A program made the position numbers and the translations under genes. A stretch of DNA of 64,000 nucleotides from Lytechinus pictus. Its lineage: Eukaryota. The stretch spans positions 10,046,001 through 10,110,000 of the forward strand of contig NC_087250.1 of assembly GCF_037042905.1 (NCBI RefSeq), in the 5' to 3' direction. Below, in pieces: positions 1 to 64,000 of this stretch. Positions within the stretch are counted from its first letter, which is position 1. Each line of letters opens with the position of its first letter. The notes beneath the pieces were generated by a model that saw only the letters and a program-made list of their open reading frames with translations, did not search any database and had not been told where the DNA came from.

Positions 1-873
1 TAATGACATTGTAGAAAATGGACGATTTCGGCCAAGAGAACATATTTGTCGAGTGCTTGGCTCAAATTCTTTGTTAATTGACTTTATGTATTCGAAACTG
101 AAAAATGCAATACCAAAAACTTGGATCGAAAGAATTCTAGACATAAGTTATGCAGATAACGATGGAACAAATTCACAATACGGAAGCGACGTATTCGAAA
201 TTAGAACGCTTGATTTTATTAGACTACGATCAATGAAGTCTCGCAATTTCTATAGTTTATTGTGTGAATTTAAGAAAAGAGAACCGACTGCTTTAACATT
301 CTGGGAAGGTGAATTGAACCTTGCAATTGATTTTGACTGGAAAGACACATTGAAATTTAAGTTTAAGACATTGAAAAACAATAAAATAAAGCAACTCGAC
401 TTCAAAACTCTTCATAGGACTTTATCGTTTAGATACAACTTGTGGAGGTGGAAAATCGTAACAGACAACTTATGTATTTTCTGTAAAACAATAGAATCTT
501 TTGTTCATGTTGTTTTAGAATGCCCAAGCGTAAAGCTTTTCTGGAAACGTATTGTGGATTTGATTAATTTAATGTTTAAAGGAAAATATATTAAACGAAA
601 AATCAATAATAGTTGGTTTTGATTTCACACATGAAAAAGAAACAGATATAAATATAAATAAATCCTTGTGTATGCTCAGTATGCAATCTATTTGATGTAT
701 ATGATTAATTATTTTCAAGGTAAACCATACAACAGTTATTCTATATGGCATGTGTTTAAATATGAAATTCTTTTAGACGACATCTCGGATGTTGTCTCTA
801 AGACCCTGAATGTTAATACATATTAACTTGGCAATTGAATAAATAAAAAACCTCCGACACGAGGAAAAAAAAA
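1..873 (+). mobile_element. 3' fragment of an L1/Tx1-clade non-LTR retrotransposon (ORF2 C-terminal zinc-binding region, frameshifted near 600, A-rich tail)
   Basis: ORF 53-622 contains CIFCKTIESFVHVVLECPSVKLFW (CxxC..E...H....C.....W, zf-RVT-like) preceded by FKTLHRTL; AATAAA and an A-run at ~840-873. Confidence 0.85.
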
Positions 874-1154
874 TCTTCAAATCAATTCTACTAGCTAAAT
901 TCCACGTGATCTTCATGATTAAGGTTTACTTTTATTCGCATAACTATTTCAAAGTTCTGCGCAAATCGTTTTTCACTAACTTTTCAAAAGCAAGTGGTGC
1001 TCACTCAAGCAGAAATATATTTTGACAGTTATATCGTCATTTGCTTAAATGGATCTGTACCAATGTTAAAATGTGGAAAAATATTCAGGATATTACAAGT
1101 GTATAATTTTACAGGATTGTTTTCAAAGTGCAAACTTTTTTTTGATACGCACTG
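874..1154. mobile_element. Right part of a Tc1/mariner-type MITE (probably interrupted by the LINE)
   Basis: Ends in TTTTTGATACGCACTG followed by TA (1155-1156), the same CAGTGCGT terminus as the complete element at 8296-8955. Confidence 0.55.
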
Positions 1155-1684
1155 TAGAGGATCACCCATGAAATTTATTAAAGTTGAAAATATGTATAAA
1201 AGGGATCCACTTTTGTAAGGCACAATTTTTTTAATGGAATGTCTCAAGCATAGGAAATTGGGGATCCTTTTTTTATTACACATCATTAATTTGAATTAAA
1301 TTAGAATTAAAAAATTAATTGTGAATATTAGTAGAGAATATCGATAAAGAATTGTATGGAAGGGGAATGTGAAGATGCAAGGGTAAATTGCCAATTCGCA
1401 TACTGCCAACTCGTCCACTTAACATTCAGCTCGTGTAAAAGAAAATTTAGAAGCACCACTTTCCATTGTTCTCACTCAGCCATACGTACATTACAAACAT
1501 TGAAATTGGCATTAAATGAAAGAAGAGAAGCATATTATTGTCTCCATTATTATTATTTCTATTAATTCCATTCATGTACATCTTCTGAAGCAAATGATAA
1601 CGACTGCAAAAACTACAATGAATTACAGTTTCGTTTTTTTGGGGGGCGCACTGTATATACACGTATTTGCATATGTGTGTATTC

Positions 1685-1708
1685 ACACACACCCACACAC
1701 ACACACAC

Positions 1709-1747
<39 letters not shown>

Positions 1748-1759
1748 TGTATGTATATA

Positions 1760-1817
<58 letters not shown>

Positions 1818-1820
1818 TAA
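1685..1820. repeat. (CA)n/(TA)n microsatellite
   Basis: Direct reading; source of the YIYI-type ORFs. Confidence 0.95.
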
Positions 1821-3410
1821 TAGAAATAGTCTGCTTCGGAATATGGAATAAAGTAATCACAAAAGGTTTAGTAAATGCCGTGGAAATAAGATCGCAGATT
1901 TTAAAAGGAGCATAGCTCTAAAAAATAAGGGTGTGTGTGTGAGTATATGATACAGATATGAATTAAATAATATTCTTATAATAAGAATAAATAATGACTA
2001 TAAATGGTAGTAATTTGAAAAAGAAAATTAAAACCTCATAATGAAATTATCAAGCAAACTAAATAAATGTTAAAAAAAAATGAAAAATAACTCACTATAA
2101 TAACTCAGTATTTTGTTTACCCTAGGGTAAACAAAATAGAGTCCCCAGTCTTTATTCCTATAATGTATAAAAGCGATGCACTTTCTCTTGAATTTCCTTT
2201 TATTTCCATGTTACTATTGCTTTTTCATTACCCCACTATGTATTGTTATAATTTTCCATTTTGGCTTGGAACGGTTATAGACACCATCAAAGGCTGAGTT
2301 GTTATGAGTCGTAATGGCGACAAGTCAAATATGACTAATCGCCACTCAAACCAACATAAGGAGAAGTTATAGCATGGTTGATGTCACAAGTTGGAATCTC
2401 GTCATTCAGGTGCAACCTGCAATGATACGAAATATTTCTTTATTAAAAATAAAAACACGCATCAAATTAAGCATACTAGGTAGAATTTGACAAGAGACTG
2501 CTTATTTATACCTCAGTCACATTACCCCCCCCCCCCCCCACGACCGCCGTACGGCGAGACGAAAACAGCCGTTTGAACATTATTTGTACCAGCTATATAT
2601 GGGTATTTGAAAGAAATTACATAAAATGACTGTTTAAGACTCGCCGTATGGCGGCTGTAGAGGAGATGTGACTGAGGTAGGCCTATAAAGTAAATTTTTG
2701 AAGTGTCCTTCAAAAACATCATCTATTCATCATATTAATGTGGATATGCTCTTGAATTATCGTGTCTTATCGACCCAAATTCTCAAAAGTTGGCTGACTT
2801 ACCCCCGTGGGCTAAAACGCCTCATTTGACGTCATTGGCCCACGGAGGCTAGATTTTGCATTTCTCGAAGGTGGGTAAGTTAGCCGACCTTTGAGAATTC
2901 GGGCCATCATGTGTACAGTTAGTGTTAAAATCGTGTGGATATCAAGTGTAAGAACATTCATGTCAAATACTTTTCATCATGTCATGATAACATCAGGGTT
3001 CGTAACACAAAGCTTAGCGATGAATAGAAAATATGAAAGAACACTTCTGATTGGCCCCTGTTCAGTATTTTAAACTAAATGCGCGTGTAACATTGATTCT
3101 GACTGGTCAGTCCAGTTAGCGATTGATCGCTAAATCTTTGTGTTACGGAGCCCTGGTCTGAAAGATAAAAACGCATGTTGTACAAACCACTCGTACATGC
3201 CGGTAGATAGTTGTGATATCAGTGAGTTTTCGCACCGCCACCTAGAACGAATTCAAGAATGCAGCTCAGTCGAATCACAATGAACAGCTGAGAGGTCTTT
3301 GTCTAACTTTGATGAGCCGGAACAGCAGATTGTGCTAAGCTTCAGAGCTGACGAACAATTGCAAATATGTCGTTTGTCCAGAGTCCAGATTGATACTGCT
3401 GTTTTGGGGG

Positions 3411-3770
3411 CTCTCGATAAAGACCTCATTGTCATGAAGGGTGCTTGACAATACATTCTCTATGTTCTCGAATCCGTCGTGTTTCGTGGGAGCGAAGGTT
3501 CACTTAAATAAAGAGGGACGTAAGGTGCCATATGTTGTACTTAGTTTGTGGAATACTGAGGTATTTCTAGCTTGAAAAATTATATTTTTGCTCTCGACAA
3601 AGACCTCATTGTCATGAATGGTACTTAACAACACATTCTCTATTTTCTCGATTCTGTCGTGTTTCGTGGGAGCGTAGGCTCACTTAAATAAAGAGGGACG
3701 TAAGGTGCCATTTGTTGTATTTAGTTTGTAGAATACCGAGGTATTTCTAGCTTGAAAATTTATATTTTTG
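3411..3770 (+). repeat. 180-bp tandem duplication
   Basis: 3411-3590 and 3591-3770 both run ctctcga.aaagacctcattgtcatgaa...tatatttttg; only one unit is present in the paralogue at ~62130-62310. Confidence 0.9.
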
Positions 3771-4821
3771 CTTTAACATACCGTTGTTGATGCATTTGGG
3801 TTCCACAAACTCATACCGCAGCGGGCGGTCCCGCGAAGAGCAGTTAGAAGAGCACAGAAAGTCAGTATAACCGAAAAGGAAGTTGGAACAGTGATTTGCT
3901 GGAAATACAACAAACAAGGCATGAAATTACACAAATATCGTTCTGTCAGCATTGTCATGACAAAGGTATTTCAAGTGATTAACTGTAAATAAACGCAGAT
4001 CAAGCAGTGGGGTACTTTGTCCTGAGTCAGAAAGCAATGTAAAGACACATAGTGCCTTTATACAGCTCGGGATTCCCAGTAAAAGGCGCGGTACAATATT
4101 TTGACAGGGACCCTATGTGGTCCGTTCCATACAGAGTTGCGACTAAACTACTATGAAATACTAAATAATATGTTGCTAAATCGGGAGTTTTAAGAGGTAG
4201 CATAGAGACAGCATTTTTATTTTCAGCACTCGGGACTCTAGTGGATGGGGGGGGGGGGCTCAATGTAGCACAAATGCTTTTTTAGTACTTCAAGTTCTGC
4301 AAATGAGCACCCAAAGTGCAGTCCTTATACAAACTCATAAAAGCAATGATTGCCACTTTATTTTCACAGTGAAACCTTGATTGGGATTGGCTTACAGCTG
4401 AGGTACCATCGTTACGATAGTTGTCACTCTGTACAGACCCCATTTGTCTGACTTAAAGAAGAATTATGGCTATGAACTGTTATCTGAATATGAAAATACT
4501 CAATAATTTTTCCAAATATTGAAACGTAAACTGGGAACCGTTGCCTATAAAGTTGCCATTATGGTAACTTTGACATCAAATGGTAAATTGCATGGAATCC
4601 TTGATTCTGATTGGCTGTTGATCAGTGTTAACTTTTAGGCAACGGGACACAGGTGTGACAAATTACCAATGTTCCTATCGCATTAGGGGTTTACAGTACA
4701 CCAAGTGGATAGAATTAAAAGTGAAATGGAGAGATAAGAAAAATGAAAGTACATTATCTTTCGGAAATAAGTCAAGTCCTTAAAAAATACTGTAAAGCAG
4801 AAGGACCTTTCTTTGCAATTA

Positions 4822-5175
4822 TGTGACCAAAATTATGACAAATCTTGGCATTAATCTGATATAACTCTCAAAAGTTTATAGATTTAGTCATTCAACGTTT
4901 ACCTGACAGTAACGTGTCTGATCAACTATCATTTGGAAATATTCCATGCAGACAACAGCATGCATGATCAAGGTCAGAGGTCAAAAGTAGTGGGTCACAC
5001 GTGTGACACTTTAAATCACACACGTGACCCATTTCTTTTGACCTCTGACCTTGAATTACATATTGTTGTCAGCAAGAAATATTTTCAAATGATAGTTATG
5101 TTACTGTCATATAAAAATCGAAATAAATCTATAAACTTTTGAGGGTTATAACAGGATTTATCATTTTGGTCACAC
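4822..5175. mobile_element. Palindromic MITE
   Basis: Nested inverted repeats tgtgaccaaaat/attttggtcaca, aaagtttatagattt/aaatctataaacttt and tcaaggtcagaggtcaaaag/cttttgacctctgaccttga. Confidence 0.65.
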
Positions 5176-5574
5176 ACGTGACCAAGAATGGCCCAGAAAG
5201 AGTTTAGAAGGTTGATTAGTTGGAGATATAGGAGGCTTAAATAGTTGGAGAAGGTTGGCTTGAGTCGGCGATTTAAGTTATTGAGCAGGAGAGAAGACTC
5301 AACGTTTCGAGCAGGTTGACTATCCCTCTCCAAGCCAGCCTACGATCACGATCTCTCCAACTACCTAATTATCTAATAGGCCATGTAGGGTCTATGATTG
5401 TAGACACAGATCCTACGGTAGCTGTCGGAGAGAAAAAAATCTTACAAGTCCTTGTATGATAGACACCTTAAGCACCTAAAGCTCTTAAAAAAGGGCAGGA
5501 GCAAAGTTATTTGCAAAATTTTATCTTAAAGGTCATTGGGAAATCTTAATATTTTTTTTTAATAGCAACACATG

Positions 5575-5795
5575 CACTGCAAAAACTCCAGTGTTGATTT
5601 AACACCAGCCCGGAATCTGTATTAAAACAACACCAGTTTGGAATCGAACCGATGAAGTTTTAATACTAATTGGTGTTGTATAATCACCTATCTGGTTTTA
5701 GACCAAAACGAGACAGGTGTTTTTTAACACTTCTCTGGTGTGGACATATATAGATTCCAGACTGGTGTTAAATCAACACCGGAGTTTTTGCAGTG
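5575..5795. mobile_element. CACTG-ended MITE (CACTA/EnSpm-like) with 2-bp TSD
   Basis: TIR CACTGCAAAAACTCC.GTGTTGATTTAACACCAG / CTGGTGTTAAATCAACAC.GGAGTTTTTGCAGTG; TG on both flanks. Confidence 0.8.
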
Positions 5796-8160
5796 TGACT
5801 TTCTATTGGCATCGGTTCTTGTCTACACATGTATCGACAAGAACCAAGTTGAACTTTGGACTGCAGGAATTTATGTCAGGGTTCTTGGGCTTGGAAACTC
5901 ACCGAACATCGCGTGTAACAGTTCAGCAATCTAGTACCGTGTGCAAGAACTGAGATGAAATTTGCGCATGCTCCAAGACTTAAAAGGGTCGACAGGAAAC
6001 ACGTGACCATAAAAATCAAAATCTGAAATAATGAAAACAGAATGTAAATATACCAAGTGGCGTGGGGCCTTAATTCTTGGCCTCGACGGTGCAATTTGGC
6101 GCCGTTCCTACACTATTGAATCAAGAATTTACAAATAATACTCATGATCCAGGACATTGATAATATTTATACAAAAGATGTATCCTTGGAACAGTTGTAA
6201 AACATTTTGACTGTTCCGAAGGTAAACAATGTGAATAACGCATTTTAGCATCAACTTCGCAGACACTTTCTGCAAAGTTCAGAATCTATTGATAATGCTC
6301 GTCAAATCACACTGGGCAGATTGGAGGTCATTGTCGAAAGTTGATGGACTGGGACAGCACATCGTCGTAAGATTCGTACGAGACCAAAAAAATGCAAATA
6401 TGTCGTTTGCCCAAAGTCCAAGACGACACTGCTGTTTTGATTCACCGATTTTCGACAAAAGCTGCTTTGTTATGAAGGGCATTTGGCAAAAGATTCTCTG
6501 CGTCACAGTAAGCGTCTGTTGAGTGAATGCTTCAATGGCCTAATAACGCCAGAGCAATAGGTGACTTTGCATTACATATTTATAACATGCATCTTTCCCT
6601 TTCTTAAGTTACCGGGTTATTAACTCTTAATGTGCCATTCACTGTAATCAGCGAGTGCCACTTTTTTCAAAGAGTCTATATTTGAATGTTTTATTTATAT
6701 AAAAAAGAGAATCACTCATGAGACAATAATCTTGACCATAAGCTGAACTGAACAATGGAATCACTCATGCATGCAATGCACTCCTCAAAATGCAATAGGC
6801 ATAACAATAGCTGTATGACCATTACACGAAAATATGTTCGTGGCACTCCAGTGGATGCACATATATGTGTTCATGGCACGTTAAGGGTTAACGGGGTAAG
6901 TTTTGTCTGTAATGTTTAAAAATGAAGCCCACATAAGAAATGTGAAATGGATGAAAAATGATAGTAAATAAAGAGGCTTCGATAGGAGGTAGTAATAATT
7001 TGTAAACAAATTTTCGGCATTACTCCTACGTGTTTAAGATCGCATGCTCGATCTGTAATGAAAATCATAAGTCAGATTAACTGAAAAATTACTTTACGTA
7101 TAAAACGGAGAGGCATATTAATGTTCTCAATGCATACAAGTTTTTAATACATTCTTGAAAATATATAAATATATATTGATTATCTGGATTGTGAACATCA
7201 AATTTGTCTTTTTATTTGGAAATATCCTAGTCAGCATGTACACGTTTTTTTTGTGGGAACGGAAAACAAAAGGTAAATTTGTACAAAAGGCAAAAGCAAA
7301 TAAAAAAATATGTAATATTCTTACCGTCCATGTGTATTTAGAGATCGTAGCAAAGCCACTCAATCCAGTAATAAGGTAAAACTGTGGAATTAAGAAAATT
7401 GTATAATAAATGTTTTCAAAGCGGTTATGAATACTTTGAGACATTGGTTGAAGTACTTTTTTTAAAAGCTCACCCACGAACCAATACCTGAAATAGATTT
7501 GTGAAGATCTCTCTAACACACATCCTCACCCACACACATTTACACACGCAGACGTACACCTTCACACACACGCACACAAACTTCTAAGTGCAGCCACGCA
7601 CACACAGCCTGGCGTTTAGACAATCGGGGACTCGTTTATCATTAATCGATAAAGTTGGGGCATGTGTTCGCGGTCTCATACACACAAAACATTGAATTAG
7701 ATTTTTCGGACATACGGAGCATAGTCCGCCAACTGGGGACGCTTCCTATTCCCTTACACACACACACACACAACCTTGAGAGTAATTGACCGAACTGGAT
7801 CTTACGTTTCCTGTGGAACCGATTTGACATGAAATGAGGAATTGATTGTCGGTTATCTATAGACCGGGGACGTCCCCGGTTGACTGGTAAAATGCCAGAA
7901 AATTTTCAAAGAAGGAGGTCATTACAAACTCACAAATACGCGCACACAAACACATGCTTATGCATATGGCATAAAGAGAGAAATGAGAATAAGAGAGAGG
8001 GGAGTGAGAGACAGATAAAGATCATGGTCCGTATAATTTCTCAGTCAGCCCGAAGAAACATACTCCAAATTGACCAATGCGATTGTTCGTTATTTTCACT
8101 GGCACGCCATGGGTATATTTCGTTGACAGTGTGACTATAGAAGTTTTGACATATCAAACT

Positions 8161-9208
8161 GGTTTACTCCCAATTGGTCTAAAGCCAATTTGTCCAATTA
8201 CCAACTCGTCTACTATCGTTTCGTCTACCATCAGTTCATCCACTATCCACATGGTCTAATTGCCATTTCGTCTAATAACCAACTGGTCCGATATACAGTG
8301 CGTCCCACAAAAAACGAAACCAAAATAATCGATGATTTATCATAACTTAATCACAAATACAATAGACACATGACCTACCATTGAAAAGCTTAGAATCTCC
8401 TCTTTCATCTGAAATTACTTAGATTATTTTTCATTCACGCATGAGTGACCAAAAACAATTTGAAGAGGGGATACCAAAAAGTCGTTTGGCGGGCTGTATC
8501 TGGGCTTCCAAAAGAAAACCACATTTAAAAAAAATTCAATATATGCGTTTTAATTTGATACCACAATTACAAAAAATGGTTAAGAAATAACAAAGTTCTG
8601 GTTGTTTATTTAATGAAATTATAGAAATACAAGCATTGTTTCGAGGGAACATAATTGTTTTACTTCTTGACCATTTTTTGTGATTAAGGTATCAAATAAA
8701 AGAGCAGATATTGAACTTTTTAGGCATGTGATTTTCTTTTTGAAATTCAGATGCCCCCCGCCAAATGAGTTTTTGGTATCCTTTCTTCAAATTGTTTTTG
8801 CTCACTCATGCGTGAATGGGGAATAATCTAGGTAATATCAGATGAAAGAGGAAATTCTAAGCTTTACATTGGTAGGTCATTTGGCTATTGTATTTGTGAT
8901 TGAGTTATGATAAATCATCGCTTAAACTCGGTTTCGTTTTTTCTGGGACGCACTGTATAGACATTTAGTCCATATAACGTTTGGTTCAATTGGACTCGGT
9001 GTTAATTTGGCGATATGAATGAAAATAGATATTAGACCAATTGATTATGAGACGAAATGGTCATACACAAACTGGTGATTAGACGAAGTGATGATTGGAA
9101 CAAAAGGTTGTTAGTCCAAATGTTGATGGACGGAATGGCATTAGACTAAATGAAGGTAGACTATGTGATGGGTGGACGAGTTGGCAATAGACGAATTGGC
9201 AATTTACC
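8161..9208. mobile_element. Non-autonomous DNA transposon with GGT...ACC ends and 8-bp TSD (Merlin/MULE/hAT-type uncertain)
   Basis: ATCAAACT at 8153-8160 and 9209-9216; imperfect TIR ggtttactcccaattggtcta / ggtaaattgccaattcgtcta; internal short repeats; related copies at 34871-35288 and ~1382-1418. Confidence 0.8.
8296..8955. mobile_element. Tc1/mariner-type foldback MITE nested in the previous element
   Basis: TA|CAGTGCGTCCCA.AAAAAACGAAACC...GGTTTCGTTTTTTCTGGGACGCACTG|TA; arms of ~300 bp. Confidence 0.9.
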
Positions 9209-9465
9209 ATCAAACTTACAAAAGCAAGGGTAAATTCAAGACTGTAGAATCGTGCTATTGTTCCACACGTCACCACACCAAATGCAACTAAAGTGAGCAC
9301 CACAGAGGTAAAAACACCGACCCCGGTTACATCGTAGTTTTCCGATTCCTTATTGCCCTGATGTGATGATGAAAAAAAAGAAATAGCATACAAATTTGAG
9401 CAAATAAAATTGATAATTAAAAAAAAAATCTTAAATTCTTAATTATATTCAACGCATAAATTAGA

Positions 9466-10475
9466 GCTACTGGAAAGAACACAGTGTCACGCGATGTGTG
9501 CTACCGTGTTTTAACAGTGTGCCACCGTGTTTCAACAGTGTGCCACCGTGTTTCAACAGTGTGCAACGTGTAAAATCACCTTAAACAATATTAAATCTAT
9601 TCAAAGCATAGATCAGTGTGTGCTCACATGTGGAACAGGATGTGAAATCAACTTCACACTGTAAGATTGGAGCATTTCAACATGGTGAATCATATATTCG
9701 CATAGTCGACCATTCCAGCACGCTGTGAACTTTCACACTGTCGAGGTGAGAGAACAAGAACATTTCTTGACATTGTTGAATGTGAGCATTTTAACAGAGT
9801 GAATAATATTTTCACATAGTCCACTATGTGCACACACTGTGATCACACTGTGTGACGTCAGAGGCGTCGATCCTGGGGGGGCAGGGGGGCGATCGCCCCA
9901 CCAATGAAAATATTGGGGGGGCAAACATATCATTTTGCCCCCCCCCCCCCAATAATTCCGGATATGCATTAAAAAAAAACAAGATTGTAATGTTCAGCAA
10001 GCGAGATTGAGATACACAACTCGTTCTTTATTTAAAATCGTGCTCAAAATGTCCGCTTTTCAGATTGGAATATAAAAATTTTCAGCTCGCGCTTCGCGCT
10101 CGCATCATTTCTGTAGCAAAAACCCATACTTTTCATGATTAAATTGGTGAATGTAAATGTCCCATTTTTAGTTCTAAGCCTCAAAAGAACTGCTTCAATT
10201 TGCAATCATCTTTTCTTGGATATATAGCTTGTTCTTTATCAAAAACGTCCAGTAAACTGTCATTTTTTCAGATCGAAATATCAAAATGTTCAGCTCGCGC
10301 TTCGCGCTCGCATCTATTCTCTTTTAGATACAAATCTTAATCATTGGTACCAAAAATGCTTAGAATATCAAGTTTTGAGCTCAGAATATAAAGAAATTTG
10401 AGCTCACTCTCGGCACTCGTACTATCTGTGTAGTGAGATACGTGTCTGTGTCTCATGAGTCATACATATATATAG

Positions 10476-10537
<62 letters not shown>

Positions 10538-10544
10538 ATTTATA

Positions 10545-10600
<56 letters not shown>

Positions 10601-10697
10601 TGTACGATCGAGCGCCTTTGGAACGTTAATGATTTCGCCCCCCCAATCTGAAAAATGGATCGACGCCCCTGTGTGACGTTGTGTTCTTTCCAGCAGC
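9466..10697. mobile_element. TIR element hosting the hAT MITE
   Basis: gctactggaaagaacaca at the left and tgtgttctttccagcagc at the right; no clear TSD. Confidence 0.55.
9859..10671. mobile_element. hAT-type MITE
   Basis: TIR CAGAGGCGTCGATCC / GGATCGACGCCCCTG; 8-bp TSD TGTGACGT (9851-9858, 10672-10679). Confidence 0.9.
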
Positions 10698-11386
10698 CGG
10701 TTTTAGACGCATAGATCGGAAGAAAAATAAACGAGTGATACGAAATAAATAATTTTAAGTAAATATGATCGAAAAAATAAAAAAAGGAGAAAAACTACGA
10801 TATTTGACACCAGGGTCCCTTAATACAAAGAACTTAGCAATATTTTACAGTTAGACTGAATATTGACAATTTCACATTTAAACTCAACAGTGAAAGCATC
10901 CGCAATTCTCCAGGAAGAGAGATGGTCACTGGCGGTTGGTATGTGTCCCATGAATCTCTGATAACTCTAGTCTGGATGGCTGTAAATATTGCTATAAGTT
11001 GCCACAGTTTTTTAGTTTCCTCTATCTCTCTCTTCTCTCTCTCTCTCTGAGGCGTAATTAAACTAGCCTTTGTGTAAGTCCTCGCGCTCTGTTTGTCTGT
11101 CGAACACGGTTTGAATATCATGATCATAACAACAGGCTATATCAATGTAATCGTCGTGATCGCCAGAACAAGCCGAGTTTAATTAAACCGAGTTTGAGAA
11201 AATATAACAGCATCAAGCGCCTTTGATATAGGCTAGGTGAACACTTACTTACCCAACACGCCCATGATGTCCACCTGTGCCAAGGCTTTTCCTCTTCGAC
11301 TGTTGCATCTTCAGATCTATTTTCATCTTTAGGTCTATTTTCTTCTTCTGCTGCGTCGCTCATTGCTGGGGTTGCTGATGAATATA

Positions 11387-11698
11387 TAATGATAATAATA
11401 ATAATAATGATAATAATAATAATAATGCAGTTCTTGTACAGCACATATCACAGTATGACATAACGTCCAAATTAGCTTCCAAAGGACTTGGATTTTATTT
11501 CCCTGGATTTAGCCCCGCAGCCTTTCCTAGCGCGAAGTAATTTCAAGGAAATTCGGGTACTCATTTACCTCACCTGGGTTGAGTACAGCACAATGTGGAT
11601 GAATTTCTTACGGAAGCAAATAACGCCATTTCTGGAACTCGAACCCACGACCCTCTGTTTCAAAATCAGAAGACTAATCCACTGTGCCACAACGCTCC
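11387..11698 (-). mobile_element. tRNA-derived SINE with (ATT)n tail
   Basis: Minus strand reads ggagcgttgtggcacagtggattagtc (A box)...ggttcgagttcc (B box), a core actcaacccaggtgaggtaaatgagtacc and a 3' (ATT)n tail. Confidence 0.85.
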
Positions 11699-14552
11699 GC
11701 ACACATAAATATAGTGTGTATCAGAAAAAGTAGTCAATAATTTATTTCGATATGATAAACTACAAAACTTTTCATTAAGACTTTACCTAAACCTCGGATG
11801 TCCTGAGGTTAAATTTGTCCCAAATGAATTGATCTAGAGAACAATACTTCCATGTGTATATAAATTATATACATGCATTTATATGTCTGTATGCATATAT
11901 ATATATAAATATACAAGAATTATACATCCCTTAAATATAGCAAAGTAAAGCGTCTTTATTAGTATGAATAGAGCACAAACTGAAGGGAAATTATTTTTTG
12001 ATATAATATTCACATCAATTAACAAAAATGGAGTTTATTTTTTTAAGAGTAGAGAGGCACAATTTCTTAAGAGACACTAATTATTAAATGATAATACTTT
12101 TTAACATGAATATAATGTAAACCTATTTTCACTACATAATAATTCATCAAATATCGATATAAAGCAAACGAATTATTTTACCTAATAATGATAAGGAATC
12201 AATTAAGATATCACATGAACATTGAAAGTTAATCTGATTAGGTCCTGAATTCAATTTCTTTCTTAAGAGTGAATGAACTGTCAACGTCACTTCAGATTTT
12301 CATTCAAAATCACTCTACCGCGACAGTTTTGAGCGTGTTGAATGTTCTTCCAAAGTGTATCAACTACCTCTACCATGCCTACACAACAATGGTTGGTAGA
12401 TAACATTGTCATTGTCGAGTGGGGGCAAAATGTGGTTTTCCCCTTTTCATCTTTTGCGATTGTCCTTTTATTTCAGAACATTACTCTCTGATGTCGTTTG
12501 GTAAACACTGATCTGTTTATGTTGGTTACCAGGACGACAAGCGACGGCTCTGCATCTGACTTTGCGGTTGAGTTATGAAATATAGTAAAGAACTAACCAA
12601 AGTTATCTTTCTCACAACAGAAGCATGTGTGTGTGTGTCTGTGAGGGTGTGCGCGCGCGTGTGTCGGGGTGCGTGTGTTGAAAAAAAAAGTGTGTGTGTG
12701 CGGTCGGCGTGTGCGGGTTGTGACTGGCTGCGCGCTTGTGGTTTTATCAGAAGTGTAGAAGTTTTCCATCATGATCTTATTGCAACTTGGTAAAATAGAT
12801 GCAAAAAACATATGGTTACCGGCAATTATGTAGATAAGGACATTGTAAATAAAATAGAATGAAGATATCAAAGCCACTGATTACTTACGATATTTCAAAT
12901 CACGCAGAAACCTTCCACTGCAAAATATAATGTCGTAACTCCAGACGTAGGCTTCTGAAGAAAAACAAATGGCACTGATATGAAGTCATCTATCGATCTT
13001 TCTGTCTGCAGCGTTATGTTGTAGTAACGGACCAACGGAGGGATGAGTAATACATGGTTCTGACAATTGATAAAATGTTGTATTTGTCATGTTACCATTC
13101 ATGCTTAGCTGTCAATTATTACTTGGCAATGAGCATTCGTGAAGGGCTCATGACAGTGCCACTGTGCCTTTCTGTTTTTGTTTTAATTATTTTTATATTT
13201 TTTAGATTAATTTATCAATTGTTTGATATATTTATTAGTGTAATTAATTTTTTTTGGGGGGTACAGTAAAGATTGAAAGTCATAAATTAACGAGACATTT
13301 AAATCTTACATATATTTCTTCCCATCTCTCTCTCTATATATATATATTTTTCATCTTTTCAAGTGTCTGCCTCTCTATCGGGTCTCTCTTTCTATCGTTC
13401 TCTCTCTAACTCTTTTTATCTGTCTATCGATCTTTCTATATCTATCTATCCAGTCATCTGATATTCTTTAGCAGTCAGGTTACTCGATCCCACGTATAGC
13501 GATTTTTTCTATTATTTTTTATTAATTTTTTGGGAAGGGAATTTTTAGTTAGGAGGGGGTTTCGTTTGTTTTTCGGGGATGTTGATTTTTACTAGCATTT
13601 CATTGATTTTTCTGTTCAGCTTGGCACTGGCAAAACTGCTTTTGAGAGCTCACTGCTGAAATGCCATCATTAAGAATACAATGCAACTCGTACGTTCCAT
13701 ACAGACAGGCGCCACCATCGTTTACCATCATGTGAGGCTTGGTAGCTTCAAAGAGGAAAATCACTATGACATAAATGTTACTGCAAAAATTGCACAAAGA
13801 AGTAATAAAGATATTGGTGAAGCTTTTTGGTTCGTGACCTCAAATGCGAGCAGCTTTCCAATCTAGGTCTATCGTGTACTAAACAAAAATCAATGAAATG
13901 TAATTTTGTCTCCCCCCCCCCCCCCGCCCTGCCAAAAAATTGTATTGTTTTTATTTTAACTTCAGTATATGATCTCACACCCACCCATGGAAGAAAAAAA
14001 AAATCACGAACCATTGGAAATGAAATGTATGTGTTTGATATCACATATGGGCAGCTACTCGTACATGTATATGACGTCGGTTTTTCCTAAAACCTCCTCA
14101 AATATTTTTTTTCTGGTATTTTAGAACAAACCTTAAATGTTATCATGTATTACATTTCGTTGTAACATTATAAGTATTTGTTTTTAAATTGGTAAATGAA
14201 ATAAATTTAAAAAATCACTTTGTGTGCTGCAATGTAATAAAAGAGCCCTTTTGAAAAATATACCCTTTCCCAAATAAAGCTGATAGAATTAAGATTTCAA
14301 TGGCAAACCCGAAGATTTAAATGACACACTAGAGAGTTTTCGCTATCACGACGCGATCACTCTCTACAACGCACCAATTTATTTGGAAAAATGCAAGTCA
14401 AATCACAATGGAGATCTGAGAGGCTTTTGTCGAAAGTAGGTGGACCGGGACGCGAAATTATTTTTGCCACCGCAGTTCTGGAAGCCAATCTGAATATTCA
14501 TGACTTGCGTCTTCGGAACAAGAGTACGCATGCGCGTGGACTTGATTTTACA

Positions 14553-16690
14553 AAATCCTAGAGCAGTTCTGGAGATCCACCATTTCAAGACCAACGTTTA
14601 GTTCCAGAGTCCCCTATTTTCTTTTTGGAGAGGCACATATGTAATTTGATTACCGGGGATTTAAAAAAACGGAGTAAATCTATTGTCAAATGTCAGCAAG
14701 GAAGTTTTGTCGAAAATTGGTAATCAACAGGGGCCGCGGAACGGTTTTCAAAGTGGGGGGCTGAGCCAAAAGTGGGGGGGGCTGACCATGCAAAAAATCA
14801 CAATCATATGGTAATTTTTACGTTTTTTTACAGGTTTTTTTTTAAATAGTGGGGGGAGGCTGAAGCCCCCCAGCCCCCCCCCCCCCCCGCTTCCGCTGCC
14901 CCTGATCAAAACAGCAATGTAGTCCTTGATTTTGGACAAGGTTTTCAATAATCTTCTACACAGACTTCTTAGTTGTTCTTTGCCATTTTACGGCCAGTTT
15001 ACAATACTATTTTTCCTGTTCTTGAATATTCCGTAGGTTGCGGTGTTTGCTGTACAAAACTCCTTAATGTCAAAGTTTAAATCAGTTCAGTTTAATCAAG
15101 CATTTATTTTCTTCCGATTGTCATTTCATTCAATATCATATAAAATATACAAATCAAAAACATGGTTAAAAATATGAATGTAAATACAGTATGCAATTTA
15201 TGTAAATGGAAGATGGCATGAAAACCCTGAAAGCGGGTGCTTGTTTATAGGGACACGCCTGCTCGGAATATTTCTTTCGGACTGTTCGGATTGTTTCTAT
15301 CAATCCATGGCCTCGTTGTTGGTGACCATCACCGGATCAAAGTAAAGAAGAATGAAGAGAATGATACTTATACCGCTTTCAGTAACTCGCTGCTCCGGAC
15401 CAGTCCTGGTGGGTGTTTCATAAAGCTGTTCGTAAGATAAGAGCAACTTTAAGAACGACTGGAGATCCTTTCTTTTGGTAAATGGTATACACCATTGGCG
15501 ATGGTTTAGTGCGTAAGAAAGGTTCACCAGTCGTTCTTAAAGTCGCTCTTAACTTACGAACAGCTTTATGAAACGGCCCCCTGCATGGGCTAAGTCGTAA
15601 AATGTAGAGTTTATGAATGTTTATGAAATCCTAGAGCAGTTCTGGAGATCCACCATTTCAAGACCAACGTTTAGTTCCAGAGTCCCCTATTTTCTTTTTG
15701 GAGAGGCACATATGTAATTTGATTACCGGGGATTTAAAAAAACGGAGTAAATCTATTGTCAAATGTCAGCAAGGAAGTTTTGTCGAAAATTGGTAATCAA
15801 CAGGGGCCGCGGAACGGTTTTCAAAGTGGGGGGCTGAGCCAAAAGTGGGGGGGCTGACCATGCAAAAAATCACAATCATATGGTAATTTTTACGTTTTTT
15901 TACAGGTTTTTTTTTAAATAGTGGGGGGAGGCTGAAGCCCCCCAGCCCCCCCCCCCCCCCCCGCTTCCGCTGCCCCTGATCAAAACAGCAATGTAGTCCT
16001 TGATTTTGGACAAAGTTTTCAATAATCTTCTACACAGACTTCTTAGTTGTTCTTTGCCATTTTACGGCCAGTTTACAATACTATTTTTCCTGTTCTTGAA
16101 TATTCCGTAGGTTGCGGTGTTTGCTGTACAAAACTCCTTAATGTCAAAGTTTAAATCAGTTCAGTTTAATCAAGCATTTATTTTCTTCCGATTGTCATTT
16201 CATTCAATATCATATAAAATATACAAATCAAAAACATGGTAAAAAAATATGAATGTAAATACAATATGCAATTTATGTAAATGGAAGATGGCATGAAAAC
16301 CCTGAAAGCGGGTGCTTGTTTATAAGGACACGCCTGCTCGGAATATTTCTTTCGGACTGTTCGGATTGTTTCTATCAATCCATGGCCTCGTTGTTGGTGA
16401 CCATCACCGGATCAAAGTAAAGAAGAATGAAGAGAATGATACTTATACCGCTTTCAGTAACTCGCTGCTCCGGACCAGTCCTGGTGGGTGTTTCATAAAG
16501 CTGTTCGTAAGATAAGAGCAACTTTAAGAACGACTGGAGATCCTTTCTTTTGGTAAATGGTATACACCATAGGCGATGGTTTAGTGCGTAAGAAAGGTTC
16601 ACCAGTCGTTCTTAAAGTCGCTCTTAACTTACGAACAGCTTTATGAAACGGCCCCCTGGGCTAAGTCGTAAAATGTAGAGTTTATGAATG
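14553..16690 (+). repeat. Recent ~1.07-kb tandem duplication (14553-15619; 15626-16690)
   Basis: Near-identical units starting aaatcctagagcagttctggag; duplicated ORFs 15237/16312; each unit carries a CAGGGGC...GCCCCTG hAT-like MITE and a gtttcataaagc...gctttatgaaac MITE. Confidence 0.95.
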
Positions 16691-17037
16691 CCGCGGGCTA
16701 AAATAACCCCCCCCCCCTCCCCCCCCCAGGCCTTGGCAAGTTTGGTGCTGATTTTATCAGCACCAGACAGGCGCCGGGCCCGCATGCCCGAGTTTTGGGT
16801 GATCGTAAAAGTAGCGAGGCTCTGCCATAATAGCTGAATGCAATTTTATTTTGTGGTGTGGACTATTTTTAGTGCGGGCCTGGTGGGGACCAAAATAATC
16901 ACGTGTTACTGAAAACAGTATTAGATGGCAATGACAGTAATTTGTTCGTGAAATCCATAATCTGATGAATGCTCATCTCTTTGTTGGTCCATGACGCTTC
17001 GGTATCCTGACTAATACGGCCATTGTTTAAGAACATA

Positions 17038-17283
17038 CACTGTTAAAAACATTCTACTTAAAAAAGACAGAAATTCCTGCAGCAGAGTCTCGAGAATACC
17101 TGTAACCTTACAAATATATTGTAATAAAACTTTTCCCCCTTTTTTTAAACAGACATTTTCTGTAAAATTGTAGAAAAATTGCACAAAATTTTTCCTATTA
17201 TAGCCATTTACAGGATAATTTGTTATTTATTTCTGTAAAATCGAATTGTTCTTCTGTAAGATCTTTTGTTTTTTCTAACAGTG
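17038..17283. mobile_element. CACTG-ended MITE
   Basis: TA|CACTGTTAAAAA...TTTTCTAACAGTG|TA. Confidence 0.7.
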
Positions 17284-17580
17284 TACGAATCGAATAGGCA
17301 AAATGTTCTTCAGATATTTGACTCTTGAAAATATCTTTTTTTTTTTCTTCAAAAATAAATCAGATGGCAATGACCGTCATGTGTACGTGAATCGATTAAC
17401 TAACCGATTAATGCCCACTTCTTTGCATAGGTCCTTTATGTTTCGGAATCTTTGGTACGTCAGTACCCATTGACTACGAACATACCAATCGAATAATCGA
17501 ATAGGCAAAATATTCTTCAGGTATTTGGCTCTTTAAGATATCAATCCCGTTTTCCATGGTCTTCCGAAATTAGTTCATAT

Positions 17581-20500
17581 TCACGCACGCTTACTGATCG
17601 TCTCTTCGCCTCGTCTTTTGATGAGAACGACTACGACGAGGAGATTGATGACTGCAATGGCATGTATGAAGCCGATGATGATGAAGACCTTCGTAAAAGA
17701 TTGGGTGACATCGATGAGGTAACCTATGGAATGATATCGATAAAATGGAATATGATAAATACAGTAAAATAATGATTGCAATAAAAGTTATTTACTACAG
17801 CACTTAAAGGGGTACTCCAGGCTGAAGTTAATATGATTTTAAATCAGACAAACAAAACACTGAAAATTTAATCAAAATCGGACAAGGAATAACGAAGTAA
17901 TGACGTTTTAAAGTTTAGCATTTTCCGGTGAAACAGTTCTAGGCAGTGTTGTACTGCCTTGATGCTCGGCCTTGGCTTTAAGGCCTACTTTTTCAAAGCC
18001 TTGGCCTTGAGAGGGCCTTGGCCTTGAGGATTTTGAGCCTTGAAATATCAAGGCATTTTCAAGGCTTTTTCAAGGTAGCACTAGCTGCAGCAGTAGTAAG
18101 TGTACTAGCAGTGCCATCAATTGTAATTATCACCATTATCAAGGATTACCATCACATATTTAACAAAGACAACAGCAGTGATGAAAAATAACATTATTTG
18201 GTAATGTGCTGTAATCATGACTAATGATGATAATGACAATATTAATAATGATAATGATGGCAACAATGATTATGATAAAGATGTGATTTGATGAGAAGTA
18301 TAATTCTGACAGATCTGACTGCAATTTTGACAGCATGATATCATTCTATAGTCTACAGAATGATATCATGGTTGATTTCTATTCCATTATGATTTTGTTT
18401 GGCCAACAAGAATGTTTTTAGTCTGAAATATATTTGAAAAGATTTGGTAAACTTGAACACAATCTTCAATTTTGTCATAGGTTATGTCAATAGGTTATGG
18501 CATGATGAGCCACAAATTTTTAGGGGCCAAGCATGGGATGCAGAGCCAGATTTCTGCCCCAAAAAGTTGAGAGCCATTAAAGCGAGCGAGCGAGCAAAAT
18601 TTTTCACCCTCTTACTATAAGAAAAGCTAATTTTGTGATAGATTGTGACAATATCTGGTCGCATTAGACTCACAAGGTGAGAACAGAAAGGTTCAGAACG
18701 TCCTTTATACCTTTGGCATCAAAGTGCTATAATGCAAAATTTGTGAGATAATAGACAATGCTATTCTAATCTAATTTATTCACTTAATGTAATCATGTAT
18801 CCACTTAATAGCTCCTGGTACCTGTCTGCATGCTTGAGTACCCACCTTAGATCGCATTATTCCACTGTGGTGACACTTTGTTTCATACAGTGGGCCAGTG
18901 GTTGGTGTCGTGTAGTGGGTGCTCAAGCATGCAGACAGGGTATATTTATGTATATTTATTTTATTGATGTATTTATACTACATGTATGTATTATTTTGAT
19001 GTATTGTATTTATAGTTTGTGAATGATTTTTTTTTATGCACTTTTTGTTAAGAAAGGAGTCCGAGGACAATTTTTGTGTTTTTTATACATGACAATAAAA
19101 TGAATTGAATTGAATTGAATTGAATATGTTTAGAAAAAGATATAACATTTATTCCTTTTTCTTTCCTTTTTTTCTCCTTTTCTAAGTTTATTCTAGGTGG
19201 TGGAACTTTTTTTTTTTTTTGGGGGGGGGGTTCGGATATGGAATGGGAAGAGAAGGAGAGAGAAGGGGGAGAAACATGTGAGGACGTAAGAAAGATGGGG
19301 TGACATATTTGGCTGGTTAGGAAGAATAAACTGCAAAATCAGTTAATATGTTGATAAGCAGTACATCTTTTTCTTAATTGTATATATTTTGTTTTGGGTC
19401 TAGTGGCTAAGACTGACAAAACAAAGTAAAAAAGTGTTTACTTCTTTTTAATCATATGGTTCGACAGTAAATTTCATTTCAGTACAGTTGCAAGGGGATA
19501 AACAACGTATTTATTTTTGTGTCAATATGTTTCAAAGGAGAACTCTATTTTACTGTAATTAAGATATACCCTCCCCCCCCCCCCAACTAAGGGTATGGGG
19601 TGCGCCCCGTTTATTTCATATCCTTTTGAATATAACTTTATTTTGTAAAATAAGTGTAGAAAATACAAGAAATGATAATTGAAATTGAAAAGTGGTTGTA
19701 AGCAGAAAAAATCCATGAAAACTGACAAGATTCCTCAAAATGACTCATTTTCATGTCAGCATTTGATAATCTCAACTTGTGCTTTGTACTCTCTTGCCCC
19801 CCCCCCCCCCAAAAAAAAAAGAAATACCTTTTTAATAGTAAAACATAATACATTTTAGGTTCGAAAATCACTAAATTTTGGATCGCGCTCGCATCAATTA
19901 TTGTTAAGTGCGGTACTAATACTGTTCATGATTACAAAAATGTTTAGAATGTCCAGTTTTCAGGTTGGAATATCACAAATTTTTGGCTTTCGTTCTGCAC
20001 TCGCATAAATTATTGTTAAGTAATGTACTCGTTATGTTCCAGTTTAACCACAAAAATGCTTAGAATGTCCATTTTGAGGTTGGAGAATCACAAAGTTTTG
20101 AGCTTGCACTTTGCGCTCGCATTATTTGATTGGTGAGTTATGTATCTTATTTATGAGTCACTAAATGCAGGCCTTAACAGGTTCCTTTTCTGATCAGTAT
20201 ATTACAAATTTCAGCTCGCGCTGCGCACTCGCGTTTACTCTTTAGTTAGATACACATCTTTTTCATAAAAGAGCTCAGAACAGCTCAGAATATTTAATGT
20301 TTATGTCTTATTACAAAATGTCCAGAAGTTTGAGCTCGTGATACACGCTGGTAACATCTCGCAAGGATGCCCTTTTAACAGTGATTAGCGCCATAATTGA
20401 CAAAAAATCAAGTTTTACGAGTTAAGAATTGATTTTTTTTCAAAACCGCTTGCTCGCTACGCTTCCTCGCGGAAAAGTAAAGCCTAAAATAAATTATCTA

Positions 20501-23500
20501 ACTTATCAATTAGAAATCACTTTAAAAAGGCTTTGCTCAACTTAATTTCTACAAAACACACAACTACTTCACACATTTGATAAATCTTTTTGCACCAAAA
20601 TGCAAATTTTTTACATAAAAGTGCCCTTTTGGGCTTTGACCTCCCCCCCCCCCCCCCCCGAAACAAAAATATTTTCTGCCACCCCTGTCCAAGAGAGTGG
20701 AGAAAGGCATACTTTGAGAATGGGCATGGCAGGATCAGATGACATTGGTAATAATTATTGCGATATAAATCGCCTAGAAAAATAATGTATTTCATGTACG
20801 AAGGTAACTATATTATAATTTTAATATTATGTCTAAATCTATCATGAAATTTTTTTTTTTACATGTACAAGGGTCAAAAATTTTGCTTGCTCACACCTTT
20901 TATACATCTTGCCCTGTGTGTCATGTATGCCGACTAAGCATTGTTGGCTCATTGTTCCATAAATCGGAAGTTTGAAATGCCTTGGCCTTGGCCTTGACCT
21001 TGACCTTGAGGTTTTCAGGTTTTGGCCTTGGCCTTGGATTTTCATGCCTTGGCCTTGGGTATTGAAGCCTTGGCCTTGGCCTTGGAGGTTTGGGCCTTGA
21101 CTACAACACTGGTTCTAGGCATGTCTTCATGAATATTCAATGAGCAATTAGATGATGTCATATCCCCATTTGTTCTTTTGTATTTTATTATATTAAATTA
21201 GGTTAATTCAAAAATGTTCCTCCAAGAACTACAAAGATTGGATTCACAACTGATTTAGTGCATTAGATATTCATTGCTGCAACTTTTTCCATTATAATGG
21301 AGACATACTATTCACACATGTATGAAATAATGAAACAATTAAGATTTCATGTAATGACGTAAGAAAGGGGAAAGTAGGGATGTGACATCATCAGTCAACC
21401 TAATGAATATTCATGACGACGTGCAAATCACTTTTTACAAAATATTGCTCAACTGTAAAATTCAATAAAGGGTATTGTGGTTTGCGATGCATCTCGAATA
21501 TTTTGTGGGCAAGTCGTTTTACTAAAACTACATTGTGTCTTATCGTGCCAAGTATCAGTCCCTAGTTCAAAGTTGATTTCTGATTTTATTCACTGAGTCT
21601 ACTTTAGTCCCGCCGTTCTCACTGCACCCATAAGATTGCATCCCTGAAATATGTAAATACCCTAAATGTCAGTCAGGAAATGATTTTCTACCACTGACAT
21701 TTTCTGACTGTTGTGGCCCCTTTAAACCGCGATTTGTCTTTAGGTCATCTTAGCAATTACTTCCCAGACGCCTTCCAATTTTTTCGTAAGACAACGTGCT
21801 GTCCGTCCTGCGACACTCACATTCGACAATGACCTCTAATCTTTCCATTGTGATTTGACTGTCATTTTCAGTACATTTTCAACGTTCCAAAAAGCGTCTG
21901 CGAAATGGATGCTAAAATACGCCATTAGATCAATAACGCACGGAACTGAGTGTGTGAGTGGAAATCCAGTACACGTGAGTTTTTTATTCTTCTTCTTCTT
22001 GTTATTATTATTAACGTTTTAACTGTAGATGGGTGGTTTAAAATTAGTGCACAGTGTGCACCAATTCAAGAACCCAAATTTTATTTCCGTAGGCCTATAC
22101 TTTTATACATAAGATCGTAAATGTATTATTTTTATAGGACATCGCAGAAAACTCGGGACTCTAAAAGTTATAAGCAATGGTAAAATTTGTGGTGCGTTCC
22201 TTCGATTTTACATTAGCACTGGTCATGTTTTCGGTCCACCTACTTTTGCGTCTTGTGACCAATCGCGATCCTTGAAATAATACATATTTTGTAAAGTGGC
22301 AGTGCCGTTCAAATCTGTTCAGAAGGACAAAATCGTGATACTCAGTATGGAATGGACTCCTGTCATGCCGAAGGCTCCACTTACCTGTCAATAACCCTCC
22401 ACATGCAATGCCGACTCCGCACATGAAGCTGTAAAGCGACAAGGCTATGTCAAAATTCGCCTCGTCAAAGACCGCTTTCTTGGACAGGCTGATATACACA
22501 TTGTCCTCGATGAAAAAGCAGAGCCCCTGTGTAAATGCCAGGACAGCCCGAATAGGATAATCGGAGCCGATGAAATCCAACAACAAGGAGACAGTACAGA
22601 TTGTACCTGCGATGATATACACGACTAAATCATTGGCGCCATGTTTGAGGAGGATCATGAGGACGGAGCGACCAATCACGCCAGCTATACCGCCGATTGT
22701 GGATAGATAGATAGCTCTGGGTGGAGGAATACCCAACTCCTCGGCATGGGAAACCAGAAACAGCATCCAGGCATAGATTATATAATTCATCAAGAACGCA
22801 ATCGGAATTGAAACAACGAAGATCCTTTCCTGGAGTAGTCCGTGACACAGAACCGCTGGCGCGTTTCGGGCAGGGACAGGCTCGCATTGGATCAACCGTC
22901 TTTTCTCTTGGCAGGTTTCTTTGCAATTCTCATCCTCTCGTTCCTCCCCCTGTGATTCCTCCTCCGTCTTCCCTTCCTCCTCCCAGTGAAGATGCATATC
23001 CGTCTCGTTCATCAATTCGCCATTTTCATTCCCACGCTTGTGTTTACTCTCCGCATTCCCATGGTTGTTGGATCCGCCAGTTCTGCTAGCATCTCCGTTG
23101 CCTACCGCCTTCCGAATCGCAGCGCCGCATACGAGTGTATGAAGTGTAATAGCACCGAGAATGAGGAAGGCACCTTCGTATCCATAAGCTTGAAGCGATT
23201 TTTCAATCACAATAGGCATCAACATAGAACCTAATGTGTAGCCATATGAAGTTAATGTGCTCCAAAAAACAAAATGTTCTTGAAAGGAGTCGTTCAGTGC
23301 GAGGTTTAATGGTGTGAAGGTCATTGAAAATCCAGCACCTGAAAAATAAAATGTTGATGAGGGTATTAATAATGATAGTATAATATAATTGATGATATAA
23401 TAATGATGATGCTAATAGTAAGAAGAAGAAGAAGAATATTGCTTAAAAATAAATAACATTAATGATAATGATAATAAATTATAATAATTACAATTATATT

Positions 23501-25357
23501 ATTATATTATTAATAACAATATAGCACCATTTATCGAGAGTCAGAACTAAGAAACCACGTGAAAGGTCAGGTTCTTGACGGTAAAGGTTGGTCTCAGACG
23601 TAAACAGTATATGAATATAAAAACATCATGACAACGAGGATAATAATAAGAAGAAGAAGGAGGAGGAGGTGAAGAAAATATATAATAGTACATAAAAATA
23701 CCTATAGTAACAATAATGATAATGATAATAAATTATAATTATATTGATTACAATTATAGTATTATTAATAACAATGGTATTGATAATTGTAACAGACATT
23801 TATATAGCGCCATTTATCGAGAGTCACAACTACGAGACCATGTGAAAGGTCAGGTTCTTGACGGTATCTGTAGAATCCCAATAATGCACTCACATCCACG
23901 CCCACACTCAAATGCCCCCACACACAAGAGCACATTATCCTTCTATGATTATTCTCAATTGCTACCCAATATGTTTTATTCTTCATTATACATGAGCAAA
24001 TATTCGTGCTACGTACACATAGAATGTGATAAATTATATACAATCTGTAATAATTTTTTTGTATATTCAACATCCATATTTTACTACATATACCACATGT
24101 GTGATAATTATACCACCGGAAGATGAATTACGTATTTTAATCATTTTGGGGGCCTAGAAAGTTTCTATAAAACCTGTGTTTATTATTTTAATCATTTTTT
24201 GTTATCCATATGAATAATGATAACATATTCAACATTAATCAACGTTCTGGATTATTGTTCTTATTTATCAACAACTTTGTCATGTTAACTAAGGTCCTTA
24301 CACTCTAAGAAACGGAGAGCTAATTTAGCTCTTAAAGAGCGTGACTGCACTTCCGAGTGCTGATTTGGTTTAGTTCAAATTTGAACGAGAAAAATCAGCA
24401 GTCACTATACACGCTCATTAAGAGCTAAATTATCTCTTTGTAGCTCTTCGTTTTTTAGAGTGCAAGAAATACACCTACCTGCTAGAGCGAGAAAGACTCC
24501 GATCGCAATTGTGTTTCTCAGGAAAGCGCAGGCAATAATACATAGACCAGACAAAAGACCCCCTGACATAGCAACAGACCGGTGGTTAGCTAGCCGGAGA
24601 GCGAGTGTTACAAATGGACCTAATATTGTGAGAAAATGGACGAGAACACGGGGTACAATGAGCACGACGATTCATGAACGTCATTGGGCAAAATGCATAT
24701 TTGAAGGGTAAATTTCAACTCAACGTTGCTTGAAATTTTCCAAAATATTTAGTATGTTTTACAATTATTTTAATCATATTTTATTGACTGCGTAAGTGTT
24801 TTTCATGGCAAACTTATTTGTTTTTGTCTTTTTATATATTAAGTTTTACAATTCATCGTGTAAATTTAGTGGTCTAGACTTACTTGATGTAGTTTGTAGA
24901 TTTCTATAGGTGTTTTTTCATAGATGTACATTGTCTTCAATTACTGATGTAAGGACCCCATTGGAAATAAGCCATCTCGGCTTTCATGGGTAATCCTGTC
25001 AAGGTATACACTTCTGTTTATAATTTCCTTGTACTTGTAACATAGTTACCTGACAAATAAAATCAATCAAAAACCAAACAAACATGCATGTTCCCATTTT
25101 ACCCAATATTGGGTGAACTTTTTATAGTGTTTACAGTAAGTGTAATAAACAGAATTCTTACATAGAATATACATGATTGTCGGCGGCATGCTACATATTA
25201 GTCCTACCGTTGCGTAGTCCGACTGAAGACGCTCGACCATCGTAGGAATAAGAACACCGAATGATTTCTCTATTCCGCTATCAATAAACAACATTGTGAA
25301 CTTGCTTAGAACGATCAAGTATTTCCAGTTTCCAACGCCAGTGTTTGCCTCGGCCAT
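17581..25357 (-). CDS. Monocarboxylate transporter-like (SLC16 family, MFS) gene; exons 25357-25162, 24619-24479, 23338-22385, 17723-17581; 477 aa
   Basis: All junctions are GT-AG and phase 1, total 1434 nt, open; MCT-like motifs GNWKYLIV..KSFGV, HRSVAMSGGLL, SLQAYGYEGAFLILGAITLH, acidic central loop, GYLIDVTQSF. Confidence 0.92.
17808..21468. mobile_element. Kolobok-like MITE (TTAA|AGGG start), split by the hAT insertion and 3'-truncated
   Basis: ttaaaggggtactccagg at 17804; the sequence resumes after the TSD at 21120 with the internal inverted repeat catgaatattca/tgaatattcatg. Confidence 0.55.
17944..21111. mobile_element. 3.2-kb non-autonomous hAT element in MCT intron 3
   Basis: TIR CAGTGTTGTA / TACAACACTG; 8-bp TSD GTTCTAGG; subterminal (GGCCTT)n arrays at both ends; further nested repeats inside, including a hairpin at 18821-18940. 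Confidence 0.9.
24301..24462. mobile_element. CACTC-ended MITE in MCT intron 2
   Basis: CACTCTAAGAAACG / CGTTTTTTAGAGTG plus the internal inverted repeat taatttagctcttaa/ttaagagctaaatta. Confidence 0.7.
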
Positions 25358-25428
25358 TTTTTGAAGCTCATTCCAGAAGCAGTAGTCCCTGAAAAGCACG
25401 GTTGTGACCTACAGCTGCCATCCCGATA

Positions 25429-25459
<31 letters not shown>

Positions 25460-27027
25460 AGTGCTCACTCAAGCACGAGGTGTCCACACTGTGCATAGTT
25501 CCAAAAAGCAGCATAGGCCTAATACGCAAAAAAATGTACTAAACAAACTCTCATTTTTTTTTTTTTTTTGCTTTCCGGAGACAAGATTATCAGTTTAGCT
25601 ATTCACAATGAACCTTTCCTGGCGATTTATTGTTGGTTGGGGGGGGGGTCACTGGTCACAACTGATTGGCTCTCTATGCACCATCATGTAGGCCTATATA
25701 TATGGCGCAATTTTTTATATTAGTTTTGAAACGTCACGCAGAGTGCGCAACCACACAGTACCATTGAAAATATTTTCAAAAGATGGCTGAAAGTCAGTCA
25801 GAGTTTCGATGAAATCAGGGCATCGCTTTTATTATGAGTTGGTAACCTTGGACAATTGCTTGTAGTTCTATAATCATATGGCTGTTTTTGAGAAATTTTG
25901 TGGACAAATTGAAGCAAAAGTTACCTATCCTTTTTTTGTACATGTACCATCTGTGTTTATTAATATCGGGTCGGAAGCCAATACATCTGAATAAATGGAA
26001 TAAAACTCATCATGCAAAAAAAAAAAAACACTGACAATTTTATCAAAATCGACAAATACCGAAGATAATGAAGTTTAAGGATTAACAGTATTTTGTAGAA
26101 ACACTTAATGCACGTTATTGTGAATGTGTCATACGTATTTGGATGATCATGAAATGAACCCACTATCCGAATATATAAAATGAAATCATAGGTCTAATTA
26201 TTTCATACATGTGTGAATGATATTTAATGTATACCTTGTAAAAAATAACTTGCATCAATGATCATTATACAGCTTCATGATCTTTGGAGGTTTGCATGGT
26301 GGAGTTTATAACATGGAGAAGGTTCACGGTTCACCATGTGTAATATGAAGAAGGGAAGGAAACACAGGCAGAAAGATTGAAATGGAAAGACGAGATAGGA
26401 TGAAAAGAGAAAATTAGAAGTATTCTTTTCTTGAAAGTGAGTGAAGTCCTGAAAAGGACTGTAAACCAGACGAGATGAGCTGAATATGGCTTGAGTATAG
26501 CGATTGTTTGAGTAGTAGCAGGATGAAGTGAAGAGAGGTCTAGTCTAGGAGATAGAGGGCTTTATCCAGAATTTTTGGTAGGGAAGGTTTGACAGGCTTA
26601 TCCGGGGTAAAATTGTGTGCTGATTCCAAAAATGTCAGTCTTATTGACCGTACTCACGACATTTTAGCCATTTTGGCCAAATTTTGACCAAAAATGACCA
26701 ATTTGACCACTCTTCGGAAAATGGTCCCTTTACAGAATGCTTTTGTAACCACATCCAATTAAAAGGGTCTATCCTAAGCAAAAATGCACCCAGATTCCAA
26801 ATAAAGTGGTTTCATTTTCGAAATCCCACTAGAAGTGGTCATTTTGGCTATGTTTTGACCAAAAATTACAATTTTCATGATTTTTTTTGTCCGAAATGTG
26901 TTACAAACATTGATCAGAACAAAGATTGGATGTCTTTAGAAATCCACATTTATTTTAAAATGTGCGCTGGATCATAATATTCAACCTCATATAATTTATT
27001 CTGTCAGTTTTGACCTATGACGGTCAT

Positions 27028-27602
27028 TAAACTCTTGGAGCAAGTTAGCTTTTGTGAAAGCAGAAAAATCAAAGAATAAGATCAACAAAACTTTGAGTAA
27101 AATAGGACTAGCAATAAAAGAGTTATGAGCATTTGAATGTCGAGATCACTAATGCTATGGAGATCCTCCCATTGGCAATGCGACCAAGATCTGTGATGTC
27201 ACACACGTACAACTCTCCCATTTGGACACTGAAAATATACCCCAAAACATCTCTTTTTGCTCATTCTAATCATATGACAAACGATTCATCAATGATATAA
27301 TGTTGTGAAACCTCTGTACTTGTCATCTCATAAAGAGAACACCTCACCTTGTGATAGACTCTATAAAAGTGAGAATATAAGTTAAATAAGTACTAAAGTA
27401 ATGAGGGAGTTGTACGTGTGTGATATCACAGATCTTGGTCGCATTGCCGATGGGAGGATCTACATGGCACTAGTGATCTCAATATTCAAATGCTCATAAC
27501 TTTCTTATTATTCATTCAATCTTTCTCAAACTTTCAACAATATGTTTCTTTGATTTTTCTCTTTGATATGGATTCAGCTGGTTTCAAGGGTTTCATTCTC
27601 CT
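27028..27602. mobile_element. Kolobok-type MITE (left TIR deleted) in the left foldback arm
   Basis: Almost identical to 56865-57447; ends GTTTCATTCTCCT|TTAA; the opposite arm has the empty TTAA site at ~33950. Confidence 0.9.
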
Positions 27603-30600
27603 TTAAGACATAAACTGACCATTCGCCCAGTTATGCATTATAAATTGTTCAAATAGGCAGGAAACTGAGGTCTTAAGCATGTATTATCTTCTTCCCTTAT
27701 TAAATGGTAATGCATTCAAAGGTCCTTCTTGTGTAGAATTTTATGCTGATTCCAAATATATCAGACTTAATGACTCTATTCAAAAGCTTATGGTCATTTT
27801 GGTCATTTATGTCCCTCAAAATGACCAATAATACAAGTTAAATTTATCAAAAAATACTTCGAATGTTTCCAGAATCGTTACAAGGGTGTGCTGTGAAACC
27901 TACCATTGATGTATTAATCCTTAAATTGAACATCTCAAAATAATTTTGACCTCATGTAACTTATTCCATCAGTTTTGACGTATGAAGGTCATTTTGGGTA
28001 CTTTAGACATAACTGACCATTCGCGCAATTCTGCATAATAAACTGTGCAAATCGACAGGAATTTGAATTACTTAAGGGTGTGCTGTGACACCTAACATTG
28101 ATCTATTAATCCTTAAATTGAACATCTCAAAATTATTTTGTCCTCATGTAACTTATTCCATCAGTTTTGACCTATGAAGGTCATTTTGGGTACTTTAGAC
28201 ATAACTGACCATTCGCGCAATTCTGCATAATAAACTGCAAATCGACAGGAATTTGAGGTCTTCAGCATGTATCTTCTAAATGGGATTGCATTTAAAGGTC
28301 TATCCTGTGTAGAATTTTATGCTGAATCCAAATATATCACTCTTAATGACCCTATTCAAAAGATTATGGTCATTTTGGCCGCCTATGGCCCTCGAAATGA
28401 CCAATAACATCAGTTCAATTTATCAAAATATATGTCGAATGTTACCAGAATCGTTACAAGGTTGTGTTGTGACACCAAGCATTGGTTTATTATAACTTTA
28501 AATTGAACATCATGAGAGTACTTTGACCTCATGTAACTTATTCCATCAGTTTTGACCTATGAGGGCCATTTTGGGCACTTGAGACATAACTGACCAGTCG
28601 CGCAATTTTACATTCTTGTACTTCAGGTCTCCAGCGTGTTTTATCGTTTTTCCTTATAAAATGGGAATGCATTCAAAGGTCCATTTTGTGTAGAATTTTA
28701 TGCTGATTCCAAATACATCACTGTAAATGACCCTATTTAACAGCTTATGGTCATTTTGGCCGCTTATGACCCTCAAAATGACCAATAACATCAGTTTAAT
28801 TTATCAAAAATTACTTCGAATGTTACCAGAATCGTTACAAGGGTGTGCTGTGACACCAAATATTGGTGTATTAATTCTTTAAACTGACCATCTCAAAAGT
28901 TGAGTATTTTGACCTCATGTAACTTATCCCATCAGTTTTGACCTGTGAGGGTAATTTTGAGTACTTTAGACATTACTGACCATTCGCGTAGTTTTGCATA
29001 ATAAACTGTTCAAATAGGCAGGAATTTGATGTCTTCAGTGTGTATTATTTTCTTCCCTTATAAGATGGAAATGCATTTAAGGTCTATCTTGTGTAGAATT
29101 GTATGGTTATTAAAAATAAATCAGTCTTATTGACCCTATTTAAAATATTTTGGTCATTTTGGCCTCTTTTTGGCCCCAAAATGACTAATAACATAATTTA
29201 TCCAATAATACTTCGAATGTTACCAGAATCATTACAAGGGTGTGCTGTGACACATAACACTGGTGTATGAATCCTTGAAATTGAGCATCCCCAAAGTATT
29301 TTGACTACCTTGGTCATTTTGTCCACCTTGACCCCCGGGCTTGACCCCTGCCCAATGTGAATGCTAATTCACCCTATAGCGAACATGGTGAGGATAGATT
29401 CAGGATTGCGTTAATATTAGCATCAGTTATTGTTAAATGGGGAAAGTTTGAAAGCTTTTGGGTGAAAATCAATATAATGATTTCATATACTGTAGTCCAG
29501 TGTTGTGGCCTAACTATTGGACCCTGTGGTCCTTTTGACCACTTTTTCCTCAATGACCAGTGACCACTCATGCTTTGATGAAAAAAAATGCTTAAATGTT
29601 GGTCAGTGTCCTTATCAGCATGAACTACCAATAATCGGTGAAGAGTGTTGATAAATGTGATGAAATCCTTTACATCGAGTATACATAAGATTGTTTGACC
29701 ATGCACTGTGGTCATTTACTATTAGTAATATTATATTGAAATCAATAAGTATTTAGTAACTTATTATGACTGATTATTTATAATACATCTTATTAACAAT
29801 AAAGAGCGACAACAACATCTGAATCGGTTTTGATACATTCAAATGTTATTGGTCATTGTCGGGACCAAAAGTGACCAAAATGAGCACTAGCTCATAAAGG
29901 AATTAATCTCCTTCATAAAGTTTAGAAATATGTCCTAATTATGCTAAAATGTCTCATTCCTGAATTTGCTGCCCCATATATGTGAAGTTTCCATTTATAG
30001 CTACATTGTGGTCAAGGTGGCTAAAATCATGAAAATGACCACAGTGCATGGTCAAACAACCTTATGTATACTCGATGTAAAGGATTTCATCACATTTATC
30101 AACACTCTTCACCGATTATTGGTAGTTCATGCTGATAATGACACTGACCAACATTTAAGAATTTTTTTATCATCTAATTAGTGGTCACTGGTCATTGAGG
30201 AAAAAGTGGTCAAAAACAATCACAGGGTCCAATAGTTAGGCCATAACACTGGACTACAGTATATGAAATCATTGTATTGATTTTCACCCAAACAGCTTTC
30301 AAACTTTCCCCATTTAACAATAACTGATGCTAATATTGACGCGATCCTGAATCTATCCTCACCATGTTCGCTATAGGGTGAATTAGCATTCACATTGGGC
30401 AGGGGTCAAGCCCGGGGGTCAAGGTGGACAAAATGACCAAGGTAGTCAAAATACTTTGGGGATGCTCAATTTCAAGGATTCATACACCAGTGTTATGTGT
30501 CACAGCACACCCTTGTAATGATTCTGGTAACATTCGAAGTATTATTGGATAAATTATGACATTAGTCATTTTGGGGCCAAAAAGAGGCCAAAATGACCAA

Positions 30601-31074
30601 AAGATTTTAAATAGGGTCAATAAGACTGATTTATTTTTAATAACCATACAATTCTACACTAGATAGACCTTAAATGCATCCCATCTTATAAGGGAAGAAA
30701 ATAATACACACTGAAGACATCAAATTCCTGCCTATTTGAACAGTTTATTATGCAAAACTACGCGAATGGTCAGTAATGTCTAAAGTACTCAAAATGACCC
30801 TCATATAGGTCAAAACTGATGGGATAAGTTACATGAGGTCAAAATACTCAGCCTTTGAGATGTTCAGCTTAAAAAAATTATAGACCAATATTTGGTGTCA
30901 CAGCACACCCTTGTAACGATTTAAAAAATTAATACACCAATATTTGGTGTCACAGCACACTCTTGTAACGATTCTGGTGTATTTTTGGATAGATTTAACT
31001 TGTATTATTGGTCATTTTGAGGGACATAAATGACCAAAATGACCATAAGCTTTTGAATAGGGTCATTAAGAGTG

Positions 31075-32129
31075 CATATCGAAAACTTGCATACATGTAC
31101 CGGACATAGCAGACGACGTTTGCAGACCTCGCGATCATCGTATGACTAGTGGTGCAGAATGTTCCATTGCGGCTTTATGGGGGAAATAGCATTACAGAGG
31201 GATAAAATGTATACAAAAATAATGTTTCAGCGTAATTTTTTGTGTCAATTTCATAAATTATCGTTGTTTGAACATTTAAAACGTCATTATAAAGTGAAAG
31301 GAATAAGCAAAACTTAATTTTCAGACTTACCTATGCAGTGGTAAGCTAGGATGCACCCCTCTTATACATAATGGACAGTCACAATATCCAGAGACATATC
31401 CAACTTTCACAGAATAAAATTGATTTTTGTTGGCAAAAATATAATGGTATCTGATATATTTATATCCATAGTTCGGACTGACAAGGTATATATATTAATA
31501 TATTCCTAATAAAATGTTCAGCACTGCAATAGAAAGAGCTAGAAAACCGCTGTGACTCGAACAACACACCGACGCACACAAAAACTCTGTCCAGCCCTAT
31601 ATGTTGAATGCACGTCGAGTGTAGGTTTGCTCTTCGGACATCACTATCACAAAGAAAATCTCCTCTGATTTGATGATAAAAGTGCCCTATTTCCTTATTA
31701 ACCAATCTCCATGGTTCTTTTATGAGTATTTGCCTTACAATGTGCCCTTTATTATAATCTGGGCGGAAATTCTTGATATCATCACCCACCGATGTGACGA
31801 CGGATGTAATCCACCCGGGTACTATAAAAATGTCCCCCTAACCCATTATCCCAATACATATTCCTGACTATGGATGGTTTTGAGTGATTTTAATGTTATA
31901 AAGTGCCATATTTCCCACCAACTGAATGTAAAAAAAAATTATGGTCATCTGATAGAAGAAGTTGTTAACATTAATTTCAGGGGGGGGGGCGGAAATTCTA
32001 TCTGAATCAAAGCTTGTCCTTGATACACATTAATTGTTTGTGAAAAAAGGGTATGATGCAAGGGAATTCTGCGTGTTATAAGGGTGCGCGCGTGCAGCGA
32101 GGACCTTCTGTCCGCTAGTTTTCCATATG
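31075..32129. mobile_element. ~1.05-kb insertion in the right foldback arm with short TIRs and a terminal hairpin
   Basis: Interrupts the subrepeat ggtcattaagagtg|tatatttgg; ends CATATCGAAAACTTGC / GCTAGTTTTCCATATG; hairpin ggac-cttct-gtcc before CTAG. Confidence 0.65.
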
Positions 32130-32271
32130 TATATTTGGAATCAGCATAACATTCTACACAAGATAGACCTTTAAAGGCAATCCCATTTAGAAGATATACG
32201 CTGAAGACCTCAAATTCCTGTCGATTTGCACAGTTTATTATGCAGAATTGCGCGAATGGTCAGTTATGTCA

Positions 32272-33553
32272 AAGTAAAAAATGATATCATGTTTTCTCTC
32301 GACTCATATAATGTAGTTTTTATGGTGCTGTTAGATTTATCTGCCGCGTTTGATACAATAGATCATAACATTTTCATATCTCGGTTATTCAATAGAATAG
32401 GCGTTAGGTCCAAAGTCTTATCCTGGTTCCAATCATACCTGTCTGGATGGACTTCGCAAGTTGATATTGATGGCACATTGTCAAATCCCATAACTCTAGA
32501 ATTTGGACTCCCTCAGGGGTCAATAGTCGGACCCATAGGCTACTCAATATATACTCTTCCAGTTGGTGATATCATCCGAAATCACTGTATCAATTATCAT
32601 TTTTATGCTGACGACATACAATTATACGTTTCTTTTGATCCGAAGACTCCTGGAGCTCTCAATAATGCACCGGTTAAACTCCAGAATTGTACATTGTATA
32701 TCAGATCACAGTGGATGATAGTGAATAAGCTAAAATTAAATGACAAAAAAACTTAATTTTTTGTTGCGGCCTCTACTTATAACTTGCGCAATCTTCCAAA
32801 TATTCAACTTGATGTTGATGGTACACTCAAAAAATACGAAACCTTGGTGTCATATTTGATTCCCGCATGTCAATGTCGTACCATATCTCTCATATCTGTA
32901 GCAAAGTCACTTTTTATTTAAGGAACATTTCTAGAATCAGAAGGTTCATTGACCAGTACGTCTGCCTGTCACAATGCTGTTCGTTCATTGGTTCTGTCTC
33001 GTATCGATTATTGCAATGGGCTCCTTTCTACAATTCCCTATAATCAATTAATTCGTATTCAACGACTACAAAATTGGGCAGCACGATTAATTTTACAGGT
33101 TTCCCGATATCATCCTTCCCAACCAATCTTTAATTCTCTTCACTGGCTTCCTTTTAAACAGAGAATTACGTTCAAATTACTCTTGATTGTCTACAAAACA
33201 CTGAATAAACAGGCTCCACAGTATTTAAGTAACTGCTTGAATCTGTATACACCAACTAGCTATAGAGCACTTAAGTCGGCCAGTGATCACCTTCGCCTTA
33301 CATATTCATTAACTCGTACATTAGCTGGTGACAGAACTTTAACGGTGTCGGCTTCAAAATCCTGGAACGACCTGCCACTAATAATTAGACAGTCTCCAAC
33401 ATTAGCAATTTTCAAAAAGTCATTAAAAACTCATCTCTTTCGTACTTTGTAGTTTTTAAAATATTACATTTAATTAATTCATTGTAAGCGCTTTGGGCCT
33501 AATGGGAAAAGCGCAGTACAAATAATAAGTAATAATAATAATAATAATAATAA
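32272..33553 (+). mobile_element. 5'-truncated L2/Crack-type (CR1 group) LINE, RT fragment with stops and frameshifts
   Basis: LLDLSAAFDTIDH, GLPQGSIVGP, FYADDIQLY, SRIDYCNGLL, LHWLP, FKKSLKTHLF; 3' stem-loop tgtaagcgcttt..aaagcgc; (TAA)n tail; AAAGTA at both junctions. Confidence 0.92.
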
Positions 33554-34870
33554 AGTACCCAAAATGACCTTCATAGGTCAAAACTAATGGAATAAGTTAC
33601 ATGAGGTCAAAATAATTTTGAGATGTTCAATTTAAGGATTAATAGATCAATGTTAGGTGTCACAGAACACCCTTGTAACGATTCTGGAAACATTCGAAGT
33701 ATTTTTGGATAAATTTAACTTGTATTATTGGTCATTTTGAGGGACATAAATGACCAAAATGACCATAAGCTTTTGAATAGGGTCATTAAGACTGGTATAG
33801 TTGGAATCAGCATAAAATTCTACACAAGAAGGACCTTTGAATGCATTACCATTTAATAAGGGAAGAAGATAATACATGCTTAAGACCTCAATTTCCTGCC
33901 TATTTGAACAATTTATAATGCATAACTGCGCGAATGGTCAGTTTATGTCTTAAGTACCCAAAATGACCTTCATAGGTCAAAACTGACAGAATAAATTATA
34001 TGAGGTTGAATATTATGATCCAGCGCACATTTCAAAAATAAATGTGGATTTCTAAAGACATCCAATCTTTGTTCTGATCAATTTTTGTAACACATTTCGG
34101 ACAAAAAAATCAAGAAAATTGTCATTTTTGGTCAAAACATGGCCAAAATGACCACTTTTAGTGTGATTTGGAAAATGAAACCACTTTATTTGGAATCTGG
34201 GTGCATTTTTGCTTAGGATAGACCCTTTTAACTGGATGTGGTTACAAAAGCATTCTGTTAAGGGACAATTTTCCAAAGAGTGGTCAAATTGGTCATTTTT
34301 TGGTCAACATTTGGCCAAAATGGCTAAAATGTCGTGAGTACGGTCAATAAGACTGACATTTTTGGAATCAGCACACAATTTTACCCCGGATAAGCCTGTC
34401 AAACCTTCCCCATCAAAAATTCTGAATAAAGCCCCCTATCTCCTAGACTAGTCCTCTCTTCACTTCATCCTGCTACTAAACTGCATTTCTCCCTCACTTC
34501 ATCCTGCTACTACTCAAACCATCGCTACTCAAGCCATATTCAGCTCATCTCGTCTGGTTTACAGTCCTTTTCAGGACCTCACTCACTTTCAAGAAAAGAA
34601 TACTTCTAATTTTCTCTTTTCATCCTATCTCGTCTTTCCATTTCAATCTTTCTGCCTGTATTTCCTTCCCTTCTTCATATTCATGATATTACACATGGTG
34701 ATACCGTAAACCTTCTCCACAGCTTAATAATATAGTCACTACATTTTTGTTGGTGTCACCACAATATAATGTGCGAATTATTGGGCCTATCCCTTTTTTT
34801 ATATTTTCAATGGTGTGTTCATTGAAGCGATCAAGCGAGATTATATTTTGTCAGTTAAATGGTAAAAAGA

Positions 34871-35288
34871 GGTTTATTTTCAATTGGTCTAATGCCGATT
34901 CGTCCAATTACCAACTCGATCGTCTACTATCATTTGGTCTACCATCAGTTCGTCCACTATCCACATAGTCTAATTAATTTTTCTTCCACTCAACATTTCG
35001 TCTAATTAGGTCCAATTTCAATTTAGTCCATATAGGCCAACCATTTGGTCTAAGTGGACTAAGTCTATATTGGGCGAAATGAATGAAAATAAAATGGATA
35101 TTATAGACCAACTGGTTTTGAGATGAAATGGTTATAGACGAACTGGTGATTCGACGAAGTGATGATTGGACCAAATGGTTATTGGACCAAATAGTTGTCA
35201 GACGAAGTGTTGATGGACGGAACGGCATTAGACTAAATGAAAGTAGACCATGTGGACGAGTTGGCAGTAGACGAATTGGCAATTTATC
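34871..35288. mobile_element. Second copy of the 8161-9208 family (without the nested MITE)
   Basis: Same ggttta..caattggtcta start and gacgaattggcaattt end. Confidence 0.75.
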
Positions 35289-36455
35289 CTAAAAGCTTTC
35301 ACTTTTAATTAGAGCGCTTGTTATCATGGTTATAGAGGGGCCATAAGGGACAAGTCCACCCCAACAAAAAGTTTATTTGAATAAAAAGAGTAAAATCCAA
35401 CGATTATAACACCGAAAGTTTCATCAAAATTGGATTTAAAATCAGAAAATTATGATATTTTTAAGTTTAACTTAATTTGTTTTTAAAAATTATATGCACA
35501 TTTCGGTCGGTATGCAAATGAGGTAACTGCATGACATCACTCACTCACTTTTTCTTTTGTATTTTATTATGTAAAGTATTCTAATTTTCTCCTTATTGTC
35601 CTGTGAAACAAAGTTTTATTTCTCCCTGAACATGTGGTATTACCATTGTTTAACATTTTACGGTTCAGTCAAGTTGGTCCTTATTGTCAAATCTGTACAA
35701 ATTGAAACATTGCATAATTCAAACAATGAAAAATAAAAAAATAGTGAGTAAGTATAGTAAAATTCACAGAGCAAAATGTTAGGAATTTTATCTAAACCAG
35801 AAAACAAATAACAAGGTGATTACATTGTGAAGTTTAGCAATTATTGTTGGAACAGTTATATGGACGTAATTATGAATATTCATTAGCCGTGCTGATTATG
35901 TCTTGTCCCCACTTTACTTACTTAGGGATACTGAGGGAATAGACCAGTTCGTATAACGTAGTTACTCATGGACAATTTTGGTCAAATGACCTTTCATTTC
36001 TTTCATTATGATATAGGCAGATTTCAAAGCAAAATATTACGTAAGCTTGCCTTACATAGCAGGATGAAGAAATTGAATAGATTAGAAGACTAGAATAGCA
36101 CACCAATGAACACTTTATGAAGGTATTTGTTGCATTCCTACTTTGAATGCATATCAGAGCATGTTGCACAATGTAATTGGCAAACTGTGAAATACCAGTC
36201 GTTCGTGGACGCATTGTTGTTTTTTTTGTGGATGTAAATGAAAACCACTATTCAAAAGAATATATGAATAATCAAGACATCAAAGTTGGTGCTTATCTCA
36301 TTAGATTTTAAACCACCATGTCATTTTAGTACAAATGACCTTCCTCTGATCATGCGTAGAATCTTTTGATCATGCGCAGAAAGGAACTACGAACTGGCTT
36401 ATAGAGCTGTCAAGACCCCCATTACTTGCTAAATTGCAGTAAAATTTGCCATATA

Positions 36456-37469
36456 CAGTGCATCCCAAAAAATGTCCCTCTGACATAGGACTGAATTAAT
36501 TCTAAAATGTGGTAGTATTCTCAAATTAATGTTCATGAGTAGAAAGCTCATTTCATGATCTAACTTCTATGAAAATGTCATTGGTCGCGCTTCAGCGGTT
36601 TTGAATACACACTCTGTTACGTAACAGTGGTGCATTTTAGCCCATTCCAAGTTTGCAGCATCGATGCATATCTGCATTGTCTATGGCATGTTAACCCCCA
36701 TTTTTACATCCAGGATCTGAGCAGGGACATTTCCCTATTCATATCCAGGCTCATCAAATTATAAACTTGGGCATGTTCAGAAGGGCAAGAAATATAAAAT
36801 AATCAAGTTTGTTGATGATTGATAAGGGGAATCAGTGCACCAACTTGAAAGAAAATGTGAATGATGGATGAGTAAAATAAGCTAAAAAAATAACACCCTT
36901 TGCGAAAAAGGAACTTTACCAGAGAAAAATTTGACTTTTTTTTTCTTTTAAAAAGTTACATTAAACTTGACCACAGTAGCTTATTAACTAAAAAAGATTA
37001 ATAAAAACAAAAATGCAGTATTAGGCATGAATTAGGCATGAAACAGACATGACCCGTTGTCTTAATCATTGTGCATCTCCCGTTTTCAAACATGAAGCTG
37101 TTAAATTTTGTTTTTGCCCTTCTAAACATGCTCAAGGTTGTGATTTGATGAGCCTGGTTAGATCATGGAGATTTCCCTGGTCAGATCAGGGAATTCCTTG
37201 GTCAGAATGGTCAAAGGGGGTTGATATGCTAGAAAGTGCAGAACACACAGTAGTGCTGCATGCATGCAAACTTGGAATGGGCTGAAAAGTACGACTTTTA
37301 CATAATAGACTGTGTATTCAAAACCACTGAAGCGAGACCAATGACATTTTTATAGAAGTTAGAACATGAGATGAGCTTCCCAGTTAAATACATTTCATTG
37401 AGAATAATTTTTATTTTTTGAAGTAATTTAGCCCCATTATAAGAGGGACATTTTTGGGGGGACGCGCTG
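36456..37469. mobile_element. Tc1/mariner-type MITE
   Basis: TA|CAGTGCATCCCAAAAAATGTCCCTCT...AGAGGGACATTTTTGGGGGGACGCGCTG|TA; ~200-bp imperfect arms. Confidence 0.8.
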
Positions 37470-38461
37470 TATGTTTAACTTAAGTTCTTATAAGGGTATG
37501 GTTTTAATTTGTTTTTTAAGTATTATTTTATGGATTCTTCCAGTGACAGTTACAAATCATTGAGGAGTGGAATACAAAGATAAACTGTCAAAAAATAACT
37601 TGATAAAATAAGGTACCATGCAATAAGTAATTTATAAACATATCCTTTAATCCCCGGGCTTTAATCCATAAATCGGTTTATATAACCATTTATATAATCC
37701 ACTGAAAGATTTTTTTTAATGTAATTCAGAAAATAAAGAAAAAACCGTGCCCGTACATCGATCCCCGACACGCCCGCCCCCCCCCCCCCCCCCGTGCGGC
37801 CCGGCTCCCTTAATTCCCCCCTGCCCCCAACAAACAGCCGCCTCCCCTTCCTCCCTCTTTGCATGACCCATGCAAGCCCCCGCAAATTTCGGGCTCACGG
37901 TATACCCTTTACAAATATGAGTGCACCCCTCCCCCCCCCCCCCCCGGTATATCCACCAAGACGTAACGTAGGCCTATTACCCCTGCCATCCCTTCCCCGA
38001 TGTGCTAAAACGAAAGGTATACATCGGATACAATTACATGGAATTCCCAGCAAGTTAATCGGATACTTTTATAGTTAACATTTTCATTGTGGATCGGTGC
38101 CTGCCCCTCGTCGCGGTGAGTCGATCGGTGAATTGTAACTTTGTAATTATGTAGGTTTTAGGAAAATTTCAGATAAAGAATACGTAGTTGGATCATGTTT
38201 GATAGTAGAATAGTCCAGCAACATATGTAAGACTATTACCGAGCTTCTTTAGCTTTTGCAGATGAGATATTGTCGATGATGTTGCGAGCCAATAATGGCT
38301 GCCATCGAGCGGGAAGTGGGTTATTGCCCACCCCGCCAGCCCGGCGTGGCTTCCGCTGCCGGTCGTGGCGTGGTTGAGTGATAGGCAGGTGAGCGGAAAC
38401 GGTTGGAACGGGGTAGATCACGTTAGATTAGACCGAAAAATCAGTCTTTTTCTGTCAGTGG

Positions 38462-40959
38462 CAGGGGCGGAAATCTCTCCCAAAAGGTAGGGGGGACACA
38501 GGGGCGGATCCAGCCTTCGCCAATAGGGGGGGGGGGCGGAAATTTGTTTCAGCCATATTTTCCCCAATCGGCAGCTCGAAGATGATTTGTGTTTGTTTCT
38601 TTAAAGGGGTAGTCCTCAAAAGTCACTTCTTAGCTTTATTCTTATAAATTCATATATAATATCATAATCTTTATTTATATGATGCGAGCGAGAAGCGCGA
38701 GCTTATTTTTTGGAAATTTTATGTATTTTTTCCTAAAATTTGAACATTTTGGGCAATGTTTGTTATCCTGAAAAAATGTGTATGCAGCTTGATAATTACT
38801 ACGAACGCAAAGCGCGGGCAGAAATGAACTGATGGAAAAGATACCTGTTAAAGACTGCGTGCAGATAGCATTTAACAATCAAATAATGCGAGCGCGAGCT
38901 GATTTTTTTTTACATTTTTACCTAAAGAATGAAAATTCTAAGCACTTTTTGTAACTCAAGTAGAATAGGTATACAAGTAGACAATTGATGCGAGCGCGAA
39001 GCGCGAGCGGAAAATTTCGAGATTTAGTCCTATGCTATTTACTGAACGAGACACTCTATTCATGTTTTGTAAATCATGAAAATGATGAGTATTAATAATG
39101 CGAGCGCAAAGCGCGAGCAGAATTTTTTTATATAAGTTTTGAACTGGTACCTGTTGAAAAGGTACCTGTTAAGGACTGCTTGCACTTAGCCATAAAGGCG
39201 TTACATATTTCAACAATCAAAAAATGCGAGCGCGAAGCGCGAGCTGAAAATTTCTAAAGAAAGAATGGTATTCTTTTTGTAATCGTGAACAGGATAGCTA
39301 TATAATTCAAAAATTGATGCGAGCGCGAAGCGCGAGCAGAAAAAAAATCGAGATTTAGACCTAAAAATGGGCCACTCTGTTCATGTTTTGTAAACAGCCA
39401 TAGGCTGATCGAGGGCTTTTGACCGTGTTTAAATAAAATAAATCAATCAAAATCAATGTTTTGTAAATCATGAAAAGGATGAGTAATAGGGGGTCTTCCC
39501 ACATTAATAATGCGAGCACAAAGCGCGCGAGCAGAAAAATATTGATATTGTGATCTGAAACTGGATAATGATTTAAACAGAGAACAAGTTGATTAGTTGA
39601 ATGAACATGCGCGCGCATGTTTCATATTTAGACCTAGAATCTAGGCATTCTAAATACATCTTTAATCATGAAAATCATGAAACTTTGATATTCCGATCTG
39701 AAAAAAGAGTCAATTACAGCTTTATATTTTAAGCACTGTGTAGGAAAATTGTAAGGTGGATATGGATCGCACTTTAAAAAAAGAGCTAAAATTTTCATTA
39801 TTATTACTTTGAGTTTTGACAAGGACCGGGACATCCTTACGACATGTCATGAAAATGATGACTATCTTCCTATTCCTCTTGCTAAGCGCGAGATGAAACA
39901 AAAGTGACAATTTAATTATTAAATATTTAATTATTAAATATTTAATTTAATTATTAAATATTATATTTATTGATGCCTAATGAGGGCGCGAAATCTGATG
40001 ATATTATGGCATAAAAACTGGACATTTCACTTTTGTAATTATGAATTGGATGCATCAGTTAATATATTTTTAACCATTAATGCCAGCGCAAATCGGGAGC
40101 TAACATTTTTGATAAAATATCATGAAAATGGGATTTTAAGTAGTTTGTTGAATAATCAATATTGAAACATACATAACTCGCCAATCAAAATGCCAGCGTG
40201 CAGCGCTAGCTGATACGTCTTGAAAATCAGACATGAAAAGGGATATTTTAAAAACTTTATGGAATACACGAAAATAATAGGTACCTGATGTATCAAAATG
40301 TGCGAGCACGCAGCGCAAGCAGCAAATGTTGATAGAATTATTCAGACCATAAAACTGACATTTTTACATAGCTTTTTTATAAATCAATTTGTAAATCACA
40401 CAAAATAATAAAAGTTCGATTTCCGAGGTGAAATATGTTTTGTATATTGACTTCCAAACTTGATATTTGAGCTCCGTATTGAACAAGATATGTAAATCAC
40501 CTAACAAGCAATGGGAGCGCGAAGCGCGAGCGAAAATTTTATATAGTGGCACGAAAGATTCTTTTTATTTTCCAAGTCTCCCCCTCATCTTATTTTATGC
40601 ACTCGTCGTCCTTCTCTTCTTTTTCTCCTCTCTTTTCCCTCATTTTTTCCTTTTTCCTTCTTTCTTTCCCTTTTTTTGCTCCGCCAATAGGGGGAGGGGG
40701 GCCCTCGGCCCCCTGGATCCGCCTATGGGGAAAGGGGCGGGGAAATGTGACAAGAAAAAAAAAGTTATCATCCCAAAAGTACGGTCATCTCGTCCCAACT
40801 CGTCCCAAAACACATGTTTTATTTCGATTTAGAATGATGTATTTCTTACCATCATAAAAGACCAAAAATAGTAGGGGGGACATTTGATATGGTGTCCCCC
40901 CTACTATTTTGAGTAGGGGGGACACGTCCCCCCTGTCCCCCCTGGGATTTCCGCCCATG
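38462..40959. mobile_element. hAT-type non-autonomous element containing a second hAT-like MITE (38499-40727) with a GCGCGAAGCGC repeat array
   Basis: TIR CAGGGGCGGAAATC / GATTTCCGCCCATG; 8-bp TSD GTCAGTGG; inner TIR CAGGGGCGGATCCAG / CTGGATCCGCCTATG. Confidence 0.88.
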
Positions 40960-41954
40960 GTCAGTGGAAAAATACTTCTCCATAACCCCCCCCCCTTCTT
41001 TCATTCTCTTTTTCTTCTTTTTTTCTTTTGGGTTGGAACTGGGTTGGATTTGAACCTCTCGCCATCCATTCAATGATGGATTCATATGGATTCATGAATC
41101 ATGGATTCATTCATTCATATTCAATGATTGAATGAACAAGGTTGATTTTTCATTTAACCTTGTTGTTCACTGTTACTCTACTATTCCCTGTGTGTCAAAA
41201 TAATGTTGCCAATGTTTGGCCTATTTTCGGGGACAAATGCTTGATTTTTTTTACTGTCACTGTGATGTCAGTTTCCATTATTGCAACTATTCATCTAGAC
41301 AGCTGGCAGCCGTCTGTTTCGAGGAGTTTTTTACCTTTTTTTTTTTTTATTTTCTCCTCGTACACAGACGGCTCGCTAGCGTGCAGCCACCATTAGGGGA
41401 CTTGCAATGCAAAATCCCCCCGTCGGGGCTCTTCAATTTTTGTCTTTAATGAATAAAAATTTTGAAAATTAACGCGACCAAAATGCAAATTAATATTCCC
41501 TCTTGGCATTAATCGCCAAAAAACGGTGAAAAATCAAGTTAAAAGGAACAAAAACAGTGACTTACCTCGGCTGTCGCGCAAATTCACTTCCCCGTTTTAT
41601 CCGATCTTAAGTACATAAACATATTGCCATTGAGTCCCCTGTACAGATCGCGCTAGAACTTCGGTCTCTGTATTTTGGTGAGTGAAGCCAACGGAGTTCA
41701 GCTGAACAACCAACATAACAGAGACCGAAGCTTTTGGTCTACTATTCATCATATTTTAGTTTTTGGAACAACTGCAGAATACCCGGACACTGCGTTACCT
41801 TATCGTTGGAGAGCCAACGCACAATGATGTACTTAAGCTATCAAATCAGAAAATCAGCTATAATAAATAATTGAATGATTTACAACTTACAAGTATTTTT
41901 TGAATAGATTCTAAGTGTTCAGACTGCACTGTAACGCTAACGATGCGAGCGCGC

Positions 41955-43630
41955 GCGATTAGTATGTAGACCAACAGTGTCCGCGATGCCAACGATGTGT
42001 ATATTTTCGTAGTACGTGTAGGCCAACACAGTCCGCGATGCTAGCGGTGCGTTGGTGTCCGTAGTACAGGCCAACACTGCCCGCGATGCCAACGATCTAT
42101 ATATATATCTGTGTGCATCTGTAGTATGTAGGCCGACATTGCCCGCGATGCCAACGATGTGTATATTTTCGTAGTACGTGTAGGCCAACACAGTCCGCGA
42201 TGGTAGCGGTGTGTTGGTGTCTGTAGTCGGTACAGGCCAACACTGCCCTCGATGCCAACGATCTATATCTGTGTTCTGTAGTATGTAGACCAACAGTGTC
42301 CGCGATGCCAACGATGTGTATATTTCCGTAGTATGTGTAGACCAACATTGCCCGCGATGCCAACGATGTGTTGGTGTCTGTAGTACAGGCCAACATTGCC
42401 CTCGATGCCAACGATGCGATCATATCTGTAGTTGCCTATGTAAACCAACATTGCCCGCCATGGCAACGATGTGTTGGTGTCTGTAGTACATGCCAACAGT
42501 GCCCGCGATGCCAACGATGCGATCATATCTGTAGTTTCCTATGTAGACCAACATTGCCCGCGATGCCAACGATGTGTTGGTGTCTGTACTGTAGAGTACA
42601 GGCCAACATTGCCCTCGATGCCAACGATGTGAATGTATCTTTAGTAGGTATAGGCCAACAGCGCCCGCGATGCCAACGATGTGTTGGTGCCTGTAGTAGA
42701 TGCCAACAGTGCCAACGATGCCAACAATGTAAATGTATCTTTAGTACGTATAGGCCAACAGCGCCGGCCAGGATGCCAACGATGTGTTGGTGTCTGTAGT
42801 ATAGGCCAACCTTGCCCGCGATGCCAACGATGTGAATGTATCTTTTGTATGTATAGGCCAACGGCGCCCGCGATGCCAACGATGTGTTGGTGCCTGTAGT
42901 AGATGCCAACAGTGCCAACGATGCCAACAATGTAAATGTATCTTTAGTACGTATAGGCCAACAGCGCCGGCCAGGATGCCAACGATGTGTTGGTGTCTGT
43001 AGTACAGGCCAACCTTGCCATCGATGCCAATGATGTGAATGTATCTTTAGTAAGTATAGGCCAACTTTGCCGGCGATGCCAACGATGTGAACGTATGTTT
43101 AGTATGTATATACCAACAGCGCCCGCGATGCCAACGATGTGTTGGTGCCTGTAGTAGATGCCAACAGTGCCAACGATGTGAATGTATCTTACATAGGCCA
43201 ACATTGCCGGCGATGCCAACGATGTGAATATGCCTGTAGTAGAGGCCAACATTGCCGGCGATGCCAACGATGTGAATATGCCTGTAGTAGAGGCCAACAT
43301 TGCCGGCGATGCCAACGATGTGAATGTATCTTTAGTAAGTATAGGCCAACTTTGCCGGCGATGCCAACGATGTGAATGTATGTTTAGTATGTATATACCA
43401 ACAGCGCCCGCGATGCCAACGATGTGTTGGTGCCTGTAGTAGATGCCAACAGTGCCAACGATGTGAATGTATCTTACATAGGCCAACATTGCCGGCGATG
43501 CCAACGATGTGAATATGCCTGTTGTAGAGGCCAACATTGCCGGCGATGCCAACGATGTGAATATGCCTGTAGTAGAGGCCAACATTGCCGGCGATGCCAA
43601 CGATGTCAAGGTTTCTCTAGTACAGGCCAT
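41955..43630. repeat. Minisatellite array, ~40-bp unit (ggccaacattgcccgcgatgccaacgatgtg...)
   Basis: The core gatgccaacgatg recurs dozens of times; a 285-bp higher-order duplication is shown by ORFs 43139 and 43424. Confidence 0.95.
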
Positions 43631-45321
43631 CAGTGCCACCGATTCACCCTCATCATCACCATTTTCATCATCGACATTTCATCATTATAATCGTCACCAT
43701 CAAAATATCATCATTTTCATCTTTATCATCTTCAACTATTTATCATCATTATCATTGCTATTTTCATCAACTTCTCAATTATAATCATCATCATATTCAT
43801 CATCACATCTCAATCAAAATTAAACTGATTAAATCTTTGTGGAGCACAAAATGTATGACCATTCGGTAAAAGGGTCTGAAAATCAGACTTTTACTTAGGT
43901 GATTGCAATCCCTTAAATCGATTTAACCACTAATAGTCGTTATTTTCAACCCCCCCCCTCCCGTTTTTTAAATTGAAGTTCTAAAGTAGTGTTATCTTCA
44001 AATGCCGTTGGAATTTAACTTTTTCATTTGTTTGGCCTGCAAATGTGACATAGTACCTTTAAACCATTCAAAAATGAAAAATATCAGCCAGAAGAGGGAA
44101 AGAGAGAAAAGAAAAAAAAAGATTCCGACCGACCGACCGACCATGTTTTGGCACGTAAAGGACAATACGACATCTTTTTTTTTGGTAAGCTTCATCATCA
44201 ACAAATCATCATCTTTACTATCGTTAATTACCATCATCATAATATCATTTTCATTATCATCAACTTCATTATCATCATTCATTACTTCATGAACATCATT
44301 ATGTTGTTATTATGTACATCATCATCACTAGCATCATCATCGACATAACATCATCATCACTATCATCACCCTCATCATTGTCCAAAAAAAAATATCATTG
44401 TATAAATTTATTTTCCTAGCTGTGTGAATATCGACGGTAGCGTTCCGTTTGCTCTCTTAAACTCTCTAATTATCATGTAGACGCACAGGTGTTTCAGACA
44501 CTGCGGACCCTGGATGCATCGAATTCCTTTTTTTTAAATGGTAACGGCTTCAGGCCGCTGGTTATTTTACAGGCGAACTAGGGTTTTAATTCCTTTCAAT
44601 TCCCCCTTTTTTTCTTTGGTTTCGTTAGGACTATAGATAGGCAAATTTTATGTGTTTGGGAGAATGTGAGTTGTGATTATGATTATTGGAGGCGAGGCTT
44701 GACCGTAATAATTAAAGGGTCGAATTTGGTAGCGAAAGTACGTGGGAGAAGCTATTTGTCGTGATTGAAGAAAGACCTGTTGTGTCGCATTCCCATGACA
44801 ATGAGAGTGCGGGAAGTTTTTGGGCTTGCTGTTTGAGAGCGAGTGTTTTCCCCTTTTTATTGCTGTTTTTTGTCTCTGCTGTTGAGAGCGGAACGAGTAA
44901 ACGACCATCCTTCGGACACGATCCCTCCTGGAGGCAGGCAACGGTGTCTTAAATTTACATAATAACTGTAATTGTTCAATTAAGCTCAGCTCTCATTTTC
45001 ATCACATTTATGCCGACACTGTTTTATGCCGTATAGTAAATGGACGCTTGAGTTATTATTTAGTTGTTGCCTATGAATATCTTTTTAAAAGTAACTCATT
45101 TGGGATTTGTGTCATGTGAAACGACAAAATATGTGTAAAATATTGTTAACGTTCTTTTTCGTCAGACTCTGAAAGTCGGTCATGCTGTCAACGTTCAATA
45201 CATGTGAACTTATGTTGTATCTCGTTTCATTGTTTAATTAGAATTCACACTTTGAAACTACAATTCAAGTTTTGAGTGATTATTGTTATATATATATATA
45301 TATATATATATATTTCGCCAC

Positions 45322-45600
45322 CAGGGGCGGATCCAGCCGGCGGCAAGAGAAAATTTGAAAATCGTGCCGGTCGATTTTTCGCTCAGTGGGGGATGGTGGG
45401 GGGGGGGGGGGGGAGAAGTAACCATTATTTTTTTTTGTTTTTTTGCTTAACGGGGGGAGGTGGGAAGTGTTTTGTTTTTTCCACCCCCCCCCCCCCCTTG
45501 AGCGCACGGGGAGGGGGCCCATCTTTTTTAAACAAAAAGGCTGTTTTTATCTTTTTTTCATAGGGGAGGGGGCACGGGGCCCCTCCTGGATCCTGCACTG
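45322..45600. mobile_element. hAT-type MITE
   Basis: CAGGGGCGGATCCAG / CTGGATCCTGCACTG; TSD TTCGCCAC / TTTGCCAC. Confidence 0.8.
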
Positions 45601-46498
45601 TTTGCCACTAAGCCAACTATAATCCACGTGAGAATCATAATTATCAACAACATTATGATGATTATCTTATTGAGTATCAGTATGTCGATATCTTCTTCAT
45701 CATCATTATAAATCTATATCATCACTAGCTTCATCATCGAGAACATGATCAATCATCATCATCATCACTATCATCAACCACATTATGTCGTTATCATCTT
45801 CATCATCGTCTTCGTCATCATAATCGGTCTTATCGTCCCCATTATCACTAGTTTCATCATCAGTTGATCGTTTAATCGTCACCATCAAAATAATATAATT
45901 TTCAACTTTATTTTCATCATGAATTTCATTATTATCTTTATCATTCTTAATTTCATCATCAACATCTCAATCATAATCATCATCATATTCATCATCACAT
46001 CAAATCACAATTATCATCTTCATCATCATCAAATTCTGTATTATTAATAACTCATCTTCATTCTTAAATTTCGTCATATCTTTATTTTACGGTATAAAGA
46101 AACAAACAATTTTATTAATTTTGAACGATAGAACATCTTACATAAAATCAATCATCTTCAAACTTTTATTTACGAATCATCATGCTCGAAGTAGTACAAA
46201 TGCCAAAACAATATTTGTATATAAACAGAACTGGACCTCAAAAGGTGTTTTTCTCTAAATATGTTTGTAATATGGTTAAATTGCCTTTTACAAATAGAAG
46301 AATAAGTTATATCTACATCATCATCATCTTCTATATTGTTAATAACTCATCTTCTTCTTAAATTTTGTCATATCTTTATTTTACGTCGTAAAGAAACAAA
46401 CCATTTTATTAATTTTGAACGATTGAACATGTTACATAAAATCAATCATCTTCAAACTTGTATTTACGAATCATCATGCTTGATTTAGTACTACAAAT

Positions 46499-48202
46499 AG
46501 GAGTGGGCTATACATGGGTCAAAAATACTTTTTTTGTAATTTCAATATGACAACAGTTTTTTTTTTATTCCTTGTTATGTATCTCAACATGAAATGAGAA
46601 TATTTTTTGTCTCGGGTCCGAGAAAAAAGTGTGCCGGGCCAAAATCCAAAATGGCCGCCAAAACCCCCCAAAATCACAGTTTTGGCCACAATTTTTTTAT
46701 TTGGTGGTCAATTTCTCTGGTTTTGGTGTCTATTCATATGTTTTGGGGGGCAGGCAATTTGTTTTTCCTATAATTAGTACTTTCAAACCACTATTTGTAG
46801 AGTTAAAAGGTAATTATACCTAAATTTTCCCATTTTTGTAGCCTTTTTTCAGCCAAAAAGTAGGTTTTATCATTCTGGGGTTCTGGGATATTAGATGGTA
46901 CAAGGTCAACAATAGCAAGCAGCTTCATATAGCTATTTTTGCTTTTATTCCTCCACTTTGGGTTTTACGGATATTTGTGAAATATATCTTATTAAATAAA
47001 AAAAATGTCAATTATCCATTGGGGCTATACAGTATACAATGTACTGTACATACATACTGCACTGCATAAATGCATTGGCCACTATGACAGATAACAAGGC
47101 TTGTATAAACTATAGTGTCATAGAATTAAATGAGCTCTCAGGTTTAGAATTAGATGCCTCAGAAATTAAAGATATGTTTTGTCTCAGAAATTGAGGACAT
47201 GTTTTGTCAAATATGCTAATACAGGGGGCGGAGAGAGGTAATTTACACTGTAGCTATTCGGGGCCCCGTTGCGTACAAATTTACCATTATGTTAACTTAA
47301 CTTAATGGTAACTTGCATGCAATCCTTGATTCTGATTGGCTGTTGATCAGCGTTACCATGATACTAGTAGTTACCTGACCACATAAACATAGGCCAGTTA
47401 GACACCAGAACCAGGTAAAAAAAAGCCTCCAAATGAAGAAGATATGGCTAAAAATGTGATGTACGTATATGATATATACATGTATGTGATATTTAAGTGC
47501 AATTTACGTTGCTGGTTTCATCATGTACATCAGCTGACAAGGAATTAAATTCACAATCTAATTCTAAACCTTTGAAGCTCATTTCTATGACACTATAGTT
47601 TATATACAGGCCTTGTCATATGCCATGGTGGTCAATGCATGGATATATGCAGTGTAGTATGTACAGTGCATTGTACACCGTATAGCCCCTATGGGTAAAT
47701 GACATTTTCTTTTATTTGATAAGATATATTTCACAAATATCTGTAAAACCCAAAGTGGAGGAATAAAAGCAATATAGCTATATGAAGCTGCTTGCTATTG
47801 TTGACCTCGTACCATCTAATATCCCAGAACCCCAGGATGATAAAACCTACCACTTATCGGCTGAAAAAGGGCTACAAAAATTGGAAAATTTAGGTATAAA
47901 CACCTTTTAACTCTACAAATAATGGTTTAAAAGTACTAATTATAGGAAAAACAAATTGCCTGCCCCCCAAAACATATGAATAGACACTAAAACCAGAGAA
48001 ATTGACCACCAAATAAAAAAATTGTGGCCAAAACTGTGATTTTGGAGGGTTTTGGTGGCCATTTTGGATTTTGGCCCGGCACACTTTTTTCTCGGACCCG
48101 AGACAAAAAATATTGTCATTTCATGTTGAGATAAGGTAAAAGGAACACAAAAAAACTGTTCCCACAGTAAAACAAAAAATCACCCATTTATAGCCCACTC
48201 CT
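46499..48202. mobile_element. MULE-like non-autonomous element with ~650-bp TIRs
   Basis: AGGAGTGGGCTATA / TATAGCCCACTCCT; 9-bp TSD ACTACAAAT (46490-46498, 48203-48211); mirror ORFs 46629/47890. Confidence 0.85.
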
Positions 48203-48774
48203 ACTACAAATGCTAAAACAATATTTGTATATAAACAGAATTGGATTTCAAAAAAGGGTTTTTCTCTAAATATTTGTGTAATATGGTTAAATTTCCTTTT
48301 CAAGTAGAAGAATAAGTTTAATCAAACAAATGCGATTTTGCGAACAAATCAATCGTCCATGGGTTGGTTTATAAAAGAAAAAAATTTTATTACAAAAATG
48401 TTGATCAATTGTCCATGGGTTGGTAATCATAAAAGGCTTGTCGAAATATCTTTATCCACAAACGAAACTTGGCGAAATATCATTTGTTCTTGTTGTTATA
48501 TAACCCATAAAAAACAAACCAAATGTAGTCGAAATATATATTGTCCTTGCATTGATACATATATATTAAAAAAATATATATGAAATAAGAGTTCGCGAAA
48601 TGTATCGTCTTTGCTTTTGGACACAAAACAATAAACCAAATTATTAAAGGCATTTATCAACATAAATATAAATCGTCCATGGGTGCGATTATTAAACAAC
48701 AAAATGAATGTATTAACTGAACACTTCAGATAATTGTTGTTCTACTGTTTTCTTACAAGTATTTCAATAGAAAG

Positions 48775-50706
48775 TCAGTTAAACATATCCTCCGAACATT
48801 TTCCGCTTTCTACGAGTGCTCTCCTCATATTGTCTGTAATGCACGTTGGCAGCTTTCGCATGTAGGCCGCCCTGTATTCTTGCTTGGTGAGTGTGTCGAA
48901 GGCCTCCCAGTCGATGTTATCCGCATCTCTCTTGATGAAGACTTCTGACTTTTTGCTGTTCGAAGAACTGCGTACTGATGTGAGCTCTCCGGCCATCTTT
49001 AATTGGTCCAAGGCGTTCTTAAACTCCACGCTCCCGACGCTTCGCATCGCCCTACTGCACGTCGACTTAAATGATCGATAGGTTAACACAGGTCCAGGCG
49101 TCTTTATTACTGATGTAGCCACGCATGTAGGAGTCGGTTGTTCTTTGACGGGTGTTGTAGACGGAGTGGTGATGTCACGGAGTTCCTGTGATACCAAAAT
49201 CATGTAAAAAATGAGAAAATATATGTATTAATTTCGTGTATATACAACATTTTAAATTTGGAAGTCGAAAACAAATTACAATATGTAAATACGTAAGTGT
49301 ATGCAACATTATAATTATTTTATTTTTTGTGTGTATTAGTTTAAACTCTGAACGATGCTCATGCACGTTTTTTTTTTTATAATGATTATTCATTAAGAAG
49401 TATATGAACTTTAAATTATTGGTTTATTAACCATTACGTAGAAATAAATGTGTTAAATTTAATAATACAAATCGATTTTAATGCAAATTTTCTTAATAAT
49501 GTTGACTTAGTGCTGTATCTATTTATACAACATGTGACCAATTATATTGATGTATTGAAAGAAAAAAAAATCATAAACATATTAATTTTATATATATAGT
49601 ACGGTGGAATAACTTACAGTTAAGAATGTTTCTTTCTGGCTCTCTACATACTCCACGTATGCCAAGGCTGCATCGAGGCTCTCCTTCTCGATCTGTCGTG
49701 CCGGTGGAGTTGGTTGGATCCCTTCCAGGAAGTCGTTCAGCACTGAGGACAAGACGTGAATGGGCGCCGCGAGCCTTACCACCAAATCAATTTTTTTGGA
49801 TTGTGGAGGTGTTTGTCCGTCGACGATGGCCTGGTTTATACTTTCTATGTAATTTTCGTTAATCTTGTCCAATTCAGCTTCACAATTGTCCGCGAAGGTG
49901 TAGGATCCTCCTGTCTCGTGTAGACTTTCCACAACTTGCAGCACATGGGTTATGGAGGGTTTGTCCGTGATTCGTCGCCTGGCTTCTCGTGTGGCGCTGG
50001 GGGAAGGACGCAAACAGTCTGGTATGTGAACGATCAGGCGTTCTATAAACCCGTTGCCGACGTCTAGGGCGGTGAGGAGGTGAGCGGCTGGCCCCGGTTG
50101 GGTGGCTCCCAATATAGAAAAGGCACGTTCTGCGTCGATCTCACGCTTATTCTGCGTTGCATAAGTTGTGGACACCTTCTCTCCGCTGAAAATATGACAT
50201 AACGTAGCGATGTCCCCGCTTGCGTTTTCACCGTCGCTTTTTGCCATCTTAAGCAAAACATCATGGACCTCGCTGTTTATTAACATTCCATTACCCTGTG
50301 AAAGTCTTTGAAATAGCCCAGCGGACGTAGACTTTCCTATTATAAGGATATTGGCGTCATCGCGTGCGAGTGACATAGCGTGTAGCGGTTCCGTTGCTCC
50401 CACTTGTATTGCCTGGGACTTCCCGGTTGATGGTGGTCCAACGAACAGAACGTAGATATTCGCCTTTGTCGTCATCCCGTTGAACCTGATGTCGGACGTT
50501 TCGGAGATAACAAAAGCTGTAGTCGTCAGGACGCTGTCTACCAGGTACCCTTCGCATGTACTAATAGAAAGCGCTATGTCCTTAAAATAACTCCGTACAT
50601 GCTGTGGGAAAAGTTGTCCGTAATCAAACGGTGATGATCGAAGTCTGGCGTGCAAGTTTGACCATGTCAGAGAGTTCTGTTTAGCGACGGTTGTCATGCG
50701 AGACAT
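48775..50706 (-). CDS. DUF3987/YfjI-like P-loop (AAA+) NTPase; exons 50706-49618 and 49185-48775; 499 aa
   Basis: Walker A YVLFVGPPSTGKS, STSAGL, Walker-B-like MLINSE, FSILGATQP, GNGFIERL; phase-0 intron GTAAGT...CACAG (49617-49186); no stops; GC-richer than the flanks. Confidence 0.82.
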
Positions 50707-51284
50707 TATGATCGAAGATGCGATAAAATAATTATGTCCCGAAAAAAAAGTAATATTCTTCCCTTTCGGGAGCGGCTGTGAAATAATTTGTCCGTTGATA
50801 TTAAGGTACAATAAAAACCCTTTTTATCAAATAAGATTTCATTGACTCCTTTTATTTTTGCACTCAATGCATCAGATATAAATTTAGAAGGTAATATGTA
50901 CAATTGTAAAATATAACAAATTAATAATATTGTATTTTAAGCACTGGTTCAATAATATTTAAACACATATAGGCCTTTTACTTAATAAAGACAAAGACAA
51001 TTTAAAAGAATGCAACAGACCATGTTTGCCATCATGAGCGAATGGGCCTGATTTGGGGAAGCTGCTCGCATAAAAGTCACAACTCAAAATTTTAATAATT
51101 CTAATTTTTAATCTTTGATCTTTTTTTTCTTTAAATCTTCGGAATTATGTTATTGGGTAATGCAATTGGGCATACCATTCACCATTAACATAAATAGCAT
51201 TCATTAGGCACACACCACTAAGCCACAATTGCGTTACAATTATCCAACAACTATCCATTAATTATACCACTATATAGGTACATA

Positions 51285-51797
51285 CTACTGAGACACCATA
51301 TTGGGCATATGGTATACCATTGATACAAATCATACCATTACACATATACCACTGAGACTATTGGATACCACTGAGACACCATTGGGTATATGGTATACCA
51401 TTCACCATACCAATCATATCATTATAGAGGCACATACTACTGAGACACCATTGAATACCACTGAGACACCATTGGTATATGGTATACCATTCATCATACC
51501 AATCATACCATTAGAGGCACATACTACTGAGAGTCTGAGACACCATTGTATACCACTGAGACACCATTGGGTATGGTATACCATTAATCATACCAATCAT
51601 ACCATTAGAGGCACATACTACTGAGACACCATTGTATACCACTGAGATACCATTGGTATATGGTATACCATTCACCATACAAATCATACCATTAGAGGCA
51701 CATACTACTGAGACACCATTGAATACCACTGAGACACCATTGGGTATATGGTATACCATTCATCATACCAATCATACCATTAGAGGCACATACTACT
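51285..51797. repeat. Tandem array of ~85-90-bp units containing the palindrome ATGGTATACCAT
   Basis: Repeated catactactgagacaccatt..accactgagacaccatt..atggtataccatt. Confidence 0.9.
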
Positions 51798-51860
51798 GCT
51801 ACGTACAGTCAACTCACCAAAATGAATGAAAACAATTTACAGCCATTACACTACTTTCCA

Positions 51861-52600
51861 CTTTTCAATAGAGGGCGCTATTCATTAAGCTAATTTTCAC
51901 CGATGCGTAAGAAAAACATTAGAATTATGGAAGATGATACCATAAGCAAACCCTGAAAATATGAGACCAAATTGAATGAAAAAGAGGAATTAAATATGGC
52001 AAGTTTGCATTTTGCAACTTTTCAATAGAGGGCGCTATTCATTAAGGTGATGGTCACTGATGCGAAAAACCCGTTTGAATTGTGAGGGATGATACCCTAG
52101 GCAAACCCTGAAAATATGAGACCAAAATAATTAAAAACAAGTTATGGCCATTTTACTATTTTCAACTTTTCAATAGAGGGCACTCTTTCTAAAGATAATG
52201 GTCACTGACGCGTAACAAACCATTGAATTATGAAGGATGTAGTCATAATTAGTAAGCTCAGAAAACATGAGACCAAAATGGATGAAAACGAGGAAGTTAT
52301 GGCAAGTTGCCCTTTTTCAATAGAGGGTGCTATTGATAGTAAGGTCTTGTTCACTGATGCGTAAAAACCGTTCGATTTATGATGGATGATACCATAGGCA
52401 AACTCTGCAAATATGAGACCGGAATAATTGAAACAAGGAAGTTATGGCCACTTTAGTATTTTCGACTTTTAAATCGAGGGTGCTAGATCTTAACTTAATG
52501 ATCACTGATGCGAGCTAAAATGTTGAGGGATGGCATGATTAGTAAACCCTGAAAATATAAAACGAAAATGCAAACAAACTTAAGGAAGTTATGGCCATTT
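51861..52600. repeat. Five ~150-bp tandem units (ttttcaatagagggcgct...gaagttatggc)
   Basis: Unit starts at ~51861, 52018, 52166, 52313, 52467. Confidence 0.9.
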
Positions 52601-53639
52601 TACAAATTTAATATTTAGCATCTTTATAAATATGAAGTTTTTGAACGTATGCTATGTTCGATTTGAATTTGGGTGAAGAAGACGGCATTTTTTTTTTTTT
52701 AAAGAGCAACTCGACAGCAGTTATTAGAAGTCTGAAGTACCGTACGCAGGATAATCTATACATTTTCAGACGACGGACTTAGGCGCCGCTCTGGGCGGCG
52801 GTATATCGGCGGTCAATCTAAAATAATAAAATTACATGTAGATCCAACTCATGAATACCATACTCACAGGATGCTTGCATATCCTAGCCTTGGTCTCTCG
52901 TGGATCTACCAAGGAACCATGGTCCATTGCATTCGAGGGTCCGTTTAAGATCAACTCCGTCAGTCAAGCTCATTAACGACTAAAAACCCTCTAGTCCTGA
53001 ACATGATCACTTGGACAAAAGAAGTTACATTTTCAGGTCTAATTGCCAACCGAGTACAATTATATGAACTCCACGCACAAACTGCAATCAAGTTCTGCGG
53101 CCCCGACTTTTTCCACGAATACCGACTCGCCACCTTCATTCCTTTATAACCACATGGAGCATGCCAAATATTTCCTATAGTCATGATAGTATCTGGCCAG
53201 TATATGTTTGTAGTTAGGTAGGAATCTTTTGTCTATAATCTGCGAGGCAAAACTCGATATCCTTGCTTAGTCGGTCACCAGTTCGTATAAATCCACCAAG
53301 TACATCATAAATACGAGAAATTTGGATTTCTCCTTGGTTTCCACTAAACAGCTCAAATCAGGCTCCCCAACGAGTATTGCTAAAACCAGTTCATTTACGA
53401 AATTTCAACTTGAGACCCAGAAGCAGGTTAAACCGATGTAACATATGCAAAAGGTTTGAAATTCAATTTGATTTGAATCGAAGCAGGGGCCGCCGCAATA
53501 CTATCAATCCTATTGCTGTTGATATTAGTTCCAATATCGAGTCCGAGATGGAATTAAAATTGGGATGATTCACACATAACAAGTGTTCTCAACGAAACCA
53601 CAACTCAAAATGATTATATTCTCTCAGTAACTCATGCTG

Positions 53640-53915
53640 AATGCAAGTAAAGGCTTCTTTCCCACGCCTCTGATGCGCGGTAACTTCCCGAGGGATTCTG
53701 TTTTGTAAACATTGCGGCAGTACAAACAGGCGACCGCTTTATATGAAGCGCCGCTAATCCTATACTCGCGGCAGCTTTGTGAGCGGTTTCGTTTGATCTA
53801 GGTGACCGCAAGTACTTGTCACAGCCGCAATAAGAACTGCCGCTCCGCGCAACTACCGCGCGACAAAATGTGCAAATTGCGACTGTAAATCATTTGAGCG
53901 ATTAAACACCGCTAA
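53640..53915. promoter_or_regulatory. CpG-rich island, possible promoter
   Basis: Dense CCGC/GCGG motifs in an AT-rich background; function is inferred only. Confidence 0.3.
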
Positions 53916-54431
53916 AATTTATTATCATCATCAATATCATCTTCTTCATCATCATTTTCATCATTATTGTAGTTATTATCATTATTTTTTATCATTTTAC
54001 GTATTACTTCTGATGACAAAAATAACGATAAATTCAATTCGGATAATACTACTCCTTCTTTCCCGTATATGTTTCTTTCAGAAGAAGGACATGTTCATCA
54101 AATGACTAAAATACTTGAAAGGATGAATGTTTGCAATGATGTCGATGACCAAGGCGATTAGGAAGCTTTACCTGACTTCAGCACCACAGACTTCTCATAG
54201 ATGAAACTGCTGGAATTTATATTTTGAACAAGGAAGACGAACACATTGACTTGTTATTAACAACTTTCAGTTGATATCTACGAAACAAAGTTCTCAACTG
54301 AGCTTTACATATTGAACGATAGGGCCAATACCTGATCGTCGTGATGATAACCATAACCTGCACTACCAACGTTTTTTAAAGAGACTGAAAGCAAAACCTG
54401 CGAAAAGAAAATGCCTAGCGAAAGTTATTTA

Positions 54432-55368
54432 GCAAAAACTATCTTCTTTGGCGTTCAATTGTTTCTGCTATTCCACAGACAGTTAAAGCTCGTTGTTTCG
54501 AGAGGCGACATCTGTTAAAAAAGTTAGATATTTGTATAGTTTTTGGTAATAAAAAAATATTTATATCAAAATTGTCAACCAAGATCATAAATATGATATT
54601 AAAAGAAGATAAATACCAAACCCCTACTTCTGAAATATATTGGAGATCAAGGTATGATATAAGTGAAGATGATTTTAGTTTTATTTACGAGTTGCCTTTT
54701 AAAGTTATTCCAGATACAAGAACAAGAATATTTCAATATAAAATGAATACAAGATGCTTACTAGTAAATGCAAAGTTAAAGAAAATGAAAGTTGTAGATA
54801 ATGAGATGTGTTCTTTTTGTAAACAAGAACAGGAAACAATTGAACACCTGTTGGTAGAATGTTCGCATACTCGAGATTTTTGGAATGAATTTCTAAGATG
54901 GTGGCATACTAAATTTAAAAAAGAAATTATCCAAGTAAAGGATGAAGAGATTTTATTCGGAATTAAAAACAAGCAAGATGTGTTATTGAATCATTGCCTT
55001 ATTGTAGCAAAGAAAACTTTATATCTGTGTAGATATATTAATATCCTTCCTTGTTTTGACTTGTTTACCAGTAAATTAAAACAAGTGTACCAAACAGAAA
55101 AGTGTATTGCTTACAGGGACTCTACTATGTATAGATTTTTAAAAAAATGGAGTCTATTAGATTTTGGGTAATGTAGACGAACAGACCTATATTGCTTCTC
55201 TATGTTTCTTTTATTTTCCCTTTGTTGTTTTTGTTTTGTATGTATTTTTTTTATCAAAATGTAACCTATCCATACTGTACATTGTTATTTTATATGGTTA
55301 TCAAACTTGTTTTTGTAATATGTGTATGAGATGGTTATACTAAACAAACAAAAAAAAAAAAAAAAAAA
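54432..55368 (+). mobile_element. 5'-truncated L1/Tx1-clade LINE (ORF2 C-terminus, 3'UTR, poly(A))
   Basis: SAIP...FQYKMNTRCL...CSFCKQEQETIEHLLVECSHTRDFW...FLKKW; poly(A) at 55350-55368; TTAG at both junctions. Confidence 0.9.
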
Positions 55369-56864
55369 TTAGATGGGTATTTTTCGCAAATTGGTTAGAA
55401 TTTGGGCAAGTTTGCTTTCGATACAATACTGGAAACGGGGGAAAATGTAATCCGGATAGAATGATAGCCTTGCAAATTACATCAAAGCAGTTTAAAAACT
55501 TCCATTCAGTGGTTTCTAGTGTATGAGTACGACAAGAATATAGTTTTATGCAGTGTTTAAAATGACTATGTACAAAGTTCAATATATTTATTTTGTTTTG
55601 TTCCAGCTTCAAGAGATTCTTTTGTCTTCCCAAGTAGAATGTATGTTAGTACGGTGACAATTCAATTAAAAGTTGAATTGTGTTTTGCGAGTTGCCTTTG
55701 TGTATAAATTTCCTGCCGAAACGGTTCGGAAGTACAATTGATGTATACCGTGAGTTGAAATGTGATTATACTGATATTTTGCTCTTACTGGAAATGCATA
55801 GTAGTTCAATTCAGTCATTTTTAGACAAATATGTGATGTTATGATGCAGATGCAGATATTTTAGTAGCAAATGAAACATTCTAAAAAGGTAATTTTAAGG
55901 GAATTGCTTGTGTATTCATAATTTTATATGATTTTTTAAGTTGAATTTTTAATGTTTTATGTACTGTATCATATGGCGCTACTATTTACTGAAATATACT
56001 TTATCGGCCGCCAAAAGATGTCGTGTTTCTTGTTTTAGTTTAAAATAGAAGTTAAAAGAAACAATTGCGTCGTAATCAAACGAATATCGAGTGGAAAATA
56101 CTAGCGAATCCGGGTTGCGAATATCACGGGGATCCGATCCGGAGAGTCTGCACTCAACAACAATGATCGATAGTAGACGGATCGATATACGACCAAAAAT
56201 ATCCTTGTTGGAACATATTGTAACAAATGTTTTTTTCAATGGTTTTTTGTACTATTTAACCTCATGAATAACATACTAAAAGTCTACCAAAATCCGCATC
56301 CGGGAAAGTGGTTATTTTCAAAATGGCGTCTAAGATGGCTGCCGTTCACTGAAAAATGGATAAGCTCATTCATTATCCACCATAGTATCCTATTTCGGTT
56401 CATATTCCACGGTTTAAGGGTAAAATTATATGTTGATACAAGCTAGAGCAAATATAAACACTCCATGGTACCTGGAAAATCCATATGGCACCCAAAATGG
56501 CTGCCGTAGGCTAAAAATCCACAACTTCATCTTCATCTAGTATGACTTACTTAAGTGGCTTTAATTTGGTTTATAGTAAATGGTCTTAAAGGTGAAATAG
56601 TACATTGGAACAAGTTACAGGGTCAGTCAGTGGTCTGGTGGGTCGAAAAATCCAAGATGACTTCCAAAAATAGAGTTTGAAATTGCTGTTAGTACTTAAA
56701 ACGGACACAGTTCTTTTCATATTCCCCTGGCCTGGTAGATATGATTTGGGTGTCTAGGCCATGGTTTCATTGGTCAAAAATACAATTACAAGGACAGTCA
56801 GTGGTCCAGTATGTTGAAAAATCCAAGACAGCTTCCAAAAATGGAGTCTAAAATTGCTACTTAA

Positions 56865-57447
56865 AGGAGAATGAAACTCTTGGAGCAAGTTAGCTTTTGT
56901 GAAAGCAGAAAAATCAAAGAATAAGATCAACAAAACTTTGAGTAAAATAGGACTAGCAATAAAAGAGTTATGAGCATTTGAATGTCGAGATCACTAATGC
57001 TATGGAGATCCTCCCATTGGCAATGCGACCAAGATCTGTGATGTCACACACGTACAACTCTCCCATTTGGACACTGAAAATATACCCCAAAACATCTCTT
57101 TTTGCTCATTCTAATCATATGACAAACGATTCATCAATGATATAATGTTGTGAAACCTCTGTACTTGTCATCTCATAAAGAGAACACCTCACCTTGTGAT
57201 AGACTCTATAAAAGTGAGAATATAAGTGAAATAAGTACTAAAGTAATGAGGGAGTTGTACGTGTGTGATATCACAGATCTTGGTCGCATTGCCGTTGGGA
57301 GGATCTACATGGCACTAGTGATCTCAATATTCGAATGCTCATAACTTTCTTATTATTCATTCAATCTTCCTCAAACTTTCAACAATATGTTTCTTTGATT
57401 TTTCTCTTTGATATGGATTCAGCTGGTTTCAAGGGTTTCATTCTCCT
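56865..57447. mobile_element. Kolobok-type MITE, complete
   Basis: TTAA|AGGAGAATGAAAC...GTTTCATTCTCCT|TTAA. Confidence 0.9.
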
Positions 57448-57682
57448 TTAAAGAAAATAGCTAAATTTTTAGGAATATGATTTTTATGTCAATACCATGG
57501 TGAAATGGGTGAAATAATACGTTAGGACAATTAACAAGGAAAGTCAGTGGTCTGGTATGTCCAAACATCCAGGATGGCATCCAAAAATTGATTATGAAAT
57601 GGCTGGTGATAGTTCAAACGGACATAGCTCACTTCATATCGTCCTAGGGGATGTGATTTGTTGTCTCAATCACTGGTTTTAA

Positions 57683-58376
57683 CCCTAAAAAGACTGGGGG
57701 TTGATTCAGCCCCCCCCTCGACATTTTTCGCGATCAATCCGCCGCGCGAAATCTTTTGACCGCGTCACTCGCTGACTTTTTACTTTCAAGTCTCGCGCAA
57801 CTTTTGAGACCAAAATTGTGACCCCCGGGTACGCACTTCTGAAATTACACAACATTTAGTAAAAGCATGCAGACCCAAAATTACTCAAAAACGTGATTTT
57901 TTGTACAAATCCAATGCAAATGGTGTTTTTAGCCAAAATTCATAAATGTATCATTATTTTTACTTTTACTGCTGAAAATCAATTAATTTTATCTTTGTTA
58001 TGGTCAAAATAAAGTCCCTGACGATTTCCATTGAAAAAACAATAAAAAACAAAAAGTCGAAAAACAGGGAAATACATAAGAAATTTAGAAAACAATAGAA
58101 TACATAAGAAAATAAATGTGATGTTGAAAATTTTGAAAAATAAATTTGATGAGATGCCTATCTAGAGCATGTGAAACAAAAATTAGCATTTTAGAGGCAT
58201 TATTTTATTAATTAGAGCAGAATTTGATATTATAGTTTTGTAGATAATGCCATGGGTAACGCGCGTGCCAATTTTCGTCGCGATCGTGCGATCGACGGCC
58301 GAGATCATAAGGGGGGCTGAATCAGCCCCCCCCCCCCCGTCTTCTTAGGCGTCGAAATAGCCCAGTCTATTTAGGG
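57683..58376. mobile_element. piggyBac-type MITE
   Basis: TTAA|CCCTAAAAAGACTGGG...CCCAGTCTATTTAGGG|TTAA. Confidence 0.9.
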
Positions 58377-60909
58377 TTAAGGGTAAAAAAATACCTAAGG
58401 ACAAGTTGTAAGACAGTCAGTGGCCTGGTATATCTAAAAGTTCAAAATGACTTACAAAAATTGATTCTAAATTGGTTGCTGATACTTAAAGCGGCCTTGG
58501 AGATATGATTTGGGTATCTAAACTATGGTTTCAAGGGTCAGTCAGTAGTTTAGTATGTCTACGAAAAAAATCAAAAATTGTCTAATGTTAATATAAATGG
58601 ACATAGTTTGTTAAATATCTGTCTGGGGAATATGAGTTTGGTATCTAAACCACGGTTGAAAGGGTCAAGTAGTGTACAAGGGCAAGTAACAAGAACAGTC
58701 AGTGGTCTGGTATGTTAAAAGTCCAAGATGGCTTCCAAAAATGGGGTCTAAATTTACTGTTTTTACTTAAAAGTAGACATACTTGATGAGAAATACACCT
58801 TGGGATATGATTTTGGTGTCTACACTAGGATTTCAAGGGTCAAATAATACTTTGGAACTGCTTGCAAAGATATGGAGTAATCCATTTTGCATTAAAATCT
58901 AAGTTGGCTTACAAAAGTGGGTTCTAAAATTACTGCTGTTATTTAAAGTGGACAAAGTTCATACAATATCCACCTGTGAGAAATAATTTTGGTGACTACC
59001 CTTTCATAAACCTATCCTCCAATTAGCCGCCTAAGAGTAATGCGGATAATTCAATAAAAATTGCGTTCACAAACTCCGAAAATAAGCCGCATTATTTTTA
59101 CGAGCGCCCGTCCTGAAAAAGGCGGATAATCGTCATGACAACTGGACACGCCCCCTCCGATGCGGTTGTGTTGGAAAAGGGTGACCTTGTGACCGCATCA
59201 TGGCAATTATCCGTATTATTTGGAAATGCGTTCATAAACTCAGAATCTTGTCCCGATGCTGCTATTGTGCGGATAATAGCAGCATCAAAATAATGCGGAT
59301 AACTCTGGTCCTCCTCCAATTTTACGACCAAATTATGCTGCTATTAGCCGCATAATACATGTTGTTTCATGATTTGGTAACAGGACCATTTTGATAAAAT
59401 TTTAGAATCTGCCTTCGATTTTTGACAAAATGGAAAACTAACCATCCTCGTTACTTGTCCAAATGCATTATCTGACCTTTCATACCACAGACCATAGTGT
59501 GATGTACATGACATATAACATGACTTTTATATGGATTTTGGCCCATTTGATATACAGTGTCGATAAATTATAAAGTAGTAATTTCTCATTTCACAGCGTG
59601 AAAACACTTTCAACAACGTTTCACAGTGTCCATGCAGTGTTTCTTTCTTCTCTGTGCAGGTGAATAGATCAATTCAATTAATATTTAATAATTCGTTTCA
59701 ATTCGTTTCAAAATTGTGATGCATTTACTATTTTGATAAGATGATATACTATTTTAAAATGTGTTTGAATTGAATAAAAACGCATTATGCACGCATATGG
59801 CTTGTGACATGTTTATTTATTTTCCGATTATTACAAAAACATAAATCATAAATATATATAACATAACGAAATAACGCAGATGGCATCAATTGAAACAAAC
59901 AAAATTAATTGCATATATGTTGAATAGATAAAATAATCGAAAGGATTGCCCATTTCAGAATCATTAACATAACTACTCTGTTCTTCCCTGGTTCTTCCAT
60001 AGGATCCATAAAAAAACCATTAAACTAGTTTACATTGCAATGCAAAGGAAATTCGATATTGAAAAAAAAATATTACATATGCTTAACAAAATGCATCAAT
60101 TGATAATTCCCCATAAAAAAAAACATCACATCGGGTTTACACGTAAGATCCGGCAATCGTGTATTCCCGACCATTCGATGAAAGGGTCCCCTAAACTCCC
60201 GAAAAGTCGGGTTTGCCCGACCTGACGCGATATTAAACCTGATGTGATGACACAAGCCATGTTTATCAGTTCATATACTATCAGAGCTAAAGCTGTCATT
60301 GGATGGAATTAAGCTTTAAACTAAGAGAAAATAGTGCACACCAAAGGAAACCATTACTCTTTATTTTTCGATATAATTGGATGGGGCATCTTCGATTGCA
60401 TTCTTCCTAGTGAGAGGCGTATATCAAACTCCGTTTACATCTCCGTCTGAAGAATGTATGCCAAAACCTTATTGGCTATAAATGTACCTGCATTAACTTT
60501 GTGTGAATTTTATGGGAACTAATACCCCGTTTAGATCTGCCAAAAATCTGGAACGCCTCCGGAAGTTAACGCGGGTCGTTCTAGACGAGTCGATAGATGT
60601 AAACGGTCTCGGCACAAAGCACGAATCTGAGGGAATCGCGAGGCAAAATACTATAGACAGTCTATCACAATCGCGATACTCACTTAGGCATCCTTTCCAG
60701 TCTGTCATTCACCCCCCTTTATATACATGTATATAATACATATTATATGAATAATAGTAATTAGAAATTTAAAAAAGCTAAATGATGATAAAATTTTCAA
60801 GGAAAGAAATCAATAAATAAAATAAAAACTTGTTTTATACAGCTGTAGGTGAATTTTTGGTCTACTCAAAAGTTATGGATACGTTTGTGTAATATATCTA
60901 GTCGTCTGT

Positions 60910-63900
60910 AAAGACAATTCACTTTAGTGTTGAATTATCCTTTTCATGACACTAGTGCTTTTTTTAATATTGTTATGTTAAGTTTCCTTTTTGGCTTGGA
61001 ATAGCTATAGACGCCATCAAAAGCTGAGTTGTTATGAGTCGTAATGGCGACTAGAGTCAAATATGACTAATCGCCACTCACACCAACATAAGAAGTAATA
61101 TAGAATGGTTGATGTCCAAGGCTGGATCTTGTTATTCAGGTGCTACCTGCAATAAAAAAAAAATTTACTAAAAATAAAATCACGCCTATCAAATTAAACA
61201 TACTGGGTAGAATTTGACAAGAAGCTTCCTTACCACAGTCACATTTTCTCTACGGCCGCCGTACGGTGAGACAAAAACAGCCGTTTGACACTATTTTTAC
61301 AAGCTACATATGGTTGGTTTGAATGAAATTACTTAAAGCGACTGCTTACGACTCGCCATACGGCGGCCGTAGAGAAAATGTGACTGGGGTAGGCCTATAT
61401 GAAGTAAATTTTTGAGGTGTCCTTCAAAAACATTTATCATCTTTTCATCATATTAAGGTGGATATGCTCTTGAATTATCGTGTCTTATCGACCCGAATTC
61501 TCAAAAGTCGGCTTACTTACCCCCATGGGCTAACGCCTTATTTCACGTCATTGGCCCACGGAGGCTATAATTTGCATTTCTCGAAGGTGGGCTAAGTTAG
61601 CCGACCTTTGAGAATTCGGGCCATATGTCTAACGTTGGTGTTAAAATCGTGTGGATATCAAGAGTAAGAACATTCATGTCAAATACTTTTTTATCATGTT
61701 ATGATAACATCAGGGCCCTGTAACACAAATCTTAGCGATGAATAGCAAATATGAAAGAACACTTCTGATTGGCCCCTGGTCAATATTTTGAAGTAAATGC
61801 GCGTGTAACATTGATTCTGACTGGTCATTCCATTTAGCGATTGATCGCTAAATCTTTGTGTTACGGAGCCCTGGTCTGAAAGACAAAAACGCATGTTGTA
61901 CAAACAACTCGTACATGATAGATAGTAGATAGTTGTGATATCAGTGAGTTTTTGCACCGCCACTTAGAACGAATTCATGAACACAGCTAGGTTAAATAAC
62001 AATGAACAGCTGAGAGGTCTTTGGCGAAAAAAGATGAGCCGGAGTAGCAGATCGTGGGAAGTTTCAGAGCTGACGAAAAATTGCAAATATGTCGTTTGTC
62101 TAGAGTCCAGATGGATCCTGCTGTTTTGGGGGCTCTCGACAAAGACCTCATTGTCATGAATTGTACTTAACACATTCTTTATGTTCTCGAATGTGTCGTG
62201 TTTCGTGGGAGCGTAGACTAACTTAAATAAGGGGGGGCGTAAGTTGTCATTTGTTGTACTTAGTTTGTGGAATACCGAGGTATTTATAGCTTGAAAAATT
62301 ATATTTTTGCTTTAACATACCGTTGTTGATGCATTTGGGTTCCACAAACTCATACCGCAGCGGGCGGTCCCGCGAAGAGCAGTTAGAAGAGCACAGAAAG
62401 TCAGTATAACCGAAACGGAAGTTGGAACAGTGATTTGCTGGAAATACAACAAACAAGGCATGAAATTACACAAATATCGTTCCGTCAGCATTGTCATGAC
62501 AAAGGTATTTCAAGTGATTAACTGTAAATAAACGCAGATCAAGCAGTGGGGTACTTTGTCATGAGTCAGAAAGCTATGTAAAGACACAAAGTGCCTTTAT
62601 ACAGCTCGGGATTCCCAGTAAAAGGCGCGGTACAATATTTTGACAGGGACCCTATGTGGTCCGTTCCATACAGAGTTGCGACTAAACTATGAAATACTAA
62701 ATAATATGTTGCTAAATCGGCAGTTTTTAAGAGGTAGCATATAGACAGTATTTTTATTGTCAGCACTCGGGACTCGAGTGGATGGGGGGGGGGGCTCAAT
62801 CTAGCACATATGCTTTTTTAGTACTTCAAGTTCTGCAAATGAGCACCCGAAGTGCAGTCCTTATGAAAACTCATAAAAGCAATGATTGCCACTTTATTTC
62901 ACAGTGAAACCTTGATTGGGATTGGCTTACAGCTGAGGTACCATAGTTACGATAGTTGTCACCCTTTACAGACCCCACTCGTCTGATTTAAAGAAGAATT
63001 TTGGCTATGACCTGTTTTCTAAATATGAAAATACTCAATAATTTTTCCAAATATTGAAACGTAAACTGAGAACCGTTGCATATAAAAGTTGCCATCATGG
63101 TAACTTTGACATCAAATGGTAAATTGCATGGAATCCTTGATTCTGATTGGCTGTTGATGAGCGTTGACTTTTAGGAAACGGGACACAGGTGTGACAAATT
63201 ACCAATTTCCCAATCGCATTAGTGGTTTACAGTACACCAAGTGGATAGAATTAAAAGTGAAATGGAGAGATAAGAAAAATGAAAGTACATTATCTTTCGG
63301 ATATGAGTCTAGTCCTTACAAAACACTTTAAAGCAGAAGGGCCATTCTCTGCAATTATGTGACCAAAATTATGGCAAATCTTGGCATGAATTAGTTATAA
63401 CTCTCAAAAGTTTATAGATTTAGTCATTCAACGTTTACCTGACAGTAACGTGTTTGATCAACTATCATTTGGAAATATTTCATGCTGACAACAGCATGCA
63501 TTTTCAAGGTCAGAGGTAAAAAGTAGTGGGTCACATGTGTGACACTTTGAATCACACACGTGACCCACTTCTTTTGACCTCTGACCTTGAATTACATATT
63601 GTTGTCAGCAAGAAATATTTTCAAATGATAGTTGACCAAATATGTTACTGTCATATAAAAATCGAAATGAATCTATAAACTTGTGAGAGTTATAACAAGA
63701 TTTCTCATAATTTTGGTCCCACACGTGACCAAGAATGGCCCAGAAAGAGTTTAGAAGGTTGATAAGTTAAAGATATAGGAGGCTTAAATAGTTGGAGAAG
63801 GTTGGCTTGAGTCGGCAATTTAAGTTATAGAGCAGGAGAGAAGACTCAACGTTTCGAGCAGGTTGACTATCCCTCTCCAAGCCAGCCTACGATCACAATC

Positions 63901-64000
63901 TCTCCAACTACCTAATTCTCTAATAGGCCATGTAGGGTCCATTATGATAGACACAGATCATACGGTAGCTGTCGGAGAAAAAATCTTACAAGTCCTTGTA
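60910..64000 (+). repeat. Segmental duplication, copy 2 (runs off the window end)
   Basis: Collinear with ~2170-5456, including shared MITEs. Confidence 0.95.

Follow-up and report, generated by a model that had tools for sequence, protein, structure and literature searches.

The window analysed here, a 64-kb stretch of the Lytechinus pictus genome (NC_087250.1, positions 10,046,001 to 10,110,000), carries on its minus strand a two-exon gene of 499 codons (50706..49618 plus 49185..48775), which we call ORF2. Exon 1 (49618..50706) runs for 363 codons from an ATG at 50706 and encodes a short N-terminal helical part and an MCM-like AAA+ core (DUF3987). Exon 2 (48775..49185), assigned from the minus-strand reading and from BLASTP relatives, adds 136 codons and a TGA stop. 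The phase-0 intron between them (49186..49617), with GT at 49617-49616 and AG at 49187-49186, has a length of 432 nt and is too short to contain a transposase gene. The first-pass annotation of this DNA had described a 499-residue gene with a canonical phase-0 intron and had listed four motifs, and reading of the minus strand recovers the gene and every one of the motifs: a Walker A sequence GPPSTGKS (residues 90–97, 50416..50439), a Walker B-like strand MLINSE that includes the reported INSE and has Ser for Asp with Glu retained (residues 141–146, 50269..50286), a sensor-1-like ILGATQP (residues 198–204, 50095..50115) and an Arg-finger-like GFIERL (residues 219–224, 50035..50052), the last two being placed by translation and alignment. 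The same annotation was right that the gene is richer in GC than its flanks (0.44–0.51 in the exons vs 0.28–0.35) and that its surroundings consist of repeats, the flanks being made up of tandem arrays and a foldback.

Two proteins, P0002 (a Lytechinus pictus gene model) and P0007, span the splice junction unbroken; in BLASTP the former matches window exon 2 with 58% identity over 132 aa without a gap and the latter with 46% identity over 121 aa. A word-indexed protein search with exon 2 as sole query came back blank at near and at longer lengths, and because direct BLASTP finds clear relatives we regard these blanks as failures of the search. Two RNA runs yielded just 4 and 6 reads on the 64-kb stretch, some of them intronic, and among these reads there was no joint across the ORF2 intron. 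The X1 contigs span this intron entirely and the X2 contigs span part of it, and both therefore resemble DNA or unspliced RNA. At the level of sequence, the window gene is confirmed to be real and intact.

Exon 1 matches the Pfam family DUF3987 (PF13148) over residues 121–357 with 68.5 bits (cut-off 27, E 7.7e-19) and also matches seven PHROG helicase, primase or ATPase families (best 9.2e-12). The earlier identification as a DUF3987/AAA+ NTPase is therefore sustained, and the profile search that had been proposed as its check returned DUF3987 rather than a blank. Nine of the ten relatives scanned match DUF3987 as well, the exception, P0019, matching Helicase_C only. The score against Pfam MCM (PF00493) is 12.7 bits, short of the 23.3-bit cut-off, so that the MCM threshold is not reached, and Pfam detects no primase-type domain in the window protein. 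The AlphaFold model of a 73%-identical Lytechinus protein (pLDDT 88.8) has only helices ahead of the ATPase core and no MCM N-terminal OB-fold. Foldseek comparison of this model with the PDB gave MCM chains throughout the matches listed (E 1e-7 to 1.6e-5) at identities of 11–17%, and those BFVD matches that bear names are mainly phage DUF3987, primase and helicase proteins (best E 9e-15). A sequence search of the PDB produced chance-level matches only (E > 0.3). The AlphaFold model of the window's own exon 2 (pLDDT 92.3) is ordered H-E-H-H-H-E-E, with three helices after the first strand, the middle one short, and contains a winged-helix-like domain at exon-2 residues 19–85 (48931..49131, minus strand). 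No PDB match to it was found by Foldseek at E 1e-3; among the best 50 VIA-align matches, DNA-binding proteins with a winged helix predominate (Z 7.1–5.5), in agreement with the first-pass suggestion of such a domain in exon 2. In the models, taken together, an MCM-like AAA+ core is followed by a winged-helix domain at the C terminus, and the modelled likeness to MCM is one of fold only.

Among 29 aligned rows, both K96 of Walker A and R223 of the Arg-finger-like motif are conserved in at least 90%. The Walker B Asp is replaced (by S, P, G, T, N or A) in all echinoderm and coral/hydrozoan rows of the alignment, with the Glu retained, and D-E occurs in the aligned rows only in P0139 and P0153 (Nematostella). 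Since the Walker B Asp is missing, hydrolysis of ATP by the ORF2 protein is putative only.

Named relatives come from corals, hydrozoans, Nematostella, a sea star, a sea cucumber and Lytechinus, and the ORF2 family tree roughly tracks animal groups. P0001 is 79% identical to the window protein and the Lytechinus gene model is 73% identical, and the three form a tight clade (support 100/99). In the tree the window copy lies inside the echinoderm clade (support 96/97), sister to transposon copies. Of the 46 alignment columns with a conservation of 85% or more among relatives outside the urchins, the window protein retains 41. There are several further urchin-like proteins at 54–75% identity which, judging from these values, could be paralogues. 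Contigs labelled as two other organisms contain 54% and 22% of the 31-mers of the stretch.

The genomic setting of such genes is seen in 66 metagenome loci with ORF2 relatives of about 40% identity; a first metagenome scan, with a single protein as query, had returned zero loci. In thirty-three of the 66 the DNA upstream of exon 1 extends for 1500 nt or more, and 31 of these have an upstream transposase ORF on the other strand; the remaining two are L062, which is degenerate, and L063. All five transposases tested match PF12762 (E 1e-20 to 6e-24) and both of the two tested match the NCBIfam IS1595 model NF033547 (98 and 88 bits, cut-off 75). The first-pass annotation had set the gene apart from standard transposases, a separation that does not hold for its relatives, which adjoin a standard IS1595/Merlin-type DDE transposase. 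The pair of transposase and ORF2 is bounded by 26-nt inverted repeats starting with GG, the left end of full elements being GGCTTAACTGCAGAATACCCTGCCAC and the right end GGAGTAACTGCAGAATACCCTGCCAC. Six contigs contain the repeats of both ends, with units of 4.3–5.4 kb; in one of the six, L021, the right repeat deviates in its outer part. Copies that are 97–99.9% identical have one sharp common left boundary and differing flanks, with about 5, 4 and 4 distinct flanks beyond that boundary in three subfamilies. No target-site duplication was seen in the five contigs with both ends intact (L003, L006, L014, L017 and L019), in which the pairing of flanks is possibly chimeric, as these are short-read metagenome assemblies. 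Between subfamilies dS is saturated for both genes and dN is 0.08–0.6, and dN/dS amounts to 0.04–0.26 in the three subfamily pairs for which it can be computed; by this measure transposase and ORF2 are both judged to be under purifying selection between subfamilies. The loci that combine a transposase with inverted repeats bear out the earlier proposal that an uncharacterised eukaryotic mobile element is home to this family. The papers that we searched (Repbase lay outside that search) contain no description of ORF2 paired with a Merlin-type transposase, and none of the papers naming DUF3987 deals with eukaryotic transposons, judged by titles and abstracts.

In five of the six transposon copies examined the intron is in the same position as in the window. 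As the intron is shared with full elements, splicing belongs to the transposon gene itself, and because intron and deviant Walker B are both family-wide, they give no sign of host-gene status or of decay. Subterminal tandem arrays are present in two of the three related elements checked (L019 and L006) and absent from the third (L014). The full elements come from coral-like DNA; among echinoderms a single gene model, P0169 from Holothuria, ties ORF2 to a transposase. This sea-cucumber model fuses ORF2 exon 1, the type of transposase seen in the full elements and the C-terminal domain, and its transposase is 55% identical to a coral-type one.

An IUPAC pattern derived from the metagenome terminal inverted repeats (TIRs) matches the window at one site only, GGAACAACTGCAGAATACCCGGACAC at 41765..41790 on the plus strand (2 mismatches), and matches none of 100 shuffles. 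The site is oriented as a right end for the minus-strand gene, and tandem arrays of 48–52-nt units (41967..43637) lie about 180 nt inside it. It is probably the retained right end of the element. It lies 7 kb from the stop codon, however, compared with about 0.6–0.9 kb in full elements, and because of this distance it may belong to another element. Between the site and the gene, some 2 kb with long inverted repeats (46240..48249, foldback 46480-48221) are missing from another individual's contig, and by this comparison the segment is a later insertion. Upstream of the gene there are tandem arrays (51282-52512), and the contigs of two other runs diverge from the window at a breakpoint of resemblance 50 nt upstream of the ATG (50756..50757); the different sequence that other individuals carry upstream of 50756 matches no other part of the window. 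The flanks thus differ structurally between individuals. No inverted or direct repeats closely flank the gene, and neither a transposase remnant nor a second terminal repeat is present in the 64-kb window, as judged by tblastn, by a 26-mer search that tolerated as many as 7 mismatches and by a six-frame profile search. Within ORF2, comparison with the contigs of two other individuals gives four amino-acid changes and one silent change, a ratio that fits relaxed constraint, though with n = 5.

We give about even chances to the reading that the window gene is the helper-ATPase gene (ORF2) of a Merlin/IS1595-type two-gene transposon, in a copy that lacks the transposase. With neither transposase nor left end, such a copy would be immobile on its own. 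The replication-helicase role that the first-pass annotation gave to the protein is putative. A full element consists of an IS1595-family DDE transposase and ORF2, divergently transcribed between 26-nt inverted repeats that start with GG. The ORF2 protein may form a ring-shaped, ATP-driven DNA motor, its ATP site containing K96 of one subunit and being completed by R223 of the neighbouring one, and it could touch DNA through a beta-hairpin ahead of sensor 1. Binding to DNA of the element, for instance to the subterminal repeats, or to the transposase itself would fall to the winged helix, and the transposase might be aided by the motor, which would unwind or remodel DNA at the element ends or at the target. 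A copy without transposase may still provide ORF2 protein in trans to sister elements.

The strongest competing explanation, which we hold to be possible if somewhat improbable, is that a transposon ORF2 was captured by sea urchins and kept as a host gene after loss of the transposase, in which case its product could act as a DNA motor for repair, replication or genome defence. An intact ORF with no transposase within 64 kb, the 41 of 46 family-conserved columns that are retained and the tight clade with P0001 and the Lytechinus model agree with such a capture, as do the 31-mers shared with contigs labelled as two other organisms and the few RNA reads on the gene. However, the excess of amino-acid over silent changes within the species and the structural differences of the flanks between individuals argue against a host gene, the TIR-like site and the tandem arrays nearby have the appearance of element remnants, and the urchin-like proteins at 54–75% identity could be paralogues. 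Less probable still, and in our estimate unlikely, is a decayed element without function today whose ORF2 happens to be still unbroken. The loss of transposase and left end, the later insertions within the presumed element, the four non-synonymous allelic changes against one synonymous change and the very few RNA reads, some of them intronic, are all consistent with a dead relic; yet 1,500 coding bases are open over two exons, the splice sites are intact, every catalytic-type residue is retained, and an intact, 73%-identical Lytechinus counterpart with a gap-free exon 2 is hard to square with long neutral decay. We consider it highly improbable that, as put forward by the first-pass annotation, the gene encodes the helicase with which an integrated virus-like element replicates, or that it came recently from a phage or bacterium, even though DUF3987 proteins are described as helicases of phages and mobile elements (PMC4889955 and PMC11724360) and phage proteins make up most of the BFVD structural matches that bear names. 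With exon 1 as query, tblastn detected nothing at E 1e-3 among 50,697 phage records, and scans of viral contigs returned zero loci for a single protein and then two weak ones (6e-5 and 4e-4) for alignment A2. The relatives reside in DDE transposons of 4–5 kb that lack genes for a primase, a polymerase or a capsid, the intron is old and common to the family, and the tree roughly follows animal groups.

The DUF3987 helicases of phages and mobile elements nonetheless share with ORF2 the Pfam family, Walker A, an Arg-finger region, a C-terminal winged helix and residence in mobile elements. AgaPH is described in PMC11724360 as a PriCT-DUF3987 protein with 5'-3' helicase activity, and PMC4889955 assigns a C-terminal winged HTH to phage helicases that are "SF6, distantly MCM-related" and reports that the SF6/DUF3987 helicase type was not found in eukaryotic viruses. 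Unlike AgaPH-type helicases, ORF2 has S-E in its Walker B strand in place of D-E-x-x and has neither PriCT nor a linked primase, its neighbour in related elements being a DDE transposase; unlike the phage proteins, to which its identity is too low for BLAST, it is hosted by an animal. MCM2-7 and archaeal MCM provide the nearest solved folds to the AAA+ core and winged helix of ORF2, whereas their N-terminal OB-fold is absent from ORF2 and the Pfam MCM score stays below its cut-off.

As the helper gene of a transposon, ORF2 has parallels in bacteria, where DDE transposases are paired with AAA+ helpers in IS21 (IstA/IstB), phage Mu (MuA/MuB) and Tn7 (TnsB/TnsC). As in these systems, a transposase and a separately encoded ATPase lie between inverted repeats, and by analogy with this layout a helper or regulator role for ORF2 is plausible. 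IstB, MuB and TnsC belong, however, to DnaC-like or initiator-like AAA+ clades, which differ from the MCM-like clade of ORF2. With the Merlin superfamily, eukaryotic DNA transposons related to bacterial IS1595 (Feschotte 2004, as summarised in PMC8101967), the related full elements share the DDE_Tnp_IS1595 domain, inverted repeats of about 26 nt from 5'-GG and animal hosts. Bacterial IS1595 members are described as having a single transposase gene, and the words helicase and ATPase do not occur in that paper (PMC8101967); in contrast, the full elements add a conserved, intron-bearing gene for an MCM-like ATPase. The 8–9-bp target duplication that typifies Merlin was not seen in the five metagenome contigs with possibly mispaired flanks, and the window copy differs further in having no transposase and one TIR-like site only. 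AcademH (Kojima 2020, as cited in PMC10045372), a helicase-encoding group of the Academ DDE transposons in animals and fungi, is likewise a eukaryotic DDE transposon lineage with a helicase; it is unlike the present elements in belonging to another transposase superfamily.

More speculatively, and with limited confidence, we suggest that a cut-and-paste, Merlin/IS1595-type DDE transposon lineage of cnidarians and echinoderms may carry its own MCM-like ring helicase, either to couple transposition with unwinding of DNA or with replication of the element, or for target choice like that of MuB, TnsC and IstB in bacteria, and that urchins may retain the motor, free of its transposase, for functions of their own. 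If true, this would be a mechanistic class new for eukaryotic DDE transposons.

Merlin-type transposons, which in the literature covered are treated as transposase-only, are linked by the present finding with DUF3987/SF6 helicases. In animals, a family of DDE transposons that was recently active in coral-like genomes carries, besides its transposase, a conserved gene with an intron for an MCM-like ATPase, which provides the bacterial "transposase plus AAA+ helper" systems with a eukaryotic counterpart open to experiment. For annotation, many gene models of corals, hydrozoans, sea stars, sea cucumbers and sea urchins that are entered as "uncharacterized protein" or "DUF3987 domain-containing" gain a name and a context, and genes of this kind are best masked or marked as belonging to transposons. 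In echinoids, the window gene stands as a candidate case of domestication.

ORF2, the DUF3987 ATPase gene on the minus strand of the window, begins with an exon (50706..49618) of 363 codons whose ATG is at 50706, followed by a 432-nt phase-0 intron (49617..49186) that opens with GTAAGT and closes with CAG at 49186, and by a second exon (49185..48775) of 136 codons and a TGA stop at 48777–48775. Translation of the two spliced exons gives a predicted protein of 499 residues. Our re-reading of the minus strand agrees in its coordinates with the first-pass annotation, which had proposed 499 amino acids and a phase-0 intron, and all four motifs quoted there were located in exon 1: GPPSTGKS (residues 90–97), INSE (within MLINSE, residues 141–146, at the Walker B position), ILGATQP (residues 198–204) and GFIERL (residues 219–224). 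The gene is also, as had been claimed, richer in G+C (0.44–0.51 in the exons versus 0.28–0.35 flanking), and its proposed membership of DUF3987 is borne out by a Pfam score of 68.5 bits for exon 1 (cut-off 27). Exon 1 also matches seven PHROG families, each annotated as DNA helicase, DNA primase or ATPase, and in the ESM Atlas it falls in with clusters of DUF3987 proteins; its Pfam AAA and MCM matches fall below threshold.

A word-indexed protein search with the window's gene returned 20 proteins, the best being P0001 at 79% identity and P0002 at 73%, the latter a Lytechinus pictus gene model 502 aa long, with Holothuria leucospilota among the weaker matches. These matches assign the window to a sea urchin or something closely related. 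The predicted splice junction, between …QKETFLT and ELRD…, is read through unbroken by P0002 (58% against exon 2 over 132 aa, gapless) and by the urchin-like P0007 (46% over 121 aa), and many unspliced gene calls end a few residues past the same junction, where V-S or a similar pair is translated from the intron GT. In the C-terminal 170 aa of P0007 the frame stays open beyond the winged-helix domain and encodes a repetitive peptide (…VDGRWSMVVGF…), the expected product of translating a tandem array just 3' of ORF2. Another relative, P0019 (238 aa), consists of a Helicase_C fragment fused with a stretch of DUF3987 at 64% identity and is probably a chimeric call across a broken copy.

An exhaustive search yielded 421 clusters at E ≤1e-3, 200 of them at ≤1e-10, with named members from Patiria miniata, Holothuria leucospilota, Hydractinia symbiolongicarpus (at least five loci), four Acropora species, Orbicella faveolata and Nematostella vectensis, and with transcripts labelled 'Seg…' in a eukaryote protein collection. 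Orbicella faveolata and Acropora digitifera are distantly related stony corals. Since their proteins P0216 and P0211 are nonetheless 93% identical over 311 aa and share a 90% cluster, the sequences suggest that the element has spread horizontally between corals.

The genomic context of the family emerged from a metagenome scan with a 12-row alignment, which found 66 loci encoding relatives that share about 40% identity with the window's exon 1. In an all-against-all comparison the longer contigs fall into subfamilies whose members are 97–99.9% identical over 4–5 kb, and within each subfamily the similarity stops at one common left base outside which the flanks differ (about five distinct left flanks in six contigs, four in four and four in six for three subfamilies). 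The left end of the shared sequence reads GGCTTAACTGCAGAATACCCTGCCAC, or GGCTAAATTGCAGAATACCCAGGGAC in one subfamily, and its reverse complement, GGAGTAACTGCAGAATACCCTGCCAC, is present downstream in six contigs, defining units of 4.3–5.4 kb. In one contig (L017) a second site resembling these terminal inverted repeats (TIRs) lies 86 nt beyond the element's left end (positions 2046 and 2132), which suggests that this element inserted beside or into another of its kind.

The interval from the left repeat to the DUF3987 gene contains an oppositely oriented ORF of 339–353 aa that matches Pfam DDE_Tnp_IS1595 in five of five cases tested and the NCBIfam 'IS1595 family transposase' in two of two (98 and 88 bits; cut-off 75). 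Thirty-three loci extend 1500 nt or more 5' of exon 1, and in 31 of them this ORF has the same position and orientation (the exceptions being L062, a degenerate copy, and L063), although these 31 represent roughly ten sequence lineages and not 31 independent observations. Non-synonymous distances between subfamilies are 0.14–0.6 for ORF2 (excluding pairs with L023, at 0.8–1.2, where a frame problem is suspected) and 0.08–0.39 for the transposase. Because synonymous sites are saturated between subfamilies, and dN/dS is 0.04–0.26 in the three pairs where it is computable, we conclude that ORF2 and the transposase are both maintained.

Five of six element copies examined carry an intron at the window's exact position (…QKExxxE followed by GTAAG…); the sixth, L027, is without it and encodes a continuous 500-aa protein. 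Since exons 1 and 2 are contiguous in L026/L027 and L034 while other copies keep the intron, ORF2 has intron-bearing as well as intronless lineages. An independent echinoderm link to an IS1595-type transposase comes from the Holothuria gene model P0169 (838 aa), which combines ORF2 exon 1 and a C-terminal winged-helix domain with a transposase that shares 55% identity with that of L027. Its transposase is flanked by the two ORF2 exons, all three on one strand, whereas coral-type elements are divergent, and the layout is either a different element arrangement or a nested insertion fused by the gene caller.

In PMC8101967, Merlin transposons are defined by a DDE_Tnp_IS1595 domain, GG-starting inverted repeats of 24–462 bp and target duplications of 8–9 bp, and members of the related bacterial IS1595 family are described with one transposase gene; the paper's text uses neither 'helicase' nor 'ATPase'. 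The full metagenome elements share with Merlin the domain and the GG-starting repeats, and differ in their second gene, ORF2, a novel feature. No target duplication was seen in any of the five contigs with both ends intact; in metagenome assemblies of this kind the two flanks of a multi-copy repeat are not reliably paired. In the papers searched we found no description of ORF2 paired with a Merlin/IS1595 transposase (Repbase, outside this survey, may already catalogue such elements), and of the papers naming DUF3987 none, judged by title and abstract, is about eukaryotic transposons. The first-pass proposal of a DUF3987 motor from an uncharacterised mobile element is correct at its core, its relatives lying within IS1595-type transposons bounded by TIRs.

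Around the window's own copy we detected neither a transposase remnant (by tblastn or by a profile search in all six frames, whose sole match was exon 2 itself, via the part of P0169 contained in the profile) nor a second DUF3987 fragment anywhere in the 64 kb. A TIR-like site, GGAACAACTGCAGAATACCCGGACAC, lies at 41765–41790 on the plus strand with two mismatches to an IUPAC pattern built only from the metagenome repeats; the pattern has no other match in the window with up to three mismatches and matched none of 100 shuffled windows. Its orientation, the outer GG lying toward the lower coordinates, is that expected of the right end for a minus-strand ORF2. A 1.7-kb block of 48–52-nt tandem repeats starts about 180 nt inside it, and tandem arrays lie just inside the TIRs in two of three related elements checked (L019 and L006; none in L014). 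The TIR-like site and the stop codon are 7.0 kb apart, versus 0.6–0.9 kb in full elements. Later insertion accounts for part of this distance: in another individual's contig 46239 is followed immediately by 48251, and about 2 kb of foldback DNA is thus polymorphic. The segment 46240–48249, which has long inverted repeats (arms 46558–46861 and 47852–48155, 94% complementary) and a flanking 30-nt direct repeat (46210–46239 and 48220–48249, 27 of 30 matching), has the look of a foldback-type insertion that is polymorphic. Past the 5' end of the gene, contigs of two runs from different studies diverge from the window at 50756/50757, 50 nt 5' of the ATG, into an alternative sequence of more than 1 kb that is common to both runs and absent from the window. 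The promoter region is thus structurally polymorphic, and one of the two haplotypes has been rearranged at the very place where that region and the transposase are expected. Elsewhere the window holds a large Major Facilitator Superfamily transporter exon (22164–23411, minus strand; MFS_1, E 3.9e-15) and non-LTR retrotransposon fragments at 32205–32753, 2–619 and 54419–55168, all on the plus strand (RVT_1; zf-RVT twice).

In a maximum-likelihood tree the window's copy groups with P0001 and the Lytechinus protein (support 100/99), inside an urchin clade (99/100) within an echinoderm clade (96/97) that is sister to the coral transposon copies. That the window's gene derives from the Merlin/IS1595-type transposon family is, we think, very probable, and the reading we favour, at even odds, is that this transposase-less copy still belongs to the transposon's economy. 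It keeps 41 of 46 columns that are at least 85% conserved in non-urchin relatives, the five departures being S-to-A, K-to-Q, D-to-E, F-to-L and A-to-C. Contigs of other individuals show six coding differences in five codons, four changing residues (M111I, I120S, P204Q, S490I) and one silent, a 4:1 ratio that speaks against constraint yet is indistinguishable from neutrality at so few sites. Two RNA runs, each sampled to about 6%, gave thin evidence of expression: 4 and 6 reads on the 3-kb stretch, in one library orientation throughout and some inside the intron, with no splice joint listed among them. Domestication of this copy is a less likely reading, and a relic that has not yet broken is less likely still. 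The idea of a virus-like replicon or of a fresh phage transfer calls for correction, since the element is a DDE transposon of the Merlin/IS1595 type that carries a second gene.

A model of P0002 (29 aligned rows; mean pLDDT 88.8, pTM 0.81) matched in the PDB, by Foldseek, MCM2-7, MCM8/9 or archaeal MCM chains in every match listed (E 1e-7 to 1.6e-5), and in a viral structure library the named matches were mostly phage DUF3987 proteins, primases and helicases (best E 9e-15). This accords with PMC4889955, which places phage helicases of this type in SF6, distantly related to MCM, and gives them a winged HTH at the C-terminus. The window's exon 2 model (16 rows; pLDDT 92.3) has the order helix-strand-helix-helix-helix-strand-strand, the central helix of the three being short. 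Foldseek found nothing for it at E 1e-3; most entries listed by an exhaustive VIA-align search were winged-helix DNA-binding proteins, such as PadR, Pex, MarR, Rpc34 and Vps25, at Z 7.1–5.5, a middling range by the tool's own scale. The model thus supports the predicted winged helix of exon 2, as first proposed, as a fold class only.

Across the 29-row alignment K96 and R223 are conserved in at least 90% of rows, and the Asp of the Walker B D-E is replaced by S, P, G, T, N or A, with the Glu kept, in all echinoderm, coral and hydrozoan rows; D-E is retained only in P0139 and Nematostella P0153, which form a long-branch sister group of the family. Near-identical, evidently recently active metagenome copies read S-P-E here. 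The deviant Walker B is therefore a trait of the family and compatible with whatever the protein does.

With family, fold, motif conservation, transposase linkage and purifying selection established, we infer that ORF2 is a ring ATPase that acts on DNA and assists transposition. It might unwind or remodel DNA at the element ends and perhaps link transposition with the element's own copying, on the model of its prokaryotic relatives, which serve replication of their own elements. About equally likely, it would choose targets or regulate the transposase, in the manner of MuB, TnsC and IstB, the target selectors and transposase regulators of bacterial two-gene transposons. Given the winged helix and the subterminal arrays, specific contact between protein and DNA is plausible, and because it lacks the Walker B Asp, ORF2 could conceivably hydrolyse ATP slowly and act as a kind of switch.

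Follow-up and report, generated by a model that had tools for sequence, protein, structure and literature searches.

The 64-kb stretch of sea urchin DNA analysed here (the window) carries an intact two-exon gene on its minus strand, from 50706 to 48775, that encodes a protein of 499 residues. This protein is a DUF3987-type AAA+ ATPase of the MCM-related helicase superfamily 6 (SF6), followed by a winged-helix domain. The gene is no isolated transfer, but one of a small family scattered over echinoderms and cnidarians. The likeliest reading, which we hold with moderate confidence, is that it represents an ancient lineage, within animals, of a replicative helicase from mobile elements, and behaves as low-copy selfish DNA.

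The layout of the locus is given in Table 1. Translation and a check of the splice signals confirmed the two open exons, the phase-0 intron and the four motifs that had been proposed from the DNA. Exon 1 lies inside a 411-residue stop-to-stop frame on the minus strand (49588..50823). Translated from the first ATG of that frame, at 50706, the protein begins MSRMTTVAKQ, in agreement with the start of the homologs. The 3' end of the intron, at 49186, reads ATCACAG. The exons, with GC fractions of 0.44-0.51, are richer than the intron (0.30) and the flanks (0.28-0.35), as had been observed. The further claim that the gene is surrounded only by repeats is largely right: the nested element at 46499-48201 lies in the 3' flank, tandem arrays are found near the gene at 51282-52512, and no open reading frame (ORF) of at least 100 residues within ~3.7 kb of the gene carries a Pfam domain.

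Table 1. Features of the gene and its flanks (nucleotide positions refer to the window, residues to the protein)
Feature	Position	Strand	Description
Leader	50707..50756	-	50 nt upstream of the ATG; last stretch common to the chromosome-C2 copy
Exon 1	50706-49618	-	363 codons, stop-free translation; N-terminal helical region, AAA+ core, lid
Exon 1 landmarks	residues 90-97; 142-146; 202-203; R223		Walker A; Walker B position; sensor-1-position TQ; Arg finger
Exon 1 hairpin	between helix 3 and strand 4		in the structure model
Intron	49617-49186	-	432 nt, phase 0, GTAAGT...CACAG, AT-rich
Exon 2	49185-48775	-	136 codons + TGA; linker, winged-helix domain, extra C-terminal helices
3' flank	48202..48774	-	common to the C2 copy; has 6 of the 14 inter-copy differences
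Nested high-copy element	46499..48201	.	1703 bp, long inverted arms (~650 bp by genome search)
Distal 3' segment	46203..46498	-	100% identical to the C2 copy, there contiguous with 48202; part of a ~297-bp direct repeat
Extra repeat unit	46011..46202	-	window locus only; ~89% like 46307-46498

Assignment to the DUF3987/YfjI type, as in the original prediction, is upheld by several comparisons. Exon 1 matches the Pfam DUF3987 profile (PF13148) at E 7.7e-19, its score of 68.5 bits exceeding the cut-off of 27, and when the whole genome was searched in six frames with this profile the window copy scored 48 bits and a paralog 59.6 bits. Helicase and primase families of PHROGs also match (E down to 9e-12), the nearest Atlas clusters are DUF3987 proteins of phages and Bacteroidota (score 0.97), and 421 relatives were found at E<=1e-3 among 1.84 billion representatives. 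The protein has no match in NCBIfam or among the known defence families of PADLOC, Pfam finds no primase or PriCT domain in its 499 residues, and searching solved structures by sequence yielded nothing above chance level (E 0.33 and weaker). No fused longer form was scored for either exon, in a search that also missed known relatives of 502 and 838 residues.

The predicted structures are consistent with this assignment. The exon 1 model (pLDDT 94.1, pTM 0.94) is an AAA+ module with a mainly helical N-terminal region (residues 1-84), bearing out the AAA+ interpretation of the motifs. Its nearest structural relatives are phage DUF3987 proteins, followed by MCM: the best viral matches (BFVD) are DUF3987/primase-helicase proteins of tailed phages (E 8.8e-16, TM 0.55-0.68), and the best matches among solved structures are MCM subunits (E 4e-7, TM 0.45-0.5, ~12-15% identity). 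The model of exon 2 (pLDDT 87) has the order helix, two-residue strand, helix, helix, strand, strand, and all 50 VIA matches listed for it belong to the winged-helix class (Z 5.1-6.7 and, in most cases, rmsd 2.0-4.7), which agrees with the earlier guess for this exon. Foldseek gave weak matches for the same model (best E 0.05), and no Pfam winged-helix family matches the protein at sequence level.

The motifs read GPPSTGKS (90-97), LINSE (142-146), ILGATQP (198-204) and GFIERL (219-224). The four residues Lys96, Glu146, Gln203 and Arg223 are invariant in all 14 full-length members, from two phyla, and in a 74-row alignment of the family the Walker A lysine is kept in 52 of 53 sequences, the Walker B glutamate in 58 of 60, the glutamine at the sensor-1 position in 63 of 69 and the arginine finger in 62 of 64. 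The aspartate of Walker B is a different matter. Its position is occupied by serine in the window protein and by aspartate in only 5 of the 60 relatives in that alignment, most having Pro, Gly, Ser or Ala. Given this replacement, a point against the favoured reading, the ATPase chemistry may be altered or weak; the loss of the aspartate in most of the family, with the glutamate and the arginine finger kept, is a biochemical oddity whichever reading of the gene holds.

Named members of the animal family come from Lytechinus, Patiria, Holothuria, four species of Acropora, Orbicella, Paramuricea, Hydractinia and Nematostella, that is, so far, from echinoderms and cnidarians only (sea urchins, a sea star, a sea cucumber, corals, an octocoral, a hydroid and an anemone). 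Examples are the models LOC129268685 of Lytechinus pictus, LOC119735838 of Patiria, LOC107354627 of Acropora, LOC130613599 of Hydractinia and LOC116605640 of Nematostella. Full-length members have 480-517 residues and share the two-domain architecture and the exon junction, while the identity of exon 1 to its animal relatives falls from 73% (the L. pictus model) to about 22-25%. In the alignment, the window gene, the paralog in the same genome and eight others (P0003, P0007, P0010, P0012, P0020, P0025, P0026 and P0028) all have the end of exon 1 at one position, with a GT-type read-through (VS, VR, VK, VI or VN) after it; P0141 ends likewise where it is aligned. The paralog, which is 37% identical to the window protein, has the same phase-0 intron. 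Since the position of the intron is common to the whole animal family, the acquisition of the gene is old, and not a recent transfer into the urchin genome. As part of our favoured reading, and with the same moderate confidence, we take this intron-bearing family to descend from the helicase that serves the replication of prokaryotic mobile elements or phages. Among the papers listed for DUF3987 or PF13148, no title or abstract deals with a eukaryote, and we found no paper on the animal family.

Phylogenetic analysis places the named echinoderm sequences in one clade (support 95/97), within which the echinoid sequences group together. This clade also fits the vertical descent of a host gene, a point against the selfish reading. 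Acropora-type sequences adjoin the echinoderms, apart from the other cnidarian groups, and the proteins of Acropora and Orbicella are identical at 290 of 311 positions (93%), while the window protein and the L. pictus model are only 73% identical. Hydractinia, Holothuria, Nematostella and Orbicella each have several copies of the family in their genomes.

RNA data for the locus are sparse. From two raw runs, of each of which ~6% was read, 12 reads were mapped (4 + 8), none of them with a splice joint at the 49617/49186 junction and some of them inside the intron, so the spliced form that had been expected did not appear among them. All the mapped depth falls in the columns for first mates on the minus strand, which, with the library type not on record, leaves sense and antisense indistinguishable. 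The splice junction draws its support instead from comparison, being shared with the Lytechinus pictus model and a second protein (P0004, P0009) and with the paralog in the same genome, and the spliced mRNA is thus a predicted one. Contigs from two public runs (X1 and X9) contain the gene with its intron sequence and continue into the C2 flank; because of these two features, they behave as DNA. Of the listed data sets that contain the gene sequence, none is recorded as RNA. The want of RNA-read support for expression as spliced mRNA also tells against the selfish reading.

Within this genome, the family gave 12 matches at nine places. Three of these places are intact and score above the Pfam cut-off, and five others carry between one and six stops. 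The view that this is no core animal gene fits its multi-copy state, its dead copies and its spread as named so far. The closest copy of the window gene is a 2851-bp unit that is 99.4% identical, with sharp edges, on chromosome C2 at 49.23 Mb; the identity ends abruptly at 50756/50757. There are 14 differences between the two copies, and the changes in coding sequence, four non-synonymous and one synonymous, give no sign of recent constraint on these young copies, a further point against the favoured reading. A second subfamily (B) is represented by a 3.2-kb piece found on three chromosomes at 95-98% identity.

The nested element is flanked by TACTACAAAT, duplicated at both junctions, and is missing from the C2 copy, so its insertion either followed the duplication or took place in another allele. 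Further downstream, the extra repeat unit is present only at the window locus, which places the end of the C2 copy within a repeat of that locus; the copy thus resembles a partial segmental duplicate more than an element whose ends are fixed. A look for an empty site found none: on C16 there is a 95% match to the left flank of C2 that stops at this very point and is followed by unrelated sequence. A block shared downstream of the window gene and of a pseudogene on C6 was rejected as part of the family, being an unrelated, very young high-copy repeat.

None of the usual marks of a mobile element could be recognised at these loci. The edges of the window and C2 copies have no terminal repeats or target-site duplication, inspection by eye revealed no Helitron-like, LINE-like (poly-A) or TIR termini at copy edges, and no inverted repeats bracket the gene, the only ones found being the arms of the nested element. 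There is no primase, integrase, transposase or capsid gene among the 41 ORFs of at least 100 residues from the window, and no primase among 42 ORFs from the surroundings of the paralog and of the C2 copy. When ORFs of at least 70 residues from the window locus and seven copy loci were compared all against all, only the helicase exons and unrelated repeats were held in common, with no shared partner gene. Outside animals, a search with the single protein found no relatives in viral, prokaryote-genome or metagenome contigs, and tblastn gave no match in 50,697 phage records. The copy number is very low, far below that of typical transposon families; this, the missing partner genes, the way the C2 copy ends and the lack of a hallmark of any known transposon class count against the selfish reading. 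As the motor of a mobile or virus-like element the protein is only a candidate, with dispersed copies, but no termini, target-site duplications, common ends, partner genes or viral or phage sequence relatives found.

Could a transposase encoded elsewhere be involved? An IS1595-like transposase is found between the two helicase exons in the Holothuria model, two transposase ORFs flank the C2 copy, and, of the window locus and the seven copy loci that were compared, one has such a transposase nearby. These transposases have 78 matches in the genome, at ~42 loci after grouping; the closest relatives lie at places without a helicase match, and no Atlas cluster combines the two domains. The association could thus be due to chance, and a transposon sitting in the intron would account for what is seen in Holothuria. 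Together with the 93% identity between Acropora and Orbicella, the Holothuria and C2 transposases nevertheless hint at a bolder idea, which we consider unlikely: an unrecognised class of low-copy DNA elements in marine invertebrates, built on a phage-type SF6 (DUF3987) replicative helicase, the first in any eukaryotic element, which may have the help of an IS1595/Merlin-like transposase and may spread horizontally between hosts.

By the predicted mechanism, the subunits of the protein would assemble into a ring, each ATP site being formed by Lys96/Ser97 and Glu146 and completed by Arg223 of a neighbour. Hydrolysis of ATP would then drive the ring along DNA or unwind it, with the DNA probably held by the β-hairpin that precedes the sensor-1 strand, and the C-terminal winged helix would bring the ring into place, either on DNA or against a partner. 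AgaPH, a bacterial protein and the one characterised DUF3987 helicase, works in this manner, with 5'-3' polarity. At the level of the genome, pieces of DNA that keep the intron are copied to other chromosomes, where most of them decay.

The possibility that the gene was domesticated, so that an ancient transfer into early animals now serves, for example, DNA repair, replication stress or antiviral defence, deserves serious attention, although we find it doubtful. The gene would have been kept in cnidarians and echinoderms and lost elsewhere, with birth and death accounting for extra copies. Such a history is suggested by the conserved intron position and intact proteins of 480-517 residues in two phyla, by the invariant catalytic residues, by the echinoderm clade (95/97) with its echinoid sequences together, and by the presence of only three intact copies and the absence of transposon hallmarks at the loci checked. 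Of the earlier suggestion of a domesticated, horizontally acquired gene, the acquisition is old by the shared intron position; domestication is the weaker half. It sits poorly with copies of 95-99% identity that are dispersed over chromosomes, each consisting of the gene or a piece of it alone, with dead copies that outnumber the live ones and with multiple copies per genome in four other genera. Nor would it predict the placing of Acropora-type sequences beside echinoderms, away from other cnidarians, or the close identity of the Acropora and Orbicella proteins. The scarcity of RNA reads, none of them spliced, and the lack of a hit in known defence families also count against it.

The window copy might also be a recent duplicate in a dying family, open by chance and functionless. 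The four non-synonymous changes against one synonymous between the young copies, the deviant Walker B, the very low and unspliced RNA signal, the many broken copies and the wealth of TEs around the gene, one of them inserted in its 3' flank, would all suit such a relic. We think it improbable, however, in view of the 499 codons that have stayed open over both exons in a genome of ~30-35% GC, the splice signals being intact, and of the four intact catalytic residues. Moreover, the same architecture is open in the L. pictus model (73%) and in the paralog (37%), for which selection must have acted over long periods on some copies at least. Contamination by bacterial or phage DNA, or an artefact of assembly, might be suspected for a domain family that is otherwise prokaryotic and phage-borne, but its probability is negligible: the intron is of spliceosomal type at a conserved position, the contig is of chromosome scale with animal repeats on both sides of the gene, among them the nested high-copy element, and neither the phage records nor the prokaryote genome contigs scanned hold a close relative. 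The contigs of two other public runs contain the gene and run from it into the C2 flank, and with the intron and the chromosomal context they refute this explanation in practice.

DUF3987 helicases are known from phages and bacterial mobile elements, whereas the lineage described here is intact, intron-bearing and multi-copy in two animal phyla. If it is selfish, as we favour, it would be a new replication module among eukaryotic mobile DNA; if it is domesticated, it would add a new example of animals recruiting a helicase from a mobile element.

Comparison with known systems begins with the DUF3987 helicases (PF13148) themselves, of which the E. coli prophage protein YfjI is presumably an example. 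The urchin protein shares with those of phages and mobile elements the profile, the fold, Walker A, the catalytic glutamate and the arginine finger, and likewise the C-terminal winged helix, bacterial clusters having WHD_MCM on 97% of their members. It differs in its location in an animal genome with a conserved intron, in the replacement of the Walker B aspartate, and in having no PriCT and no fused or adjacent primase; its similarity to phage DUF3987 is confined to the profile level, with no tblastn match. In the literature, a primase (AEP, DnaG or PriCT) fused to DUF3987 or beside it is frequent but not universal. DUF3987 is described in PMC4889955 as an SF6, MCM-related replicative helicase of phages with a C-terminal wHTH, and the global survey there terms SF6 helicases curiously missing from eukaryotic viruses. 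AgaPH, a PriCT-DUF3987 protein, is reported in PMC11724360 as a helicase that depends on ATP, has 5'-3' polarity and is eluted in oligomeric form; its Walker B is of the 'DExx' type.

MCM helicases (PF00493), which provide the best solved-structure matches, have the C-terminal winged helix in common with the urchin protein, and their DRF/ERL-type arginine-finger motif and the hairpin between helix 3 and strand 4 are also present in the urchin model. The PF00493 score, however, is 12.7 bits (E 0.07), below the cut-off of 23.3, the protein lacks the N-terminal OB/zinc domain, and it is none of MCM2-9. Compared with the animal models annotated as uncharacterized proteins, which are database models only, the window gene is set apart by a second copy almost identical to it and by the TE nested within its 3' flank. 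Helitrons carry a Rep/Pif1-like helicase, and Polinton/Maverick and virophage-like elements carry SF3 helicases. At the urchin loci examined, neither a Rep, polymerase, integrase or capsid partner nor element termini were found. The urchin helicase resembles those of both groups in being a multi-copy, replication-type helicase of mobile-element ancestry in animal genomes, but it belongs to SF6, whereas theirs are of SF1 or SF3.

The minus-strand gene of the window belongs to an old animal lineage of phage or mobile-element replicative helicases whose genes carry an intron. Its coordinates and translation agree with the original prediction of two exons joined in phase 0 to encode 499 residues, and the four motifs named there are all present in the translation of exon 1. 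The gene was also said to be richer in GC than its flanks, and the exons are indeed at 0.44-0.51 compared with 0.28-0.35 beside the gene, the intron being at 0.30.

Features of the window and their coordinates
Feature	Position	Strand	Details
Reverse-transcriptase remnants	2-619, 32205-32753, 54419-55168		zf-RVT twice, RVT_1 once
Major Facilitator Superfamily match	22164-23411	minus	416-aa open frame, E 3.9e-15; nearest ordinary gene seen
Repeat	41800-43565		1765 bp; recurs on many chromosomes, in 18 or more other places, at 99-100% identity; 1295 first-look candidates; internally repetitive, long open frames on both strands
Run of G and run of C	45395-45497		~50 nt apart; imperfect inverted repeat
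Additional direct-repeat unit	46011-46202
Copied unit, distal segment	46203-46498		296 bp
Nested element	46499-48201		1703 bp, in 3' flank of gene; high-copy, long inverted arms
Copied unit, gene segment	48202-50756		2,555 bp
Exon 2	49185-48775	minus	136 codons and TGA
Intron	49617-49186	minus	432 nt, phase 0; GTAAGT start, ends ATCACAG at 49186
Exon 1	50706-49618	minus	363 codons, then GTAAGT
Stop-to-stop frame	49588-50823	minus	411 aa; first ATG at 50706
Walker A (GPPSTGKS)	residues 90-97		in exon 1
Walker B position (LINSE)	residues 142-146		in exon 1
Sensor-1-like (ILGATQP)	residues 198-204		in exon 1
Arg finger (GFIERL)	residues 219-224		in exon 1
Tandem array	51282-51798		period 181/87 bp; just upstream of gene
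Tandem array, adjoining	51816-52512		period 148/297 bp

The neighbourhood is retroelement-rich. The transporter-like frame probably belongs, as an exon, to a host gene, and the 1765-bp repeat has the look of a satellite-like unit or of an element active until very recently.

Comparison with relatives gives good support for the predicted intron. The same junction is crossed without a break in two proteins, one of them the Lytechinus pictus model of 502 aa (73% identity). The genome's own intact paralog (37% identity) repeats the arrangement in the same phase and position, ~1.4 kb of intron (GTGAAT...CAG) separating its exon 1 from an intact exon 2. For many relatives known from prokaryote-style ORF calls on contigs, homology ends exactly at the end of exon 1, beyond which the calls run on as VS, VR, VK, VI or VN, as expected if a GT-type donor site has been translated. 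The RNA data proposed as a check on the junction gave no direct evidence for it. Of the runs listed as containing this stretch, none is recorded as RNA; two raw RNA runs, each read to ~6%, gave 4 and 8 reads on it, some within the intron and none spliced. Their whole depth falls in the first-mate-on-minus columns, and this one-sidedness speaks for real, very low, strand-specific transcription, sense or antisense being indistinguishable.

Relatives of the window protein number 421 at E≤1e-3 among 1.84 billion representatives. Names come from 20 clusters that were looked up, most remaining matches being without one, and comprise the echinoderms Lytechinus pictus, Patiria miniata and Holothuria leucospilota, the corals Orbicella faveolata and four Acropora species, the other cnidarians Paramuricea clavata, Hydractinia symbiolongicarpus (at least five loci) and Nematostella vectensis, and one EukProt record. 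In a tree of 31 rows, each cut to its first 400 residues (372 for the Holothuria model P0171) and with fragments excluded, the window protein pairs with its L. pictus relative (support 100/100) and the own-genome paralog is sister to this group (93/94). One clade takes in all named echinoderms (95/97), with an Acropora-type group as its sister (93/96); the clade containing Hydractinia lies apart from that with the Paramuricea-cluster representative, and the Nematostella-type group is on a long branch. The papers found to name DUF3987 or PF13148 concern, by title and abstract, prokaryotes or phages, and our literature search found no treatment of the domain in a eukaryote, nor anything relevant on an MCM-like helicase with a transposon or a cnidarian.

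How does such a family persist? We lean towards low-copy selfish DNA. A protein search of the source genome gave 12 matches in 9 places, answering the question of copy number raised by the original prediction; the gene is intact and above the Pfam cut-off in three only (the window, C2:49.23 Mb and C2:39.96 Mb), and five other places carry 1-6 stops each. That the gene is a decaying relic is a lesser rival and an improbable one. The main rival, a domesticated host gene, is less likely.

The copies in the window and at C2:49.23 Mb have 2851 bp in common, the two segments of the unit in the table being joined on C2. The distal segment is without difference, whereas 14 positions differ in the gene segment: 5 lie in the exons (1 synonymous and 4 non-synonymous), 3 are indel positions of the intron, and the 3' flank accounts for 6. 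The unit begins 50 nt upstream of the ATG. Its edges are abrupt in both copies, where inverted repeats, target duplications, poly-A and Helitron-like ends were looked for and none was found. The opposite end of the C2 copy falls within a direct repeat of ~297 bp, of which the window holds one more unit; this copy therefore seems to have been made from part of a window-like source. Missing from the C2 copy is the nested element, which has arms of ~650 bp by genome search (best arm pair 304 nt, 94%), a duplicated TACTACAAAT on both sides and thousands of candidate copies at 94-97% identity. An assembly artefact is ruled out for the C2 copy, since contigs of two other public runs pass from the gene into the C2 flank. 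The loci L014:6574-7400 and L017:4323-5033 (G000 C16:5999323-6000033) pair the left flank of this copy with a 95% copy on C16, which ends where the helicase unit begins on C2; this C2 locus may be a patchwork of copied segments. A second helicase subfamily behaves likewise, with a 3.2-kb piece that begins within exon 1 and recurs at 95-98% identity on C2, C3 and C15. What recurs in the loci concerned (L021:2523-5756, L026/L027, L028/L029) is a 5'-truncated member of the subfamily together with ~2.9 kb of non-coding sequence, and on C2 it follows immediately downstream of the intact paralog. When ORFs of the window locus and of seven copy loci were compared all against all, only the helicase exons and unrelated repeats proved to be shared.

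Two leads hint at mobility, short of proof. In the Holothuria model (838 aa) an IS1595/Merlin-type DDE transposase stands between exon 1 and exon 2; the same family is represented near the C2 copy by an intact ORF (379 aa, 51% identity) at a distance of 8.4 kb (L015:8664-9800, G000 C2:49246663-49247799) and, on the other side, by a related fragment ~12 kb away (L013:4889-5320). Such transposases occupy about 42 loci in the genome (78 matches, grouped), the 379-aa ORF having no near-identical copy there (next best 61%), and a neighbour by chance alone is unlikely but possible. Against a helicase-transposase link, the closest transposase relatives in the genome sit where no helicase match occurs, no Atlas cluster with both domains was shown, and the Holothuria model can be accounted for by a transposon lodged in the intron. 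The second lead is that proteins from Acropora digitifera (P0192) and Orbicella faveolata (P0197) are identical at 290 of 311 positions (93%), a far closer match than the 73% between the window protein and its Lytechinus homolog. The two corals diverged far earlier than the urchins whose copies share that 73%, and this likeness hints at horizontal transfer, contamination or very uneven rates.

The residues K96, E146, Q203 and R223 do not vary among 14 full-length echinoderm and cnidarian relatives, and in a 74-row alignment are found in 52 of 53, 58 of 60, 63 of 69 and 62 of 64 sequences, respectively. The Walker B Asp, in contrast, is Ser in the window protein and mostly replaced family-wide (Pro 28, Gly 10, Ser 9, Ala 5, Asp 5 and Thr 3; n=60), being retained in the Nematostella-type branch. 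This pattern suggests a motor that is probably active but chemically unusual.

Both domain assignments of the original prediction are supported. Exon 1 matches Pfam DUF3987 at 68.5 bits (cut-off 27) and the helicase and primase-helicase families of PHROGs, and its closest Atlas clusters are DUF3987 of phages and Bacteroidota. Its model, built from the 74-row alignment (pLDDT 94.1, pTM 0.94), matches predicted viral structures with a best E of 8.8e-16 and TM of 0.55-0.68; the named matches among the best 50 are tailed-phage proteins and one from an archaeal virus (DUF3987 proteins, primase-polymerase fusions and helicases), none being from a eukaryotic virus. The best-matching solved structures are MCM subunits (E 4e-7, TM 0.45-0.5). 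The exon 2 model (pLDDT 87) has the winged-helix order of helix, short strand, helix, helix, strand, strand, then three more helices; Foldseek gave weak matches only, and all 50 matches listed by VIA are winged-helix proteins (Z 5.1-6.7), so that we assign this fold with moderate confidence. The protein would most likely be a ring-shaped, ATP-driven DNA motor, positioned by the winged helix. In the account of PMC4889955, DUF3987 belongs to helicase superfamily 6 and is a distant relative of MCM, often beside a primase and with a C-terminal winged helix; it turned up in phages, none being seen in eukaryotic viruses. A bacterial PriCT-DUF3987 protein is described in PMC11724360 as a 5'-3' helicase that depends on ATP and elutes in oligomeric form. 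The fold and profile matches of exon 1 agree with what these two sources describe.
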